NCBI GenBank assembly: GCA_002104945.1
Contig: MCFH01000092.1
Span: forward strand, 55,417 to 119,416
Direction: 5' to 3'
Origin: Piromyces finnis finn
Taxonomy: Eukaryota > Fungi > Neocallimastigomycota
Length of the DNA: 64,000 nucleotides
Position 1 is the first letter of the stretch. Each line of letters starts with the position of its first letter. The notes beneath the pieces were generated by a model that saw only the letters and a program-made list of their open reading frames with translations, was not told where the DNA came from and made no database searches. Positions 1 through 64,000 of the stretch are shown here, in pieces. Position numbers and translations under genes: made by a program.

Positions 1-3000
1 CAACAATTAATTCTAATAGTTCTATCAACTCTGATAACAGTTCAATAGTTGATAGTTCTTCAGCTTCACAGCCATCTAGTAATAGTTCTACTTATTCCTC
101 TGATGCATCATCCATTAATAATGATGACTTTAATAATAGTAATAATAGCAACGATTCTTCCTCATCCTCATCCAACAAGCCTGATAACTTTTCTTTTTGT
201 CTTAGTTGGAACACCAATGGGTAGAATCACGAAAAGAGAGATAGTATTAGCTATTTCACAGCTATTTTCAAACCATTATTCTTATGTTTCCAAGAAACTG
301 GTAATGGTTCTGGATCGAATACAGATTATCCTTGTCGTGTTACTTTGCGAAACTATAGACACTTTTTCAAGAAAGCTGACGAATCAGTTCCTGGAATGAG
401 AGGTTTATATTTAGGTTTTCACAATTCGTGTCAAGCCTCACTTGAAAACTTCTCTGGAAAGTATATTATTTCTATTTATACTTTTAGTCTCTGGAATAGA
501 TTCAAATGCTCGATTGGAAATGTTTATATGCCTCATAGTCATCACAACATCTATGTTGATCATGCAAAGTTAGAAGTTCGCTTGTGGTTACAAACTCATT
601 CATCCCATCCATCGATTCTTGTTGGTGATTTTAATATGTCTAAAGTAAAATTATCCAACTGGTTATCAACTAATGGATTAGGAGATTGGGAAATTCTTCC
701 GCTTAGAGGGTCTACTATCTCTTGGACTCGAGGTGATCAATCTTCCGACATTGACCATGCTCTTATCAATTCGAAGATGAAAGATCTTATTCACTCAGGA
801 TCATTTATAAATAATTTTTATCCTGTATCAGACCATAAGCCACTTCTTATTAATGGTAAAATTATTCCTATGGATGATTTTTCTAATGACTTTAATGTTC
901 CTAAGAAAATTCTGAAATGGAATAGATTAAAATGTATTGAGGAAAAGGAATCTATTCTTAGTCATAATAAATTCCAAATTCTTTCAGCAAAATTCAACGA
1001 TCCTAATGTTTCTACAGATGAACTTTCCAAAGAGTTTACTTCAACTGCTTTTTCAATTGCAGACGAGCTCAGTATTACCTCAGCAAATAATGTTATAAAG
1101 TCTTCATTTCATATTTCACAACAAATTTTTAATCTCCAAAAAATCAAAATGAAGTTGTATAAGAGATTTAAAAAAGAAAGAATTTATGATATAGATGAAT
1201 TTATTAAAAGAATTAAAATCTACCGTAAGCTCATTGATTACATCCACAAAAGATGTAATGAATTTAGGAAACAAGAATATCTTCATTGGATTAAAACAGG
1301 ATGTGAGTATATGAAGAGTCATAATCCTAAGAAGGCCTGGAAATGGATCAAGAAAACTGCAAAAATTGGAAAAGATTCTTTCTTTATTGCTCAACCAATT
1401 AAAAATAAAAATGGAGAATTAGTTGTTGCTACGGAAGAACAACTAGAAGTGTGGCATGATCATTTCGAAAACCTTGCATCAGATCCAAGTGGTGTAAGTC
1501 TTGATTTGGAGCATTGGTATGAAGAACCAATGAATAAACGTTTTTCACTTCCTATGCTTGATGAGTGGGATATCAACCAAGATATTAGTATTGATGAAGT
1601 CAAGTCAGCTATCCTCTCTACTCCAAATTATAAAGCATCAGGTCCGGATGGTATTCCAATTGAATTTTACAAAGCATTAATTCCATCAAGTAATGATTCT
1701 AATAATGCTACAGATAATAATTCTTCCGGTAATACCACTTCAGATAATGATGCTCATGGTTTAAATTTTATTCTTAAATTATTCAACCGTATTTGGGATG
1801 GAGACTTCCCCAACTCATGGAATGAATCCAGTATTATTTCTATTCCTAAGAAGGGAGATTTGACAGATTGTGATAACTATCGAGGTATATCACTTATCAA
1901 TAATGGTATTAAGTTGATTTCCAAAATTGTCACCACTAGAATCTCAGAATATGGTCTAAAGAATAATTTCATTAGACCTGAACAATTTGGTTTTCGAAAA
2001 AAGGAAGAAAGTATTAGTCTTTTCATTTCAATCCAAGAAATATGCCGTAGACGTCAATTAGATAATAAAGGGACATATTTGGCCTTTTTAGATCTCAGGA
2101 AAGCATACGATTCAGTCCCAATCGGTAATATTCTCCATAAATTAGATTGTTTAGGAATCCGAGGTAAGAGTTTACAATTCATCAAAAATTTATATTTAAC
2201 ATCTAAGGCTAATGTCAAATTAGATGGACAATTCTCGAAATCTTTTGATGTGAAGAAAGGAGTCCGTCAAGGATGCCCTCTTTCTCCTATTCTCTTTAAT
2301 CTCTTTATTAATGATATATTTAAAGAGTGCGAAGATCTTGGAGTCAGTTTAGGTGACACTCGATGCTGTGGTGGACTTTTTGCAGATGATATAGTTATTT
2401 GTGCTCCAACAAGAGGATGCTTAAAAAAGATGCTAAGAAGAGTTAATGAATGGGCCTTGTATAATGAAATGGAATTTGGTATCCAGAAATGTTCAACGAT
2501 GGTGATTCGTCCTGAATCAATAGAAAATCAGAACAAGAGAGATCCAACATTTTACTTAGCAGGACAACCCATTCCAACTACTGATTGTTATACTTATCTT
2601 GGTGTTCCATTTGATAAGAATCTGTCCCTTAAACCAGTAATTAAAGCTCTTAATAACAAGGTTTTGAAAGGACTTTTTTCAGTCAGTAAATTCTTAAGAA
2701 ATCCTAATATTCCTATTCCTTTCAAAAAGCTAGTACTTAACTCACAAGTGATTAGCAGAGTTTCATACTTTGCACCATTACTTGGATCCAACAAAGCCAG
2801 GTCTAGAATTGCTCAGAAGCATGTTAACAAAGGAATACGATGGGTTGCCGGAGTTCATAAAGCTGTATCGTTTATATCTTTATACTCTATTTCAAAAGAT
2901 TTGAATATTCCTCCATTGTCAGTTAAATGTGCGTTAGCTCAGGTTAGATGTTTTAACAAATGGAAAAACTCAAATTGTATTATCTCACACCTTGTCAATT

Positions 3001-4190
3001 ACATTCCTAAATTTAGAAAATACACGTGGTGCAAATCAAGTAGGACACTTGATAAAAAATTAAAGAAACATGGAGATGTTAAAGCAGTTAAAAACTTTTA
3101 TTGGAAAGATCTCAAAGGGAATTCAATCAAAGCGCAATATTATGATGATAATAAATTTATTGAAACCAAAGATTTTATCAAATTATGTTATGAGTACCCA
3201 GAGTTTGCCTATGGCTTCTACTGGCTCTTGAAAGCAAGAAGCGGATACAAGTTGGATGCTAGAGTTGCCAAAGCTGCTAAATTTGTTGATCCAGTTTGTC
3301 CTAACTACTGTCCATGTTGCAAGTGTGGTGTTCAAAGTATTAAACATTGGTTATTAGATTGTCCAACATTTAGAGATATCCGTATTAAACATTATGATTC
3401 CATAGTCCAGCTACTAAATTTTTTCAGTCAACGTAATTCCAATAGTCCTATCAATAATAATGAAAATGTTAATATCAGTAGAGATAGCAATAACATTAAT
3501 AGTAATAGTAACAATAGTAGTAATAACAATAGTAATAGTAACAATAGTAATAATAACAATAGTAGTAATAGAAATAATAATATTAGTAATGATAACAATA
3601 GTGAAGATAATAATTCTAATTTAGATAGTAATTTAGTTAATGATAGTAATAGTTCTAATAATCCGGTGAATATTAATGTGTATGATTATTCTAGTGTGTG
3701 CAGTAAAATATTTAAATTCCTTCTTGGGAGAAGAAGTTTTAACAATATTAATTACAATTCAAGGGAATGGAAAGAACTTTGTAAGCGTCAGATTCAATCT
3801 GGTACTAATGAAGGAACACCATTCTTGACGGTAACCGCGGAACTTCTAACCAAAATCATGCCTTTTGCTATTGGCCAGCAATGGTCAATGTTCAAAAGGT
3901 TTGAAGCAACATCCAAGAGCGTCAATGCTGAAGAAACAGTAAGACAGGCCAGGAGGGCCAGCACAACCATTGGAGATCATAATTTTGTTCCATGACAAAA
4001 TTTTGATCTTTGTCTCGATGTCCCATTGGAAGTCAAATACAATTATTATACTTTAGTATGATAGTGGCTTTCTTACTTTAATTAAAATTACTAGAATATA
4101 TTATACCCAATTTTTATTCATTTGTGTTTATTTAAACATATTTTTTTTTTTATTTTTATTTTTATTTTTAATTTTTTATTACATGTATTA
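1..4190 (+). mobile_element. Non-LTR retrotransposon (LINE), copy 1; 5' end lies outside the window
   Basis: Frame 3 encodes APE endonuclease motifs (SWNTNG at 204-221, LCFQET at ~282-299, LVGDFN, SDIDHAL, SDHKPL), RT motifs (KASGPDGIP, YRGISL, QFGFR, FLDLRKAYDSV, GVRQGCPLSP, FADD, YLG) and a C-x2-C-x8-H-x4-C knuckle. The 3'UTR from 3996 runs into (TTTTTA)n; an A25 tract lies at 4238-4262. The 3' boundary is approximate. Confidence 0.95.
345..3995 (+). CDS. LINE ORF2-type polyprotein (endonuclease-reverse transcriptase-CCHC)
   Basis: 1216-aa ORF in the track, starting at a TTG. The same frame extends to base 3 with a single TAG at 222-224, so 345 is not the true start. The first in-frame ATG after the stop is at 396. 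Confidence 0.9.
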   Translation: MRNYRHFFKKADESVPGMRGLYLGFHNSCQASLENFSGKYIISIYTFSLWNRFKCSIGNVYMPHSHHNIYVDHAKLEVRLWLQTHSSHPSILVGDFNMSKVKLSNWLSTNGLGDWEILPLRGSTISWTRGDQSSDIDHALINSKMKDLIHSGSFINNFYPVSDHKPLLINGKIIPMDDFSNDFNVPKKILKWNRLKCIEEKESILSHNKFQILSAKFNDPNVSTDELSKEFTSTAFSIADELSITSANNVIKSSFHISQQIFNLQKIKMKLYKRFKKERIYDIDEFIKRIKIYRKLIDYIHKRCNEFRKQEYLHWIKTGCEYMKSHNPKKAWKWIKKTAKIGKDSFFIAQPIKNKNGELVVATEEQLEVWHDHFENLASDPSGVSLDLEHWYEEPMNKRFSLPMLDEWDINQDISIDEVKSAILSTPNYKASGPDGIPIEFYKALIPSSNDSNNATDNNSSGNTTSDNDAHGLNFILKLFNRIWDGDFPNSWNESSIISIPKKGDLTDCDNYRGISLINNGIKLISKIVTTRISEYGLKNNFIRPEQFGFRKKEESISLFISIQEICRRRQLDNKGTYLAFLDLRKAYDSVPIGNILHKLDCLGIRGKSLQFIKNLYLTSKANVKLDGQFSKSFDVKKGVRQGCPLSPILFNLFINDIFKECEDLGVSLGDTRCCGGLFADDIVICAPTRGCLKKMLRRVNEWALYNEMEFGIQKCSTMVIRPESIENQNKRDPTFYLAGQPIPTTDCYTYLGVPFDKNLSLKPVIKALNNKVLKGLFSVSKFLRNPNIPIPFKKLVLNSQVISRVSYFAPLLGSNKARSRIAQKHVNKGIRWVAGVHKAVSFISLYSISKDLNIPPLSVKCALAQVRCFNKWKNSNCIISHLVNYIPKFRKYTWCKSSRTLDKKLKKHGDVKAVKNFYWKDLKGNSIKAQYYDDNKFIETKDFIKLCYEYPEFAYGFYWLLKARSGYKLDARVAKAAKFVDPVCPNYCPCCKCGVQSIKHWLLDCPTFRDIRIKHYDSIVQLLNFFSQRNSNSPINNNENVNISRDSNNINSNSNNSSNNNSNSNNSNNNNSSNRNNNISNDNNSEDNNSNLDSNLVNDSNSSNNPVNINVYDYSSVCSKIFKFLLGRRSFNNINYNSREWKELCKRQIQSGTNEGTPFLTVTAELLTKIMPFAIGQQWSMFKRFEATSKSVNAEETVRQARRASTTIGDHNFVP

Positions 4191-4264
4191 TAATTTTAAT
4201 TAAATTAATAATAAAGTTTAAAATATTTGATGCCGTTAAAAAAAAAAAAAAAAAAAAAAAAATT

Positions 4265-4319
4265 CATTGGAAATCAAAAAAATTATTATAGTGGTATTTT
4301 TAATTTAATTAAAATTACT
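4265..4319 (+). mobile_element. Degenerate fragment of the LINE 3'UTR
   Basis: cattggaaatcaaaaaaattattata-gtggtatttttaatttaattaaaattact aligns with 4024-4092, lacking the 13 bp ctttagtatgata. Confidence 0.7.
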
Positions 4320-4333
4320 CTATGCATTTTTTT

Positions 4334-6035
4334 TAAGAAGGGAGATTTGAGATTTGGGCTCCATCAAGAAGATGCTAAAAAAGATACTAAAAAGAGTTAA
4401 TGAATGGGCTTTGTACAATGAAATGGAATTTGGTATTCAGTAATGTTCAACGATGGTGATTAGTCCTGAATCAGTAGAAAATCAGAACAAGAAAGATCCA
4501 ATATTTTACTTAGCAGGAAAAACAATTCCAGCTGCTGATTGCTACATTTATCTTGGTGTTCCATTTGATAAAAATTTGTCCCTTAAACCAGTAATTAAAG
4601 TTCTTAATAACAAGGTTTTGAAAGGACTTTTTTAGTCAGTAAATTCTTAAGAAATCCTAATATTCCTATTCCCTTCAAAAAGCTAGTACTTAACTCACAA
4701 GTAATCAGCAGAGTTTCATACTTTGCACCATTACTTGGATCCAACAAAGCTAGGTCTAGGATTGCTCAGAAGCATGTTAACAAAGGAATACAATGGGTTG
4801 CCGGAGTTCATAAAGCTGTATCGTTTATATCTTTATACTTTATCTCAAAAGGTTTGAATATTCCTCTATTGTCAGTTAAATGTGCGTTAGCTCAGGTTAG
4901 ATGTTTTAACAAATGGAAAAACTCAAATTGTATTATCTCACACCTTGTCAATTACACTCCTAAATTTAGAAAATATACATGGAGATGCTAAAGCAGTTAA
5001 AAACTTTTATTAGAAAGATCTCAAAGGAAATCCAATCAAAGCCCAATATTATGATGATAATAAATTTATTGAAACCAAAGATTTTATCAAATTAAGTTAT
5101 GAGTACTCAGAGTTTGCCTATGATTTCTATTGGCTATTAAAAGCAAGAAGCTGATACAAGTTGGATGTTAGAGTTGTAAAAGCTGCTAAATTTGTTAATC
5201 TAGTTTGTCTTAACCACTATCCATGTTGCAAGTGTGGAGATCAAAGTATTAAACACTGGTTATTAGATTATCCAATTTTTAGAGGTATCCGTATTAAACA
5301 TTACAATTTCATAGTCCAATTATTAAATTTTTCCAGTCAGCGTAATTCCAACAGTCCTATCAATAATAATGAAAATGTTAATATCAGTAAAGATAGCAAT
5401 AATATTAATAGTAATGGTAACAATAGTAATAATAATAATTTTAATAATAGTAGTAATATTAGTAATGATAGCACTAGTGGAGACAATAACTCTAATTTAG
5501 ATAGTAATTTAGTTAATAATAGCAATAATTCTAATAATTCGGTGAATATTAATGTGTATGATTATTCTAGTGTGTGTAATAAAATATTTAGATTTCTTCT
5601 TGGGGGAAGAAGTATTGACAATATCAATTACAATTCAAGGGAATGGAAAAAAACTTTGCAAGTGTCAGATTCAATCGGGCACTTACGAAGGAACACCATT
5701 TTTGACGGTAACAACGGAACTTCTAACCAAAACCATGTCTTTTGTTATTGGCCAACAATAGTCGATGTTCAAAAGGTTTGAAGCAACATCCAAGAGCGTT
5801 AATGCTGAAGAAACAGTAAGACAACGCAGCCAATAGAGATCATAATTTTATTTCATGACAAAATTTTGATCTTTGGCTCGGTGTCCCATTGGAAGTCAAA
5901 TACAATTATTATACTTTAGTATAATAGTGGCTTTCTTACTTTAAAACTACTAGAATACATTATACCCAATTTTTATTCATTTGTGTTTATTTTAATATAT
6001 TTTTTAATTTTTAATTTTACTTTTAATTTTATTTT
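4334..6035 (+). pseudogene. LINE copy 2: 5'-truncated, internally deleted, with stop codons
   Basis: Collinear with copy 1 from ~2397 to ~4140, roughly 90-93% identical by eye. Contains premature stops (e.g. TAA at 4441, TAG near 5010) and small deletions. Track ORFs 4453..4635, 5161..5781 and 5552..5761 are fragments of it. It begins with 17 bp matching 1847-1863. Confidence 0.92.
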
Positions 6036-7281
6036 TTTATAACGTTAACTATGAAATAACTTTTTTTTTTAATTAATTGGAGCAGCCTCCGATTTTTCAT
6101 AAAACATCTTTATTATACATTACACATTATTTAATTTATGCATTATATAAATTAATTATGAAAATATATTTAAACAATAATCTTTTTTAGTAATTATTTT
6201 ATATGAAAGTGTAAAGTATTGAAATTATTAAGTATTGAAATCATATATATTATTTTTTTATTAAATATTTTTTTTTTTTTTTTTGAATTTATATAATAAA
6301 TTCATTTACTTAATAGTACGATAGGAATTTTTAAATTATATTTTTTACAAGATTTAAATAATAATAAATTTATCCATATTCATAAATGTATTTCATAATA
6401 TTTTTATAAAAATGGTGTATCAATAATATTTTTTATAGTTAAATAGTTTCATTTTTGTATGATACATTTAATCTTTATTTTTAATTTCTATTGGTTTTAA
6501 AATTTTTGATTAATATAGCAACTTTCCATATTTGTTAATTTTCTAATAAAATTTTCCTTAATTTATTATTATTACTTATTTTTTTAATATATAATACAAA
6601 TCTTTTACATTATATTTTACATAATATAGATTTTAACTTTTTGATACTTTTTAGCATAAAATATGGATAACCTTCTGATAATATTGATATTATTACGTTG
6701 TGCAATTTCATTAATTTATATTAAATTAAATAATCTACAATTTTATTAATAAATAAAATTACAAATTGAATTAATGTATCAAGATGTTTTCCTTTTTATT
6801 ATAAAAAACATCTTTTCGTCTTTTTTTATATTTTAAATAAAAATAAAAAAATATACATTGTCTTTTTCTATTTCAAGTAATAATATATATATATAAATTT
6901 AAGAGTGACACTTTAGAAAAAAAATTTTTAACAATTATAAATTAATAATGGTAAAGTTCAATTATTAATTATAATACTATATAATTAATTATATAAATAT
7001 TTTTTTCTTTTTTCTATAGTATTTGATAAAAAGCTTTGATTTTCTATTTCATTAATTGTTTTTAAATATATAAAATTATAAATAATAGACATATAATTAG
7101 CAATAATAATAATAATAATAATAAAAACAAAAGAATAAAGAATAAAGAATAATATTAAATAAAATTACTATTCATATTTAAAGTATTAAGTAAAACATTT
7201 CACTTTTTTTTTTTTTTTTTAAATTAAATTTTTTATTTTTTTTTTTTTTATATATATATTTATTTTAATATATTATATAAA

Positions 7282-10191
7282 ATGACAATTACAATAATTA
7301 ATGAATTAAAAAATGATATCATTCAACAAATTAAAAACAGAAATTTAGTCGACTTAAAGAAATTTATATTAAATTATAATGTTAATTTAAAAGAGCTTGA
7401 AAAATATGGAAAAGAAGATTTATTATATATTTCCATAAAAAATGACAATCCGAAAGAAGTTATCGATTATATTATTAATGAATGTAAATATAAAAATGTA
7501 AATTATACAATCAATTCAAATTCTTCGACGCCTTTAGGTTTAGCAATATCAAGGAGTAATTTCGAAGTTGCTGATTTATTATACGAAAGATTTGATGCTG
7601 ATATAAATTATGGCAAAGGTATGAATCGTTGCTTCCCATTCATTTATAAAAACAATACTTTTCAGCCAAAGCAATTAAACTATTTATTAATAAAAGGTTA
7701 TAATTTTAATGATATTTCAGAAAATATTATTAAATCAATGGTGCTATATTTTCAAAATGATTTATTAGAAAAAATATGGAGTAGTATTGTTTATAATAAT
7801 GCTTTTATCCTTAAATTATTACAACAAAGAAAAGAACAAAAATCATATTCTTCATTTGAATGGAATCAATTATTGAAAGAAGAAAAACAAAAAATAAATA
7901 TATCTGATGAAATATATGAAACTACTTTTAATATTCAAAACTGGGATGCGTTAAAATTATTTTTAGACTATGAAGGAAGAGAGCAAAAAATAACAATTTT
8001 TGATATGATAGAAGAATATGAAGTTATTGAGAAAGTAATTGATAATGAAGATGTAAAGACATTAAGAGCTATTTCTAATTTTGGATATTCCCTTAATTAT
8101 AAATGCTTTAATTTCGAAGATTTAATAATAAAATCAATAAGTAAAAAAAATAGGGATATATGGAAAATCCTTATTAAATCCTCAATTCTTTCATTTCAAG
8201 AAAAAGAAAAAAAAATCCTAGAAAGCCACGACACCAATTTTAAAAAAAATACAATTGAAAAAAAGCATCATACTAGCCTACCCAATTCAAATTTAACTAA
8301 AAAAAGTATAATAGTAAATAATAAATCTTTAGGTTACAATGATTCCGAAGAAAATGATATAACGAATAACATTGTACTAAAAAATGAAGATGGCATTAAC
8401 TATAATGTGAAAAGTCTTTCATTTAATTATAACCTTAGATATTATAACAGAATCAGTTATATTGGAGATAATATCATAACAAATGATAATATAAATAAAG
8501 AATTCATCACAAAAACAAGTTCATTTAAAAATTTAGTTTGTAATAATTCATTGGTCAAAGAACCAAGTCTATATAATATAAATAAAGAAGATTCTAATAA
8601 AAATTACCTAAAAGTAAGTAATAGCGATGTAATATCAAGTTCATCATTAGAACTTAATAATAGTTTGGTCATAAGATCAAATTCATCATCTATTCATGAT
8701 CAAACGAAAATTAATAGTACTATTACAACCCCGCAATCGAAATTATATAGAGATAAACATTACTATTTATATTTAATCCAAGAAATATTAAAAGAAGGTC
8801 GCTATAATTCCAGTTTTTTATTAAATATAGCACTTAAACTACATTATGAACCAATGATTAAATATCTTATTGAAGGAGACGGTGACTTTACACCTTACAT
8901 TAATATAAATGATAAAGATATTAATGGAAGTTATCCTTTAATTACTTTCATTCGTAGTGACCGTTGCAGTCATCTTAATATTTTATTATATTTATTAGAA
9001 AAAGGGGCGGATCCAAATGTCAAAGATAACAATGGCTATTCTCCATTCATGCTCTCTATTCAAAAAGAATTAGAAATGGGAGAGAATATTTCAAATAGCT
9101 ATGTGAAAGTATTAATTGAGAATGGAGCTAATATAAATGAAAAGGATGCCAATGGAAATAGTCTTCTTTCATTAGCAATTAAAAAAAATAGTATTCATAT
9201 GGTAGATTATTTATTACGCTATGGCTGTTCTATGAACGAAAAGGATGTTAGTGGTAATTATCCATTGATGATTTCAATTTCCCAAAATCAATATGAAATC
9301 GTAAAACTCTTAATACGTTATGGTAAAAAATACCATCAACTTGATAATTTTCACATTCTGGATGTTAATGGCAATACACCATTAACTCTTGCTTATAAAC
9401 TTCAATACACCTCTATTTTTAAATATCTACTTAAATATTTAGATATTAATGACACTGATGCTCAAGGAAAAAGTCTTCTTTTTTATGCTTTAGAAAGAAA
9501 TGATGTAAAGGTTGTTAAATATTTAATTCAAGTTGGTGCTGCCATTGATTTAGAAGATTCATATGGCAATTCTCCTTTAATATATGCCATTAAACAAGGC
9601 TCCCTATTTCTTGTTCAAAAATTAGTAGAACATGGCGCCAACATAAATGTTAAAGATCGTTCCGGAACGCCATCTTTAATTATTGCTTATGACTATCAAA
9701 AAATGGACATTTTTAAATACTTGGTTGAACATAATGTTACAATTAATGAATCATTCACTGAAAATGAAATCAATAGTATATTCTTTAGAATTATTATTGA
9801 TAAGCAAATTAATCTCCTTAACTATATTATGAAATATGGTGCTAATATTAATTGTTTCATTGGGTCCTTAAAAAGTACGCCATTAATGTATGCCTGTCTT
9901 TTCAATGATACATCAATGGTAAAATGTTTAGTACAAAATAATGCCAACATTAATATATCTAATATTCAAGGTAATACAGCATTAGCCTATGCCATTAGTA
10001 AACATAATATTGAATTAGTTGACTACTTAATTGACCATGACGCTGATATATATCATAAAAATAATGAAAAAAAATCAATGCTTGATATTGCCTATGAAAA
10101 TTGTAAACATGATCTTATGCAAGGTCAAATTATAAATTTAAATGACAAAACAAGAATTTATCAAAAGATTAAGCATCTCTATCACCGATAA
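7282..10191 (+). CDS. Ankyrin-repeat protein, 969 aa, intronless
   Basis: N-terminal ankyrin-like repeats (STPLGLAI...ADINY), an Asn/Ser-rich linker, and a long C-terminal run of G-x-(T/S)PLxxA...LxxxGA(D/N)(I/P)N repeats. Confidence 0.92.
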   Translation: MTITIINELKNDIIQQIKNRNLVDLKKFILNYNVNLKELEKYGKEDLLYISIKNDNPKEVIDYIINECKYKNVNYTINSNSSTPLGLAISRSNFEVADLLYERFDADINYGKGMNRCFPFIYKNNTFQPKQLNYLLIKGYNFNDISENIIKSMVLYFQNDLLEKIWSSIVYNNAFILKLLQQRKEQKSYSSFEWNQLLKEEKQKINISDEIYETTFNIQNWDALKLFLDYEGREQKITIFDMIEEYEVIEKVIDNEDVKTLRAISNFGYSLNYKCFNFEDLIIKSISKKNRDIWKILIKSSILSFQEKEKKILESHDTNFKKNTIEKKHHTSLPNSNLTKKSIIVNNKSLGYNDSEENDITNNIVLKNEDGINYNVKSLSFNYNLRYYNRISYIGDNIITNDNINKEFITKTSSFKNLVCNNSLVKEPSLYNINKEDSNKNYLKVSNSDVISSSSLELNNSLVIRSNSSSIHDQTKINSTITTPQSKLYRDKHYYLYLIQEILKEGRYNSSFLLNIALKLHYEPMIKYLIEGDGDFTPYININDKDINGSYPLITFIRSDRCSHLNILLYLLEKGADPNVKDNNGYSPFMLSIQKELEMGENISNSYVKVLIENGANINEKDANGNSLLSLAIKKNSIHMVDYLLRYGCSMNEKDVSGNYPLMISISQNQYEIVKLLIRYGKKYHQLDNFHILDVNGNTPLTLAYKLQYTSIFKYLLKYLDINDTDAQGKSLLFYALERNDVKVVKYLIQVGAAIDLEDSYGNSPLIYAIKQGSLFLVQKLVEHGANINVKDRSGTPSLIIAYDYQKMDIFKYLVEHNVTINESFTENEINSIFFRIIIDKQINLLNYIMKYGANINCFIGSLKSTPLMYACLFNDTSMVKCLVQNNANINISNIQGNTALAYAISKHNIELVDYLIDHDADIYHKNNEKKSMLDIAYENCKHDLMQGQIINLNDKTRIYQKIKHLYHR

Positions 10192-10500
10192 ATAATACAA
10201 GAGTATTAAAAAAAAAAAAAGAAAGAAAATTATATTTTTATAGTGTACAACGCGTTTTATAATTTTTATTTATTTTATTATTCAAAATACGATTTACACG
10301 TTTATATTAAATCATTAAATATTATATCTATTTATTTTAAACGTTTTTTCTATATATATATATTGGTTTTAAATTATTCATTTTTTTTTTTTTTTTTTTT
10401 TATTTTTTTTTTTTATCTGACTTCATTATACCCTAAATTATATATATAAATTTACAATTATTAAAATGCATCAATAAAATCAATAAATAAATGAATGGGA

Positions 10501-10545
<45 letters not shown>

Positions 10546-10553
10546 AAATATGT

Positions 10554-11105
10554 AACTTGAATGTTGTGTTTTGATTCGATAGAATTTTTTTTAAATGTCA
10601 TTTTCTAATTTAGCTTGAATAGCATTGATATTAGCTGAAAGAATGAAGGATCTTGAAAATTTTCCATAATTACATTCAATTTTTGAATACTTTTTATCGT
10701 TTTCAATTTTAGTTTCATTTTCATTTTTATTTATGCCTTCTTTTTCATTTTTAGATTCATTTTTAAATTCTTTTTTAGTTCCATTTCTATTAATAGCTAA
10801 ATGGTCAATGATAGTTTCTCTTTTACCAGAAATAGTTAATATATGAATAGGATCATCATTTGAAAGTTCTATTTTAATTTGATCTTTTTTTAAACTAGGT
10901 AAATCTGTTTGAAAATAATAATTATTTTCATCTTCACCTAAGATTAATCTTTGGACTGAAAAAACCACATTTATATTTTTCTTTTTCAAATTTTTTACAA
11001 ATGTTATGATTTAAAGATTCAGTGGTGACAGTGACAGCAAGATGATTAAAGTAATTAAGACATAAAGAATCAAAAAAGAGAGTAAAGGATAATTGAATAA
11101 TTCAT
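10554..11105 (-). pseudogene. HSP20/alpha-crystallin small heat-shock protein pseudogene (left copy)
   Basis: Contains EDENNYYFQTDLPSLKKDQIKIELS...LTISGKRE...IECNYGKFSRSF. It is frameshifted after FSPKINL, stops early at NDI*, and carries a ~20 bp deletion in the C-terminal coding region. Confidence 0.85.
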
Positions 11106-11746
11106 TATATATATGACCAAATAATGAATTACATTTGAATTTATTTTTTTTTTTCTTGTTGATAAAGAGTTTTCAAAGAGTTTTCAAAAAGGAATAAAGT
11201 CATTTTTAATTTAATAATGAAATTTATAAAAAAACAACCTATTTATAACTTCTTTTTTTTTTTAATGAAATATATTTGAAGTTTTCATAGTATTAACTTC
11301 ATTCTACATAGTATCCTTATTTTTCTTTATATAATATTTACTCATATGTTCAAAATACTTTTTTTTCCCTTTTTTCCCTCATATTTTATTATATAATATG
11401 TGATAAATATTATGATGTTTATTTGAAATAAAATATAAAAATTAAAAAATTTCTAGAAAAGTAAATTGTTGGAATTTTTGATAATTACTAATAATTAGAA
11501 ATAACTGTTAACTAGAAATTTGTGGAAATCCATAAAAATTTATATTTTTAATAATATTGTAAACAAAGTGTATATAGACTATTTTTTCCAAAAATTTCAT
11601 TTCTGTATTATAGAAACCATAAAAATAAAAGAAATTATTAAAATATTATGATATATTATATATTAAGTGATAGCTATACTTTTATTAACAAAAAAAAAAT
11701 ATAAATATTTTACTATTATCATTGTTATTCATTAATTGTTAATATA

Positions 11747-11790
<44 letters not shown>

Positions 11791-12503
11791 CATTAAAAAA
11801 CAAAAAAAAAAAAAAAGTATAAAATTAAAAATGTTTTTATTCATTTTTGAAAACTCTTTGAAAACTCTTTATCAACAAGAAAAAAAAAATAAATTCAAAT
11901 GTAATTCATTATTTGGTCATATATATAATGAATTATTCAATTATCCTTTACTCTCTTTTTTGATTCTTTATATCTTAATTACTTTAATCATCTTGCTGTC
12001 ACTGTCACCACTGAATCTTTAAATCATAACATTTATAAAAAATTTGAAAAAGAAAAATATAAATGTGGTTTTTTCAGTCCAAAGATTAATCTTAGGTGAA
12101 GATGAAAATAATTATTATTTTCAAACAGATTTACCTAGTTTAAAAAAAGATCAAATTAAAATAGAACTTTCAAATGATGATCCTATTCATATATTAACTA
12201 TTTCTGGTAAAAGAGAAACGATCATTGATCATTTAGCTATTAATAGAAACAGAACTAAAAAAGAATCTAAAAATGAATCTAAAAATGAAAAAGAAGGCAT
12301 AAATGAAAATGAAAAATGAAACTAAAATTGAAAACGATAAAAAGTATTCAAAAATTGAATGTAATTATGGAAAATTTTCAAGATCCTTCATTCTTTCAGC
12401 TAATATCAATGCTATTCAAACTAAATTAGAAAATGACATTTTAAAAAAAATTCTATCGAAAATTAAAATTTAAAAACCAAAATCAAAACACAACATTCAA
12501 GTT
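10554..12503. repeat. Inverted repeat: arms ~10554-11212 and ~11822-12503, spacer ~610 bp
   Basis: The reverse complement of the left arm matches the right arm with only scattered substitutions, two 1-bp indels and one ~20-bp indel. Confidence 0.95.
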
Positions 12504-12509
12504 CAATAA
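11928..12509 (+). pseudogene. HSP20/alpha-crystallin small heat-shock protein pseudogene (right copy)
   Basis: Same domain as the left copy. FSPKINL at 12073-12093 is out of frame with EDENNYY by one base. There is an extra +1 near 12315 and a TAA at 12471. The likely ancestral C-terminus KPKSKHNIQVQ* (I-x-V motif) ends at 12509. Confidence 0.85.
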
Positions 12510-15001
12510 ATAATTTTGCTCTATACCTCCTATAATTTTTTCTATATAGTAATTCCTTTAAATAATTAAATTTTGTTAAATATGTTCCCTTAAGAATAAT
12601 ACTCTAAAATTATATAAAAATTATATATAATTTTAATTTTATAGTTTCTTTTCTTATACTTTTACAACTAAAAAGTATAAATATATTTATTTAGTTTAGG
12701 ATTCAAAAAAAAATATAAAATATTAATAATATAAAAATTTCTAATTAACAAAAAAAATATAAAAAGATATTGAAGCATTTTTAAAAATAAAAAAAAGGTG
12801 AAAACAAAATAAAAATAAAAAATAATATATAATATATAAAATATAAATAATATTAGTTTCTTTTATATTGTTGTTATCTACAATATTTTATCTTTAAATA
12901 TGTTTTAATATACAATTTGATTTATAGTGGGTGATATTTACTATAATGACTTCAATTAAGTATTATACTTTACCACATGCTTTTTTTTAGCAACGGTTTA
13001 TGCCAAAAAAAAAAATAAAAATAAATAAAATAAAGGAGTAATTATTTAAAAATATAAATATATTTAAAAAATTAATAAAAAAATGTACCTATTAAAATTT
13101 GTCCACTATTTAATTTATAACAATAAATAGGAGGTCAAAAAACGACCCATTTCAAAAAAGGTAATGAACAAATAAAATTTAAAAGAATTTAAAAACTATG
13201 AAATTTTAATATTTAAAAATATTAAAAAAAAAAAAAAAAAGGATAAATATCTTATTGTTGATTATACATTTATATTGTTGATTTGTTAAGTCAAAAGAAA
13301 CTTTTCTTTCTTTTCTTACAATGAATGCCTACAAAAAAAATTAATACAAATAAAATTATGATATCTTTCCTATACTCTCTTATGCCAAATTATAAATATA
13401 ATCATAAAAAAGGGAATGTAATTCTAAATAATTTTGAAACGAAAAAACACTAAATTCTTAATAAAAAAAAAAAACACTTCAATTTCTAATTCTTTTTTTT
13501 TTTTTTTTAAATTTGTTTTAATACTTTATTTACATTATTCATTAACTACATTTAAATTATTACTTTCATATAAATATTTAATATAAAAAATAAAATATGA
13601 ATTTTTATGTATAAATAATAATTAGTTTAAACTTAAACTAGAAACTCTAATAACTAAAATAACAATTAAATTGCTTTTTGTTTTTGTTTTTTGTTTTTTG
13701 TTTTTTGTTTTTTTCCTTTCTTTTTGTTTGGTCTTTTGTTTGATGTTTAAATTATTTTTATTTTTATTATCTTTCATTTGATATATATTTTTTAAAAAAG
13801 AAAAAATAAATATTTTATTTATTTCGATAGTTCCCTTTATAATATGTTATTACTTTGTTTTTTAAATATATATATAAAATAAAAATAATTATAAATACTA
13901 TTTACTATAATTGTTATTCTAATCACTATAATAAATTTAAATTTTTGCTATACTTTCTAATATTATAATAATTTCTAAAATAAGTAATCTGAAATAAATA
14001 ATATTTTGAAAAGTTAAATAATGTGTAATAATATATTAAAAAAATTGGAATAAATTTTTAAATATTATTTTAAAGCTAATATTTCTGGTTTTAAAAAAAA
14101 TAAACATAAAAATTTTCAATACTTTATAAATTGTAGAATAATGTTATTCTATATTTCCTTTTATAATTTTTTCTTTAAAGTTTTTTTTCTTATTTTTTCT
14201 AAACTGATAAACTAAATAACAGTAAATAAAAGATGGGAGGAATATTATGGTAATTTAATATACCTCTGCCTTTTATCACTCTTTCTAGAATTTCTATTAA
14301 TAATATAAGTTTTTATATAAAATAGAAAATTTAATTCTAATTATTCTAATTATAAAAAAAAATATACTCTAATTTTAATTTAATAGTTTGTTGTTAATTA
14401 TTTTAAATAATTTAAATAATTAAAAAAAAGTTGTTATCAACTTTCTTTTTACTATTTTTTGTAGTTTTATAAATTACGTTATTATATTTGTATTTTATAA
14501 AACTTTAATACTTTCTTTTTTCTTTTTTTTATTATTATAGCATTTTCTTTTTTGTTTGTTATTTTTGTTCTTTGTTTTTATGTTATTTTTTATTATTGGT
14601 AAATATTGGTTTTGATAGTAATACACCATCCAGTGTGTGTTAAAATTTATCCAATTTTTACTTTTTAATACTCAATTGATATAATTATATAATTATTAAA
14701 ATATGAGTTTATAATTTTAAATATGAATTTTAATAAATATGCTTTTTTTAGGTATTTTCATGTCTGTATTTACAAAAATACTAAAAAATCTATTTAGTAT
14801 TAATAACCTTTCTTTAAAGCCATTATAGGCTTTATTGGCTATTCAAAATGATATTACTAATAATAATTATTAATACCATTTTCTCTAATTTTTTTATATT
14901 TTTTATTTTATTTGTTTTTATTGTATTATTAATGCTTTATTTTATTGTATGATAATATTGTTTATTATGATTTAGTTTATTTTTTAATATTGATATTAGC
15001 T

Positions 15002-15403
15002 TCAAAAGGCGTAGTCATCAAAATCTTCAAAATCTTCAAAATCGTCAAAATCTATGACTGAATCTTGATCATCATCTTCATAACTATTTGTATTATATAT
15101 AGTTAAATGTACATTGTTGTTGTTATATATTATTTCAAAGTCAATATCATCAAGAATTTGATTAAAAACGACTGGCTTTTGAATTGTGTTTGAACATTCC
15201 ATTTCATAATCATCATCTTCAAATGGAGTTCTATCGTAAATATCTGAAGAATAAGTATATTCAAGGGTAATGTTTTCAGCAAAATGAACTTTCTTAAAGT
15301 TCTTTTGTTTAATAATTTTTTTGGACTTTAAAATAGTATTGTCCATAATTGGTTCAGTTGGAACTGAACTGTTAAAAATATTGTATTGATATAAAGTTTC
15401 CAT
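15002..15403 (-). CDS. Small protein with PP1-docking motifs and an acidic tail (133 aa)
   Basis: ATG-initiated, coding-like island in AT-rich DNA. Carries TILK...KKVHF...TYSSDIYDR, resembling the SILK, RVxF and TYSxxxYDR motifs of neurabin/spinophilin-type PP1 binders. Confidence 0.75.
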   Translation of the reverse strand: METLYQYNIFNSSVPTEPIMDNTILKSKKIIKQKNFKKVHFAENITLEYTYSSDIYDRTPFEDDDYEMECSNTIQKPVVFNQILDDIDFEIIYNNNNVHLTIYNTNSYEDDDQDSVIDFDDFEDFEDFDDYAF

Positions 15404-18400
15404 GTTGGTATACGTGTGTTTTAAATAAAGTGGATTTTAATAAAAAAAATAAGATATTTGTAATTGCTTTAAAAGATATTGTAATTAATTAATTTATACA
15501 GTGGATGCTAACTAATAAAGTATGCTTGAATTAATTATTCATAATTATGAAACTGGTTTTTAATGAATAATTTAATAATAAAATTGATATTTTATTATTA
15601 TTACAATGGCAAAAGTTTTGAATTAATATGTATAAAAAATATGTTACAAATATTGATTCAAAAAAATGTTAAATCTGTTAAAATAATGGAATTTTACATC
15701 TATTTATACAAATTTCTATTCTTAAATAAAATTATTTCTTTCTTTTTATTAGAAAGGGTATGTTCATATATTAATAATATATTAGGCATATTCATTTTAA
15801 TATAAAAATATTATATTATAATATATTAATTTATATATACTAGTTTTATTTGATTTACTCAACTAAAAAAATGAAAAAAAAGTTTCTCACCAAAATTGAG
15901 CCTATTGAAGAAAAAATAATATATGATAGATTTAATATTTATATATTATTAATATATGTGTAGTGTATATAATGAATATAGTTAATATAGGGTTATGTAA
16001 TTTTCCTTAGTTATTATTTTAGTTTATTTTATATTTAATAAGATTTTTAAAAAAAATTAATATATTTTCAATTTATTTGAAATAAAATAGTATAAAAATT
16101 CTCATTCATTCTTTTTCCTTTTAAAGAAAATAATTTATTTTAATCTATTCATATTAAAATACTGATATTATAATGAATTATATATTTTATATGGTATTCA
16201 ATATATTACTTATATGAAATATTATTGGTTTAAGTTTGAAATGATGATTTTGAACTTAAATTTATAATATTTGATTATATATAGTACAAAATAAATTAAA
16301 AAAGAAATTAAAAAAAAATAATAACATTTAAACTTTTTTCTATACATAGTATAAATATAATATATAGGATTTGTATTGAAAGCGTATTATATGGTATATA
16401 ACTGTAATAATACTAAAATATGCTGCAATCATATATTATAAAATAATATATAATTTTAAATGTATAGCTTTTTTAATAATTTAAATATATTAAAATGAAC
16501 TAGAAAAATGGTAGTATTAGTATTATATAGAATTAATAAAAAACCAATAAAATACAGTTATTTTATTTCACAAGAAAAAAAATACCAATTAAATATCCTT
16601 TTTTATCTAAACTAAGTAATAAACCTTCATGATAAAATGAATTATTCGATTCCACAATAGTAAATATAAAGGAATGATGTTTATTTATTTCCTTTATTTT
16701 TTCTTTAAAATCATTTAAGTTTTTCTTATTCCTAAAAATATTCTACATTAAAAATATCATTTATTATTTTTTTCATTTTTTTATTGTAAACCTTTTTTTT
16801 ATTATTACTGAAAAAGGATTTTTAAATTTTTGCTATAAAAAAGAAAAAAAAAAAAAGGCCTAAAAAGTCTAGCCATTATTCCTTAAAAAAAAAAGTGGAT
16901 ATTTTATATTAAAAATTATTTAACATAATATATACATAATATATAATAATTAATTTTAATAGGATAGTTATAAAGAGAAAAAAAAAAGATAATACATTAA
17001 TGTAATTACCAATTTAAACTATTTATTGTAAAAGAAAAAAAATAAAGTTAATTCCTATACATACAATGAAAATATTTTTATTTTGGTCTGGATCTAGGTT
17101 TAGATCTAAGTTGTGCTTTTTCTAAAAAAAAAAAAAAAAAACTTTGTTACTACCCCCCTTTTTTTTTCTTATTTCCCTTTTATGCTTTTATTTCCTTTAT
17201 TTTTTGGAATTTCCATCACCCATAATAGTATAAAAAACAAAAATAAGATAAGCAAGGAGAAGTTAATAAATAAAATGAACAATCAACTGATTTAATAATT
17301 TCCCCTTTGTTTTCTATTTTCAATAGAAATTAGATTGGTCAGAACAGTTACATAGATATCTTTTCAATAATAATAGAATTTGAACCATTTTTTTATAATA
17401 ATGCTTATATAAAAAAATATATATAAATTTCTGAAAAAAAAGAATATTAGAATTTTCTAAAAATATATTAAGATATATAGAAGATAATAATAAAATTTTA
17501 TTTTTATTGCTAAAACTCAAAATATTATAATATGAGTCAAATAGATAAAAAATGTACAAAATGTAAATATTTATAAAATGTTCTACTTTTTTTTCTAAAA
17601 TTCAAAATACTTATATTTAATTAAAACTATTTTGCTAATAAAATTAAAACTATTTTTCTAATTATAAAAAAATAAAAAAAAGGAAATAAAATTAAAAAGA
17701 TAAAATGTATTAATAGCTGATCAATGACAAATAATAAATATTTATAATTCTTAATATTACAACTATTGATAAAACGTTTTTATTCAATGATTTATATAAT
17801 TTTGATTATATATTTTATAAACAATATTAAAAGATATGCAGAAATATAAAATAAAAAAAAGAATAATATTAGCATTATTATATTAACAAATATTAATAAG
17901 TATAATATAATATTCACAAAAATCAATATTTTAATATTTCAATATTCACTTCTTATTTCTCTATGTTTTTATAAATATTATATAATTGATCAATTAATTT
18001 ATATAAATTAGTTTTTCTATTTTTATATACAAGATGTCCCATTTATTAATAAAACATTATTAAGATTGGGAAAATTTTTATTATAAAAATAATTATAGAT
18101 ATTAAAAAACACATGATTTTTTCTAATATCAATCAAATAAATAATAGTTTTTATAATTTAAATATTATTTATCTATTTTATTTTATTTATCCAAGAATAT
18201 AAAATAATTAAATGAATTAAAAGCTTTAAAGTTTTCATTTATTTCTCTATAAAAAAAACTTTAATATTCTTCACTTAATTTTTTTTTGAGCATAATTGAA
18301 ATTAATTATTAGGGTTACACGTTAATTTAATTTAATTTATAATAATTAAAATTATTAATTTCATTTAAAAATTCTTGTTTTTGGAAAATAAATTTTTTTT

Positions 18401-18577
18401 AAATAGGAAAAAAAAGTGATATTGGTATAAAAGAAGATTTTATAAAATAGAATAAAATAAAAATAAATTTATATTTTAATGATTTTTATAAAGTTATCAT
18501 TTAATACATTGAATTGGACTATAGTTTTTTTAATTTAATAAGAATAATACTTATCACATTAAGTTCTTCTATACTTC

Positions 18578-18788
<211 letters not shown>

Positions 18789-21700
18789 GATATTGGTATT
18801 CTCAGTATTAGATAGCATTATCTATATTTTATATTTGATATATAATATAATTGAAACACAATAGTAATTAATAAAATTAAAATTATAGTAATATTATTAA
18901 AAAACAATAATAATCATTACTATGAAATAATGTTACCATCATAAATATTTCATGATAATATTAACTTCCATAATATAATTTATTTAGCATATGACTTTTA
19001 TATTATAAAACAATCTTTATCATCCTTTTTTCATTATGTAAACTAAAAAAAAAAAAAAAAAAAAACTTGAGATATTTTATTTGGTTAACATTTTGATATT
19101 TAAATTATTCCCTATATTTTATTTTTATACAATTTGATGAAGTTAATCATTAAATAAATAATATGAAAAAATACTATTCTAATAATTATATAAATAATAT
19201 GAAAAAAAAAAAAACTATTCTAATAATTATAAAGAGTATAAAAGGTACAATTTGTTACCAAAATATTTTTTATTTTTAAATTGAACTTGGTAAAATAATC
19301 TTTAATTTTATTAAATTAGTTTTTTTATTCAGATATAATAATATATAATCATATATACTATGTAATATATTATGATCCAATTATAAATTTAAAACAATTT
19401 ACTATTATTATATATTATTATTATACTATTTCATTAATTAAATTTATTTTTAATAAATTTAATATACATTAGATAATATATTAAAATAATATACTTTTAC
19501 TTTTTTTTTTAAAAGAAAAAAGTAGGTTTTATATAAACTATTTGCTATAATGAAAGAAATAACATTCATTATAGCAATATATAAAAATAATATTTTATTA
19601 AATAAATTATTTAAATATTTAATATTTACACTATTTATTTAAAGTAACATAATATAAAAAATAATTTGCTCATAACAAAAACTTGTATTTTTTTTTCTGT
19701 ACACTTTAAAGTTAATAAAAATAAAACTCTATTTTAAAAATTAATTAATTCAACAATATAAAAATAAGAATAATAATAATAATAATTAAAATTTAAAAAA
19801 ATCAATTATAGAACACTATATAAGTTATAATAATAACTATATATTTAAAATTAAAATTATGTTTAAATTTTTTTTAACAAATAAATGGAAAAAAGTTGCT
19901 AAATTAATTAAAAAATAAATAGTGTAAATATATTATGGTATCTTTTATAAATTTTAAAAATAAATATTTCTGTTGAAAAATAATAATAGCCATAATAATA
20001 AAATAACCATCATTATAAAATAATATAATAATCGAACAAAAAAAAAAAAAGAAAAATAAATCTAATAATAAAAAAAACCTTTTTTTTTTAATATGGAGTA
20101 TTTTAGGTGCAAATCAATAATTTCAATAAAAATTTTTATAATAAATCAAAATTAAACTTTAATAAAATATCCGTTGTTTAAACTTTAATTATTAATAAAA
20201 TAGAAATTTAAACAAATTGTAGCCTTGTATATAAGAATTAAAAATACAATTTAAAAAGTAAAATAGTAAAAAAAAACAATAATAAAGATTTGTTCAAACA
20301 ATAGTTATTTTAGTACAAAATAGTAATTATATTTACATATTATATTACAAATAATATAATAATATAACATGTTTAGTTGAGACATTGAAAAATTATCATA
20401 CAATATTATAATCTATAATTAAAATAAATATATATACTTTAAACATTTTATGATATTATTTCATATTTCTTTTTATAATTGAAATAATAATTATATTTAT
20501 CCATAGCATATGATATAAACTTGCTATGGAACAATAAGAAGAAGGGACTATATATTTTAAATTAAAAACATAAAAGATATTTTAATACTAGCTTGTTTAC
20601 TATTGTAAAAATATATATTAATATAAAAAATAAGTTATTATACAAATATTAATATATTAGTTTTTATTATTATTGTTAATAATAACAATAATTATGAAAA
20701 TTACTTTTATTTTTTTTTTTCGTTATTTCATTCTTCATCATTAATTTATAATTTAAAAATTTTAAAATTACCATTCTTCCTCTATCAATTAATATAAATA
20801 AAATTTTAATATAAAATTTTTTGCTTAACAACAATATTAAAAAAAATTTGTTTTTGGGAAAAAAAAAATAAATTTAATATAAATTTATTTTATATCTATT
20901 ATATATATAACAAATATACGTTCTATATATATTAACTTTAATTTATATCTATTGATATATTTAGTTTTAAATGGAACAATACTTAGAAAATAAAATAATT
21001 TATATATATTAAAGTATATTTTTATATTAAAAAATTATAGAATTAAAAATATACTTTAATATACATAAATTATTTTATTTTCAAATTAAAAATATAGTAA
21101 AAGAAATAATAAAAAAAAAAAGGTTTGATTTTTACATTTTTTATTTATAGTTCAAGAAATCATTATAAGAAAATAAGTATAATAAGAATTTATAAATAAT
21201 AATAATAATTCATTAATTTTTTTATCTCACATATGAAGTCCTATTGAAATTACTTCATCCAAAGAATTACTATAAAATATTTATTCATATTATGTTAACT
21301 TTTCTTTCATTTATTTGTATATCTAAATTTTGATACTGAAATATTAAATGCTTAAATCTTAAAATACACCCGTAATTCAATAATTCAATAGGTATTACAA
21401 AAAAAAAAAAGACAAAATCATAAGGTTTTAAATTTTTAAAGGTTCTCGAACCTTTTTTTTTAAAATGATATGAAACAATTTTACTAGAATTTTGTTACAT
21501 CTACAGAAATTGTTTCAGTTTTGATTTGCTTTTCTTCAACCATCAACCTCTTATTTTAACCACAAAATTCTTTCAATTTATTATAATTAAGGTTGGCTCT
21601 TTCTTTGGTAGCATAAAAATTTTGATTCAATATATCAATCAATAGAATCACATAAATATCATGATGAATGTCATGTGATGTAAAAATGAAAGAAGGCTTT

Positions 21701-24658
21701 CTTAATCCAAATTAATTCTCATTACTAAAAAATTTTAATATATTTCAGATTAGTTAATTTTTTAATTTAAAAAATACTTATTAATAATGAATTAGTATAC
21801 ATTTTTAATAATTTGTATATAAAAAGTATACTTTCAATATATTAATAAAAAAGGTTCATGAACATTTCTATAATTTCCTTTTTTTGTTAAGGATCAACGG
21901 CCAATCTTAATTAAAAATAGTAGAAAAAAAAAGTTCTAAAATTACCAATTTCCTCCCAAAAAAAAAAAAAAAAAAAAAAAAGATTACAATTCTATATATT
22001 AACATTATAATCAATAATATAGAAAGTCTTATTTAAATAAACTTTTTACATGTGTTTTTATTCATTCAATATACTGAAAAAAAAATATATATATGGCAAT
22101 GGCAATCTAAATATTTTTTTCAATCCAATAGTATTTCATTTTATCTTTTATTTATTATGCAGAAAATATAGATAAATTAATGTACAATAATAAAAAAAAA
22201 AAAACAGCAACAATAAGATAATAAAATATTTTTATAATCCATTTCATTAGTATTTATTATATTATATAGTATAGAGTTGTAGGATTTTTCTACAATCATA
22301 GTAATAATGAAATAAGTTTAATTATTTTCTTATTAATATAATGTAATACTAATGAATTTGCAATAAAAAAAATAAATATATGTTTTTATAACTAAATATG
22401 CTTCTCTTGTTTATAAATGTACAATACATAGATCAACAAATTAATGATACATTATTGTATTAAAAAATAATTATTTTTTTGGAAATTTTTCTTTTGTTTT
22501 TCTTTTTTTAAAAAAAAAGGGGGAATGTAAAAATTTTTTCTTATATTGAATTTTGTTTTAATTTTTTGTTTTTGTTTTTGTTTTTGTTTTTTAAATTTAT
22601 TGGTTTGAAACATCCAATATGTTATAGTATTTAATCCTCTTTAAAAAAAACATATTTTTTATCCCATTTTCCTTTTATGTACGATAGTTCACATTGTCAT
22701 ACATTAAAAATACTTTAAGAAATTTTATTGGTTGAACCAAGTTTTTAGAATATTAAAAAATTTTATCAAGTGTAATAGATTAAAAAAGTATATATATTTT
22801 TTAAAAATTAATATTCTATTAATATTCTTTTAAACCAATAAACATCAAGAGAGATTAAAAATGAAAATAAATTCCATTCGTTCTTTTTACCACGTTTTTA
22901 TTATACAATTGTAAACATTTTCTTTAATCTAAGGATGTAGATTATACATAAAAATTAAATATAAAATGATATAATTAGGGCTTTTAGAGTATTTTTTATA
23001 CTGAAATAAAAATTAGAATACAAATTTATAATCATTTTATACTATGAATAATCAATTATCAATAAATCATTAAAATGAAAGATATATAAATTAATAGATA
23101 GGCATTAATATAAAAAAAATATTTACTAAATTCAAAAAATATGTATTACTTTTTTCTCTTTTGGTTCATTATTCCGAATTTCATTTCTTCTTTTGCTTTT
23201 CTCATATATAAAAATTTAAAACAAATTAATAATCTATCCCTAATTTTATTGGTTTAATCAATGAAACTCTTTTTTAAAAAAAATGAATTTAAAAAATTAT
23301 GTAATAAGAAATATGTTAGAGTAAAAACAATTATATTAAATACTTCATAATATAATAAAATAAATAGATATATACTTTGTCTTATATTAAATATAATGTT
23401 GATAGGCTAGGAGAAAAAAAAACTATTTTGACATATCCACTCTATATTTATTTAACTAATTGAAGATAGTATATCGTAATGATTTATATTATTATAAGTT
23501 ATAAATGGTGTTTTCTCTTTTTTTTTAGTCCAGTTTCATTATAATAATTTATTTTGTATTTTTATTCATTTATTATATAATTTTTAAATATATGCATCAT
23601 TTTATAATCATTTTATAGTCTTATTACGAAAGTTTGGACTATTAAAATAAAAATAATAAAATAAAAAAAGGATTTTTTAAGTAACAGTCAACATTTTTTT
23701 TTAATTAAAAGAATATAGATAAAAAAAGGTTCGTGTAACAATATAAGAAATATATTAATATATATCTTTTTTATATAAATAATATATTGAAAATTTTAAT
23801 TATAAATTTCCTATTTATAGTCAAAACTGATATTAAAAGTCTAGAATATTTTTAATTTAAAGTTTATGAAAAAAAAAGGGGTAGAATGGAGAAAACCTCT
23901 AGCATCTAAAAAAAAAGGTTTTCTATAACAAAAAAAAAAAAAAAGAATGAAAATGAATTGGTTTTAAAAAAAATTCGTATATTTTCTATTCATTATAATA
24001 CTTTCCTTTATATTTTATTACCATCAAACTATATATTCCAATGAATTAAACTAATGATAGTATTAAAAAAAACACTACTATATTTTAGAATATTATTTAT
24101 TCTTTTTTATAAAACATTACATGAATTTATAATTCCATTCATTTAGAAATTTACTCTTTGTTTAGAATTATTTGAATACAATTAATTACAATAATGTAAA
24201 TAATCTGATAGGCTGAACCATGTTTTGATTTTTTGATTTATGAAATACTTAGCAAACATGGTCTTAATATATCTATGAATTGACCAATCCCTAAGTATCA
24301 AAAAATTTTATTCTTTTTTTTAAGATGTATATGGTGATTTGTATGTATTAGTATTTTTTTTATTATTATTATTCAGATAGATCTAGGTCTAGTCTCATCA
24401 ACATTAAAAAAAAAAATTCTTCTTAATATTAAATACTATATAATAAGGTAATCCTAAAATAGTTCAATAAATATATATATTATAATCCAATGATTTAGTC
24501 TATCTCTACATCTATTTATTAAAGTATATTTTATGATCTGACTCTAAAATACATAAACTTTTATTGTATTATACACACAATTGACGAAAGAAAATCTAGA
24601 ATCTATTTTATTCATAAATTAATTTATTATTAATAAAACGACCCTTTTTTTTTTCTGT

Positions 24659-24689
<31 letters not shown>

Positions 24690-27600
24690 TATTTATTTTC
24701 ATTTTTCCCAATCCCTTTTCCTATATTTCCATTATTCATTATTCATAAAATAATATAAAATAAAGTTTATGATAGCTTAATCAATACTCATAATAAGCTT
24801 TCATTCCTAATTATTAATAATTATTCTTTGTTCTAATTGGTATATCAATAGTTAAATTTTTTAAAGTTTAATTAAAAATCATAAAATATCATAAAATAAC
24901 TTTAAATTTTAATTTAAAAATAAATTAAAATGGAAAACTAACAATTATTCATTTTTTTAAAGTTTTTTTAATTTTAATTAATTTTTTTTTATTTCCTTTT
25001 AAAATTTTAAAAAAATATTAATTTCCATTACAGAAAACTACCTTTTTTAGCACTTTTTTCTCATATATTAATAATATATTAAAAAATAAGGTTTTTCATT
25101 GTTCCTTTATTACTATACTCTATTTTCAATTTTATATCGGAATGTATTGTTCATCATCATGTTATGTACCAACAAATACATTCATTTAAATTTTGAACCA
25201 ATAAACGAATAGACCTTTTAATGACTAATGCAAAGGAAAATGACTTACCAAAAAAAAAAAAAAAAAAAATAGGTAAAATAACTTGCACAGCGTAGCAGCA
25301 TAATAAAAAAAGGAACTTGTAAATAAAAAGAAACGACTACGTTACTTAAATAATGATGATGATATTCTATTTATTATTTTTTTTAAGAATAGTCCCTTAT
25401 AATATAATTATCAAGATAAATAATGAATAACTATGATGATGGTCATTATAAATAATATATTTAAACAATAACATAACGAATTTTCATTATTATATTTATT
25501 ATATTTATTTTTATATTTATTACTGTACTTTTTTTTTTTTCTTTAATTTATATAGTATTATAGTATTATGAATTCATTTAAACAATTTCGTTGTTGTTAT
25601 TTATTTTAAAGGAGAAGCTAAATACACAAAAATAGAGAGAGCATAATCTCATAAATATCATTGAATATGGACTTATAATGAATAAATCATTAAAAATAGA
25701 ATGGTTTTATCTAACTAATAACTTTAACATTTATTATTTAGAAAAAAGTTGTTTTTTTTTTTTTTATCGTTTATATTTAATAGACCGCCATCATTCCAAA
25801 AATATTCTTTTTTAATATATATTAATAATGAATCATTTCATTTTCTCTTTTCTATTATTAAAAAAAAAATTAATTAAAATTTTTAATCTACTTTTTTTTA
25901 TTATTTTTTTTTTTTTTGACATATTCATTAAATGCAAAATGAATATATATAATTAATATAAAAATGGTTGAATAAAACTTAAAAAAGGAATTAATCCTGG
26001 TTAAAAATTTAATTAAAAAAAAAAAAAAAAGAATATTAGCACCCATACACATACATCTAATTTAATTATCTAATATTCATTATCTTCTCTTTTATAAAAA
26101 GGTATTATATATAGGTTAAAAGGTTTTATTGTCATTAATTCCTTTATAATAAATATCAAACTTATTATTACTTTTATTACCATTTTTATAAATTATATTT
26201 CAATATTTTTATAATTTTTATATTAAAAAAAAAAAACCTAAATTTTTACTATAATTTTATATTCTTACAAGCTATGATGACTTTATAACATATTAAATTT
26301 TATTATCATCAAAATTTAACATAAAAATGACTCATCTTTATTTGATTTAATTTATTCTTTATTTACTTATATATTTAAAAATAATAAATATTATAATTAC
26401 TATAATTACCTAATTACCTATTAATATTAATTAAATAAAATCATTATTATTATATCTATCATACCTGAAATATAGTTTGACTTTAATGATACGTTTTTTT
26501 TGTGTGTGTGAAGATAGTTGGAACTTTATAACTTTCATAAAAATATACATTTAATAATAAAATCCTATAGAAAAAAGGAAAGAAAATCATTATATATGTC
26601 AAGTCATTTTAATTTACACGCGAAATACCATATTATTGAAGAAAAAAAAATAGAAACAAAACTTTAAAAAAATTATTATAAACTTTAAATTAAAATTATT
26701 TAATTAATAAAAAGAAAATAGATTTATATTATTAAAACAATTTAAGATATAATAATAAAATAATAATAAGGAATTAAAGTATTTTTCCTGAAATATTTAT
26801 CTGAATTTAATAGCAATAGTAAAATATAAATACATTAGGCATTTAATATAAATGGATGACTAATCTTTACATTTTTTTTTTTTTAGCATAATATAATAAA
26901 AAAAAAAAGTATATTCTTATATTATTAAAAAAGATTTTACGCTAAACTATTTGAAAATATAAAAGCATTTTCTTAAATATTGATAAAATTATTTGTTCCT
27001 TGTTTAAAATAGCAAAGTGATGAAATAAAAATAAAAAAGCTAAAACTTTAATATCTAAGAATTAAACCTAACTTTTTCTTTTAATAATAATACAATAGTG
27101 TCATAATTATTGTTAAATCTCAATTAAATTGTCATAAATATGACTAACGACGAATTATTAATGACTAAACAATAAATATATATATATATTTAATTCAATA
27201 TACTTTAATAGTAGTATTTAAAATACATAAACTATGTATGATTATGAATGTTTTTTTGTTTTTATTTTTTAATGAATTTTTATTTAAAACACTCTTTTGC
27301 AATAAATTTTATTGTTATTTAATATTATAAAATTTTATAATTTATTCAAAATATTCTCTTTTATTATCACCACATTTTATCTCTTTTTTTTTTTATAAAA
27401 TTAATTATAGCCATTGTTAAAATATTTCAAAAGTATATAATTTTGATTCATTTTTTTTTTTTTTTTATTCTGTTAGTGTATAAGCAACAAAAAAAAAAAA
27501 AAAAATAATAAAATAATTATATTATTATTTATTTATATTTTGATTTCATTTTATTCCTTGGTGTAGGATTCGCAACTTTACCAATGTTTAATAAAAATTT

Positions 27601-28019
27601 TATGTTTAAATATATACATAAATAACTTGAAACAACACTCTTTCACTATCTACTTCAAAAACAAATGATGACCATGAGTTTATAAAAATAATAACCTTTT
27701 TTTTTTATTATTATTTTTTATTCAATTTTTTATTTGATAATTAAAATAAATAAGGTTTCCATTTTTTATTTTTAAAAAATAAAAAATTACTTTTTAATAA
27801 TGTTTAAATTTCGTATTTACAAAAAAATAATAATAATAATAATAATTATTATGATAATGATAATACTGAAAAAAATGAAATAATAATTAATTTTATCCTA
27901 AAATACTTTTGCTTAAATATACATGTACTTGTTTAATCTATATAATTATAAATAATTTAACTCAAAATATAATTGATGATAGTAATTAACAACCCGTTAT
28001 TATTTTTTTTTTAAACAAT

Positions 28020-31000
28020 TTAATAATTATCTTCCATTTCAGAATCTTCAGCTTCTTCAAGTTCTACATATTGAACATCAACTACTTCTTCTTCTGAAAG
28101 AATTTCTGCAACATCATTATTATCGGCAACATTGTTCATTTCTTCATTCATTTCTTCTTCACTCATTTCTTCAATATCATTATCATTTATTTCGTTAATA
28201 ACATTATTATTATCGGTAACACCATTAATTTCATCAGTAATATTACCAGATGAAATATCATTAGCTTCTTCTTCTGAAAGAATTTCTGCAACATCATTAT
28301 TATCTGCAACATTGTTCATTTCTTCATTCATTTCTTCTTCACTCATTTCTTCAATATCATTATCAGTAACATCATTTACTTCGTTAGCAACACTATTATT
28401 ATCAGTAACATCATTAATTTCATCAGTAATATTACCAGAAGCAACATCATCTATTTCATTAGCAATATTATTATTATCAGTAACACCATTAATTTCATCA
28501 GTAATATTACCAGAAGTAATATCATTAGCTTCTTCTTCTGAAAGAATTTCTGCAACATCATTATTATCTGCAACATTGTTCATTTCTTCATTCATTTCTT
28601 CTTCACTCATTTCTTCAATATCATTATCAGTAGCATCATTTACTTCGTTAGCAACACTATTATTATCGGTAACATCATTAATTTCATCAGTAATATTACC
28701 GGATGCAATATCATTAGCTTCTTCTTCAGAAAGAGCTTCTGCAACATTGTTCATTTCTTCATTTACTTCATTAGTAACATTATTATTATCGGTAACACCA
28801 TTAATTTCATCAGCAATATTACCAGATGCAATGTCATTAGCTTCTTCTTCAGAAAGAACTTCTGCAACATCATTATTATCTGCAACATTGTTCATTTCTT
28901 CATTCATTTCGTTAGTAGCATCATTATTATCGGTAACACCATTAATTTCATCAGTAATATTACCAGAAGCAATATCATTAGCTTCTTCTTCTTCTGAAAA
29001 AATTTCTGCAACATCATTATTATCTGCAACATTGTTCATTTCTTCATTCATTTCTTCTTCACTCATTTCTTCAATATCATTATCAGTAACATCATTTACT
29101 TCGTTAGCAACATTATTATTATCAGTAACACCATTAATTTCATCAGTAATATTACCAGAAGTAATATCATTAGCTTCTTCTTCTGAAAGAATTTCTGCAA
29201 CATCATTATTATCTGCAACATTGTTCATTTCTTCATTCATTTCTTCTTCACTCATTTCTTCAATATCATTATCAGTAGCATCATTTACTTCGTTAGCAAC
29301 ACTATTATTATCGGTAACATCATTAATTTCATCAGTAATATTACCGGATGCAATATCATTAGCTTCTTCTTCAGAAAGAGCTTCTGCAACATTGTTCATT
29401 TCTTCATTTACTTCGTTAGCAACATTATTATTATCGGTAACACCATTAATTTCATCAGCAATATTACCAGATGCAATGTCATTAGCTTCTTCTTCAGAAA
29501 GAATTTCTGCAACATCATTATTAACAGCATTATTCATTTCTTCATTTACTTCGTTAGTAACATTATTATTATCGGTAACACCATTAATTTCATCAGCAAT
29601 ATTACCAGATGCAATGTCATTAGCTTCTTCTTCTGAAAGAATTTCTGCAACATCATTATTATCTGCAACATTGTTCATTTCTTCATTCATTTCTTCTTCA
29701 CTCATTTCTTCAATATCATTATCATTTATTTCGTTAATAACATTATTATTATCAGTAACACCATTAATTTCATCAGTAATATTACCAGATGCAATGTCAG
29801 CTTCTTCTTCTGAAAGAATTTCTGCAACATCATTATTATCGGCAACATTGTTCATTTCTTCATTCATTTCTTCTTCACTCATTTCTTCAATATCATTATC
29901 AGTAACATCATTTACTTCGTTAGCAACATTATTATTATCGGTAACACCATTAATTTCATCAGCAATATTACCAGATGCAATGTCATTAGCTTCTTCTTCT
30001 GAAAGAATTTCTGCAACATCATTATTATCTTCAACATTATTCATTTCTTCATTCATTTCTTCTTCACTCATTTCTTCAATATCATTATCAGTAACATCAT
30101 TTACTTCGTTAGTAACATTATTATTATCAGTAACACCATTAATTTCATCAGTAATATTACCAGATGCAATATCATCAGCTTCTTCTTCAGAAAGAGCTTC
30201 TGCAACATCATTATTATCTGCAACATTATTCATTTCTTCATCCATTTCTTCATCGCTCATATTTTCTTCACCATCAATAGATGGAAGAGACTTAGCGGAA
30301 CCAGCTTCACCTGGAAGAGATTTAACTGAAACTGACTTACCTGGAATCTTAATTGGGATATCTGTTGGAAGAGATTTAGCTGAACCAATTTCATCTGGAA
30401 GAATTTTGGATGGAGTATTAGTTGTGGGAATCTTTGAGGATGGAGCCTTAGTAGATGGTGATTTAGAAGATGGTTCTTTTGAAGATGAGGTCTTAGTAGA
30501 TGGTGATTTAGAAGATGGTTCTTTTGAAGATGGGGTCTTAGAAGATGGTGATTTAGAAGATGGTTCTTTTGAAGATGGGGTCTTAGAAGATGGTGATTTA
30601 GAAGATGGTTCTTTTGAAGATGAGGTCTTAGTAGATGGTGATTTAGAAGATGGTTCTTTTGAAGATGGGGTCTTAGAAGATGGTGATTTAGAAGATGGTT
30701 CTTTTGAAGATGGGGTCTTAGAAGATGGTGATTTAGAAGATGGTTCTTTTGAAGATGGGGTCTTAGAAGATGGAGTTGGTATAGTTTTGGAATTGGATGA
30801 AATAATATTAGTTGAAGGAATTGGAATAGTTTTTGATGATGGAACTTCAGATGAAATAGTTGAAATAGTTTTAGTAGAAATTGTTGGTGGAGCCTTTGAT
30901 GAAAGAGGTGGAATAGTTTTAGTAGAAGTAACTGGAAGTGTTTTAGCTGAAGTTATTGGAATAGTTTTTGAAGATGAAATTTCAGTTGGAATGGTTTTAG

Positions 31001-31856
31001 CAGAAGTAACCGGAATTGTTTTAACAGAAGTCATTGGAATAGTTTTTAAAGATGAAACTTCAGTTGGAATTGTTTTAGCAGAAGTAACTGGAATTGTTTT
31101 AACAGAAGTTATTGGAATAGTTTTTGATGATGAAACTTTAGATGACATGGTTGGAATAGCTTTAGTTGTAGTTGTTGGTGGAGCCTTTGATGAAAGAGGT
31201 GGAATGGTTTTAACAGAAGTAACTGGAAGTGTTTTAGCTGAAGTTATTGGAATAGTTTTTGATGAAACCTTAGATGACATGGTTGGAATAACTTTAGCTG
31301 TAGTTGTTGGTGGAGCCTTTGATGAAAGAGGTGGAATAACCTTAGCAGAAGTAGCTGGAAGTGTTTTAGCTGAAGTTATTGGAATAGTTTTTGATGAAAC
31401 CTTAGATGACATGGTTGGAATAACTTTAGCTGTAGTTGTTGGTGGAGCCTTTGATGGAATAGTTGGAATAACCTTAGCAGAAGTAGCTGGAAGTGTTTTA
31501 GCTGAAGTTATTGGAATAGTTTTTGATGAAACCTTAGATGACATGGTTGGAATAACTTTAGCTGTAGTTGTTGGTGGAGCCTTTGATGAAATAGTTGGAA
31601 TAACCTTAGCAGAAGTAGCTGGAAGTGTTTTAGCTGAAGTTATTGGAATAGTTTTTGATGAAACCTTAGATGACATGGTTGGAATAACTTTAGCTGTAGT
31701 TGTTGGTGGAGCCTTTGATGAAAGAGTTGGAATTGTTTTAGATGTAGAGGCTGAAAGTAAATTAGCTGGGATGGTTTTTGATGAAGAATCAATTGGTAAT
31801 GCTTCAATTGAAGCTAAAAGAGATATAGCTAATACAATAATACTTAAAAGTTTCAT
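28020..31856 (-). CDS. Secreted, intronless, tandem-repeat protein (1278 aa): Ser/Thr/Lys/Pro-rich N-half, Glu/Asp/Asn-rich C-half, no catalytic domain
   Basis: Signal peptide MKLLSIIVLAISLLASIEA-LP, then xSKT(I/L)P repeats, SSKxP repeats and acidic EEMSEEEMNEEMNNV...SGNITDEINGVTDNNN repeats. Confidence 0.9.
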   Translation of the reverse strand: MKLLSIIVLAISLLASIEALPIDSSSKTIPANLLSASTSKTIPTLSSKAPPTTTAKVIPTMSSKVSSKTIPITSAKTLPATSAKVIPTISSKAPPTTTAKVIPTMSSKVSSKTIPITSAKTLPATSAKVIPTIPSKAPPTTTAKVIPTMSSKVSSKTIPITSAKTLPATSAKVIPPLSSKAPPTTTAKVIPTMSSKVSSKTIPITSAKTLPVTSVKTIPPLSSKAPPTTTTKAIPTMSSKVSSSKTIPITSVKTIPVTSAKTIPTEVSSLKTIPMTSVKTIPVTSAKTIPTEISSSKTIPITSAKTLPVTSTKTIPPLSSKAPPTISTKTISTISSEVPSSKTIPIPSTNIISSNSKTIPTPSSKTPSSKEPSSKSPSSKTPSSKEPSSKSPSSKTPSSKEPSSKSPSTKTSSSKEPSSKSPSSKTPSSKEPSSKSPSSKTPSSKEPSSKSPSTKTSSSKEPSSKSPSTKAPSSKIPTTNTPSKILPDEIGSAKSLPTDIPIKIPGKSVSVKSLPGEAGSAKSLPSIDGEENMSDEEMDEEMNNVADNNDVAEALSEEEADDIASGNITDEINGVTDNNNVTNEVNDVTDNDIEEMSEEEMNEEMNNVEDNNDVAEILSEEEANDIASGNIADEINGVTDNNNVANEVNDVTDNDIEEMSEEEMNEEMNNVADNNDVAEILSEEEADIASGNITDEINGVTDNNNVINEINDNDIEEMSEEEMNEEMNNVADNNDVAEILSEEEANDIASGNIADEINGVTDNNNVTNEVNEEMNNAVNNDVAEILSEEEANDIASGNIADEINGVTDNNNVANEVNEEMNNVAEALSEEEANDIASGNITDEINDVTDNNSVANEVNDATDNDIEEMSEEEMNEEMNNVADNNDVAEILSEEEANDITSGNITDEINGVTDNNNVANEVNDVTDNDIEEMSEEEMNEEMNNVADNNDVAEIFSEEEEANDIASGNITDEINGVTDNNDATNEMNEEMNNVADNNDVAEVLSEEEANDIASGNIADEINGVTDNNNVTNEVNEEMNNVAEALSEEEANDIASGNITDEINDVTDNNSVANEVNDATDNDIEEMSEEEMNEEMNNVADNNDVAEILSEEEANDITSGNITDEINGVTDNNNIANEIDDVASGNITDEINDVTDNNSVANEVNDVTDNDIEEMSEEEMNEEMNNVADNNDVAEILSEEEANDISSGNITDEINGVTDNNNVINEINDNDIEEMSEEEMNEEMNNVADNNDVAEILSEEEVVDVQYVELEEAEDSEMEDNY
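28090..30250 (-). repeat. Coding acidic repeat array with variable ~40-65 aa units
   Basis: Recurrent ttcatttcttcattcatttcttcttcactc blocks. A higher-order duplication links 28516-28768 and 29161-29413 (645 bp offset). Confidence 0.9.
30454..30775 (-). repeat. Coding 45-bp tandem repeat x7 (SSKTPSSKEPSSKSP)
   Basis: gatggtgatttagaagatgg recurs at 30454, 30499, 30544, 30589, 30634, 30679 and 30724. Confidence 0.92.
31140..31735 (-). repeat. Coding 132-bp (44-aa) tandem repeat, about 4.5-5 units
   Basis: gttgttggtggagcctttgatg recurs at 31171, 31303, 31435, 31567 and 31699. Confidence 0.92.
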
Positions 31857-33656
31857 TTTTGATAAATATTAAAAATGAAAATTAAAAAAAAAAATATTTT
31901 TGATTTATTGAATAGTGAAATATTATATTATTTATTTTATTATTGTAATATTTATTAATAAGAAATAAAAGTGAAACTTATTAATAAATATTATCAATTA
32001 TTTACAAGTTGCTTTTTTCTAGTAAAAAAAAAATCAATATAATATTATTTACAAATATACAATTTTATATTATATTAAATATACAATAAAACTAAAATTA
32101 ATATAAAAAAACTAATAAAAAAAAAAAAAAAAAAAAGTGAAATAAATATAGCAGTATTTATAATAAAAAAAAAATTAATATTAATTAAATAGAAACTTAA
32201 TAAATTAAATAATTATTGAATATTAAAACAAATATTATTATAAAATTTAGAATAATACTATGATTTTTATTTTATAATAAACAATTTTTTAAAAAACGGC
32301 AATTTTATAATATTTAATTTAAAACAGTAATACTAAAACAATTTTCTTTTATGTGATTATCAATATAAATCATTGTGACCAGCCAATGAAATTATTGATT
32401 ATATATTAATATTCGGTTTTTAATATATTAAATTTTGTGTAACAAATAAAAATATCTAAAAAACTTTTCCATCATCAAAAAATATATATAATACATGTTG
32501 AAGTTACTGTTTTTTATTATTTACAGATTTCTAATATAAAAAGAAAACATTTATTTTTATTATAATACATAAATTTTAAAATTAATTTTTATTTAAAATA
32601 ATGACATTTTTAATAACAATAATCTAAATAATTTATTAAATTTCTATATTATTTATATTTATTTAACTTAATCATTTATGGTGATTTTTTCATTTACCAA
32701 CTTTATGAAAAATATATATTAGGATAATGATAATCAATTGTTGTTTATTTTATCCTTCACATAATTGAATTATTTTATTAAATTATTACTTTTATATATT
32801 AAAGAAATTATATCAGTTTATTAATAGTAAGCAATATATCAATTTCCATTTTTTAATTAACACTATTTAGTTAGTTATCTATTTATTCATTTATTTTATT
32901 TCAATAATCTTAAACATATCAATTAAATGAAAACAATATAATATATATATTATTTCAATTTTCAAAATTAAATATAAATAATGTTAATTTCAAAATATTT
33001 TATTAAATTTATTTTTAAATTTATTTTTTTTTTATATATATTTTTCAAGTTATAATAATAATAGCTTTAAAATATATATAATATATAAAATAAAGATCTA
33101 TTACATTTTACACATTATTTATTTTAATAAGTACTACTAATTTTCTTTTCCAATGTTAATTTTTCTTTTTATTAATTTTTGAATTAAAAATTAATACAAT
33201 TACAAAAAAATTAACATCTTTTTTTTTTTGTTTTTTTTTTTTATGAATAATAAATTTGATGTAATAAAAAGTTTTTCTTTAAAGAAATGTCTAAAAATAC
33301 AAAACATACTATATATTGTATGAAAATAGATTTGAAATTAAAAAAAAAAACTAAATAATTTGCAATTCGTATCAATTTAAGTTATTATAATTGGTATAAT
33401 ATAATATTGAAATTGAACACTCTCATGAAGTATTCAATTTATTCTATTATAATTGGTATAATATAATATATAAAATTGAGTTCATAAGAAATCAAAGTGC
33501 ATTCTTTTCAAAGAATAGATCTTCGAAAAAGGGTAAATTTTTTCTCTTATAATCCATTTACTATTGATTTTTAGTAAAAGCCATTATAAGACATGTTTTT
33601 CAATTTTCTATTTAATTATTAAACAGAAAATTAGCTTAATTAATAGAGTTTATAGT

Positions 33657-33818
33657 TTATCTAAGTAAAGGTATTTCATTGTTATCAAAACCACCAATGA
33701 CAATTTTGGTATCCTTGTTGATATTAATTTCACTATTTATTTCTCTGATAATTGGAGCAGCATTAACGAGACTTAAGGAAGTAAGAGTCAAAGCAACAAT
33801 AATATTTAAGAATTTCAT
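33657..33818 (-). CDS. Putative small secreted peptide, 53 aa (below the ORF-track cutoff)
   Basis: Hand translation: MKFLNIIVALTLTSLSLVNA-APIIREINSEININKDTKIVIGGFDNNEIPLLR*. It has a classic signal peptide with a V-N-A cleavage site, an A at -3 of the ATG, and coding-like composition against AT-rich flanks. Confidence 0.65.
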   Translation of the reverse strand: MKFLNIIVALTLTSLSLVNAAPIIREINSEININKDTKIVIGGFDNNEIPLLR

Positions 33819-36800
33819 CTTGATAAGAAAAAAGTTCTATTTAAAAATCAATACCTTGGTGGTTAATTATTTATTTATATAAAATAAATAAAATATTTTA
33901 TAATTTTCTTTTTTAAGAAAAAGAATTGTAATAAAACAAAATTATTTATTATATAATTAATATTTTTCTGTGCCTTTTTTTATTTTTCTATTTTAGTTAC
34001 TACTTTATTTTCTTATTTCTTTAACTTTTTCTTTTTTTCTAAGCTTTCGCTTATAAATTGACTATAATTTTTTTAAAAAAAATAGAAAAAATTATTCTTT
34101 TTATATGATACTAATATCTTTAGTATTAAACTCTTAATTTTTTATTTGTTTATTATTTATTATTTATAATATTATATATTATATTATATTATATTATTCT
34201 ATAATTAATAATCACTATATTTTAGTTAATAAATTTGTAAAACTTTTTATTTTAAAACAAATTATCATTTACTAAAAATTATTCCAATTAAAATAATTAT
34301 ATTATTTATAAATATAATTTTTATCTAAAAATAACCTTTTTTTATATTAAAATCTATCTTTAGCTTTTATAATTAATTAAATTTTTGATTTTTCTATTCA
34401 ATAATATCAAGAAAAAAAAAAAAACCTTAAGAAAATATATATTTATTAGTTTTTTTTATATAGCACATTTCATTTCATCCTTATTTTAATATTAAAATAA
34501 TGTTATAAATAGAATACATAATTTGAAAAATTATTTCTATTTCTATTGTAATATTATTACCAATAATATTTATAAAAATGTTATACAAAATATCATCATA
34601 TTTATTAAAAGAAAAAATAGTATAAAAAATGACATATTATATAAATTTTAATAAAATTAAATAAAGGATAACAAAATGAAAAAAGAAAAAAGAAAAAGAA
34701 TATTAATTTGTTTATTTTTATTATTAAAAACTAAAACCATTTTATAAATATATATTTTTACTTGAATAATTAATAATTAAATTTTCAATACTAATGTTTA
34801 AATTACCATATATTTTTTTGATTCTTAAAAAATAAATATTGCTTATAAAAAAGAAACTAAACTCTATTTTAATTGGAATTTTATAAATTATATACCTTAA
34901 TTTCTAATTAATAATATATTATAATAAACGAAGAAAAAAGAAATATGTAAATGAAAAAAAAAAAAAGAATAATTCATAGTATTATGTCTTTTTTAAAAGT
35001 GAAAAAAATTTAAATACTTTTTTCATAAAATTATTATTTAAATAAATGTAAAAAAAAAAAAAGAAAATTAATAGCATTAGTTACACAAAATAAATTTATA
35101 GTAAATAAAAAAAAATATTTTTAGGTTACTCATCATAATAAATATAAAAAAATGATTATTCTAAATTGTTATATTTACAACATGTAATTGTAATATTATA
35201 CACCATTTATATATACTTAACTTTTAGAATTTAGAATTATAAATAAAAAAAACATATTAAACTCCATAAAATATAAAATGAAAAATAATAAAATATTGTT
35301 AATTTTTATTATAAATAAATTAATGCATTTCATTAGTGGTTTAGTAAATATTCTTATTCTGAAATTTGTTTAAATAAGGTAGACTGACTTTTTTGTTGTA
35401 AAAATTTTCTTTTTCACAAAAAAAATCACAAAAAAGTGTTTTATTTATTTACATATGTTTCAAAATATCAAAAAATGAACTTTTTAACCTTTATTAACAA
35501 TAATAATCAAAAACAAAATAAAAAAAAAATTGAATGATATCAATTTATTTATTCTACTTTCTTGAAAAATAAATTTATTTTACAAATATATTAACTTTTA
35601 TTTATAATTTTATATATTTATTCTTTATTTTCTATTCTTTTTCTTTGTTTTAATATTTTAAATAAGATCCTTAGTAATAAAAATTACTACTTAAAAGCAA
35701 GAAAAAAGAATTATATTTTATAAATCTACATTTATTTCAAATAATAATAATATATATATTTAATTTAGAATAAAATTGTTAGAATGTTTTTTTCAATATT
35801 CTATTTAGAACAATAATTATAAAAAAAAACCCTGCGAATATTCAAGAAAAATTAATAAAATTTTCTTTTTTATTTATTTCTATAATTTATAAAATTCTAA
35901 CCCTCGAATCAAAAATTTAAAAACATAACCTAATCATATAGAATTAGTATGGATATTTAAATATGATACTTTTTATTTTATTACTGTAAAATTTTCACTT
36001 TACCATTATTACTATTATTATTTATTTATTAATTTATTTATTATTTTCAATAGCTTATAAAAATAGAAAATAATAGAATTGTTTTTCTAACTATTATACA
36101 ATATATAATTAATATATTTTATTATACTTTAACAAAATATAATTTTTAAAGTTTAATTTTTAATTTTTTTTTTTAATTAAAAATCAACAATATTACCAGA
36201 ATTTTAAATTATCACAATATTTTTAAATATTTGTTATTTCATTATTATTCTTTTTATTTTATTTATTTATTCTTTTATAAAAATATAATTTTTAATGAAT
36301 TTTTATATATTTTTTAATAGTTATATTATGCATTTTCTATTATTAACTTTATTCTTCTATTGCAATTAGTGATAAAAAATCATGTATATAATCATCAAAC
36401 AATTTTAATTTTTTAGGTTTTTACCTAATATTTAATTGTTTTTCTATTAATATGACATAAAAATTTTTTTCCAATAAATTCTGTATTTTTTATCCAGAAA
36501 AATTTCATGGGTTAGAATTTAAAATGTAATAAATTTTCAAGATAGTTTTAACTGCCTCTACTTTATTTTAAAATACTTGATAATATATTTTAAAATAATG
36601 TTATATAATATTAAACATTAAACGCTTTAATAGCCTTTTTTAATATTGAAGTAATTAATATATTACTTAAAAGGACTGTAAATGTGAAAGTCTTTCTTAA
36701 AAGTCTTTAAAACTTATAATAGGAAATATTTTTTTTAATCCTTTTTTTCCTTTTTCTATACCATTCTATGTTATTTTAAAGTTCACAGGTTGTGACAAAT

Positions 36801-37800
36801 ACTAATTTTTTGTAATAATGGAATATAATTATAATTAATATTTTTTAATTACATTAGTATTATAAAAGTTTAAATTATCAGGTTATATATAAATATTATA
36901 TATTAAAATTTATCCTTTTTAATATAAAGAATAAAATTATTAATTTTTTATATTAAATTTAATATAATAAAATATAATAATAATATATCAATTCATATAA
37001 ATTTAATTAATTTCAATTTAAAACTTAATGTAATATAATATATTTAAATATAGTTAGTGTTATCTATTTAATAGCCAAGTTTACAATTATATGAGTTTAT
37101 ATTGATCGGGAAATATATAGAAAATACCATTAAAATAAATTGATATAATATATTATATTATCTTTCATATAAATAGCATATAATAAGTAATATAAAAAAA
37201 AAGAAAAGCAAAATATATTATGATAAATTATTATTAATTAAAATAGTAATCTTAACCCTTTAATTTACCATAATTAGTGGTTTTGTGTTTTAAAAAATAG
37301 TAAACAGTAAAACTTTATTAATTATAAAATTTAATAATAAAAGATAGTTTAATAGGATTTTTTTTATTTTATTTTTTTATATATCTTTTAAATCTTTTTA
37401 ATCTTTTTATTTTTATAGATTTTAAAAATAGCTGTAAATGATAAGCAGGAAAAATAACGAAAACTTAATTATAATCATTTAAAAAAATGAATTATTAATA
37501 AAATAAACAAATAAACAGGATATATTTCATTTTGTAATATAATTGCAATTCATAATATAAGTGGAAAAAAATTGATTTAATTGTGTCTTTTCATCTATAA
37601 TTATAAATAATAAGAATAAAAACAATCTTTATAATCATAATAAAATTTATAATAAATTTATTTTCAAATTTTTAAAAGGTTAAATATAATTTGTTTATCT
37701 AAAGTAATAAAGGGAATTGTTAAAAAGGCACAAAAATTAAAATTTCTTTCATTTTTAATTTTGAAATATATATAATATATATATATATAGAGTTAATAGG

Positions 37801-39807
37801 ATGAGTCTTCAAGTATCAAATTGTATACATGATAATAATAAACATTCATTGAAATATTTAATACATCGTAAAAGTAAAGCTTCTTTAAAAATGTCAAAAA
37901 TAAATAACAAAAGTAATGTAGAGAGTAAATCGACATACCCTATTATTACTGTTCAAAATTCAAATGATAAAAAAGTAGAAATTTTAAATAAAGCTAATAA
38001 GGAAAATAATAAAATTAATAATAACAATACTCATATAAATACTACAAATGTGGAAAAAGAGGATAAGGATAATCATATATCATTAAAGAAGAAGAAACAC
38101 TCTATATCTTCAAAAATATCCAATTCATTTTTATATTTTAAAAGGAAAGATAGTAATAGAGTAAAAACAACACATACTTTTTTTATGACTCCTCTAACGC
38201 ATAGAAAAAGCAAAAATGATGAAAAAGCAAATCTTCCAAATACAACTACATATAATGGTCATTCAAAGCATAAAGATTTTTTAAGAGTAGATTCTAATAT
38301 AAGTATGAATTCTACACCAGGAGAACAAAATTATTTTTCGGATGCTTCTTCAGCACATTCATTTATATCTTGTTCAACGACAAACTCAATATTTACAGCT
38401 TTTAGTAAAAAAAAAGCAGTAAAAAGATTAAAAAGAAAAGATTTTTCAGAATCTATAAAAGAGCTTGGTAGTGGTGCAACTGGTAAGATTCATTTAGTTT
38501 ATCGAAAAGATAATCCTGATAAATATTATGCTCTTAAAGAATTTATAATACCACAACATAAAGTGTCAAAGGACAGTGAAAGAAAATTCCTTAAGCATTT
38601 GCAAACGGAATATACAATTGGAACTATTTTACATCATAGAAATGTAATTGAAGTTGAAGATTTTATATATAATAATTATTATAAAAGAAATCGTAAAGAG
38701 CGTCATGTGTACCAAGTTATGGAATATTGTAATGGTGGTGATCTTTTTGATGTTATACAAAGTGGAAAAATGACTCAAGGTAGTATTCTTTGTTACTTCC
38801 GCCAATTAATGGAAGGTTTAGCTTATATACATTCTATGGGTGTAGCCCATCGTGATTTAAAGCCAGAAAACATCATGTTTAAAAATAATAAAATATTAAA
38901 GATTTTAGATTTCGGTGCTGCAATTATGTTTAAAACTCCATATTCTAACGAAATTATTCGTTGCTCTGGTATTGTTGGTTCTGAACCATATATTGCTCCA
39001 GAACAATTTAGTTTAAAATCATACGATCCACGTACTGTTGATATATGGAGTTGTGGTATTATTTTTTTGGCTATGTTCTATAATGAATTACCATGGAAAA
39101 GCTCCATTCTTTCAAATTCAAAATATAAACTTTGGGTTGAAAAGGGTAAAAGTGAAATTATTAACGATCTTCCTAATGGACCAAGACAACTTATTAGTCG
39201 AATGCTAGAACCAGATCCAGAAAAAAGAATTACAATGGAAGAAATATTTATGGATAAATGGTTTAGCCACATTTACTGTTGTTTAGACCATGAAAATAGT
39301 GAAAATAGAATACTTGACTATAGTCGCTATAATAATTCACAAATTTCTTATACGCCATCTTTTATTAATACTTGTTTACGTCGTAATCAATCCGATGTGA
39401 CACACTCCTTTTTAGCTACTAATAATACTACACAAACTTTAGCAAGTAAAGGTAGTAGTATTAAATTTTCTGATGAACTAAATTCCTGTGGAAGTGAAGC
39501 TAGTTTTGAAAAAGAACATAAAAAAGAAAGTAGTGAAAGAACAAAAGTTAATGATGAATTATTAGTTTCTTCCAATACAAAAAATAGTAAGAAAGCTATC
39601 TTTACAGTGGATATTGATTCAGACGATAAAGATTCTGATTCGAATGAGACGTCAAATGAAGAAATAAAGGAAAATTGTGAAATAATAATTAAAAAAGATG
39701 AAGAAATTAAAAAGGAAGTTGAAAAGGATGACGAGTTAAAATCTTTTTGGGGACTTGATTTAAAATGTTCACATGAAATCATATCAAATGTATCTTTTTC
39801 TAAATAG
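37801..39807 (+). CDS. Ser/Thr protein kinase, fungal NPR1/HAL5 family (Sat4/Hal4/Hrk1/Ptk2-like), intronless
   Basis: LGSGATG, YALKEF, EYTIGTILHHRNVIE, HRDLKPEN, DFG, GIVGSEPYIAPE and DIWSCG motifs; low-complexity N- and C-terminal extensions. The subfamily cannot be resolved by eye. Confidence 0.88.
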   Translation: MSLQVSNCIHDNNKHSLKYLIHRKSKASLKMSKINNKSNVESKSTYPIITVQNSNDKKVEILNKANKENNKINNNNTHINTTNVEKEDKDNHISLKKKKHSISSKISNSFLYFKRKDSNRVKTTHTFFMTPLTHRKSKNDEKANLPNTTTYNGHSKHKDFLRVDSNISMNSTPGEQNYFSDASSAHSFISCSTTNSIFTAFSKKKAVKRLKRKDFSESIKELGSGATGKIHLVYRKDNPDKYYALKEFIIPQHKVSKDSERKFLKHLQTEYTIGTILHHRNVIEVEDFIYNNYYKRNRKERHVYQVMEYCNGGDLFDVIQSGKMTQGSILCYFRQLMEGLAYIHSMGVAHRDLKPENIMFKNNKILKILDFGAAIMFKTPYSNEIIRCSGIVGSEPYIAPEQFSLKSYDPRTVDIWSCGIIFLAMFYNELPWKSSILSNSKYKLWVEKGKSEIINDLPNGPRQLISRMLEPDPEKRITMEEIFMDKWFSHIYCCLDHENSENRILDYSRYNNSQISYTPSFINTCLRRNQSDVTHSFLATNNTTQTLASKGSSIKFSDELNSCGSEASFEKEHKKESSERTKVNDELLVSSNTKNSKKAIFTVDIDSDDKDSDSNETSNEEIKENCEIIIKKDEEIKKEVEKDDELKSFWGLDLKCSHEIISNVSFSK

Positions 39808-41196
39808 AGAGGAACATTAAAGAACGTACATATTGAAAATGAATACATAATTAATTATTACGAGTTTAAGGGGATTTTTTTTTTATTTATACAATCAAAA
39901 TTTCAGTTTTAATACATACATTTAATTTTTAGATATATCACCATTTAATATTATTTATAATCTATTCATATATGATAAATGCTAATACATTCAAGGAATA
40001 TACATATTTATAAAATCAAGTAGATATTGAAAAATTTTAGAATGTTCCAAAATAAAAAGCAAATATTTTAAAAATTATAATAAATGAAGAGCAAATAATA
40101 TAAAAAAAAAAAAAAAAATAAATAAATATATATAAATATAAAAATATGGTTATGAAAAAAAAAAATATTTTATATATTATTAACAATATTTATATAATAA
40201 TCTATACAAATTTTAATATATAATTATAAAACATAACTATTTGGATATTGAATATAAAAATATAGAGTTTTTTCATGTAATAATTCTTTATATTTTTTAT
40301 TTTTTTTTATTTAATAAATAAGATGTATTAATAATATATATATTTTTTTTTTAAAAAATAAAAAAAAAAAATAAAACATTTAATATACTAATCTTTTAAA
40401 TTAATAAAATGAAATAATTTATGTAGAAAAATAGAAATAAAAACATTATTATTAATATTATAACTTTATTGTTAATAGATAATAAAAATGAGTAATATTC
40501 ATTATATTCATTATCCATTAAATTATCAATAGATTATATACTTTTTTTTTTTTTTTTATAAGTTTAAATCAACTATTAAAATCATTAATACAATATAAAA
40601 TGATAAAATGATAAAATATGCTAAAGAATTTGTATTATAACAGATTCATATAATTTTGCATATTAATAGAACTTAGTAGATAAAGTGAATGAAGGCTATT
40701 ATACATTAAAATATTGATGACTAAAAATTTAATATTTTTAAAAAATCATTTTTTTTTTCTTTTTATTGTTATTAAAGTATTTAATACATTTTCATTTATT
40801 TTATTTTTTTTTTATTATTTTAAAAAAAGTATTGTATACTGATAAAAGATACTATATCAGTAGAAACAATTTTTTTAATTAGAATATGAAGTGCATTAGT
40901 ATCACTTTTTAATATATAATACTTTTAATAAAATAATATATATTTCATAATTTTTAAGTGCATGCAATAGTAAAATTATTTTATTGATTATTTTCGTTTA
41001 TTAATTTTTTTTTTTTTTTTTTTCATTTAATATATTACAAATTAATATTAATTTATCACCTTATTAAGGTAAATTATATATATACATTTATACATTTTTT
41101 TTTTGAAGTTATATTTATTCATTAGTATATTAAATATAGCTAATTTACAAAAACTTTTCATTTCAAATAAATTAATAGAAAACAATAAATAATAAA

Positions 41197-42168
41197 ATGA
41201 GTGGCTTCTTCAGATGGTATCATCGTTGTTTAAATACAAAACCACTTCTTACTCAATCACTCACCACTGGTAAATTTTAAATTTTGGGTTATATTTAAAT
41301 ATTTAAATATAGTGGTTGAATAAAATAAAAAATGGCAACACATTCTATTGAATATTTTTATATTTGAAGATAAATCATATATATTGATATACTTATTATT
41401 AATATATATATTTTTTAAAAAAATAAATAAATGAATTTCATTTTATTTTCAAAATCATATTTATAATTGTTGTAAATATTTTTAAATAATAAATGAATTT
41501 CATTTTATTTTCAAAATCATTATTAATAATTAAGGTGTAATGTTTGCAGTTGGTGATGTTATTGCTCAACAACTTGTTGAAAAAAGAGGAAAAGAACATG
41601 ACTACAAAAGAACAGGAAGAATGAGTTTATTTGGTGCTTGTGTTGCTGGTCCTTCAACATCTCTTTGGTATCGCTTTTTAGATAAATATATTGTTTTACC
41701 AAACAAAACTCATCGTAAGTTACTTTTAATATGAAGTTTTTTTTTTTTATATAATAATTATATATTATTCATTTTTTAAAGTAAAAAAAAAAAAAAAAAA
41801 AATACATTTCATGATAAAATTTAGAAATTTAAATTATTATTTATTATATATATTAAATAATTGTATCATCCATTTTTTATAATATAATATAATCAATAAT
41901 ATAATATGTAATATATTTATTTTATAATAATATTATTATAATTAATAATATTACTGTCTTTATAATTATGCTATTGGATTGCTATTTTGAAATTGCTTAT
42001 TTTGTCATTTTATTAGAACTTTTTGCAAGAGTTTTCTTAGACCAATGTGTTTATTCTCCACTTTCTCAAATTGTTTATCTTGGTGGTACTGGTGTTTTTG
42101 AAGGTAGTTCTCCAAAAGAAATAAAAGAAAAAATTAAAGTCGTAAGTAATTTATTTATTTCATTTCAT

Positions 42169-42235
<67 letters not shown>

Positions 42236-42677
42236 TTTTTTTTGCTTGTTTGTTTCAATATAAAGAGTTCAAGTTTGCATAACTTTCATTTTTCTAAACC
42301 AAAATAATAATAATAAATTTATGAGTTATATATTATTATTTATTCTTTATGATTTGAATTAAAAAAATTTTTTTTATTAAATATATATCTAATTATTCAT
42401 TTATCATAATATTCAATTTTTCATTTTTCTCATAAAGGGTTTTGGACCAGCTATTATGGCTAATTACAAGGTTTGGCCAGCATTCCAATTTATTAACTTT
42501 AATTTTGTTCCAGCAAATTACCGTTCATTAGGTACTAATGTAGTCGCTCTTGGTTGGAATACTTATTTATCTGTTTTAAATCAAAAGATTATCGATAGAA
42601 ATAAGACAGCTTCCTTATTACTCGCTGCAGATCCAAACAAGAAAGATTTAAAGAAAAAGAATGATAAGAAAAACTAA
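41197..42677 (+). CDS. MPV17: Mpv17/PMP22 family membrane protein (SYM1-like), 4 exons
   Basis: Exons 41197-41269, 41535-41714, 42017-42141 and 42438-42677 splice in frame with GT-AG. Motifs: WY...KPLLTQSLTTG, GDVIAQ, RTGRM, WYRFLD, FLDQ, NYKVWPAFQFINFNFVP. Confidence 0.9.
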
Positions 42678-43027
42678 AACTAAAAAAAAAAAATCAAATA
42701 AGAATTGATGATTTTTTTTTATAAATTCTATTATGATAAAAATATATTTATATTATATATGCTTATATAATGGAAATTCAAACATTTATTATTTATTTTT
42801 TTTAAGTAAAAAAGAGTAATAATAATAATGGTACAATTATATAAATATATTAATAATTGTAAATACTTTTCATATTTGTCTTCCTTAATATCAGAAACCT
42901 ATCTTTTTATTTAATCATATAATATAATATGAAAAAAAAAATAACTATTAAGCTAATTAAAACCCCCATTTCAACCAATTTTTTATAAATCAAGTATTTA
43001 TTATTTATTGTTGGTTTATAAAGGATA

Positions 43028-43107
<80 letters not shown>
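43028..43107. repeat. (AAT)n microsatellite, ~26 units
   Basis: Perfect trinucleotide run between MPV17 and RPS17. Confidence 0.95.
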
Positions 43108-43111
<4 letters not shown>

Positions 43112-44108
43112 GTCTATTAATCTCCCTTAAGTATTAAAATATATTAAATAAAAATGTTAAAATTAAAAAACAAATAATACAATGAAATTAAAGATTATTA
43201 TTTAAAATTAAAAAAAAAAAGAGATGAAAAACTTTTTAAAAAATTGAAATATAAATATAAATGAAAAAAAGGTAATAATAAAACATCAATAATTAAAATT
43301 ATAAACAAAATATGCATAATTATTAATTATTCAAAATATCTATTTTATTTAAAATTATTTTAAAAAAAAAAGAAAAAAAAATTGTGGATGTTTTCTTAAT
43401 TTTAAGAAAATATGGAAAAAGTGTTTAATAATTTAACAAAATAAATAATTAATTAAAAATTCTTAACAAATAAAATTAATTTTTAAATTTTTATGGAGTA
43501 TAATTTTAATATTAATATTTAATAATCTTTTTCTTCTTTAAATAGTTTTTATAATTATTTTAATTATTTCTTTTTTAAAAAAATAAAAAATAAAAAAAAA
43601 AGAAAAATTAAAAAAGGGTTAAGCATAGTCCTATATAATAAATCTTTGTTATTATTATATACACAATATATTAACAATATAATGATAATATGTGTCAATT
43701 TATTTTTTATTCAATCATATTTAAAAATTTTTAAAAATTTCGATTATGACCAATCATATCCATAGGTATTTAATAGCCATTATAGAAAAGTAATAGTAAG
43801 ATACCAAAGATTTTCAGATCTCTCTCTATTCAACTTTAAGGAAATATAGTCCAAAGTTAATAAAATAAAATGGTAAATTTTTAATGATGAATGAATAAAT
43901 GAATAAAAAAATGGTTTAAATATTTTATAATATAATGAATTTTGTTGTTATGTGTTATGGTAATAGTTATATGTGTTGTATTGAAATGTTTCTTTATGAG
44001 TGATATTGAGAAATTTAATATGAAATGAAACTTTGTTGATATACATTCATAAAGGAATAATGTAGTATATCTAATGGAAATATAAAATTAAATGCTAAAA
44101 TTATAAAA

Positions 44109-44795
44109 ATGGTACTAATTATATATATTATATATAATGTTATTCTATAATAAATAATAATAATAACAAATCAACAATAAATAATTAACATCTAAAAGGG
44201 TCGTGTCAGGTAAAGCTCATAATTCATTATATATTTATATTATGCGTTATAAATAAAATAAACTATTGACAATATATTTTTTGATAATAAATAATAGAAC
44301 TAAAACCGTTAAGAAGGCTTCCCGTGTCCTCATCGAAAAGTACTACCCACGTCTTACTCTCGATTTCCAAACCAACAAGAAGATCTGTGATGAAGTCGCT
44401 GTTATCCCATCCAAGCGTCTCAGAAACAAGATCGCTGGTTTCACTACTCACTTAATGGGTCGTATCCAACGTGGTCCAGTCAGAGGTATTTCCTTCAAGC
44501 TTCAAGAAGAAGAAAGAGAACGTAAGGATCAATACGTTCCAGATGTTTCTGCTCTTGAAAAGCAAGTTGAAATTGACGAAGATGTTGAAGTAAGTTTATT
44601 TTATATAAGTATAATTTTTATATTGAAATAAACAAAATAGTGAAATTAATATAAATTTAAAATATAAATAATTAATGAAAACAGGCTCTTCTCAAGGCTA
44701 TGGGAATGGAAAACATTCCAAATGTTGTTGTTGGTCAAAAGTACGCTCCAACTCAATCCGAACGTGTTGGTGCCAACTACAAAAAGAGAAACTAA
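44109..44795 (+). CDS. RPS17: 40S ribosomal protein S17 (eS17), 4 coding exons
   Basis: Exons 44109-44111 (ATG only), 44199-44209 (11 nt), 44298-44589 and 44685-44795 give [21 protein letters not shown]...[16 protein letters not shown]...[20 protein letters not shown]. Confidence 0.97.
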
Positions 44796-45500
44796 ATTAA
44801 TCCATATTTATAATTCAAAATTGTAAATATTGGTGAAATTAATTTGCCATCTGAAAATATAATAAATAAAAAAAATTTAAAAAAAAACGACGAAAGCATA
44901 ATTTTTTGTTAAATTACGTTAATCAATTTTTATTTTGTGATATATAAGGATATTTATTTTTGAACAAAAGGTCAATAAATTAATAAAACATGTAAATAGA
45001 AAAATTAAAATGGAATTTTTAAATTATACAGGAAAGTTTATAATTAAACAAATGAAATACGAAATTTAATGAAATTCATGATATTATAATAATATGCGGG
45101 AGAAGTGTTGGAAACTGTCAAATTTAGATTTGGAAAGTGTAAATGTTAATGTTTAAATTATATTAAATGTTATATAAAAATATATTTATTTATTTTTTTT
45201 ATAAATTGATAAGTTACATTCAAGAATTAAAAAGTGTAATAGTAGGAAATTCGATGATAAGTAATGAAATTGTTTTTTTATTAATATTGCTTGTGATTTA
45301 GAGTTCATTATAGTTAAAACAATTAAAATAAAAAATTGTAATATTTCATTAATAATAGAAAAATTTCAGTTTTATAATTAAAGAAATAGTATTTTTTTTT
45401 TTTTTTTTTTAAAAAGAAATTGTTCCAAAATTGGGTTGTTATTATCTTTCTTTTTCTTTTTTCTTTTTTTTTTTTAAAATAGAAAGAATTTAGGAAAAAT

Positions 45501-48500
45501 TTAAATTTCAATAGGTTTGTCAACATATTTACGATAATGTCTAAGATGTACTGATTTTTCATATGGTTTGAAAGGCGAGAATATACCATATGGTTTTGGA
45601 ATAGGTAATTCTCCTGAAATAGTATTTCCATTATTATGCGGTATGTAGGCGTTTGGTCTTGGGATTGATGTTGTCCTAGTATTATTAATGATATAGAACT
45701 TATCATCTTTATCAGGACAAATACTTTATAAATAAATAATAAAAAGAATATTTTAGTTTTTTTTTTAATTTGTGATTCTAAATAAGAAAATCATAATATA
45801 TTAAATATTTATATTTATTTACCCGTTATTGTAAAGCTTTTGTTTCATCATATGAATAAATTCTTTCTCACGTTGTAATTTTCTTTCATATTTTCTTACA
45901 TCATCTTCAACGCTTTCTATTGGCGGTAAATTATTTCTTATGTTTTTCTCAGCTTGTTCTAATATAGCAGTCTTATTATTTTTGTTTGTATATATATGTA
46001 ATTAATAATTAAATATTGTATTTAAGGTTAATATTATTTATTATTATATTATTTTATTTTTTTTTATCGTGATTTTACTTTTTCACATTTTTCTTGATAG
46101 AGGGCTAATGTATCAGATTGATACATTGATAATTCAGATATTTTAGCCATCATTTCTCTTGAAACATTTTTAATTTTCATTGTTAAATCATTTAACTGTT
46201 ATTTAATAAATATAATATAATAAAGTTGAATAATAATAATAAGTATATAAATAACAAATTCTATTAATAAAAAAAAAAAAAAAAAAAAAAAATAGTACAT
46301 TTATGATATTCTTACCTGATTTGCAAAATAGTTGCTTGAATTACGATCAGTGGAAACTTGTTTCTTTAAACGTTCAGTTAATACATTGATTTCATCGTAA
46401 ATTAATTGTTTTTCCAATAAATGTTCCTTTTTTAATTAAAAAATAATCAATATTTTCAGTTTATTTTCTTATTTTATTTTCTTAATATTGAAATATGAAT
46501 ATTATAAGAATATTTATTATTCTCATTTATTTATTTACCTCTTTATCTACTAATTGTTCTTCTAATCTAGTAATTTTCTTTAAAAGTTTAGCTTCTTCAG
46601 GATCAGTTCCTTTTATTTTGTTACATCTCTTTCCATATGGGTCTTCAACTTTTGCTGATAATTCTTTTACTCTTTCTAAGGTTTTATTTAATTCTATTTG
46701 AAGATCTACTATTTTTTTATCATATGTATTTAAAAGTGGTTCTCTGCTTTTCAATATCTCAATTGTATTATTCAAATCAGATTTAACTAATTTTAATTTT
46801 CTTATTTCTTCTTCTCTGTTGCTTAATGCTAATTCGCCCTTTTTTATAATATCTTCTTGTATATTAATTTTTTCATATAAAATGCAAAGTTCATCATTTT
46901 GCTCTAATATTTTTATACCCATAGAATTTCTATCAACAACTGCTGTTTCATATTTACTTCTCATATTTACTAATTCAGCTTCGGTATTTCCTATAATTGA
47001 ATTTAAATTTTCTATTCTTGATATATTTTGATCAATTTCATCTTTATTTTTATTTATTATTATATAAGTACATATAAAAAGAAAAAAAAAAGGAAAAATA
47101 TTAGAATAAAATATTTATTTTTTTTTTCTTTTTCTTTTTTTTTAATTTCTTAAATATATATCAATTTATAATTTTTTTATATTTACCTCTTTTTTCTCTG
47201 TAGGATGCCAAAAGTTTATTTGCTTCATTCTTATAACTATCCCTGAGTGAATAAGATGATGCATTTGTTTGTTTTTGTTTCTTTTATAAAACCAATTTTT
47301 TTTTTTAATTCAGTAAATATATTAAGAAGAAAGAAATAATTATTAAATTAATATATAAATAAATATAATTATATTTGTATTTTATTATTATTATCATCTT
47401 ACAGTTAACTCTCTATCCTTTATAATAATCTCTTGCCTTAAAATTTCAATTTCATTAACCAGTACTTTCACTTTTTCTTTCATTTCAGCTATTCTTTGTA
47501 ATGTAGATTGAATCATATTTACCTTTATTGATTATATATATATATATATTAGTATATTAACTCATTTTATTATTTAATTATATATATTGTAATTTAAGGG
47601 TATATTAAACTTACATATTTATTTCTTTCATTTTTTACCACATTATATAATTCTGAAAATTCTTTTAATCGAAGATTTGATTCTGTGTATCTTTTTGATG
47701 TATCTCGTATAATTATATCTTTATCTTGACAATATTCTTTATAATTTTTAAATTTATTTTGAATTTTAATTAATTCCCTAAACTATTTTAAAATATAGTA
47801 TTTGTAATATATATTATTATTATTAGGAAAAAAAATAATACATGTAATTTTATGATATATATCATTTTTTTTTTTTTAAATTGAATTTAACATATTATTT
47901 TTACTTTTAATTCTTTCACTGTATTTAATTTTTCCCTTTGTTTTTCTAATGCTTCAATATTTTTTGTTGTTTCTTCCAATTCCAATTCCAGTTTCTTTTT
48001 ATTTTCCATATTTCTAGACATTTTCTCTTTTTCCTCGTTTTCTATTTTTTCTTGTTTTAAGTAGTTATATATACTCAAATCAATTTTTTCATGATATTTT
48101 TGAATCTCATTAGAATAGTATTTGGAGTCTTGTTGTAATAATTTATAGGAATGATCTGCTTCTAATAATTGTTCTTTCAAAGTTATATGTGTCATTCTTA
48201 TATTATTAACTGATGATTCTAGTCGATGATAAGTTTTTAATGCTGTTTCTTTATCCGATATTTCTCTTAAATATAAATCATGTTCAGCTTTAATCTTAAT
48301 ATATATATATATTGTTTTTATTTTTATGAATATTATTATCATTTTATCGTTATAAACATCATTATTATCATTATTATTAACATTATTATTACCTCTTTTA
48401 CTACATTTCTTATAGCTAAATCTAATTTAACTCTTTCTGTTTTTTGTGAATGAAGTTTATCTTTTTCTAATTCTTTCTTTTTATATAATTCATTACATTG

Positions 48501-50317
48501 TTGCTCTAATGCAAATATTTCACTATTACATGCTTCAATTTTTTTGATTAGATCCTCTTTCACATTTTTTAATTCTGTTTTCTTTTGATCTAATTGTTCT
48601 ATATCTTTATCCAATTGAGAACTAGCCAAGACTTGTTTTGAATTTTCATCATTTAAACTATTTATAGCATCTTTTAAAATTACATATTGTTTTCTAATAG
48701 AGGATAAAACCAAATGAATGAATTAATATAAAAATAAAATATAAGTAATAAATTAATAATATATTCAAAAATAATTGTTTACTTTATTTTCCGGGGTATA
48801 GCTTCTGCTTTTGAATAATTTAATTTTTGATTTTCTCTTTCCATTTCGATATTATCTAATTCTTTTCTTAATGCTGATAGCGTTTTTTCTTTTTCATCTA
48901 AATCTTTTCTTAAATTTTCACATTGATGCTTTTTTTGTACATAGTCTAACTATAAATTGTTCAATAATAAAAAAAAGAAAATAATCAAATATAATAGAAA
49001 AGAATTAGTTCATTTCTATTAATTTTATATATATGGATATTTGAATAAATATGTAGTTATAGATATTAAATTTATTTATTTCGTCTATTACTTTTAATTC
49101 TTTAATTGATGCTATCAATTCTGGCTCTAGCATATCACTTCGGTGTTGTTGTATTTCTTCTATAGTTTTTTTTAAATTATCTCTATTTTCTTTACTTTCT
49201 TGAATTTCATTTAATAATTTTTCTTCTCTTTCTTTTCCTAATCTAACTTCATTTTGACACTATAATAATAGTATATATTAATTATAAAAGTATTTTTGAG
49301 TTTATAACAGAAAAATATATTGATATTACTTTAATTAATTCACGTTTTAATTCTCCAATTTCTGAATTATCAGTAAATTTTTTACTTCTATGTCTATCAA
49401 TTTCTATAGTTTGTGTATTAAATTCTGATTCTACATTATGAATTTTCTTTGATAAGTATTGATTAAATTTATATAAACTTTGATAGTAACTATGAAGTGT
49501 TTTGTATTTTTCTTTTAAAATTTTTGTTCTACAAAATTTATAATTATAATATTTTTATTTTTAAAAATAATTTTAGTTGATGATTAAATTCATTTATATT
49601 CATTATTATACAAATTATAAAAAATATATAAAATTACTTTTCATTATCTATTCCTTTATTCTTATTTAAATCATCAAGATACTGAAAAGCAGGTGAAGTT
49701 TCAATATTGTAGATAATTGATATACCAAAACTGTCATCTAGTTCATCTTCATCTTCATCATCATCTTCTATATTTTCGGTGCTTTTAATTAACTCCGATT
49801 CATTATTCATTTCATTATTTGTATCAACTTTATTATTATCTTCCTGTGATCCATTTTTATCACTATTTTTATCAATATCATCGTCAATATCTATATTATC
49901 TACATTATTATCATCAATATTTAAATTTAGTTCTTCTGGTTCAGATTCCTGATCTGATTCATGTGGCATAAATAATTTATCATCGTCATCATCATTATCA
50001 TTACTAATTGGATGTTCTTTATCATCAATATTATTATAATCATTTAGTTGTTCTTTCTCTTTATTATCCATATTATTATTATTATTATTATTATTATCAT
50101 CATCATCATTTTTTTCATTTTTATTTGAAGCTTCTTCAGAATCTTTTACTTTTTTATACAATCGAATCAAATTATAATATAAATGTTGCAATATTAATAA
50201 ATATATGTTGTTATTACTATTATATTATACATATTCCTTTTTATTTTTACCTTTATCGTATTCAATATGTTCTTTACTTTCATCATCTATAATTTCATTT
50301 TCATTATTACTCTCCAT
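45501..50317 (-). CDS. CCDC146: Coiled-coil flagellar protein CCDC146 (MBO2-like), 15 exons
   Basis: N-terminal ETSPAFQYLDDL...LKEKYKTLH, central YETAVVDRNSMGIKILEQNDELCILYEKINIQE and C-terminal PRPNAYIP...LPIPKPYG..SPFKP...HLRHYRK...KPIEI* match the family as I recall it. All 14 introns were traced as GT-AG and in frame. Confidence 0.88.
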
Positions 50318-51520
50318 ATTACTACTTTTATCTTTAATATTTTATTGTAAATTAATTATTTTAATTATTAATATTATTATTAAGGATATTTTTATTTTTA
50401 ATTAGATTTCTCAATAAATTTATATAAAGTACCACTTTGTCCATTTTCCATTATTAGTTACAATTTTTTTTTTCTTTTTTTTTCTTTCTAAAAAAGAATT
50501 TAAATAGTAAAATATTGATTTATATATAATATAGTTATCAAAAGGAAATAGATTAAATAAAAATAAAATCACTTTAAGCAATATCTTTCTTCTTATTGTT
50601 ATGTTATAGTCCAAATAGTTTAATAAATTTATATCAACTCTTTTTATATGTTATGTTTTATCTTAAAAGTGTAATATTTCGATGATATAGATATATTTTG
50701 CTTATAATATGAATTTTAATTAAAAAAACTTTTATAAATCCTTTAAACTCTTAATTTTTTAATTCCTTTATTTTAACTTTTATTGTATTTCTAAAAGTAG
50801 TATGCAATGGTATTATACTTTTCAATATAATTATATATTTCATGAATTTTTTATATATTTGTCAATACTATATATATATATATATATGTTTATTTCATTA
50901 ATATAAAAATGGGAAATAATATGAATTTTAAAATTTTAAAAAAGAAAAAAATTTAATGTGAATGAATTAAAAGAAAAAAAAAAAGAACGAAACAGTTCGT
51001 GAAATTATTATAATTATTATATATATTAATTATTAATTTTAATACTATTAAAACTTCCATAATTATATATGTAAATATTATTATTGAAAGTATTTATATG
51101 TTTAATAATTTTATTAAATACTAAATATTGAACAACTATAAAAAAACAAAACATAAAATTTAAAGTTAATTTTTAATCATATAAAATCCATAAAATTTAA
51201 TGGTATATAAAAATTAAAGGAAATAAATGTATACTTATTTTTTTTTATTCAATAACTATTATAATTTTTTTATTCTTTGTATTCTTTGATATATAATATT
51301 TTATGTTGTTTCAATAAATATCAAAATAAATATTTGTATATAGGTGTAAATTTATCAATATTCATATACTTATTTTAACTTAAAATATTATATATTAAAG
51401 TTTGTTACACTTTTTGAACTATAATAATTTAAAACTACTGAAAATTATATGATATTACATTTGTATATACAATTTTTTTTATAAATTCTTTATTCTTTAC
51501 TTATACATTAAAAAATTAAT

Positions 51521-51552
<32 letters not shown>

Positions 51553-51967
51553 CGAGAATTTAACGACATTATTTTTATTTTAATGTTATCAAAAGATAAT
51601 TAATATCTATTAATTAATAGATTATTACCTTTATTAATTATAATTATATTTTTATAATCTATTTTATTTACTTTTTCATAAAATTATTGTTAGTAGTATT
51701 ATTTTATAAGTATCTTTTTTTATTTTTTTGTAATATCCAGGTATATTTTTTTAAAATAATAAGTTAAGTGAAAAATTAAATAGAAAAAAAAAAGCGTAAT
51801 GTAATTTAATTTTTAACTTTTTTTTGTTATTATGTATTGGTTATATTAAATATTTTTAATGACGATATAGTAAATTTTTGATTTATTTCTTTTATTCTAT
51901 TTAAGCTTGTTTCTATCAGTTGATATTATTATAATAAAGATATTTATATAACATCTTATAACAATGT

Positions 51968-54900
51968 CTATAATGGAGAATGCATACCCCTATTTATTTA
52001 AATAATTATAAATACATAAATAAATATAATTCTATTTTTACAATAAAAAATTATTTTTATTATATACTTACAACTAAATTTATTTTTATGTTTTTTTTTT
52101 TTTTTTTTTTTTTAATAAAAAAAAAATATTAGCATTGATTATATATATATAATTTTAGTATTAAGATATAAAATATAATTACCTTAGTATTAAATTCAAG
52201 TTTGGTTCTTTTTTGACATCTAGTATATTCTTTTCTATCCAGTTTTTTAGCAAATTCGTGAGCAGGAATAAGAGCAATTGGCCAAATAATAAATAATAAA
52301 TGATAATAAAATGGTATTTTTCCAAGTGAATTTTTAAATGTATCTTTCATATCTAAATTGATAAGGGTTATTCCAATATGTAAAATAAGCCTATTTTCAT
52401 AATATTTTAATAAATGATTTTAAATATTTTTTTTTCTTTTCCAATTCTTTTATAAAAAGTCATAATTAATATTCATTTATACATACATTAAAATTGATAC
52501 AATAAACCATTTGTGATTCATTATTGGTGAAACTTTAAATATACTTTGTGTACGATTAACAAATGTAGCTGATGTCCAAACTGCAATTATTGTTATTGTA
52601 AATATTTAATGATTTATATATATTAGTATTTTATAATAACTTTTGTAATTAATTTTTATAATAGTTATAATTATTTTGTTATTATTATTATTATATATAT
52701 ATACTATATACATACTAATGTAATAAACAAATAAAAATAGTGTTATAATTTGTGCATATTTTAAAGCATTTCTTGATTCCTCATCCCAATCTAAGAAAGA
52801 CTTATTATAAGTTTGATATATTTTAAATAATGAAAATGTATCACTTTCTTGTTTTAATAATCGAGTCAATATACTAAAAAAAATCATTATATATATAAAA
52901 GATTAATTAGGTTTACTTTTTCTTTTCTTATTTTTACTTCTACTACTATTATAATAATGATAGTAATATTAGTAATAATAATAAGTAAATAATTCATCCT
53001 TACATTTCAAAAGCTAATACAACCATAAGGATAATTAAGATAAATCGTATAATGAAATATCTATAAAATTTATTTTTATTTGTAATATGATTTTGATTCT
53101 TAGATGGCATTAAGGTCATTGTTTCAGGATCATGAGGTGTTGATAAAAGTGTTGCGGAAATGATAGGAAGAAATATCCATGATAACCAAATGATTTGCCA
53201 TGTAGTAAATAAAGGTGGATTTAAAAGCAAATATAAGAATATATAGCATATTGAAAGAGTTAATAATGAACCTAGTAATAAAAAGAAAGCATTAATCATA
53301 CTAATTTGTAATTCTCTTGATTCACGAATAATTTGTGTTAAAATATATAAACTAGAATCGGAATTCATAAATAAGGAGCATGGTAAACTAATGAAATCTG
53401 CAGCATAAGTTAATGGAGATTGTAAAGAAATTTGATTCTTTGATTTTGTTTGTTGTTTTGTGTGTAATGGTGCAATGGCTACGGAAACATCAGCCTATAT
53501 TATGTATATAATATATATATTTAAAAAAAAAAAATAATAATAAATTATTTTATTTCTATATAATATTTAGATATTATGAATAAAAATAAAAATATGATAA
53601 CATACAATTGCAAAAGATGAAATATTCTTAAAGTTAAGAGCACTACCAATACAACAAACAACTTCACCATTTTCTTGGAATATTTCAATTAATTCCTTTA
53701 TTGCATTAGGAGTACATTCAGCAAATAATGAAACATGTAATGGAATATCATCGACATTCTCAATATGGGATCTAATATTTTCTATACCTCTTGGTAATTG
53801 TGCTTTGATATCATGTAACTCTTGATAGCCGCTACTTTCACTATCAGATGATAAAAGAATGCAACTATTCCAATCAGTTTCAAGACCAATTCTTTCAGCA
53901 AAAGCTATTTAAAATAAATGCATTAAATACTGATATTTTATTTTTTATGTTTAATTTATAATATAATCTACTGGTATAAAAATATTTACCTTTACTTTCG
54001 CGTTCAGGTGCTGGTGATAAATAGACAAAACGAATACCAGCAAGACGAACATCTTCTACAAAATCTGACACATGCTATATAATATTATTGATAATAGCAA
54101 TAATAGTATTTAATATTGTTAATTATCATTATAAAGCAAAATAAATAATTTAAAATCAATCAATATATTTACTTGTTTTAAACGATGTGTTGCTAATGTA
54201 GCTAAACATAAAAATATTTGACTTCTTAAAATGTATGAATAAGGATTGGTTGAAATAACATCAATTGATTGTCTTCTATTATCTTCTTCACTGCCATATG
54301 ATACTATATTATTTGAATTTGATGCATTTGATAATGCTGTTGAAGTATTCAATAATTTATGTTTTGGTAGCATTTCAAAGAATAATGGTTTTTTATCAAA
54401 AGATGATAATTGGAAAATCTCTTCTCTATGAATTGGACGATAGGCATAAGTAATAATTTGGTTATCATTTGATGTTGCTGTTTGACAAAAATCGAGAATT
54501 TTCTTTTCAATCTAAATAACAGAATTTTAATATGGAAAGTATTAAATAATCTATTGGAATTGGAATATATCTACTACAATCTAGTGCTAATTTCATAATA
54601 AAACCACTTACATTTCTATCAATAGCACTTAAATCTTCACCATTCCAATAATCTAAACAGCAATCAAGAACCAATTCCACACTTCCGTCAGTTATTAATT
54701 GATAGCCAGAGGAAGCTTCTTCAAAAATTTGAGAAAACATATTTGGGACTTTGAAATGATAGTCAACCATTTTCTCTAAAGATGGATGGGATGGACTCAA
54801 TGTATATAATTGTTTTAATAGTTTAAATGATTTAATAACATCTACTGAAAACCCTATTTCTCTTCCTAGTCGACAAAGACATGCTATTTTAAATTTATAT

Positions 54901-57875
54901 ATTATAAATTTTGAATTTTTTCAATATATTTCATTAATATTATGTATATTGAAATCATTATTTTAGTACTACATCTATATATAATATATAAATATTTAAT
55001 TTACTTTGTCTGGCTGATTGGGTTCTACCACAAAAATGAAGACCCGATAATCTTCTATGAGGATCGTTTCTGATTTTACCTTCAGCAAATCCACAATTTG
55101 TATTCAATAATAAATTTAAACCTAATGGCTTTAATGAACTATGGAATATGAAAAGTAATAAAGTTTTATTAATTTCTAAAATATATATATAGCATTATTT
55201 TTTATCAATTCTTACGATAAATGATTATTCCAATCACTATCTTCAAAACGAATTCCATTTGGATTTTGTGAACTTTCTTCTACATCTAAAATTACTGATT
55301 TACCATCTTTATCAATAAAGAAAAGTTGTTCAATAGATGGGAAAGGCTTTAAAAATAATATAATAAATATTTAAAAGACATTTGAAATAAATACTTAATG
55401 TATATAAAAATTATAAATTTAAATAAAATAAAAATTATATTTTAGATAAAAAATATATACATATGATAATGTTCCTTCCTTATCTAATGCGCATATAACA
55501 GTAATACTACCAAGAGTATCAAGTAATGAAGAAGATCTTAATAAAGTTCCTTTCTTAGTTTTAAAAATGGATTGAGCATATTTTAAGACATCACCTATAT
55601 TTATTTATATATTTTATAATAAAAATAAATATAATTTAGCAAATTACTATTAAAAATAATAATATGTCACTATAAATATTATATTTTACCAAATGACACA
55701 TGAATATCTTTTGTTGGTGCTGGTGCTGGATCAAACTCATCAATATTTTCATCATCTTTATATTCATTTTTAGATTTTTTTAATTGTTCAAACATAAAAA
55801 GAATATGTGAGTTACCAAAAACATGAACCATTGTAAAACCAATAATCAATGGACTAAAAATCAATGGAATAAATGCTGAAAGTGGACGATAAAGAAAATA
55901 ATCGATAATAACATTTAATAAATTTTCTTTTAAATGGTTTCCGATGATTTCATATAAAAATCTTCCCAAAGCTATAGCTAATGCAATAATAAAATTATAT
56001 AAAAAGAAATGCGAGAATATTTCTCTTTTAATTATTCGCATTTGATGACCTAATGGGGGTGTAGGACGTTTGCTAGTAAAAATTGATTCCAATGAATTAT
56101 GAATTGGTGTTTCTAGTAATTCAAAAGTAAAAAGACTTGAATTAAATGTTGTTTCTTGTAAACCATCTTTAGCAACTTGAGATTCGAAAAAATTTGGTCT
56201 AAATTTCTGACGATTCTTAAGAATAGGGTTTTTCGGTATATAAGTTTTATTACGTTCGGACGGAACATATTTTGCATCACATGGAATTCTTTCCCCATAT
56301 GTAATTTCTACAATATCTCCTTTAACCAATAAAGAAACAGGGAATGTTTTACTTTTTCCATCTCGAATAACTCTTAATACTGAAACAGAATTAGTTGATG
56401 GAATACGAAGTTCCTAAATACAAATTAAAATTACAAATCACAAGTAAAATGATAATATATAATAATGTTATTATTATTAGAATTAAAATTGTAATATTTA
56501 TGGATTATTATTATTCTTTAATCTATTGTTATTGATATTTTTTATTTATATTATATATATAAATCTATTTAAATTGTTATTACTTGTATCATATTAATCC
56601 CTGAAGTCCTTATCTTAGTAAATACATATTTAGCCTTATTTACTAATTCTGAACAATATGCTTCCGTTTCATGTTTAATAATAATGATATTTAAAAACAT
56701 CCAAAAAGTTAACAAAATAGTCTCGATTAGATATTCTATACTATAGTGTAATGATTTTTGCTTAATGGTTGAAGTAATAAAAAGAAATATAAATACAATA
56801 ATGGTTATAAGTTGTAATAAAGTGATAATAATAAATGCTTTATTTGTTAATATTTCTATTTAAAATATATTAATAAATATATCATTAGATATATATGTTA
56901 TCATTTGATGGTGTTTATTTTTTTATTAAATACTAATTCTTACTCCTTTTTTTTTGTTCATTATTATTTATTCTTTCTTCTTCCAATAACAAACGACTAT
57001 ATAAAATATTTTAATAAAAAATAAAATATTGATTAATTTATAAATTTTATATTACATTATTATGTCTTATTAAAATAATACAAAATAATATTTAGGAAAA
57101 ATATGTACTTTAAAGCTTCTTCGCTACTTAAACCCTTAACTTCATTAATATATTCATCTGGTGATAGAAATGTTGGTGTTTTCTGTTTTAATAATTTTGA
57201 TGGTAATCTATTTTTATTTTTTTTTTGCTTAATTGACAGCATTGCCTTTGACGATAATGATTTTGAAGTGTTATTTAGTTTTGCTTTGGACAATATATTA
57301 CTTTTGTTACGTCTTGATTTTGGAGGTGCACTTAAATTTGAATATTTAGCATTACTAACTGATTGATTTAACGATGATGCTGTATTTGAAAAATCCGCCA
57401 TATCATCTACTGAAGAGCTTTTATTATTAAATTCTGTTAATTCTATATCTATTTCATCCTTAAATCTTGATGGTGATTCGCATAAATAATCTGAGTTTAT
57501 AATACTATTATCTATATCTAGAGAGTTTACGTTTTTACTTTCTTTATTTTCATTTAAAGATTTATCTTTCTTCAGTTTGTCTTTTTTCTTTGTTTTTTTT
57601 TTTTTTATAGTAATATCTTCTTCATCTGACCCATCAATTGAAATAGCTTCATATGCTATTTGAGTTAAAGGCGTTGGAACTTTGACCTGCGAACCTGAAG
57701 AAGTTCTTGAAATATTAATTTTTAAAGGAGGAGATGAGCTATTTATATTTTCTCCCTCATTTATATTAATTACATGGGAATGTGAACCAGATTTCGATAA
57801 AGCAATATTTGATGAATCAAAAGATGAATTTTCATTTGAATCATTAGAATTAGTTAATGGAGAGGTTGAAGACAT
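51968..57875 (-). CDS. TMEM94: TMEM94/KIAA0195 (ERMA) P-type-ATPase-like membrane protein, 17 exons, ~1394 aa
   Basis: Exons: 57875-57109, 56996-56944, 56855-56584, 56413-55690, 55594-55461, 55346-55216, 55138-55005, 54883-54612, 54511-54173, 54074-53990, 53904-53606, 53494-53004, 52873-52716, 52580-52487, 52390-52183, 52073-52072, 51989-51968. Motifs: VKGDIV...GERIPC, LGSITVICALDKEGTLS, SLKPLGLNLLLN, CLCRLGREIGF, GLETDWNSCILLS, LFAECTP...GEVVCCIGS, KLEFNTKLGMHSP. Confidence 0.9.
52072..52073 (-). other. Predicted 2-nt coding microexon (TT) of TMEM94
   Basis: The minus strand reads aatttAG|TT|GTAAGT. Including it joins phase 0 to phase 2 and restores TKLGMxSP. Confidence 0.8.
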
Positions 57876-60010
57876 ATTTATTTTATTGAATATTTATTGT
57901 TTTTTCTTAATTTCTTTTGTATTACTTTTATAATATATATATAATATATAACATATAAAGTAACTTGCAGTGATTTTTTATGATTTTTAAAATTGTGAAT
58001 TCTTTTCTTTTTTTTTTTTTTGCTAACTTAAATTATTATACTATATAATTTTAACAAAATTATAAAAAAGTAATATAGTATATATATATAAATATTCTTT
58101 TAATTCTTTTAATTGTTTTATATATATATATATTGTATAGCTATTTTAATCTAATTGATATTTATTATCAATAATTCCTTAAACTATGTTTTATAATATC
58201 CTTGAAAAATGTCTACCTTAATATTACAGATGTATTATCTAAACATAAATATAAAAAATAAAAAATAATAAAATGAAGAAAAATGAAATTAGTTCAGAAA
58301 AGAAAAATTTATTTTAATATAAGCTATTGAATAATTGTAATAAATTATTTGTAATTTTTATTTATTTATTTTTTTTTTTTTTTTTGATATTTTATTTTGT
58401 AAATAAAATTTTATTATATATTAAATGACTTGTTTCGTTTTGTTTTATTGTTCTTTTCTATGAAAGAAATTAAAAAAAAAAAAAAAAGGTAAAAATGATT
58501 CAAATTCACACTTAAAAATTGAATTTCTTGAATTTATCATTATTAAATAAAAAAAAAGATTTTGAAATTAATCAATATAATTAATGAAATTAATTTTACT
58601 AATGTAATTGAAAATCCTTGCTTAATAGATAATTTTATTAAAATTTGTAACTTTCAAATTATAACACTTTTTAATTATCGTATAAATTCATATATATATT
58701 TCAACATATTAAGTAATTTCATATTAATATATTTAAAAATCAATAATTACTTTTTTATACGAAAAAAGCAGATACTTTATAATCAATTATATATAAAAGT
58801 ATATATATGCTAAATATATCTTAAAATGTATATTTTTAATTGTAATTTTAAATTATTCCATTTTTATTGAAACATTTATCTTTCCAGTTTTTTATTTAAA
58901 AAAAAGTAAAAATTATTTTATATGAAAGTTTTTTGCCAATATTTTTTTTTTAAAATAAATTGTTAATAAATAAAGTTATTTAATAACTATTGAAAAAGCT
59001 TTTTGAATTTTGAATTTAAAAGGTTAGGTTTTATGTTTTAAGTTTTATTATAATATTTTAACCTATTTATTTTAATGTTTATACAATAAATATATTTAAA
59101 TTATAACAAAATATATAATATTATATAAAAGTATTACAAAAAAAAACAATAAAAGGTCTATCTATATATATATTTTTTAATCAAAAACTAATAAGTAAAT
59201 ATGATAGCACCAGAAATTTTCAAAAAAAAATAGTATTAAATATAATATTTAATTTACTTAAATTCTTTCTTTAATGAAAATTACTTTGACTTTAATTTTT
59301 AAATAATTAAACAATTCACAATTAATTTCAATACCTGATTATTAAAAAAAAAAAAGAGTATAGAAACTTAAATCATTATATCATTATTTTTATAGAATTA
59401 GTACTTTACATAAAATTTAAAATTTAGTAATAGAATATTAGTTTAAAAAATGTTCAATATGATATAATTTTTGTTTAAAGATTTTGTTATGCTTTTTTTT
59501 TTTTTTTAAAAAAAGTGTTAAAAGAAACATATAATTAACGTTAAAGTGTGTGTAAGATCAATTTAATTAAAATACTAAAAAAGTCAGTTTATTAATATAC
59601 TTTTATATATCATTAATTATTTTTAATTTGTTAAATGAATAAATATAGAAAATTTGTTAAAACAATGAAATAAACGTTAAAATAAAAATTATAAAAAACT
59701 AAAGAATAATACACATAATTTTCATTTTAATTTATTAAATAAAATTATCTATCTCTTTAAATTATCGTGTATGAAATAACTTTTTTATTTCAATTAAAGA
59801 AATTTAATTTAAAATTGAATTTGATTATTGCTATATTTTTTTCCATTTAAAGTTTTATTTTTATTATGAATATTTTGGTAACTTTTTTTTTCCCCACTTC
59901 CTAATATAAAATTATTCATATTATATAATATCTCCAAAAATAATTTGAATCTAAGAATTTAATAATAGAAAACTTTAATTTTTAGAAAATTTCTTGGTTT
60001 TTTAATAAAC

Positions 60011-60254
<244 letters not shown>

Positions 60255-62874
60255 AAAATAGGTAGAAGTTAAAAAAATAAATAATCATTAATTATTAAAT
60301 AACCATAATTCAATATTAATAATATTGATATTTTTAGGAATAATTAAAAATGTAATGACTTTGTTGCTGTGAATTTATTAAGCTTTGTATTGTAAAAGAA
60401 AGGCAAAGAATTACTTAAAAGTAATATTACTCTTTTTTTTTTATTTTTCCTTTTCAAATAATAAATAATAAAAATATATATAAAAAAGGCACAACTTGAT
60501 TTAAAGACTCTTTTAAAATATTAATATTTAATTTTTTTTCTTATTTTCCCTTGGTATTGATATATTCTTTTTTTCTTTATTCTTCTTTTTTGTTTATCTT
60601 TTTTTTCATTACTTTTTATATTTTATGTATGAATCTATTTTTTATCTTTTTCATTTTTTTTATCATATAACATGTGTTATCAAATTTTTAATTTTTTAAT
60701 ATCAAATTTAATATCATAATTTTTATATATTATTATATATTATTTATTATCTATCTTTTTTTTTTTTTCAATGTAATTTCTGTTTTTTTTTATTATATCT
60801 AAATTTTTTTTACTTAATAATTATAGTTTATATTCTATTTATATATGATTAAAATTAGTTTTTTTTTTTTTTATTTTATTTTATTTTATTTTATTTCTTT
60901 TATTATATTATACTTTTATTATTATTTTTTGGAAAAGAATAAATGATAAGAATTAAATTATTTAAAAAAATATAAATAAAAATTTTTTTAAAAAAGATTT
61001 AATAATATTATTAATTTTATATTAATATTCTATTTTATTATTAAATAAAATTAATTATAACAAAATCCTCAAGTTCTATGTAGTTTTATATTATAATACT
61101 TCCTTTTACTTTTTTTTTTTTATTCTTTTTTTTTCTTTTCAAATACTATTAAATAAAGCTAATGGTATTTATTTAGATAAAAATAAAAAAAAATTGCTTT
61201 ATTTAACTATTAAAACTGTATGATATCATCTATATAATTTTATTGTAAATTTATTTATATATTTATATAATAAAATTCGAATAATTTAAATTTTGTTAAT
61301 GTTTAACTATTGTCAAAATGGTCGCATTTAATTTAATTGGAATTGAATTCAGAAAATAACAACAACAACAATAAAAGCAATACGATATTGAAAAGTTAGA
61401 ATTGATAGTATTAAGTAATAATAACAACAATAATAAAAACAACCAAGCAAATATATTTTTATTAACATTAATAGTTAAATTTTAATATAAAAATATCAAG
61501 AGAACTGTAAAATGTATAAACATTATTTGATTTTATAATTTTAATTTTATCATTAAGAAGATAATTTTTCCTGTATAAATTTTAAAGATAGCAAGTATCA
61601 AAAATAAAAAAAAAGCAATTATTTGGATTTAATTTAGTGTTACATTTAAACATTTTAATAAAAGATGAAATATATTTCAGACGTAATGTTTAGCTTTATT
61701 AAATTAGAAAATACTTTAAATGTAATTGAGAAAGAATATTAAAATAACATTAATAGTCAAATAACAGATATACATAAAATAATAAAAAATAATAATTATA
61801 AATATTCTTGTAAAATTATTTTTTTATAAAATAAAAAAAGTATTGTTGACAAATATAATAAAACATTTTTTGCCAACTTGTTACTAATTTTCTTTTTTTT
61901 ATATTAATATTAATATATTCAATGTATATTATTATTATCATAATATTCTTTTAAATATTTTTTATTGTATTTCTATATTTATATTTAAAAATAATTTATT
62001 AATGGATATAAATATAATTATTTCTTGGTTTTTTTTTTATTAATCACCTATATAAATAAAAAACAAAAATTGGATATTAATTTTTCAATTGTTGTAATGT
62101 AAATTTTAATTTTAACTACATATATATCTACTTTTTTCTAAAAAGGTAAGTTTAATAATATATACAGTAATATTATTACATTTATTATATATTATGGATT
62201 TAAATAATTTAAAAAATTAATTTCATTTTCTTTATAATTTTTATTATTCTTTTATATATATTATAATAAGAAAATTTGAAATAATAACATTAAGTGCAAA
62301 ATTATATTTCTTTTTATTTATTTGTTGAATACAATAGAAAATACATATAAGAAGTGTTTTTTTTTTTCAACACAATATTGTATTATTTATAAAAATATAA
62401 CTTCTATTAGATAAATTCAATAGATGATAATACATTAAATTGTTTCAGAAAATATTTAATGAATGACAATATAAACAAATTTATGTTTAAATATTTACTA
62501 CTTTGAAGTAATTTCATATATAATATTTTAATAATATAAATTGATTAATACTTAAATATATTTGATATTTAATATTTACAAATAATTTCGTATAAACATA
62601 TAAAATTCTTTTTATTTTATAATTTCTAAATAATTAATATATTTTTAAAGAATAATGAAATTTAAATATCAACATCAATCTAACTACAAAAATCGATAAA
62701 TTATATTTCACACTATACAACATAACAACTTATTTGTCAAAAATTTTCAATAAAACATATTAATATAATCAATAGTAATTAATAATTAAATTTCTCGAGT
62801 ACTTTATATTTATATAAACCAAATAATAACTTTAATAGCATTTTATTATAGATAGATTAATAAAAAGAAAAAAA

Positions 62875-64000
<1,126 letters not shown>

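What the first reader, a model, noticed from the sequence alone, without database searches (positions are those of the whole stretch)
51897..52185. A 2-nucleotide microexon appears necessary to build the conserved TMEM94 C-terminus
Seen (minus strand): exon 15 ends ...AAT ACT AAG|gtaatt (phase 0), but the last exon starts tag|G GGT ATG CAT TCT CCA TTA TAG (phase 2). Between them lies aatttAG|TT|GTAAGT at 52073-52072, flanked by 109-nt and 82-nt introns with a perfect donor. Inclusion gives K-L(TT+G)-G-M-H-S-P-L*, matching the TKLGMxSP end I recall for animal TMEM94. Skipping gives an open 30-aa hydrophobic tail, GYAFSIIDIVIRCYINIFIIIISTDRNKLK*. Inference: an extreme microexon that standard gene finders and aligners would miss, and a possible frame switch between two C-termini.
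Basis: partly seen in the sequence, partly recalled or inferred. Interest (0 to 1): 0.8.

Follow-up and report, generated by a model that had tools for sequence, protein, structure and literature searches.

The report
Two-base exon in fungal TMEM94 gene
An anaerobic gut fungus almost certainly uses an exon only two bases long to keep the conserved last seven amino acids of its TMEM94/ERMA-type membrane pump. The exon exists because two introns that other fungi carry singly, two bases apart, are both present here.

Summary
On the minus strand the exon ends AAG at 52183, then come a 109-nt intron, tttAG|TT|GTAAGT (TT at 52073-52072) and an 82-nt intron. The last coding piece G GGT ATG CAT TCT CCA TTA TAG runs 51989-51968.

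Every full-length homologue, fungal or animal TMEM94, ends exactly seven residues after the ...EF(N/S)TK match. The tail is LGMHSPL in fungi and LGMNSPF in animals. Only inclusion of TT gives that tail here.

- A related fungus on metagenome contigs keeps TAG|TT|GTAAGTAT and the identical last piece. Its introns differ in length and cannot otherwise be aligned.
- A spliced mRNA contig of a third relative reads AAA TTG GGT ATG...TAA.
- Each flanking intron has a counterpart elsewhere. The phase-0 K|L intron is in Mucoromycota. The phase-2 intron inside the Leu codon is in three chytrids.

The proposed switch between two C-termini has no support.

This is a new member of a known kind: 1-nt exons are published for plants and Fusarium. 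This scan also noted another 2-nt exon (histone H1) elsewhere in this genome.

The parts
51968..57875 (-). Multi-exon gene for a TMEM94/ERMA-type P-type-ATPase-like membrane protein. The start is the ATG at 57875 and the stop TAG ends at 51968.
   Evidence: The gene is colinear with the fungal homologue P0020 and with the mRNA contig L012. The only PDB matches are TMEM94/ERMA chains, at E about 1e-13. It is single copy in G000.
52183..52392 (-). Penultimate coding exon. It encodes ...KIPFYYHLLFIIWPIALIPAHEFAKKLDRKEYTRCQKRTKLEFNTK and ends in phase 0 after AAG.
   Evidence: It matches the C-terminal region of homologues up to the residue 7 before their ends.
52074..52182 (-). Intron 1, 109 nt, GTAATT...TTTAG. 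It is a phase-0 intron between Lys and Leu and contains an A23 run at 52113-52091.
   Evidence: The same position holds the sole intron in Umbelopsis vinacea (L020) and in three Mucoromycota-like contigs (L013, L014, L016).
52072..52073 (-). The 2-nt exon TT. These are the first two bases of the Leu codon TTG.
   Evidence: It is conserved as TAG|TT|GTAAGTAT in the relative at L002:3661-3662. The shuffle test gave 0 of 2000. The mRNA contig L012 has TTG at this codon.
51990..52071 (-). Intron 2, 82 nt, GTAAGT...AAATAG. It is a phase-2 intron inside the Leu codon.
   Evidence: The same position and phase hold the sole intron in Geranomyces (L017), Polychytrium (L019) and Spizellomyces (L022).
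51968..51989 (-). Terminal coding piece G GGT ATG CAT TCT CCA TTA TAG. It supplies the third base of Leu, then G-M-H-S-P-L and the stop.
   Evidence: All 22 nt are identical in the relative L002:3782-3803, and the sequences diverge straight after the TAG. The tail equals that of the fungal homologues.

Best explanation
The TT at 52073-52072 (minus strand) is a real spliceosomal exon two bases long. It is used constitutively or predominantly.

The primary transcript carries two complete canonical GT-AG introns of 109 and 82 nt, separated by only these two bases. Removing both joins ...ACT AAG + TT + G GGT ATG CAT TCT CCA TTA TAG. The protein then ends ...EFNTK-LGMHSPL. This is the invariant extreme C-terminus of the TMEM94/ERMA family; the animal version, LGMNSPF, holds what the literature calls the C-terminal GMN motif.

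The microexon exists because this lineage carries both of two intron positions that other fungi carry singly:
- a phase-0 intron between Lys and Leu, as in Mucoromycota;
- a phase-2 intron after the second base of the Leu codon, as in several chytrids.

Inferred, not shown: a 3' splice site and a 5' splice site two bases apart can hardly be occupied at once. The two introns are therefore probably removed one after the other by intron definition, much as at a recursive splice site. The perfect GTAAGT donor of intron 2 compensates for the lack of exon context.
For: Sequence anatomy.

Family tail:
- An exhaustive HMMER search with the penultimate exon found 8 full-length homologues. Each ends exactly 7 residues past the match, with LGMHSPL, LGLHSP(L/V/I) or LGMNSPF.
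- Further fungal and animal tails agree.

A second genome:
- P0101 (84% identical) lies on 19 metagenome contigs; the ten fetched are identical over this region, so they count as one relative.
- It has AAA|GTAAAT, a 138-nt intron, TATAG|TT|GTAAGTAT, a 119-nt intron, and AAATAG followed by the same 22-nt terminal piece.
- The best shared substring of the two intronic regions is exactly TAGTTGTAAGTAT: 25.3 bits against 14.2 +/- 1.8 in 2000 shuffles, maximum 23.1.
- The 3' flank diverges directly after the TAG.

mRNA: L012 is a 4642-nt metatranscriptome contig of a third relative. It is intronless across at least six of the window's intron positions and reads NTK-TTG-GGT-ATG...TAA.

Orthologous single introns: phase 0 in L013, L014, L016 and L020; phase 2 in L017, L019 and L022.

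Rarity of the motif.

Expression hint: the best runs hold 0.57 and 0.50 of the sampled words of 51700-53400. That is close to the share of 31-mers lying wholly in exons, about 0.53, and far from the 1.0 expected of genomic DNA.
Against:
- The conserved genomic structure rests on one independent relative.
- The genome of the species that gave the mRNA contig is not in hand, so its TTG might lie in an ordinary exon.
- Intron 2 of the window has no clear CTRAY-like branch motif by eye. The branch consensus of this group was not established here.
- How much skipping or retention occurs is unknown.
Confidence: 0.85

Rival explanations
1. There is one 193-nt intron from 52182 to 51990 and TT is just intron sequence. 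The protein then ends in the 30-aa hydrophobic tail GYAFS...NKLK*. This form might be the only product, or a regulated alternative to the conserved tail.
For: Donor 52182 and acceptor 51990 are both canonical, and the frame stays open for 30 codons. Nothing here measures isoform ratios, because no reads were laid.
Against: - The skipped-frame tail is not conserved. In the relative it is 9 aa (GYAFSIIGF*), because the sequences diverge right after the in-frame TAG of the other frame.
- No homologue carries such a tail.
- It leaves the conserved TAGTTGTAAGTAT island unexplained.
- It also leaves unexplained the exact LGMHSPL* coding in the other frame.
Confidence: 0.06
2. The transcript is only partly spliced and the conserved tail is not made. 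Two forms are possible. Retention of intron 1 gives ...NTKVIIFYILILKLYIYNQC*. Removal of intron 1 with retention of intron 2 gives TTG TAA, that is ...NTKL*, lacking only GMHSPL.
For: Both readings hit a stop quickly. Public gene models of other fungi end this way: P0059 and P0032 end ...TKL.
Against: - Those public models are annotation failures. In Spizellomyces the missed terminal piece lies right behind a canonical intron.
- The terminal 22 nt and its stop are identical between two species while all surrounding non-coding sequence has diverged.
- The mRNA of a relative encodes the full tail.
- A minor retained fraction cannot be excluded.
Confidence: 0.06
3. The frame break is an artefact or is healed some other way. 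Possibilities are an assembly indel at a splice site, a non-canonical junction (for example GT...AT two bases upstream, giving K-R-G-M), or a +1 ribosomal frameshift.
For: Nothing specific. These are the generic alternatives to any frame break between exons.
Against: - An independent assembly of a different species, seen on 19 contigs from many samples, has the same layout.
- The alternatives would give K-R-G-M, K-V-G-M or K-G-M instead of the invariant K-L-G-M.
- None of them explains the conserved AG|TT|GTAAGT island.
Confidence: 0.03

Closest known systems
One-nucleotide exons: Arabidopsis APC11 (PMC4674806), plant APC11 and VPS55 clusters (PMC8831610), Fusarium CYP621A (PMC12940212)
   Same: - An exon of fewer than 3 nt is flanked by two canonical introns.
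- It is needed to keep a conserved motif in frame, and its splice sites are conserved between species.
- It is missed by annotation and by read mappers.
- For VPS55 the paper stresses a well-conserved GTRAGT donor after the microexon. Here too the donor is a perfect GTAAGT.
   Different: - Here the exon is 2 nt, lies in the last codons of the gene, and is in an early-diverging anaerobic fungus.
- Its origin can be read from relatives: two introns attested separately in other phyla co-occur here. The Fusarium paper instead proposes rescue of a lost base by a cryptic exon.
- Those published cases have RNA proof from the organism itself; this one does not yet.
Recursive splice sites (ratchet points, juxtaposed AG|GTAAGT) of long Drosophila and vertebrate introns (from general knowledge)
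   Same: A 3' splice site is followed almost at once by a strong 5' splice site, so removal must be stepwise. After the first step the upstream exon is joined to a regenerated donor.
   Different: At a recursive site no nucleotide is kept, so the exon has zero length, and the introns are very long. Here two nucleotides stay in the mRNA and are coding, and the introns are about 100 nt.
Spliceosomal twin introns (stwintrons) of filamentous fungi (from general knowledge)
   Same: Two fungal introns sit in immediate contact and probably need ordered removal.
   Different: In a stwintron the inner intron interrupts a splice signal of the outer one, and nothing between them remains in the mRNA. Here both introns have complete GT...AG signals in the primary transcript, and TT is retained.
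TMEM94 / ERMA (human structures 9ywq, 9jjk; PMC13322241, PMC12134183)
   Same: - The host gene is a homologue. Its only PDB hits are TMEM94/ERMA chains.
- Loop variants are similar: DKEGTL here against DKQGIL, and GSALNF against GSSANL.
- The C-terminus is equally placed: TKLGM(H/N)SP plus one residue.
   Different: - The fungal tail is GMH, not GMN.
- The N-terminus has a 270-aa low-complexity extension.
- The biochemical role of the family is itself disputed between the two papers. Nothing about function was tested here.

Membership tests
Ultra-short (<=3 nt) spliceosomal microexon | AG acceptor directly upstream and GT donor directly downstream, each closing or opening a complete intron | tested here: met
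   The layout is GTAATT...TTTAG|TT|GTAAGT...AAATAG, with introns of 109 and 82 nt.
Ultra-short (<=3 nt) spliceosomal microexon | Inclusion, and only inclusion, restores the frame to a conserved protein sequence | tested here: met
   AAG+TT+G GGT ATG... gives K-LGMHSPL*. This is identical to the fungal homologues and 7 residues long, as in all full-length hits. Skipping or retention gives unconserved tails.
Ultra-short (<=3 nt) spliceosomal microexon | The microexon and its splice sites are conserved in related genomes while the introns diverge | tested here: met
   The relative has TATAG|TT|GTAAGTAT at L002:3661-3662 with introns of 138 and 119 nt. The shuffle test gave 0 of 2000. This is only one independent relative.
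Ultra-short (<=3 nt) spliceosomal microexon | cDNA or junction reads from the same organism contain the microexon | not testable with these tools
The nearest substitute is the mRNA contig of a relative, which has TTG at the junction.
TMEM94 / ERMA family | Sequence homology to TMEM94 over the membrane and cytosolic domains | tested here: met
   - The exon 53006-53494 hits only TMEM94/ERMA chains in the PDB, at E 1e-13.
- Animal 'Transmembrane protein 94' proteins are retrieved and align to several exons at 25-37% identity.
- Pfam gives only weak E1-E2_ATPase and Cation_ATPase_C hits, below the cut-offs.
TMEM94 / ERMA family | A non-canonical phosphorylation loop (DKQGIL in human, in place of DKTGT), and GSSANL in place of GDGVND (PMC13322241) | tested here: inconclusive
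   The window reads ...ALDKEGTLS... and ...CCIGSALNFKN... in the corresponding exons. These are similar but not identical. No residue-by-residue alignment to the human protein was made.
TMEM94 / ERMA family | [quoted passage not shown] | tested here: met
   Animals end TKLGMNSPF and fungi end TKLGMHSP(L/V). The window's last piece encodes GMHSPL*. This is the fungal GMH variant at the same place.
Recursive splice site (zero-length exon) | The 3' and 5' splice sites are directly juxtaposed, and no nucleotide is retained in the mRNA | tested here: not met
   Two nucleotides lie between the AG and the GT, and they are needed for the Leu codon. The site works like a recursive site but is not one.
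Stwintron | An inner intron interrupts a splice signal of the outer intron, which becomes functional only after the first excision | tested here: not met
   Both introns have intact GT and AG ends in the genomic sequence.

The most novel reading that the evidence does not exclude
Anaerobic gut fungi may tolerate exons of 1-3 nt as a regular feature of their genomes. Such exons would arise where a lineage-specific intron lands next to an older one.

This locus shows directly that intron positions 2 nt apart in different phyla are independent introns that can co-exist in one gene. Such near-coincident positions are usually attributed to intron sliding.

A further twist: leaving intron 2 in place gives ...NTKL*. 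That removes only the GMH tail, so splicing of the last intron could tune the presence of the family's C-terminal motif.
Probability: 0.3. Interest if true: 0.65.

Novelty: new member of a known kind. Interest (0 to 1): 0.5.

Why it matters
- **Annotation.** Without the 2-nt exon the gene model loses the one stretch of this protein that is invariant from fungi to animals. The literature discusses this C-terminal GMN/GMH motif of TMEM94/ERMA as a regulatory or Mg-related site. A public Spizellomyces model already shows such a truncation.
- **Splicing.** The locus adds a 2-nt case in an early-diverging fungus with short AT-rich introns, beside the few published 1-nt exons. That makes it a useful test bed for how adjacent 3' and 5' splice sites are used in turn.
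- **Intron evolution.** The locus is a natural experiment. The same Lys-Leu junction carries no intron, a phase-0 intron, a phase-2 intron or both, in different fungal lineages. This argues for two independent introns rather than one intron that slid.
- **Read mapping.** Standard aligners will report this junction as a single intron with a mismatch or a 2-nt insertion, so such exons are systematically under-counted.

Tried and rejected
The exon holding them was left out of alignments and searches and was blanked in the local comparison.
  - Searches were local scripts that read or compared the window file as a whole.
- **Word search with an alignment of P0020 plus separate window exons.** It returned only Mortierellomycota and a few animal TMEM94 proteins. 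The words evidently came from the first row.
- **Word search of the P0020 C-terminal region.** It returned fungal homologues but nothing close to the window.
- **The window organism's own annotated protein.** It never appeared, so whether the public model has the right end could not be checked.
- **P0094 (ant TMEM94).** It was not on record for a locus, so animal intron positions were not examined.
- **PDB search with the 70-aa penultimate exon.** It found nothing.
- **The joined step.** All searches used single exons by reference.
- **Rejected readings.** These are the single 193-nt intron, partial splicing, an assembly indel, a non-canonical junction and frameshifting (see rivals).

Full report
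**What is in the sequence**

Read on the minus strand (positions computed):
- The last large coding exon ends ...GAA TTT AAT ACT AAG at 52183 and is followed by GTAATT.
- 109 nt further on lies TTTAG|TT|GTAAGT, with TT at 52073-52072.
- After another 82 nt comes AAATAG, followed at 51989-51968 by G GGT ATG CAT TCT CCA TTA TAG.

The motif is not a common accident:
- GTAAGT occurs six times on this strand of the window.
- AG-NN-GTAAGT occurs twice on both strands. The other case is an ordinary exon end of a plus-strand gene.
- The only other GTAAGT inside this gene, at 54611, is itself a donor.

**The gene and the organism**

The gene runs from the ATG at 57875 to the TAG ending at 51968 and has about 16 exons.
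- Pfam gives only weak P-type ATPase hits.
- One exon hits nothing in the PDB except TMEM94/ERMA chains, at E about 1e-13.
- Word searches retrieve fungal 'cation-transporting P-type ATPase' proteins and animal 'transmembrane protein 94'.
- The gene is single copy.

The assembly has 56,455,805 bases in 232 contigs, and non-coding DNA is 12-16% G+C. From memory this fits the anaerobic gut fungus Piromyces finnis. Earlier notes of this scan use the same name. I did not test the name.

**Is the tail really conserved?**

An exhaustive HMMER search with the penultimate exon found eight full-length homologues. In each one the match ends exactly seven residues before the C-terminus.
- Those seven residues are LGMHSPL, LGLHSP(L/V/I) or, in animals, LGMNSPF.
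- The window's last piece encodes (L)GMHSPL followed by a stop.

**A second genome**

The word search with the exon found P0101, which is 84% identical. It lies on 19 metagenome contigs. The ten fetched are identical over this region, so they count as one relative.
- There the exon ends AAA|GTAAAT.
- A 138-nt intron ends TATAG, followed by TT and GTAAGTAT.
- A 119-nt intron ends AAATAG, and the same 22 nt follow.

The introns differ in length and cannot be aligned. The highest-scoring shared substring of the two intronic regions is exactly TAGTTGTAAGTAT: 25.3 bits against 14.2 +/- 1.8 in 2000 shuffles, none reaching it.

Directly after the TAG the two species diverge. This fits the frame that ends there. 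It does not fit the skipped frame, which gives 30 aa here and 9 aa in the relative.

**An mRNA**

L012 comes from a 4642-nt metatranscriptome contig of a third relative, 82% identical.
- It is colinear with the window's exons and has no introns.
- It reads AAT ACC AAA TTG GGT ATG CAT TCA CCT TTA TAA.

So the mature message of this fungal group encodes K-L-G-M-H-S-P-L, with TTG for Leu.

**Where the microexon comes from**

| Lineage (locus) | Structure at the Lys-Leu junction |
|---|---|
| Umbelopsis vinacea (L020); three Mucoromycota-like contigs (L013, L014, L016) | One phase-0 intron: AAG\|GTAA...AG\|CT(C/T) GG(T/G) ATG |
| Geranomyces (L017), Polychytrium (L019) | One phase-2 intron inside the Leu codon: AAG CT\|GTAAGT...AG\|(G/C) GGC ATG |
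| Spizellomyces (L022) | Same phase-2 intron: AAG TT\|GTGAGT...AG\|G GGG ATG |
| Rhizoclosmatium (L018), Globomyces (L023), Rhizophagus (L021) | No intron |
| The window and its relative (L002) | Both introns, hence a 2-nt exon |

The public Spizellomyces model P0059 ends ...NTKL because TT|GTGAGT was read as TTG TGA. This shows how easily annotation loses this end.

**How it most likely works**

- Shown: two complete canonical introns sit 2 nt apart, and the result is needed for a conserved tail.
- Inferred: splice-site factors cannot sit on an AG and a GT two bases apart at the same time. The introns are therefore removed in turn by intron definition, as at recursive splice sites, except that two coding bases are kept.
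- The perfect GTAAGT donor may compensate for the missing exon context. The other donors in the gene are mostly GTAAAT, GTAATT or GTAAGA. The same point is made for plant 1-nt exons (PMC8831610).
- If intron 2 alone stayed in, the message would read TTG TAA, that is ...NTKL*.

**What is missing**

No RNA of this organism was read across the junction.
- The look-up of sequencing runs listed four runs. The best two hold 0.57 and 0.50 of the sampled words of 51700-53400. That is close to the share of 31-mers lying wholly in exons, about 0.53. It suggests transcript assemblies and expression, but no more.
- Those places were sent to no search tool afterwards.

**Comparison and novelty**

- Exons of 1 nt are published for Arabidopsis APC11 (PMC4674806), plant VPS55 (PMC8831610) and Fusarium CYP621A (PMC12940212).
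- This scan has also noted a 2-nt exon in histone H1 and several 3-nt exons elsewhere in this genome (not checked by me).

The kind is therefore known, and this is a new member. Two features stand out: its place at the very end of a TMEM94/ERMA gene, and an origin that can be read from relatives.

Confidence that the microexon is real and is the main form is 0.85.

Noticed in passing
L022:5044-5140 (Spizellomyces sp. 'palustris', NCBI record): The public protein model P0059 ends ...NTKL because the donor TT|GTGAGT is read as TTG TGA. A canonical intron follows, and then the piece G GGG ATG CAC TCG CCA CTA TGA, which encodes the conserved tail. The last exon was missed by the annotation.
   Followed up: partly
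window 52071-52066 (-): If intron 1 is removed but intron 2 is kept, the message reads TTG TAA. The protein then ends ...NTKL* and lacks only GMHSPL. The same holds for the chytrid genes (CTG TAA). Whether such a form is made is unknown.
   Followed up: no
window 52091-52113 (-): A run of 23 A lies inside intron 1, preceded by a T-rich stretch. It could cause internal oligo-dT priming on unspliced RNA, or breaks in assemblies.
   Followed up: no
window 57060-57875 (-): The first exon encodes about 270 residues of Ser/Asn/Lys-rich low-complexity sequence. It has no Pfam hit and no counterpart in the homologues aligned.
   Followed up: no
window 54512-54611 (-): GTAAGT at 54611 sits in an open frame but is a real donor. 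The relative's mRNA joins ...IDKN (window ...IDRN) directly to IEKKILDF, so about 100 nt of open frame here is intron.
   Followed up: partly
window 41540-42680 (+): A small plus-strand gene has at least three exons ending in GTAAGT donors, at 41715 and 42142. The AG-TC-GTAAGT at 42138-42147 is its ordinary exon end, not a microexon. The intron after it holds long (ATT)n, (AT)n and T runs.
   Followed up: partly
window 51700-53400, runs X1-X4: The four listed runs are labelled only as guessed RNA. They hold 0.33-0.57 of the sampled words, and the top values are close to the exonic share of about 0.53. This suggests they are transcript assemblies and that the gene is expressed.
   Followed up: partly
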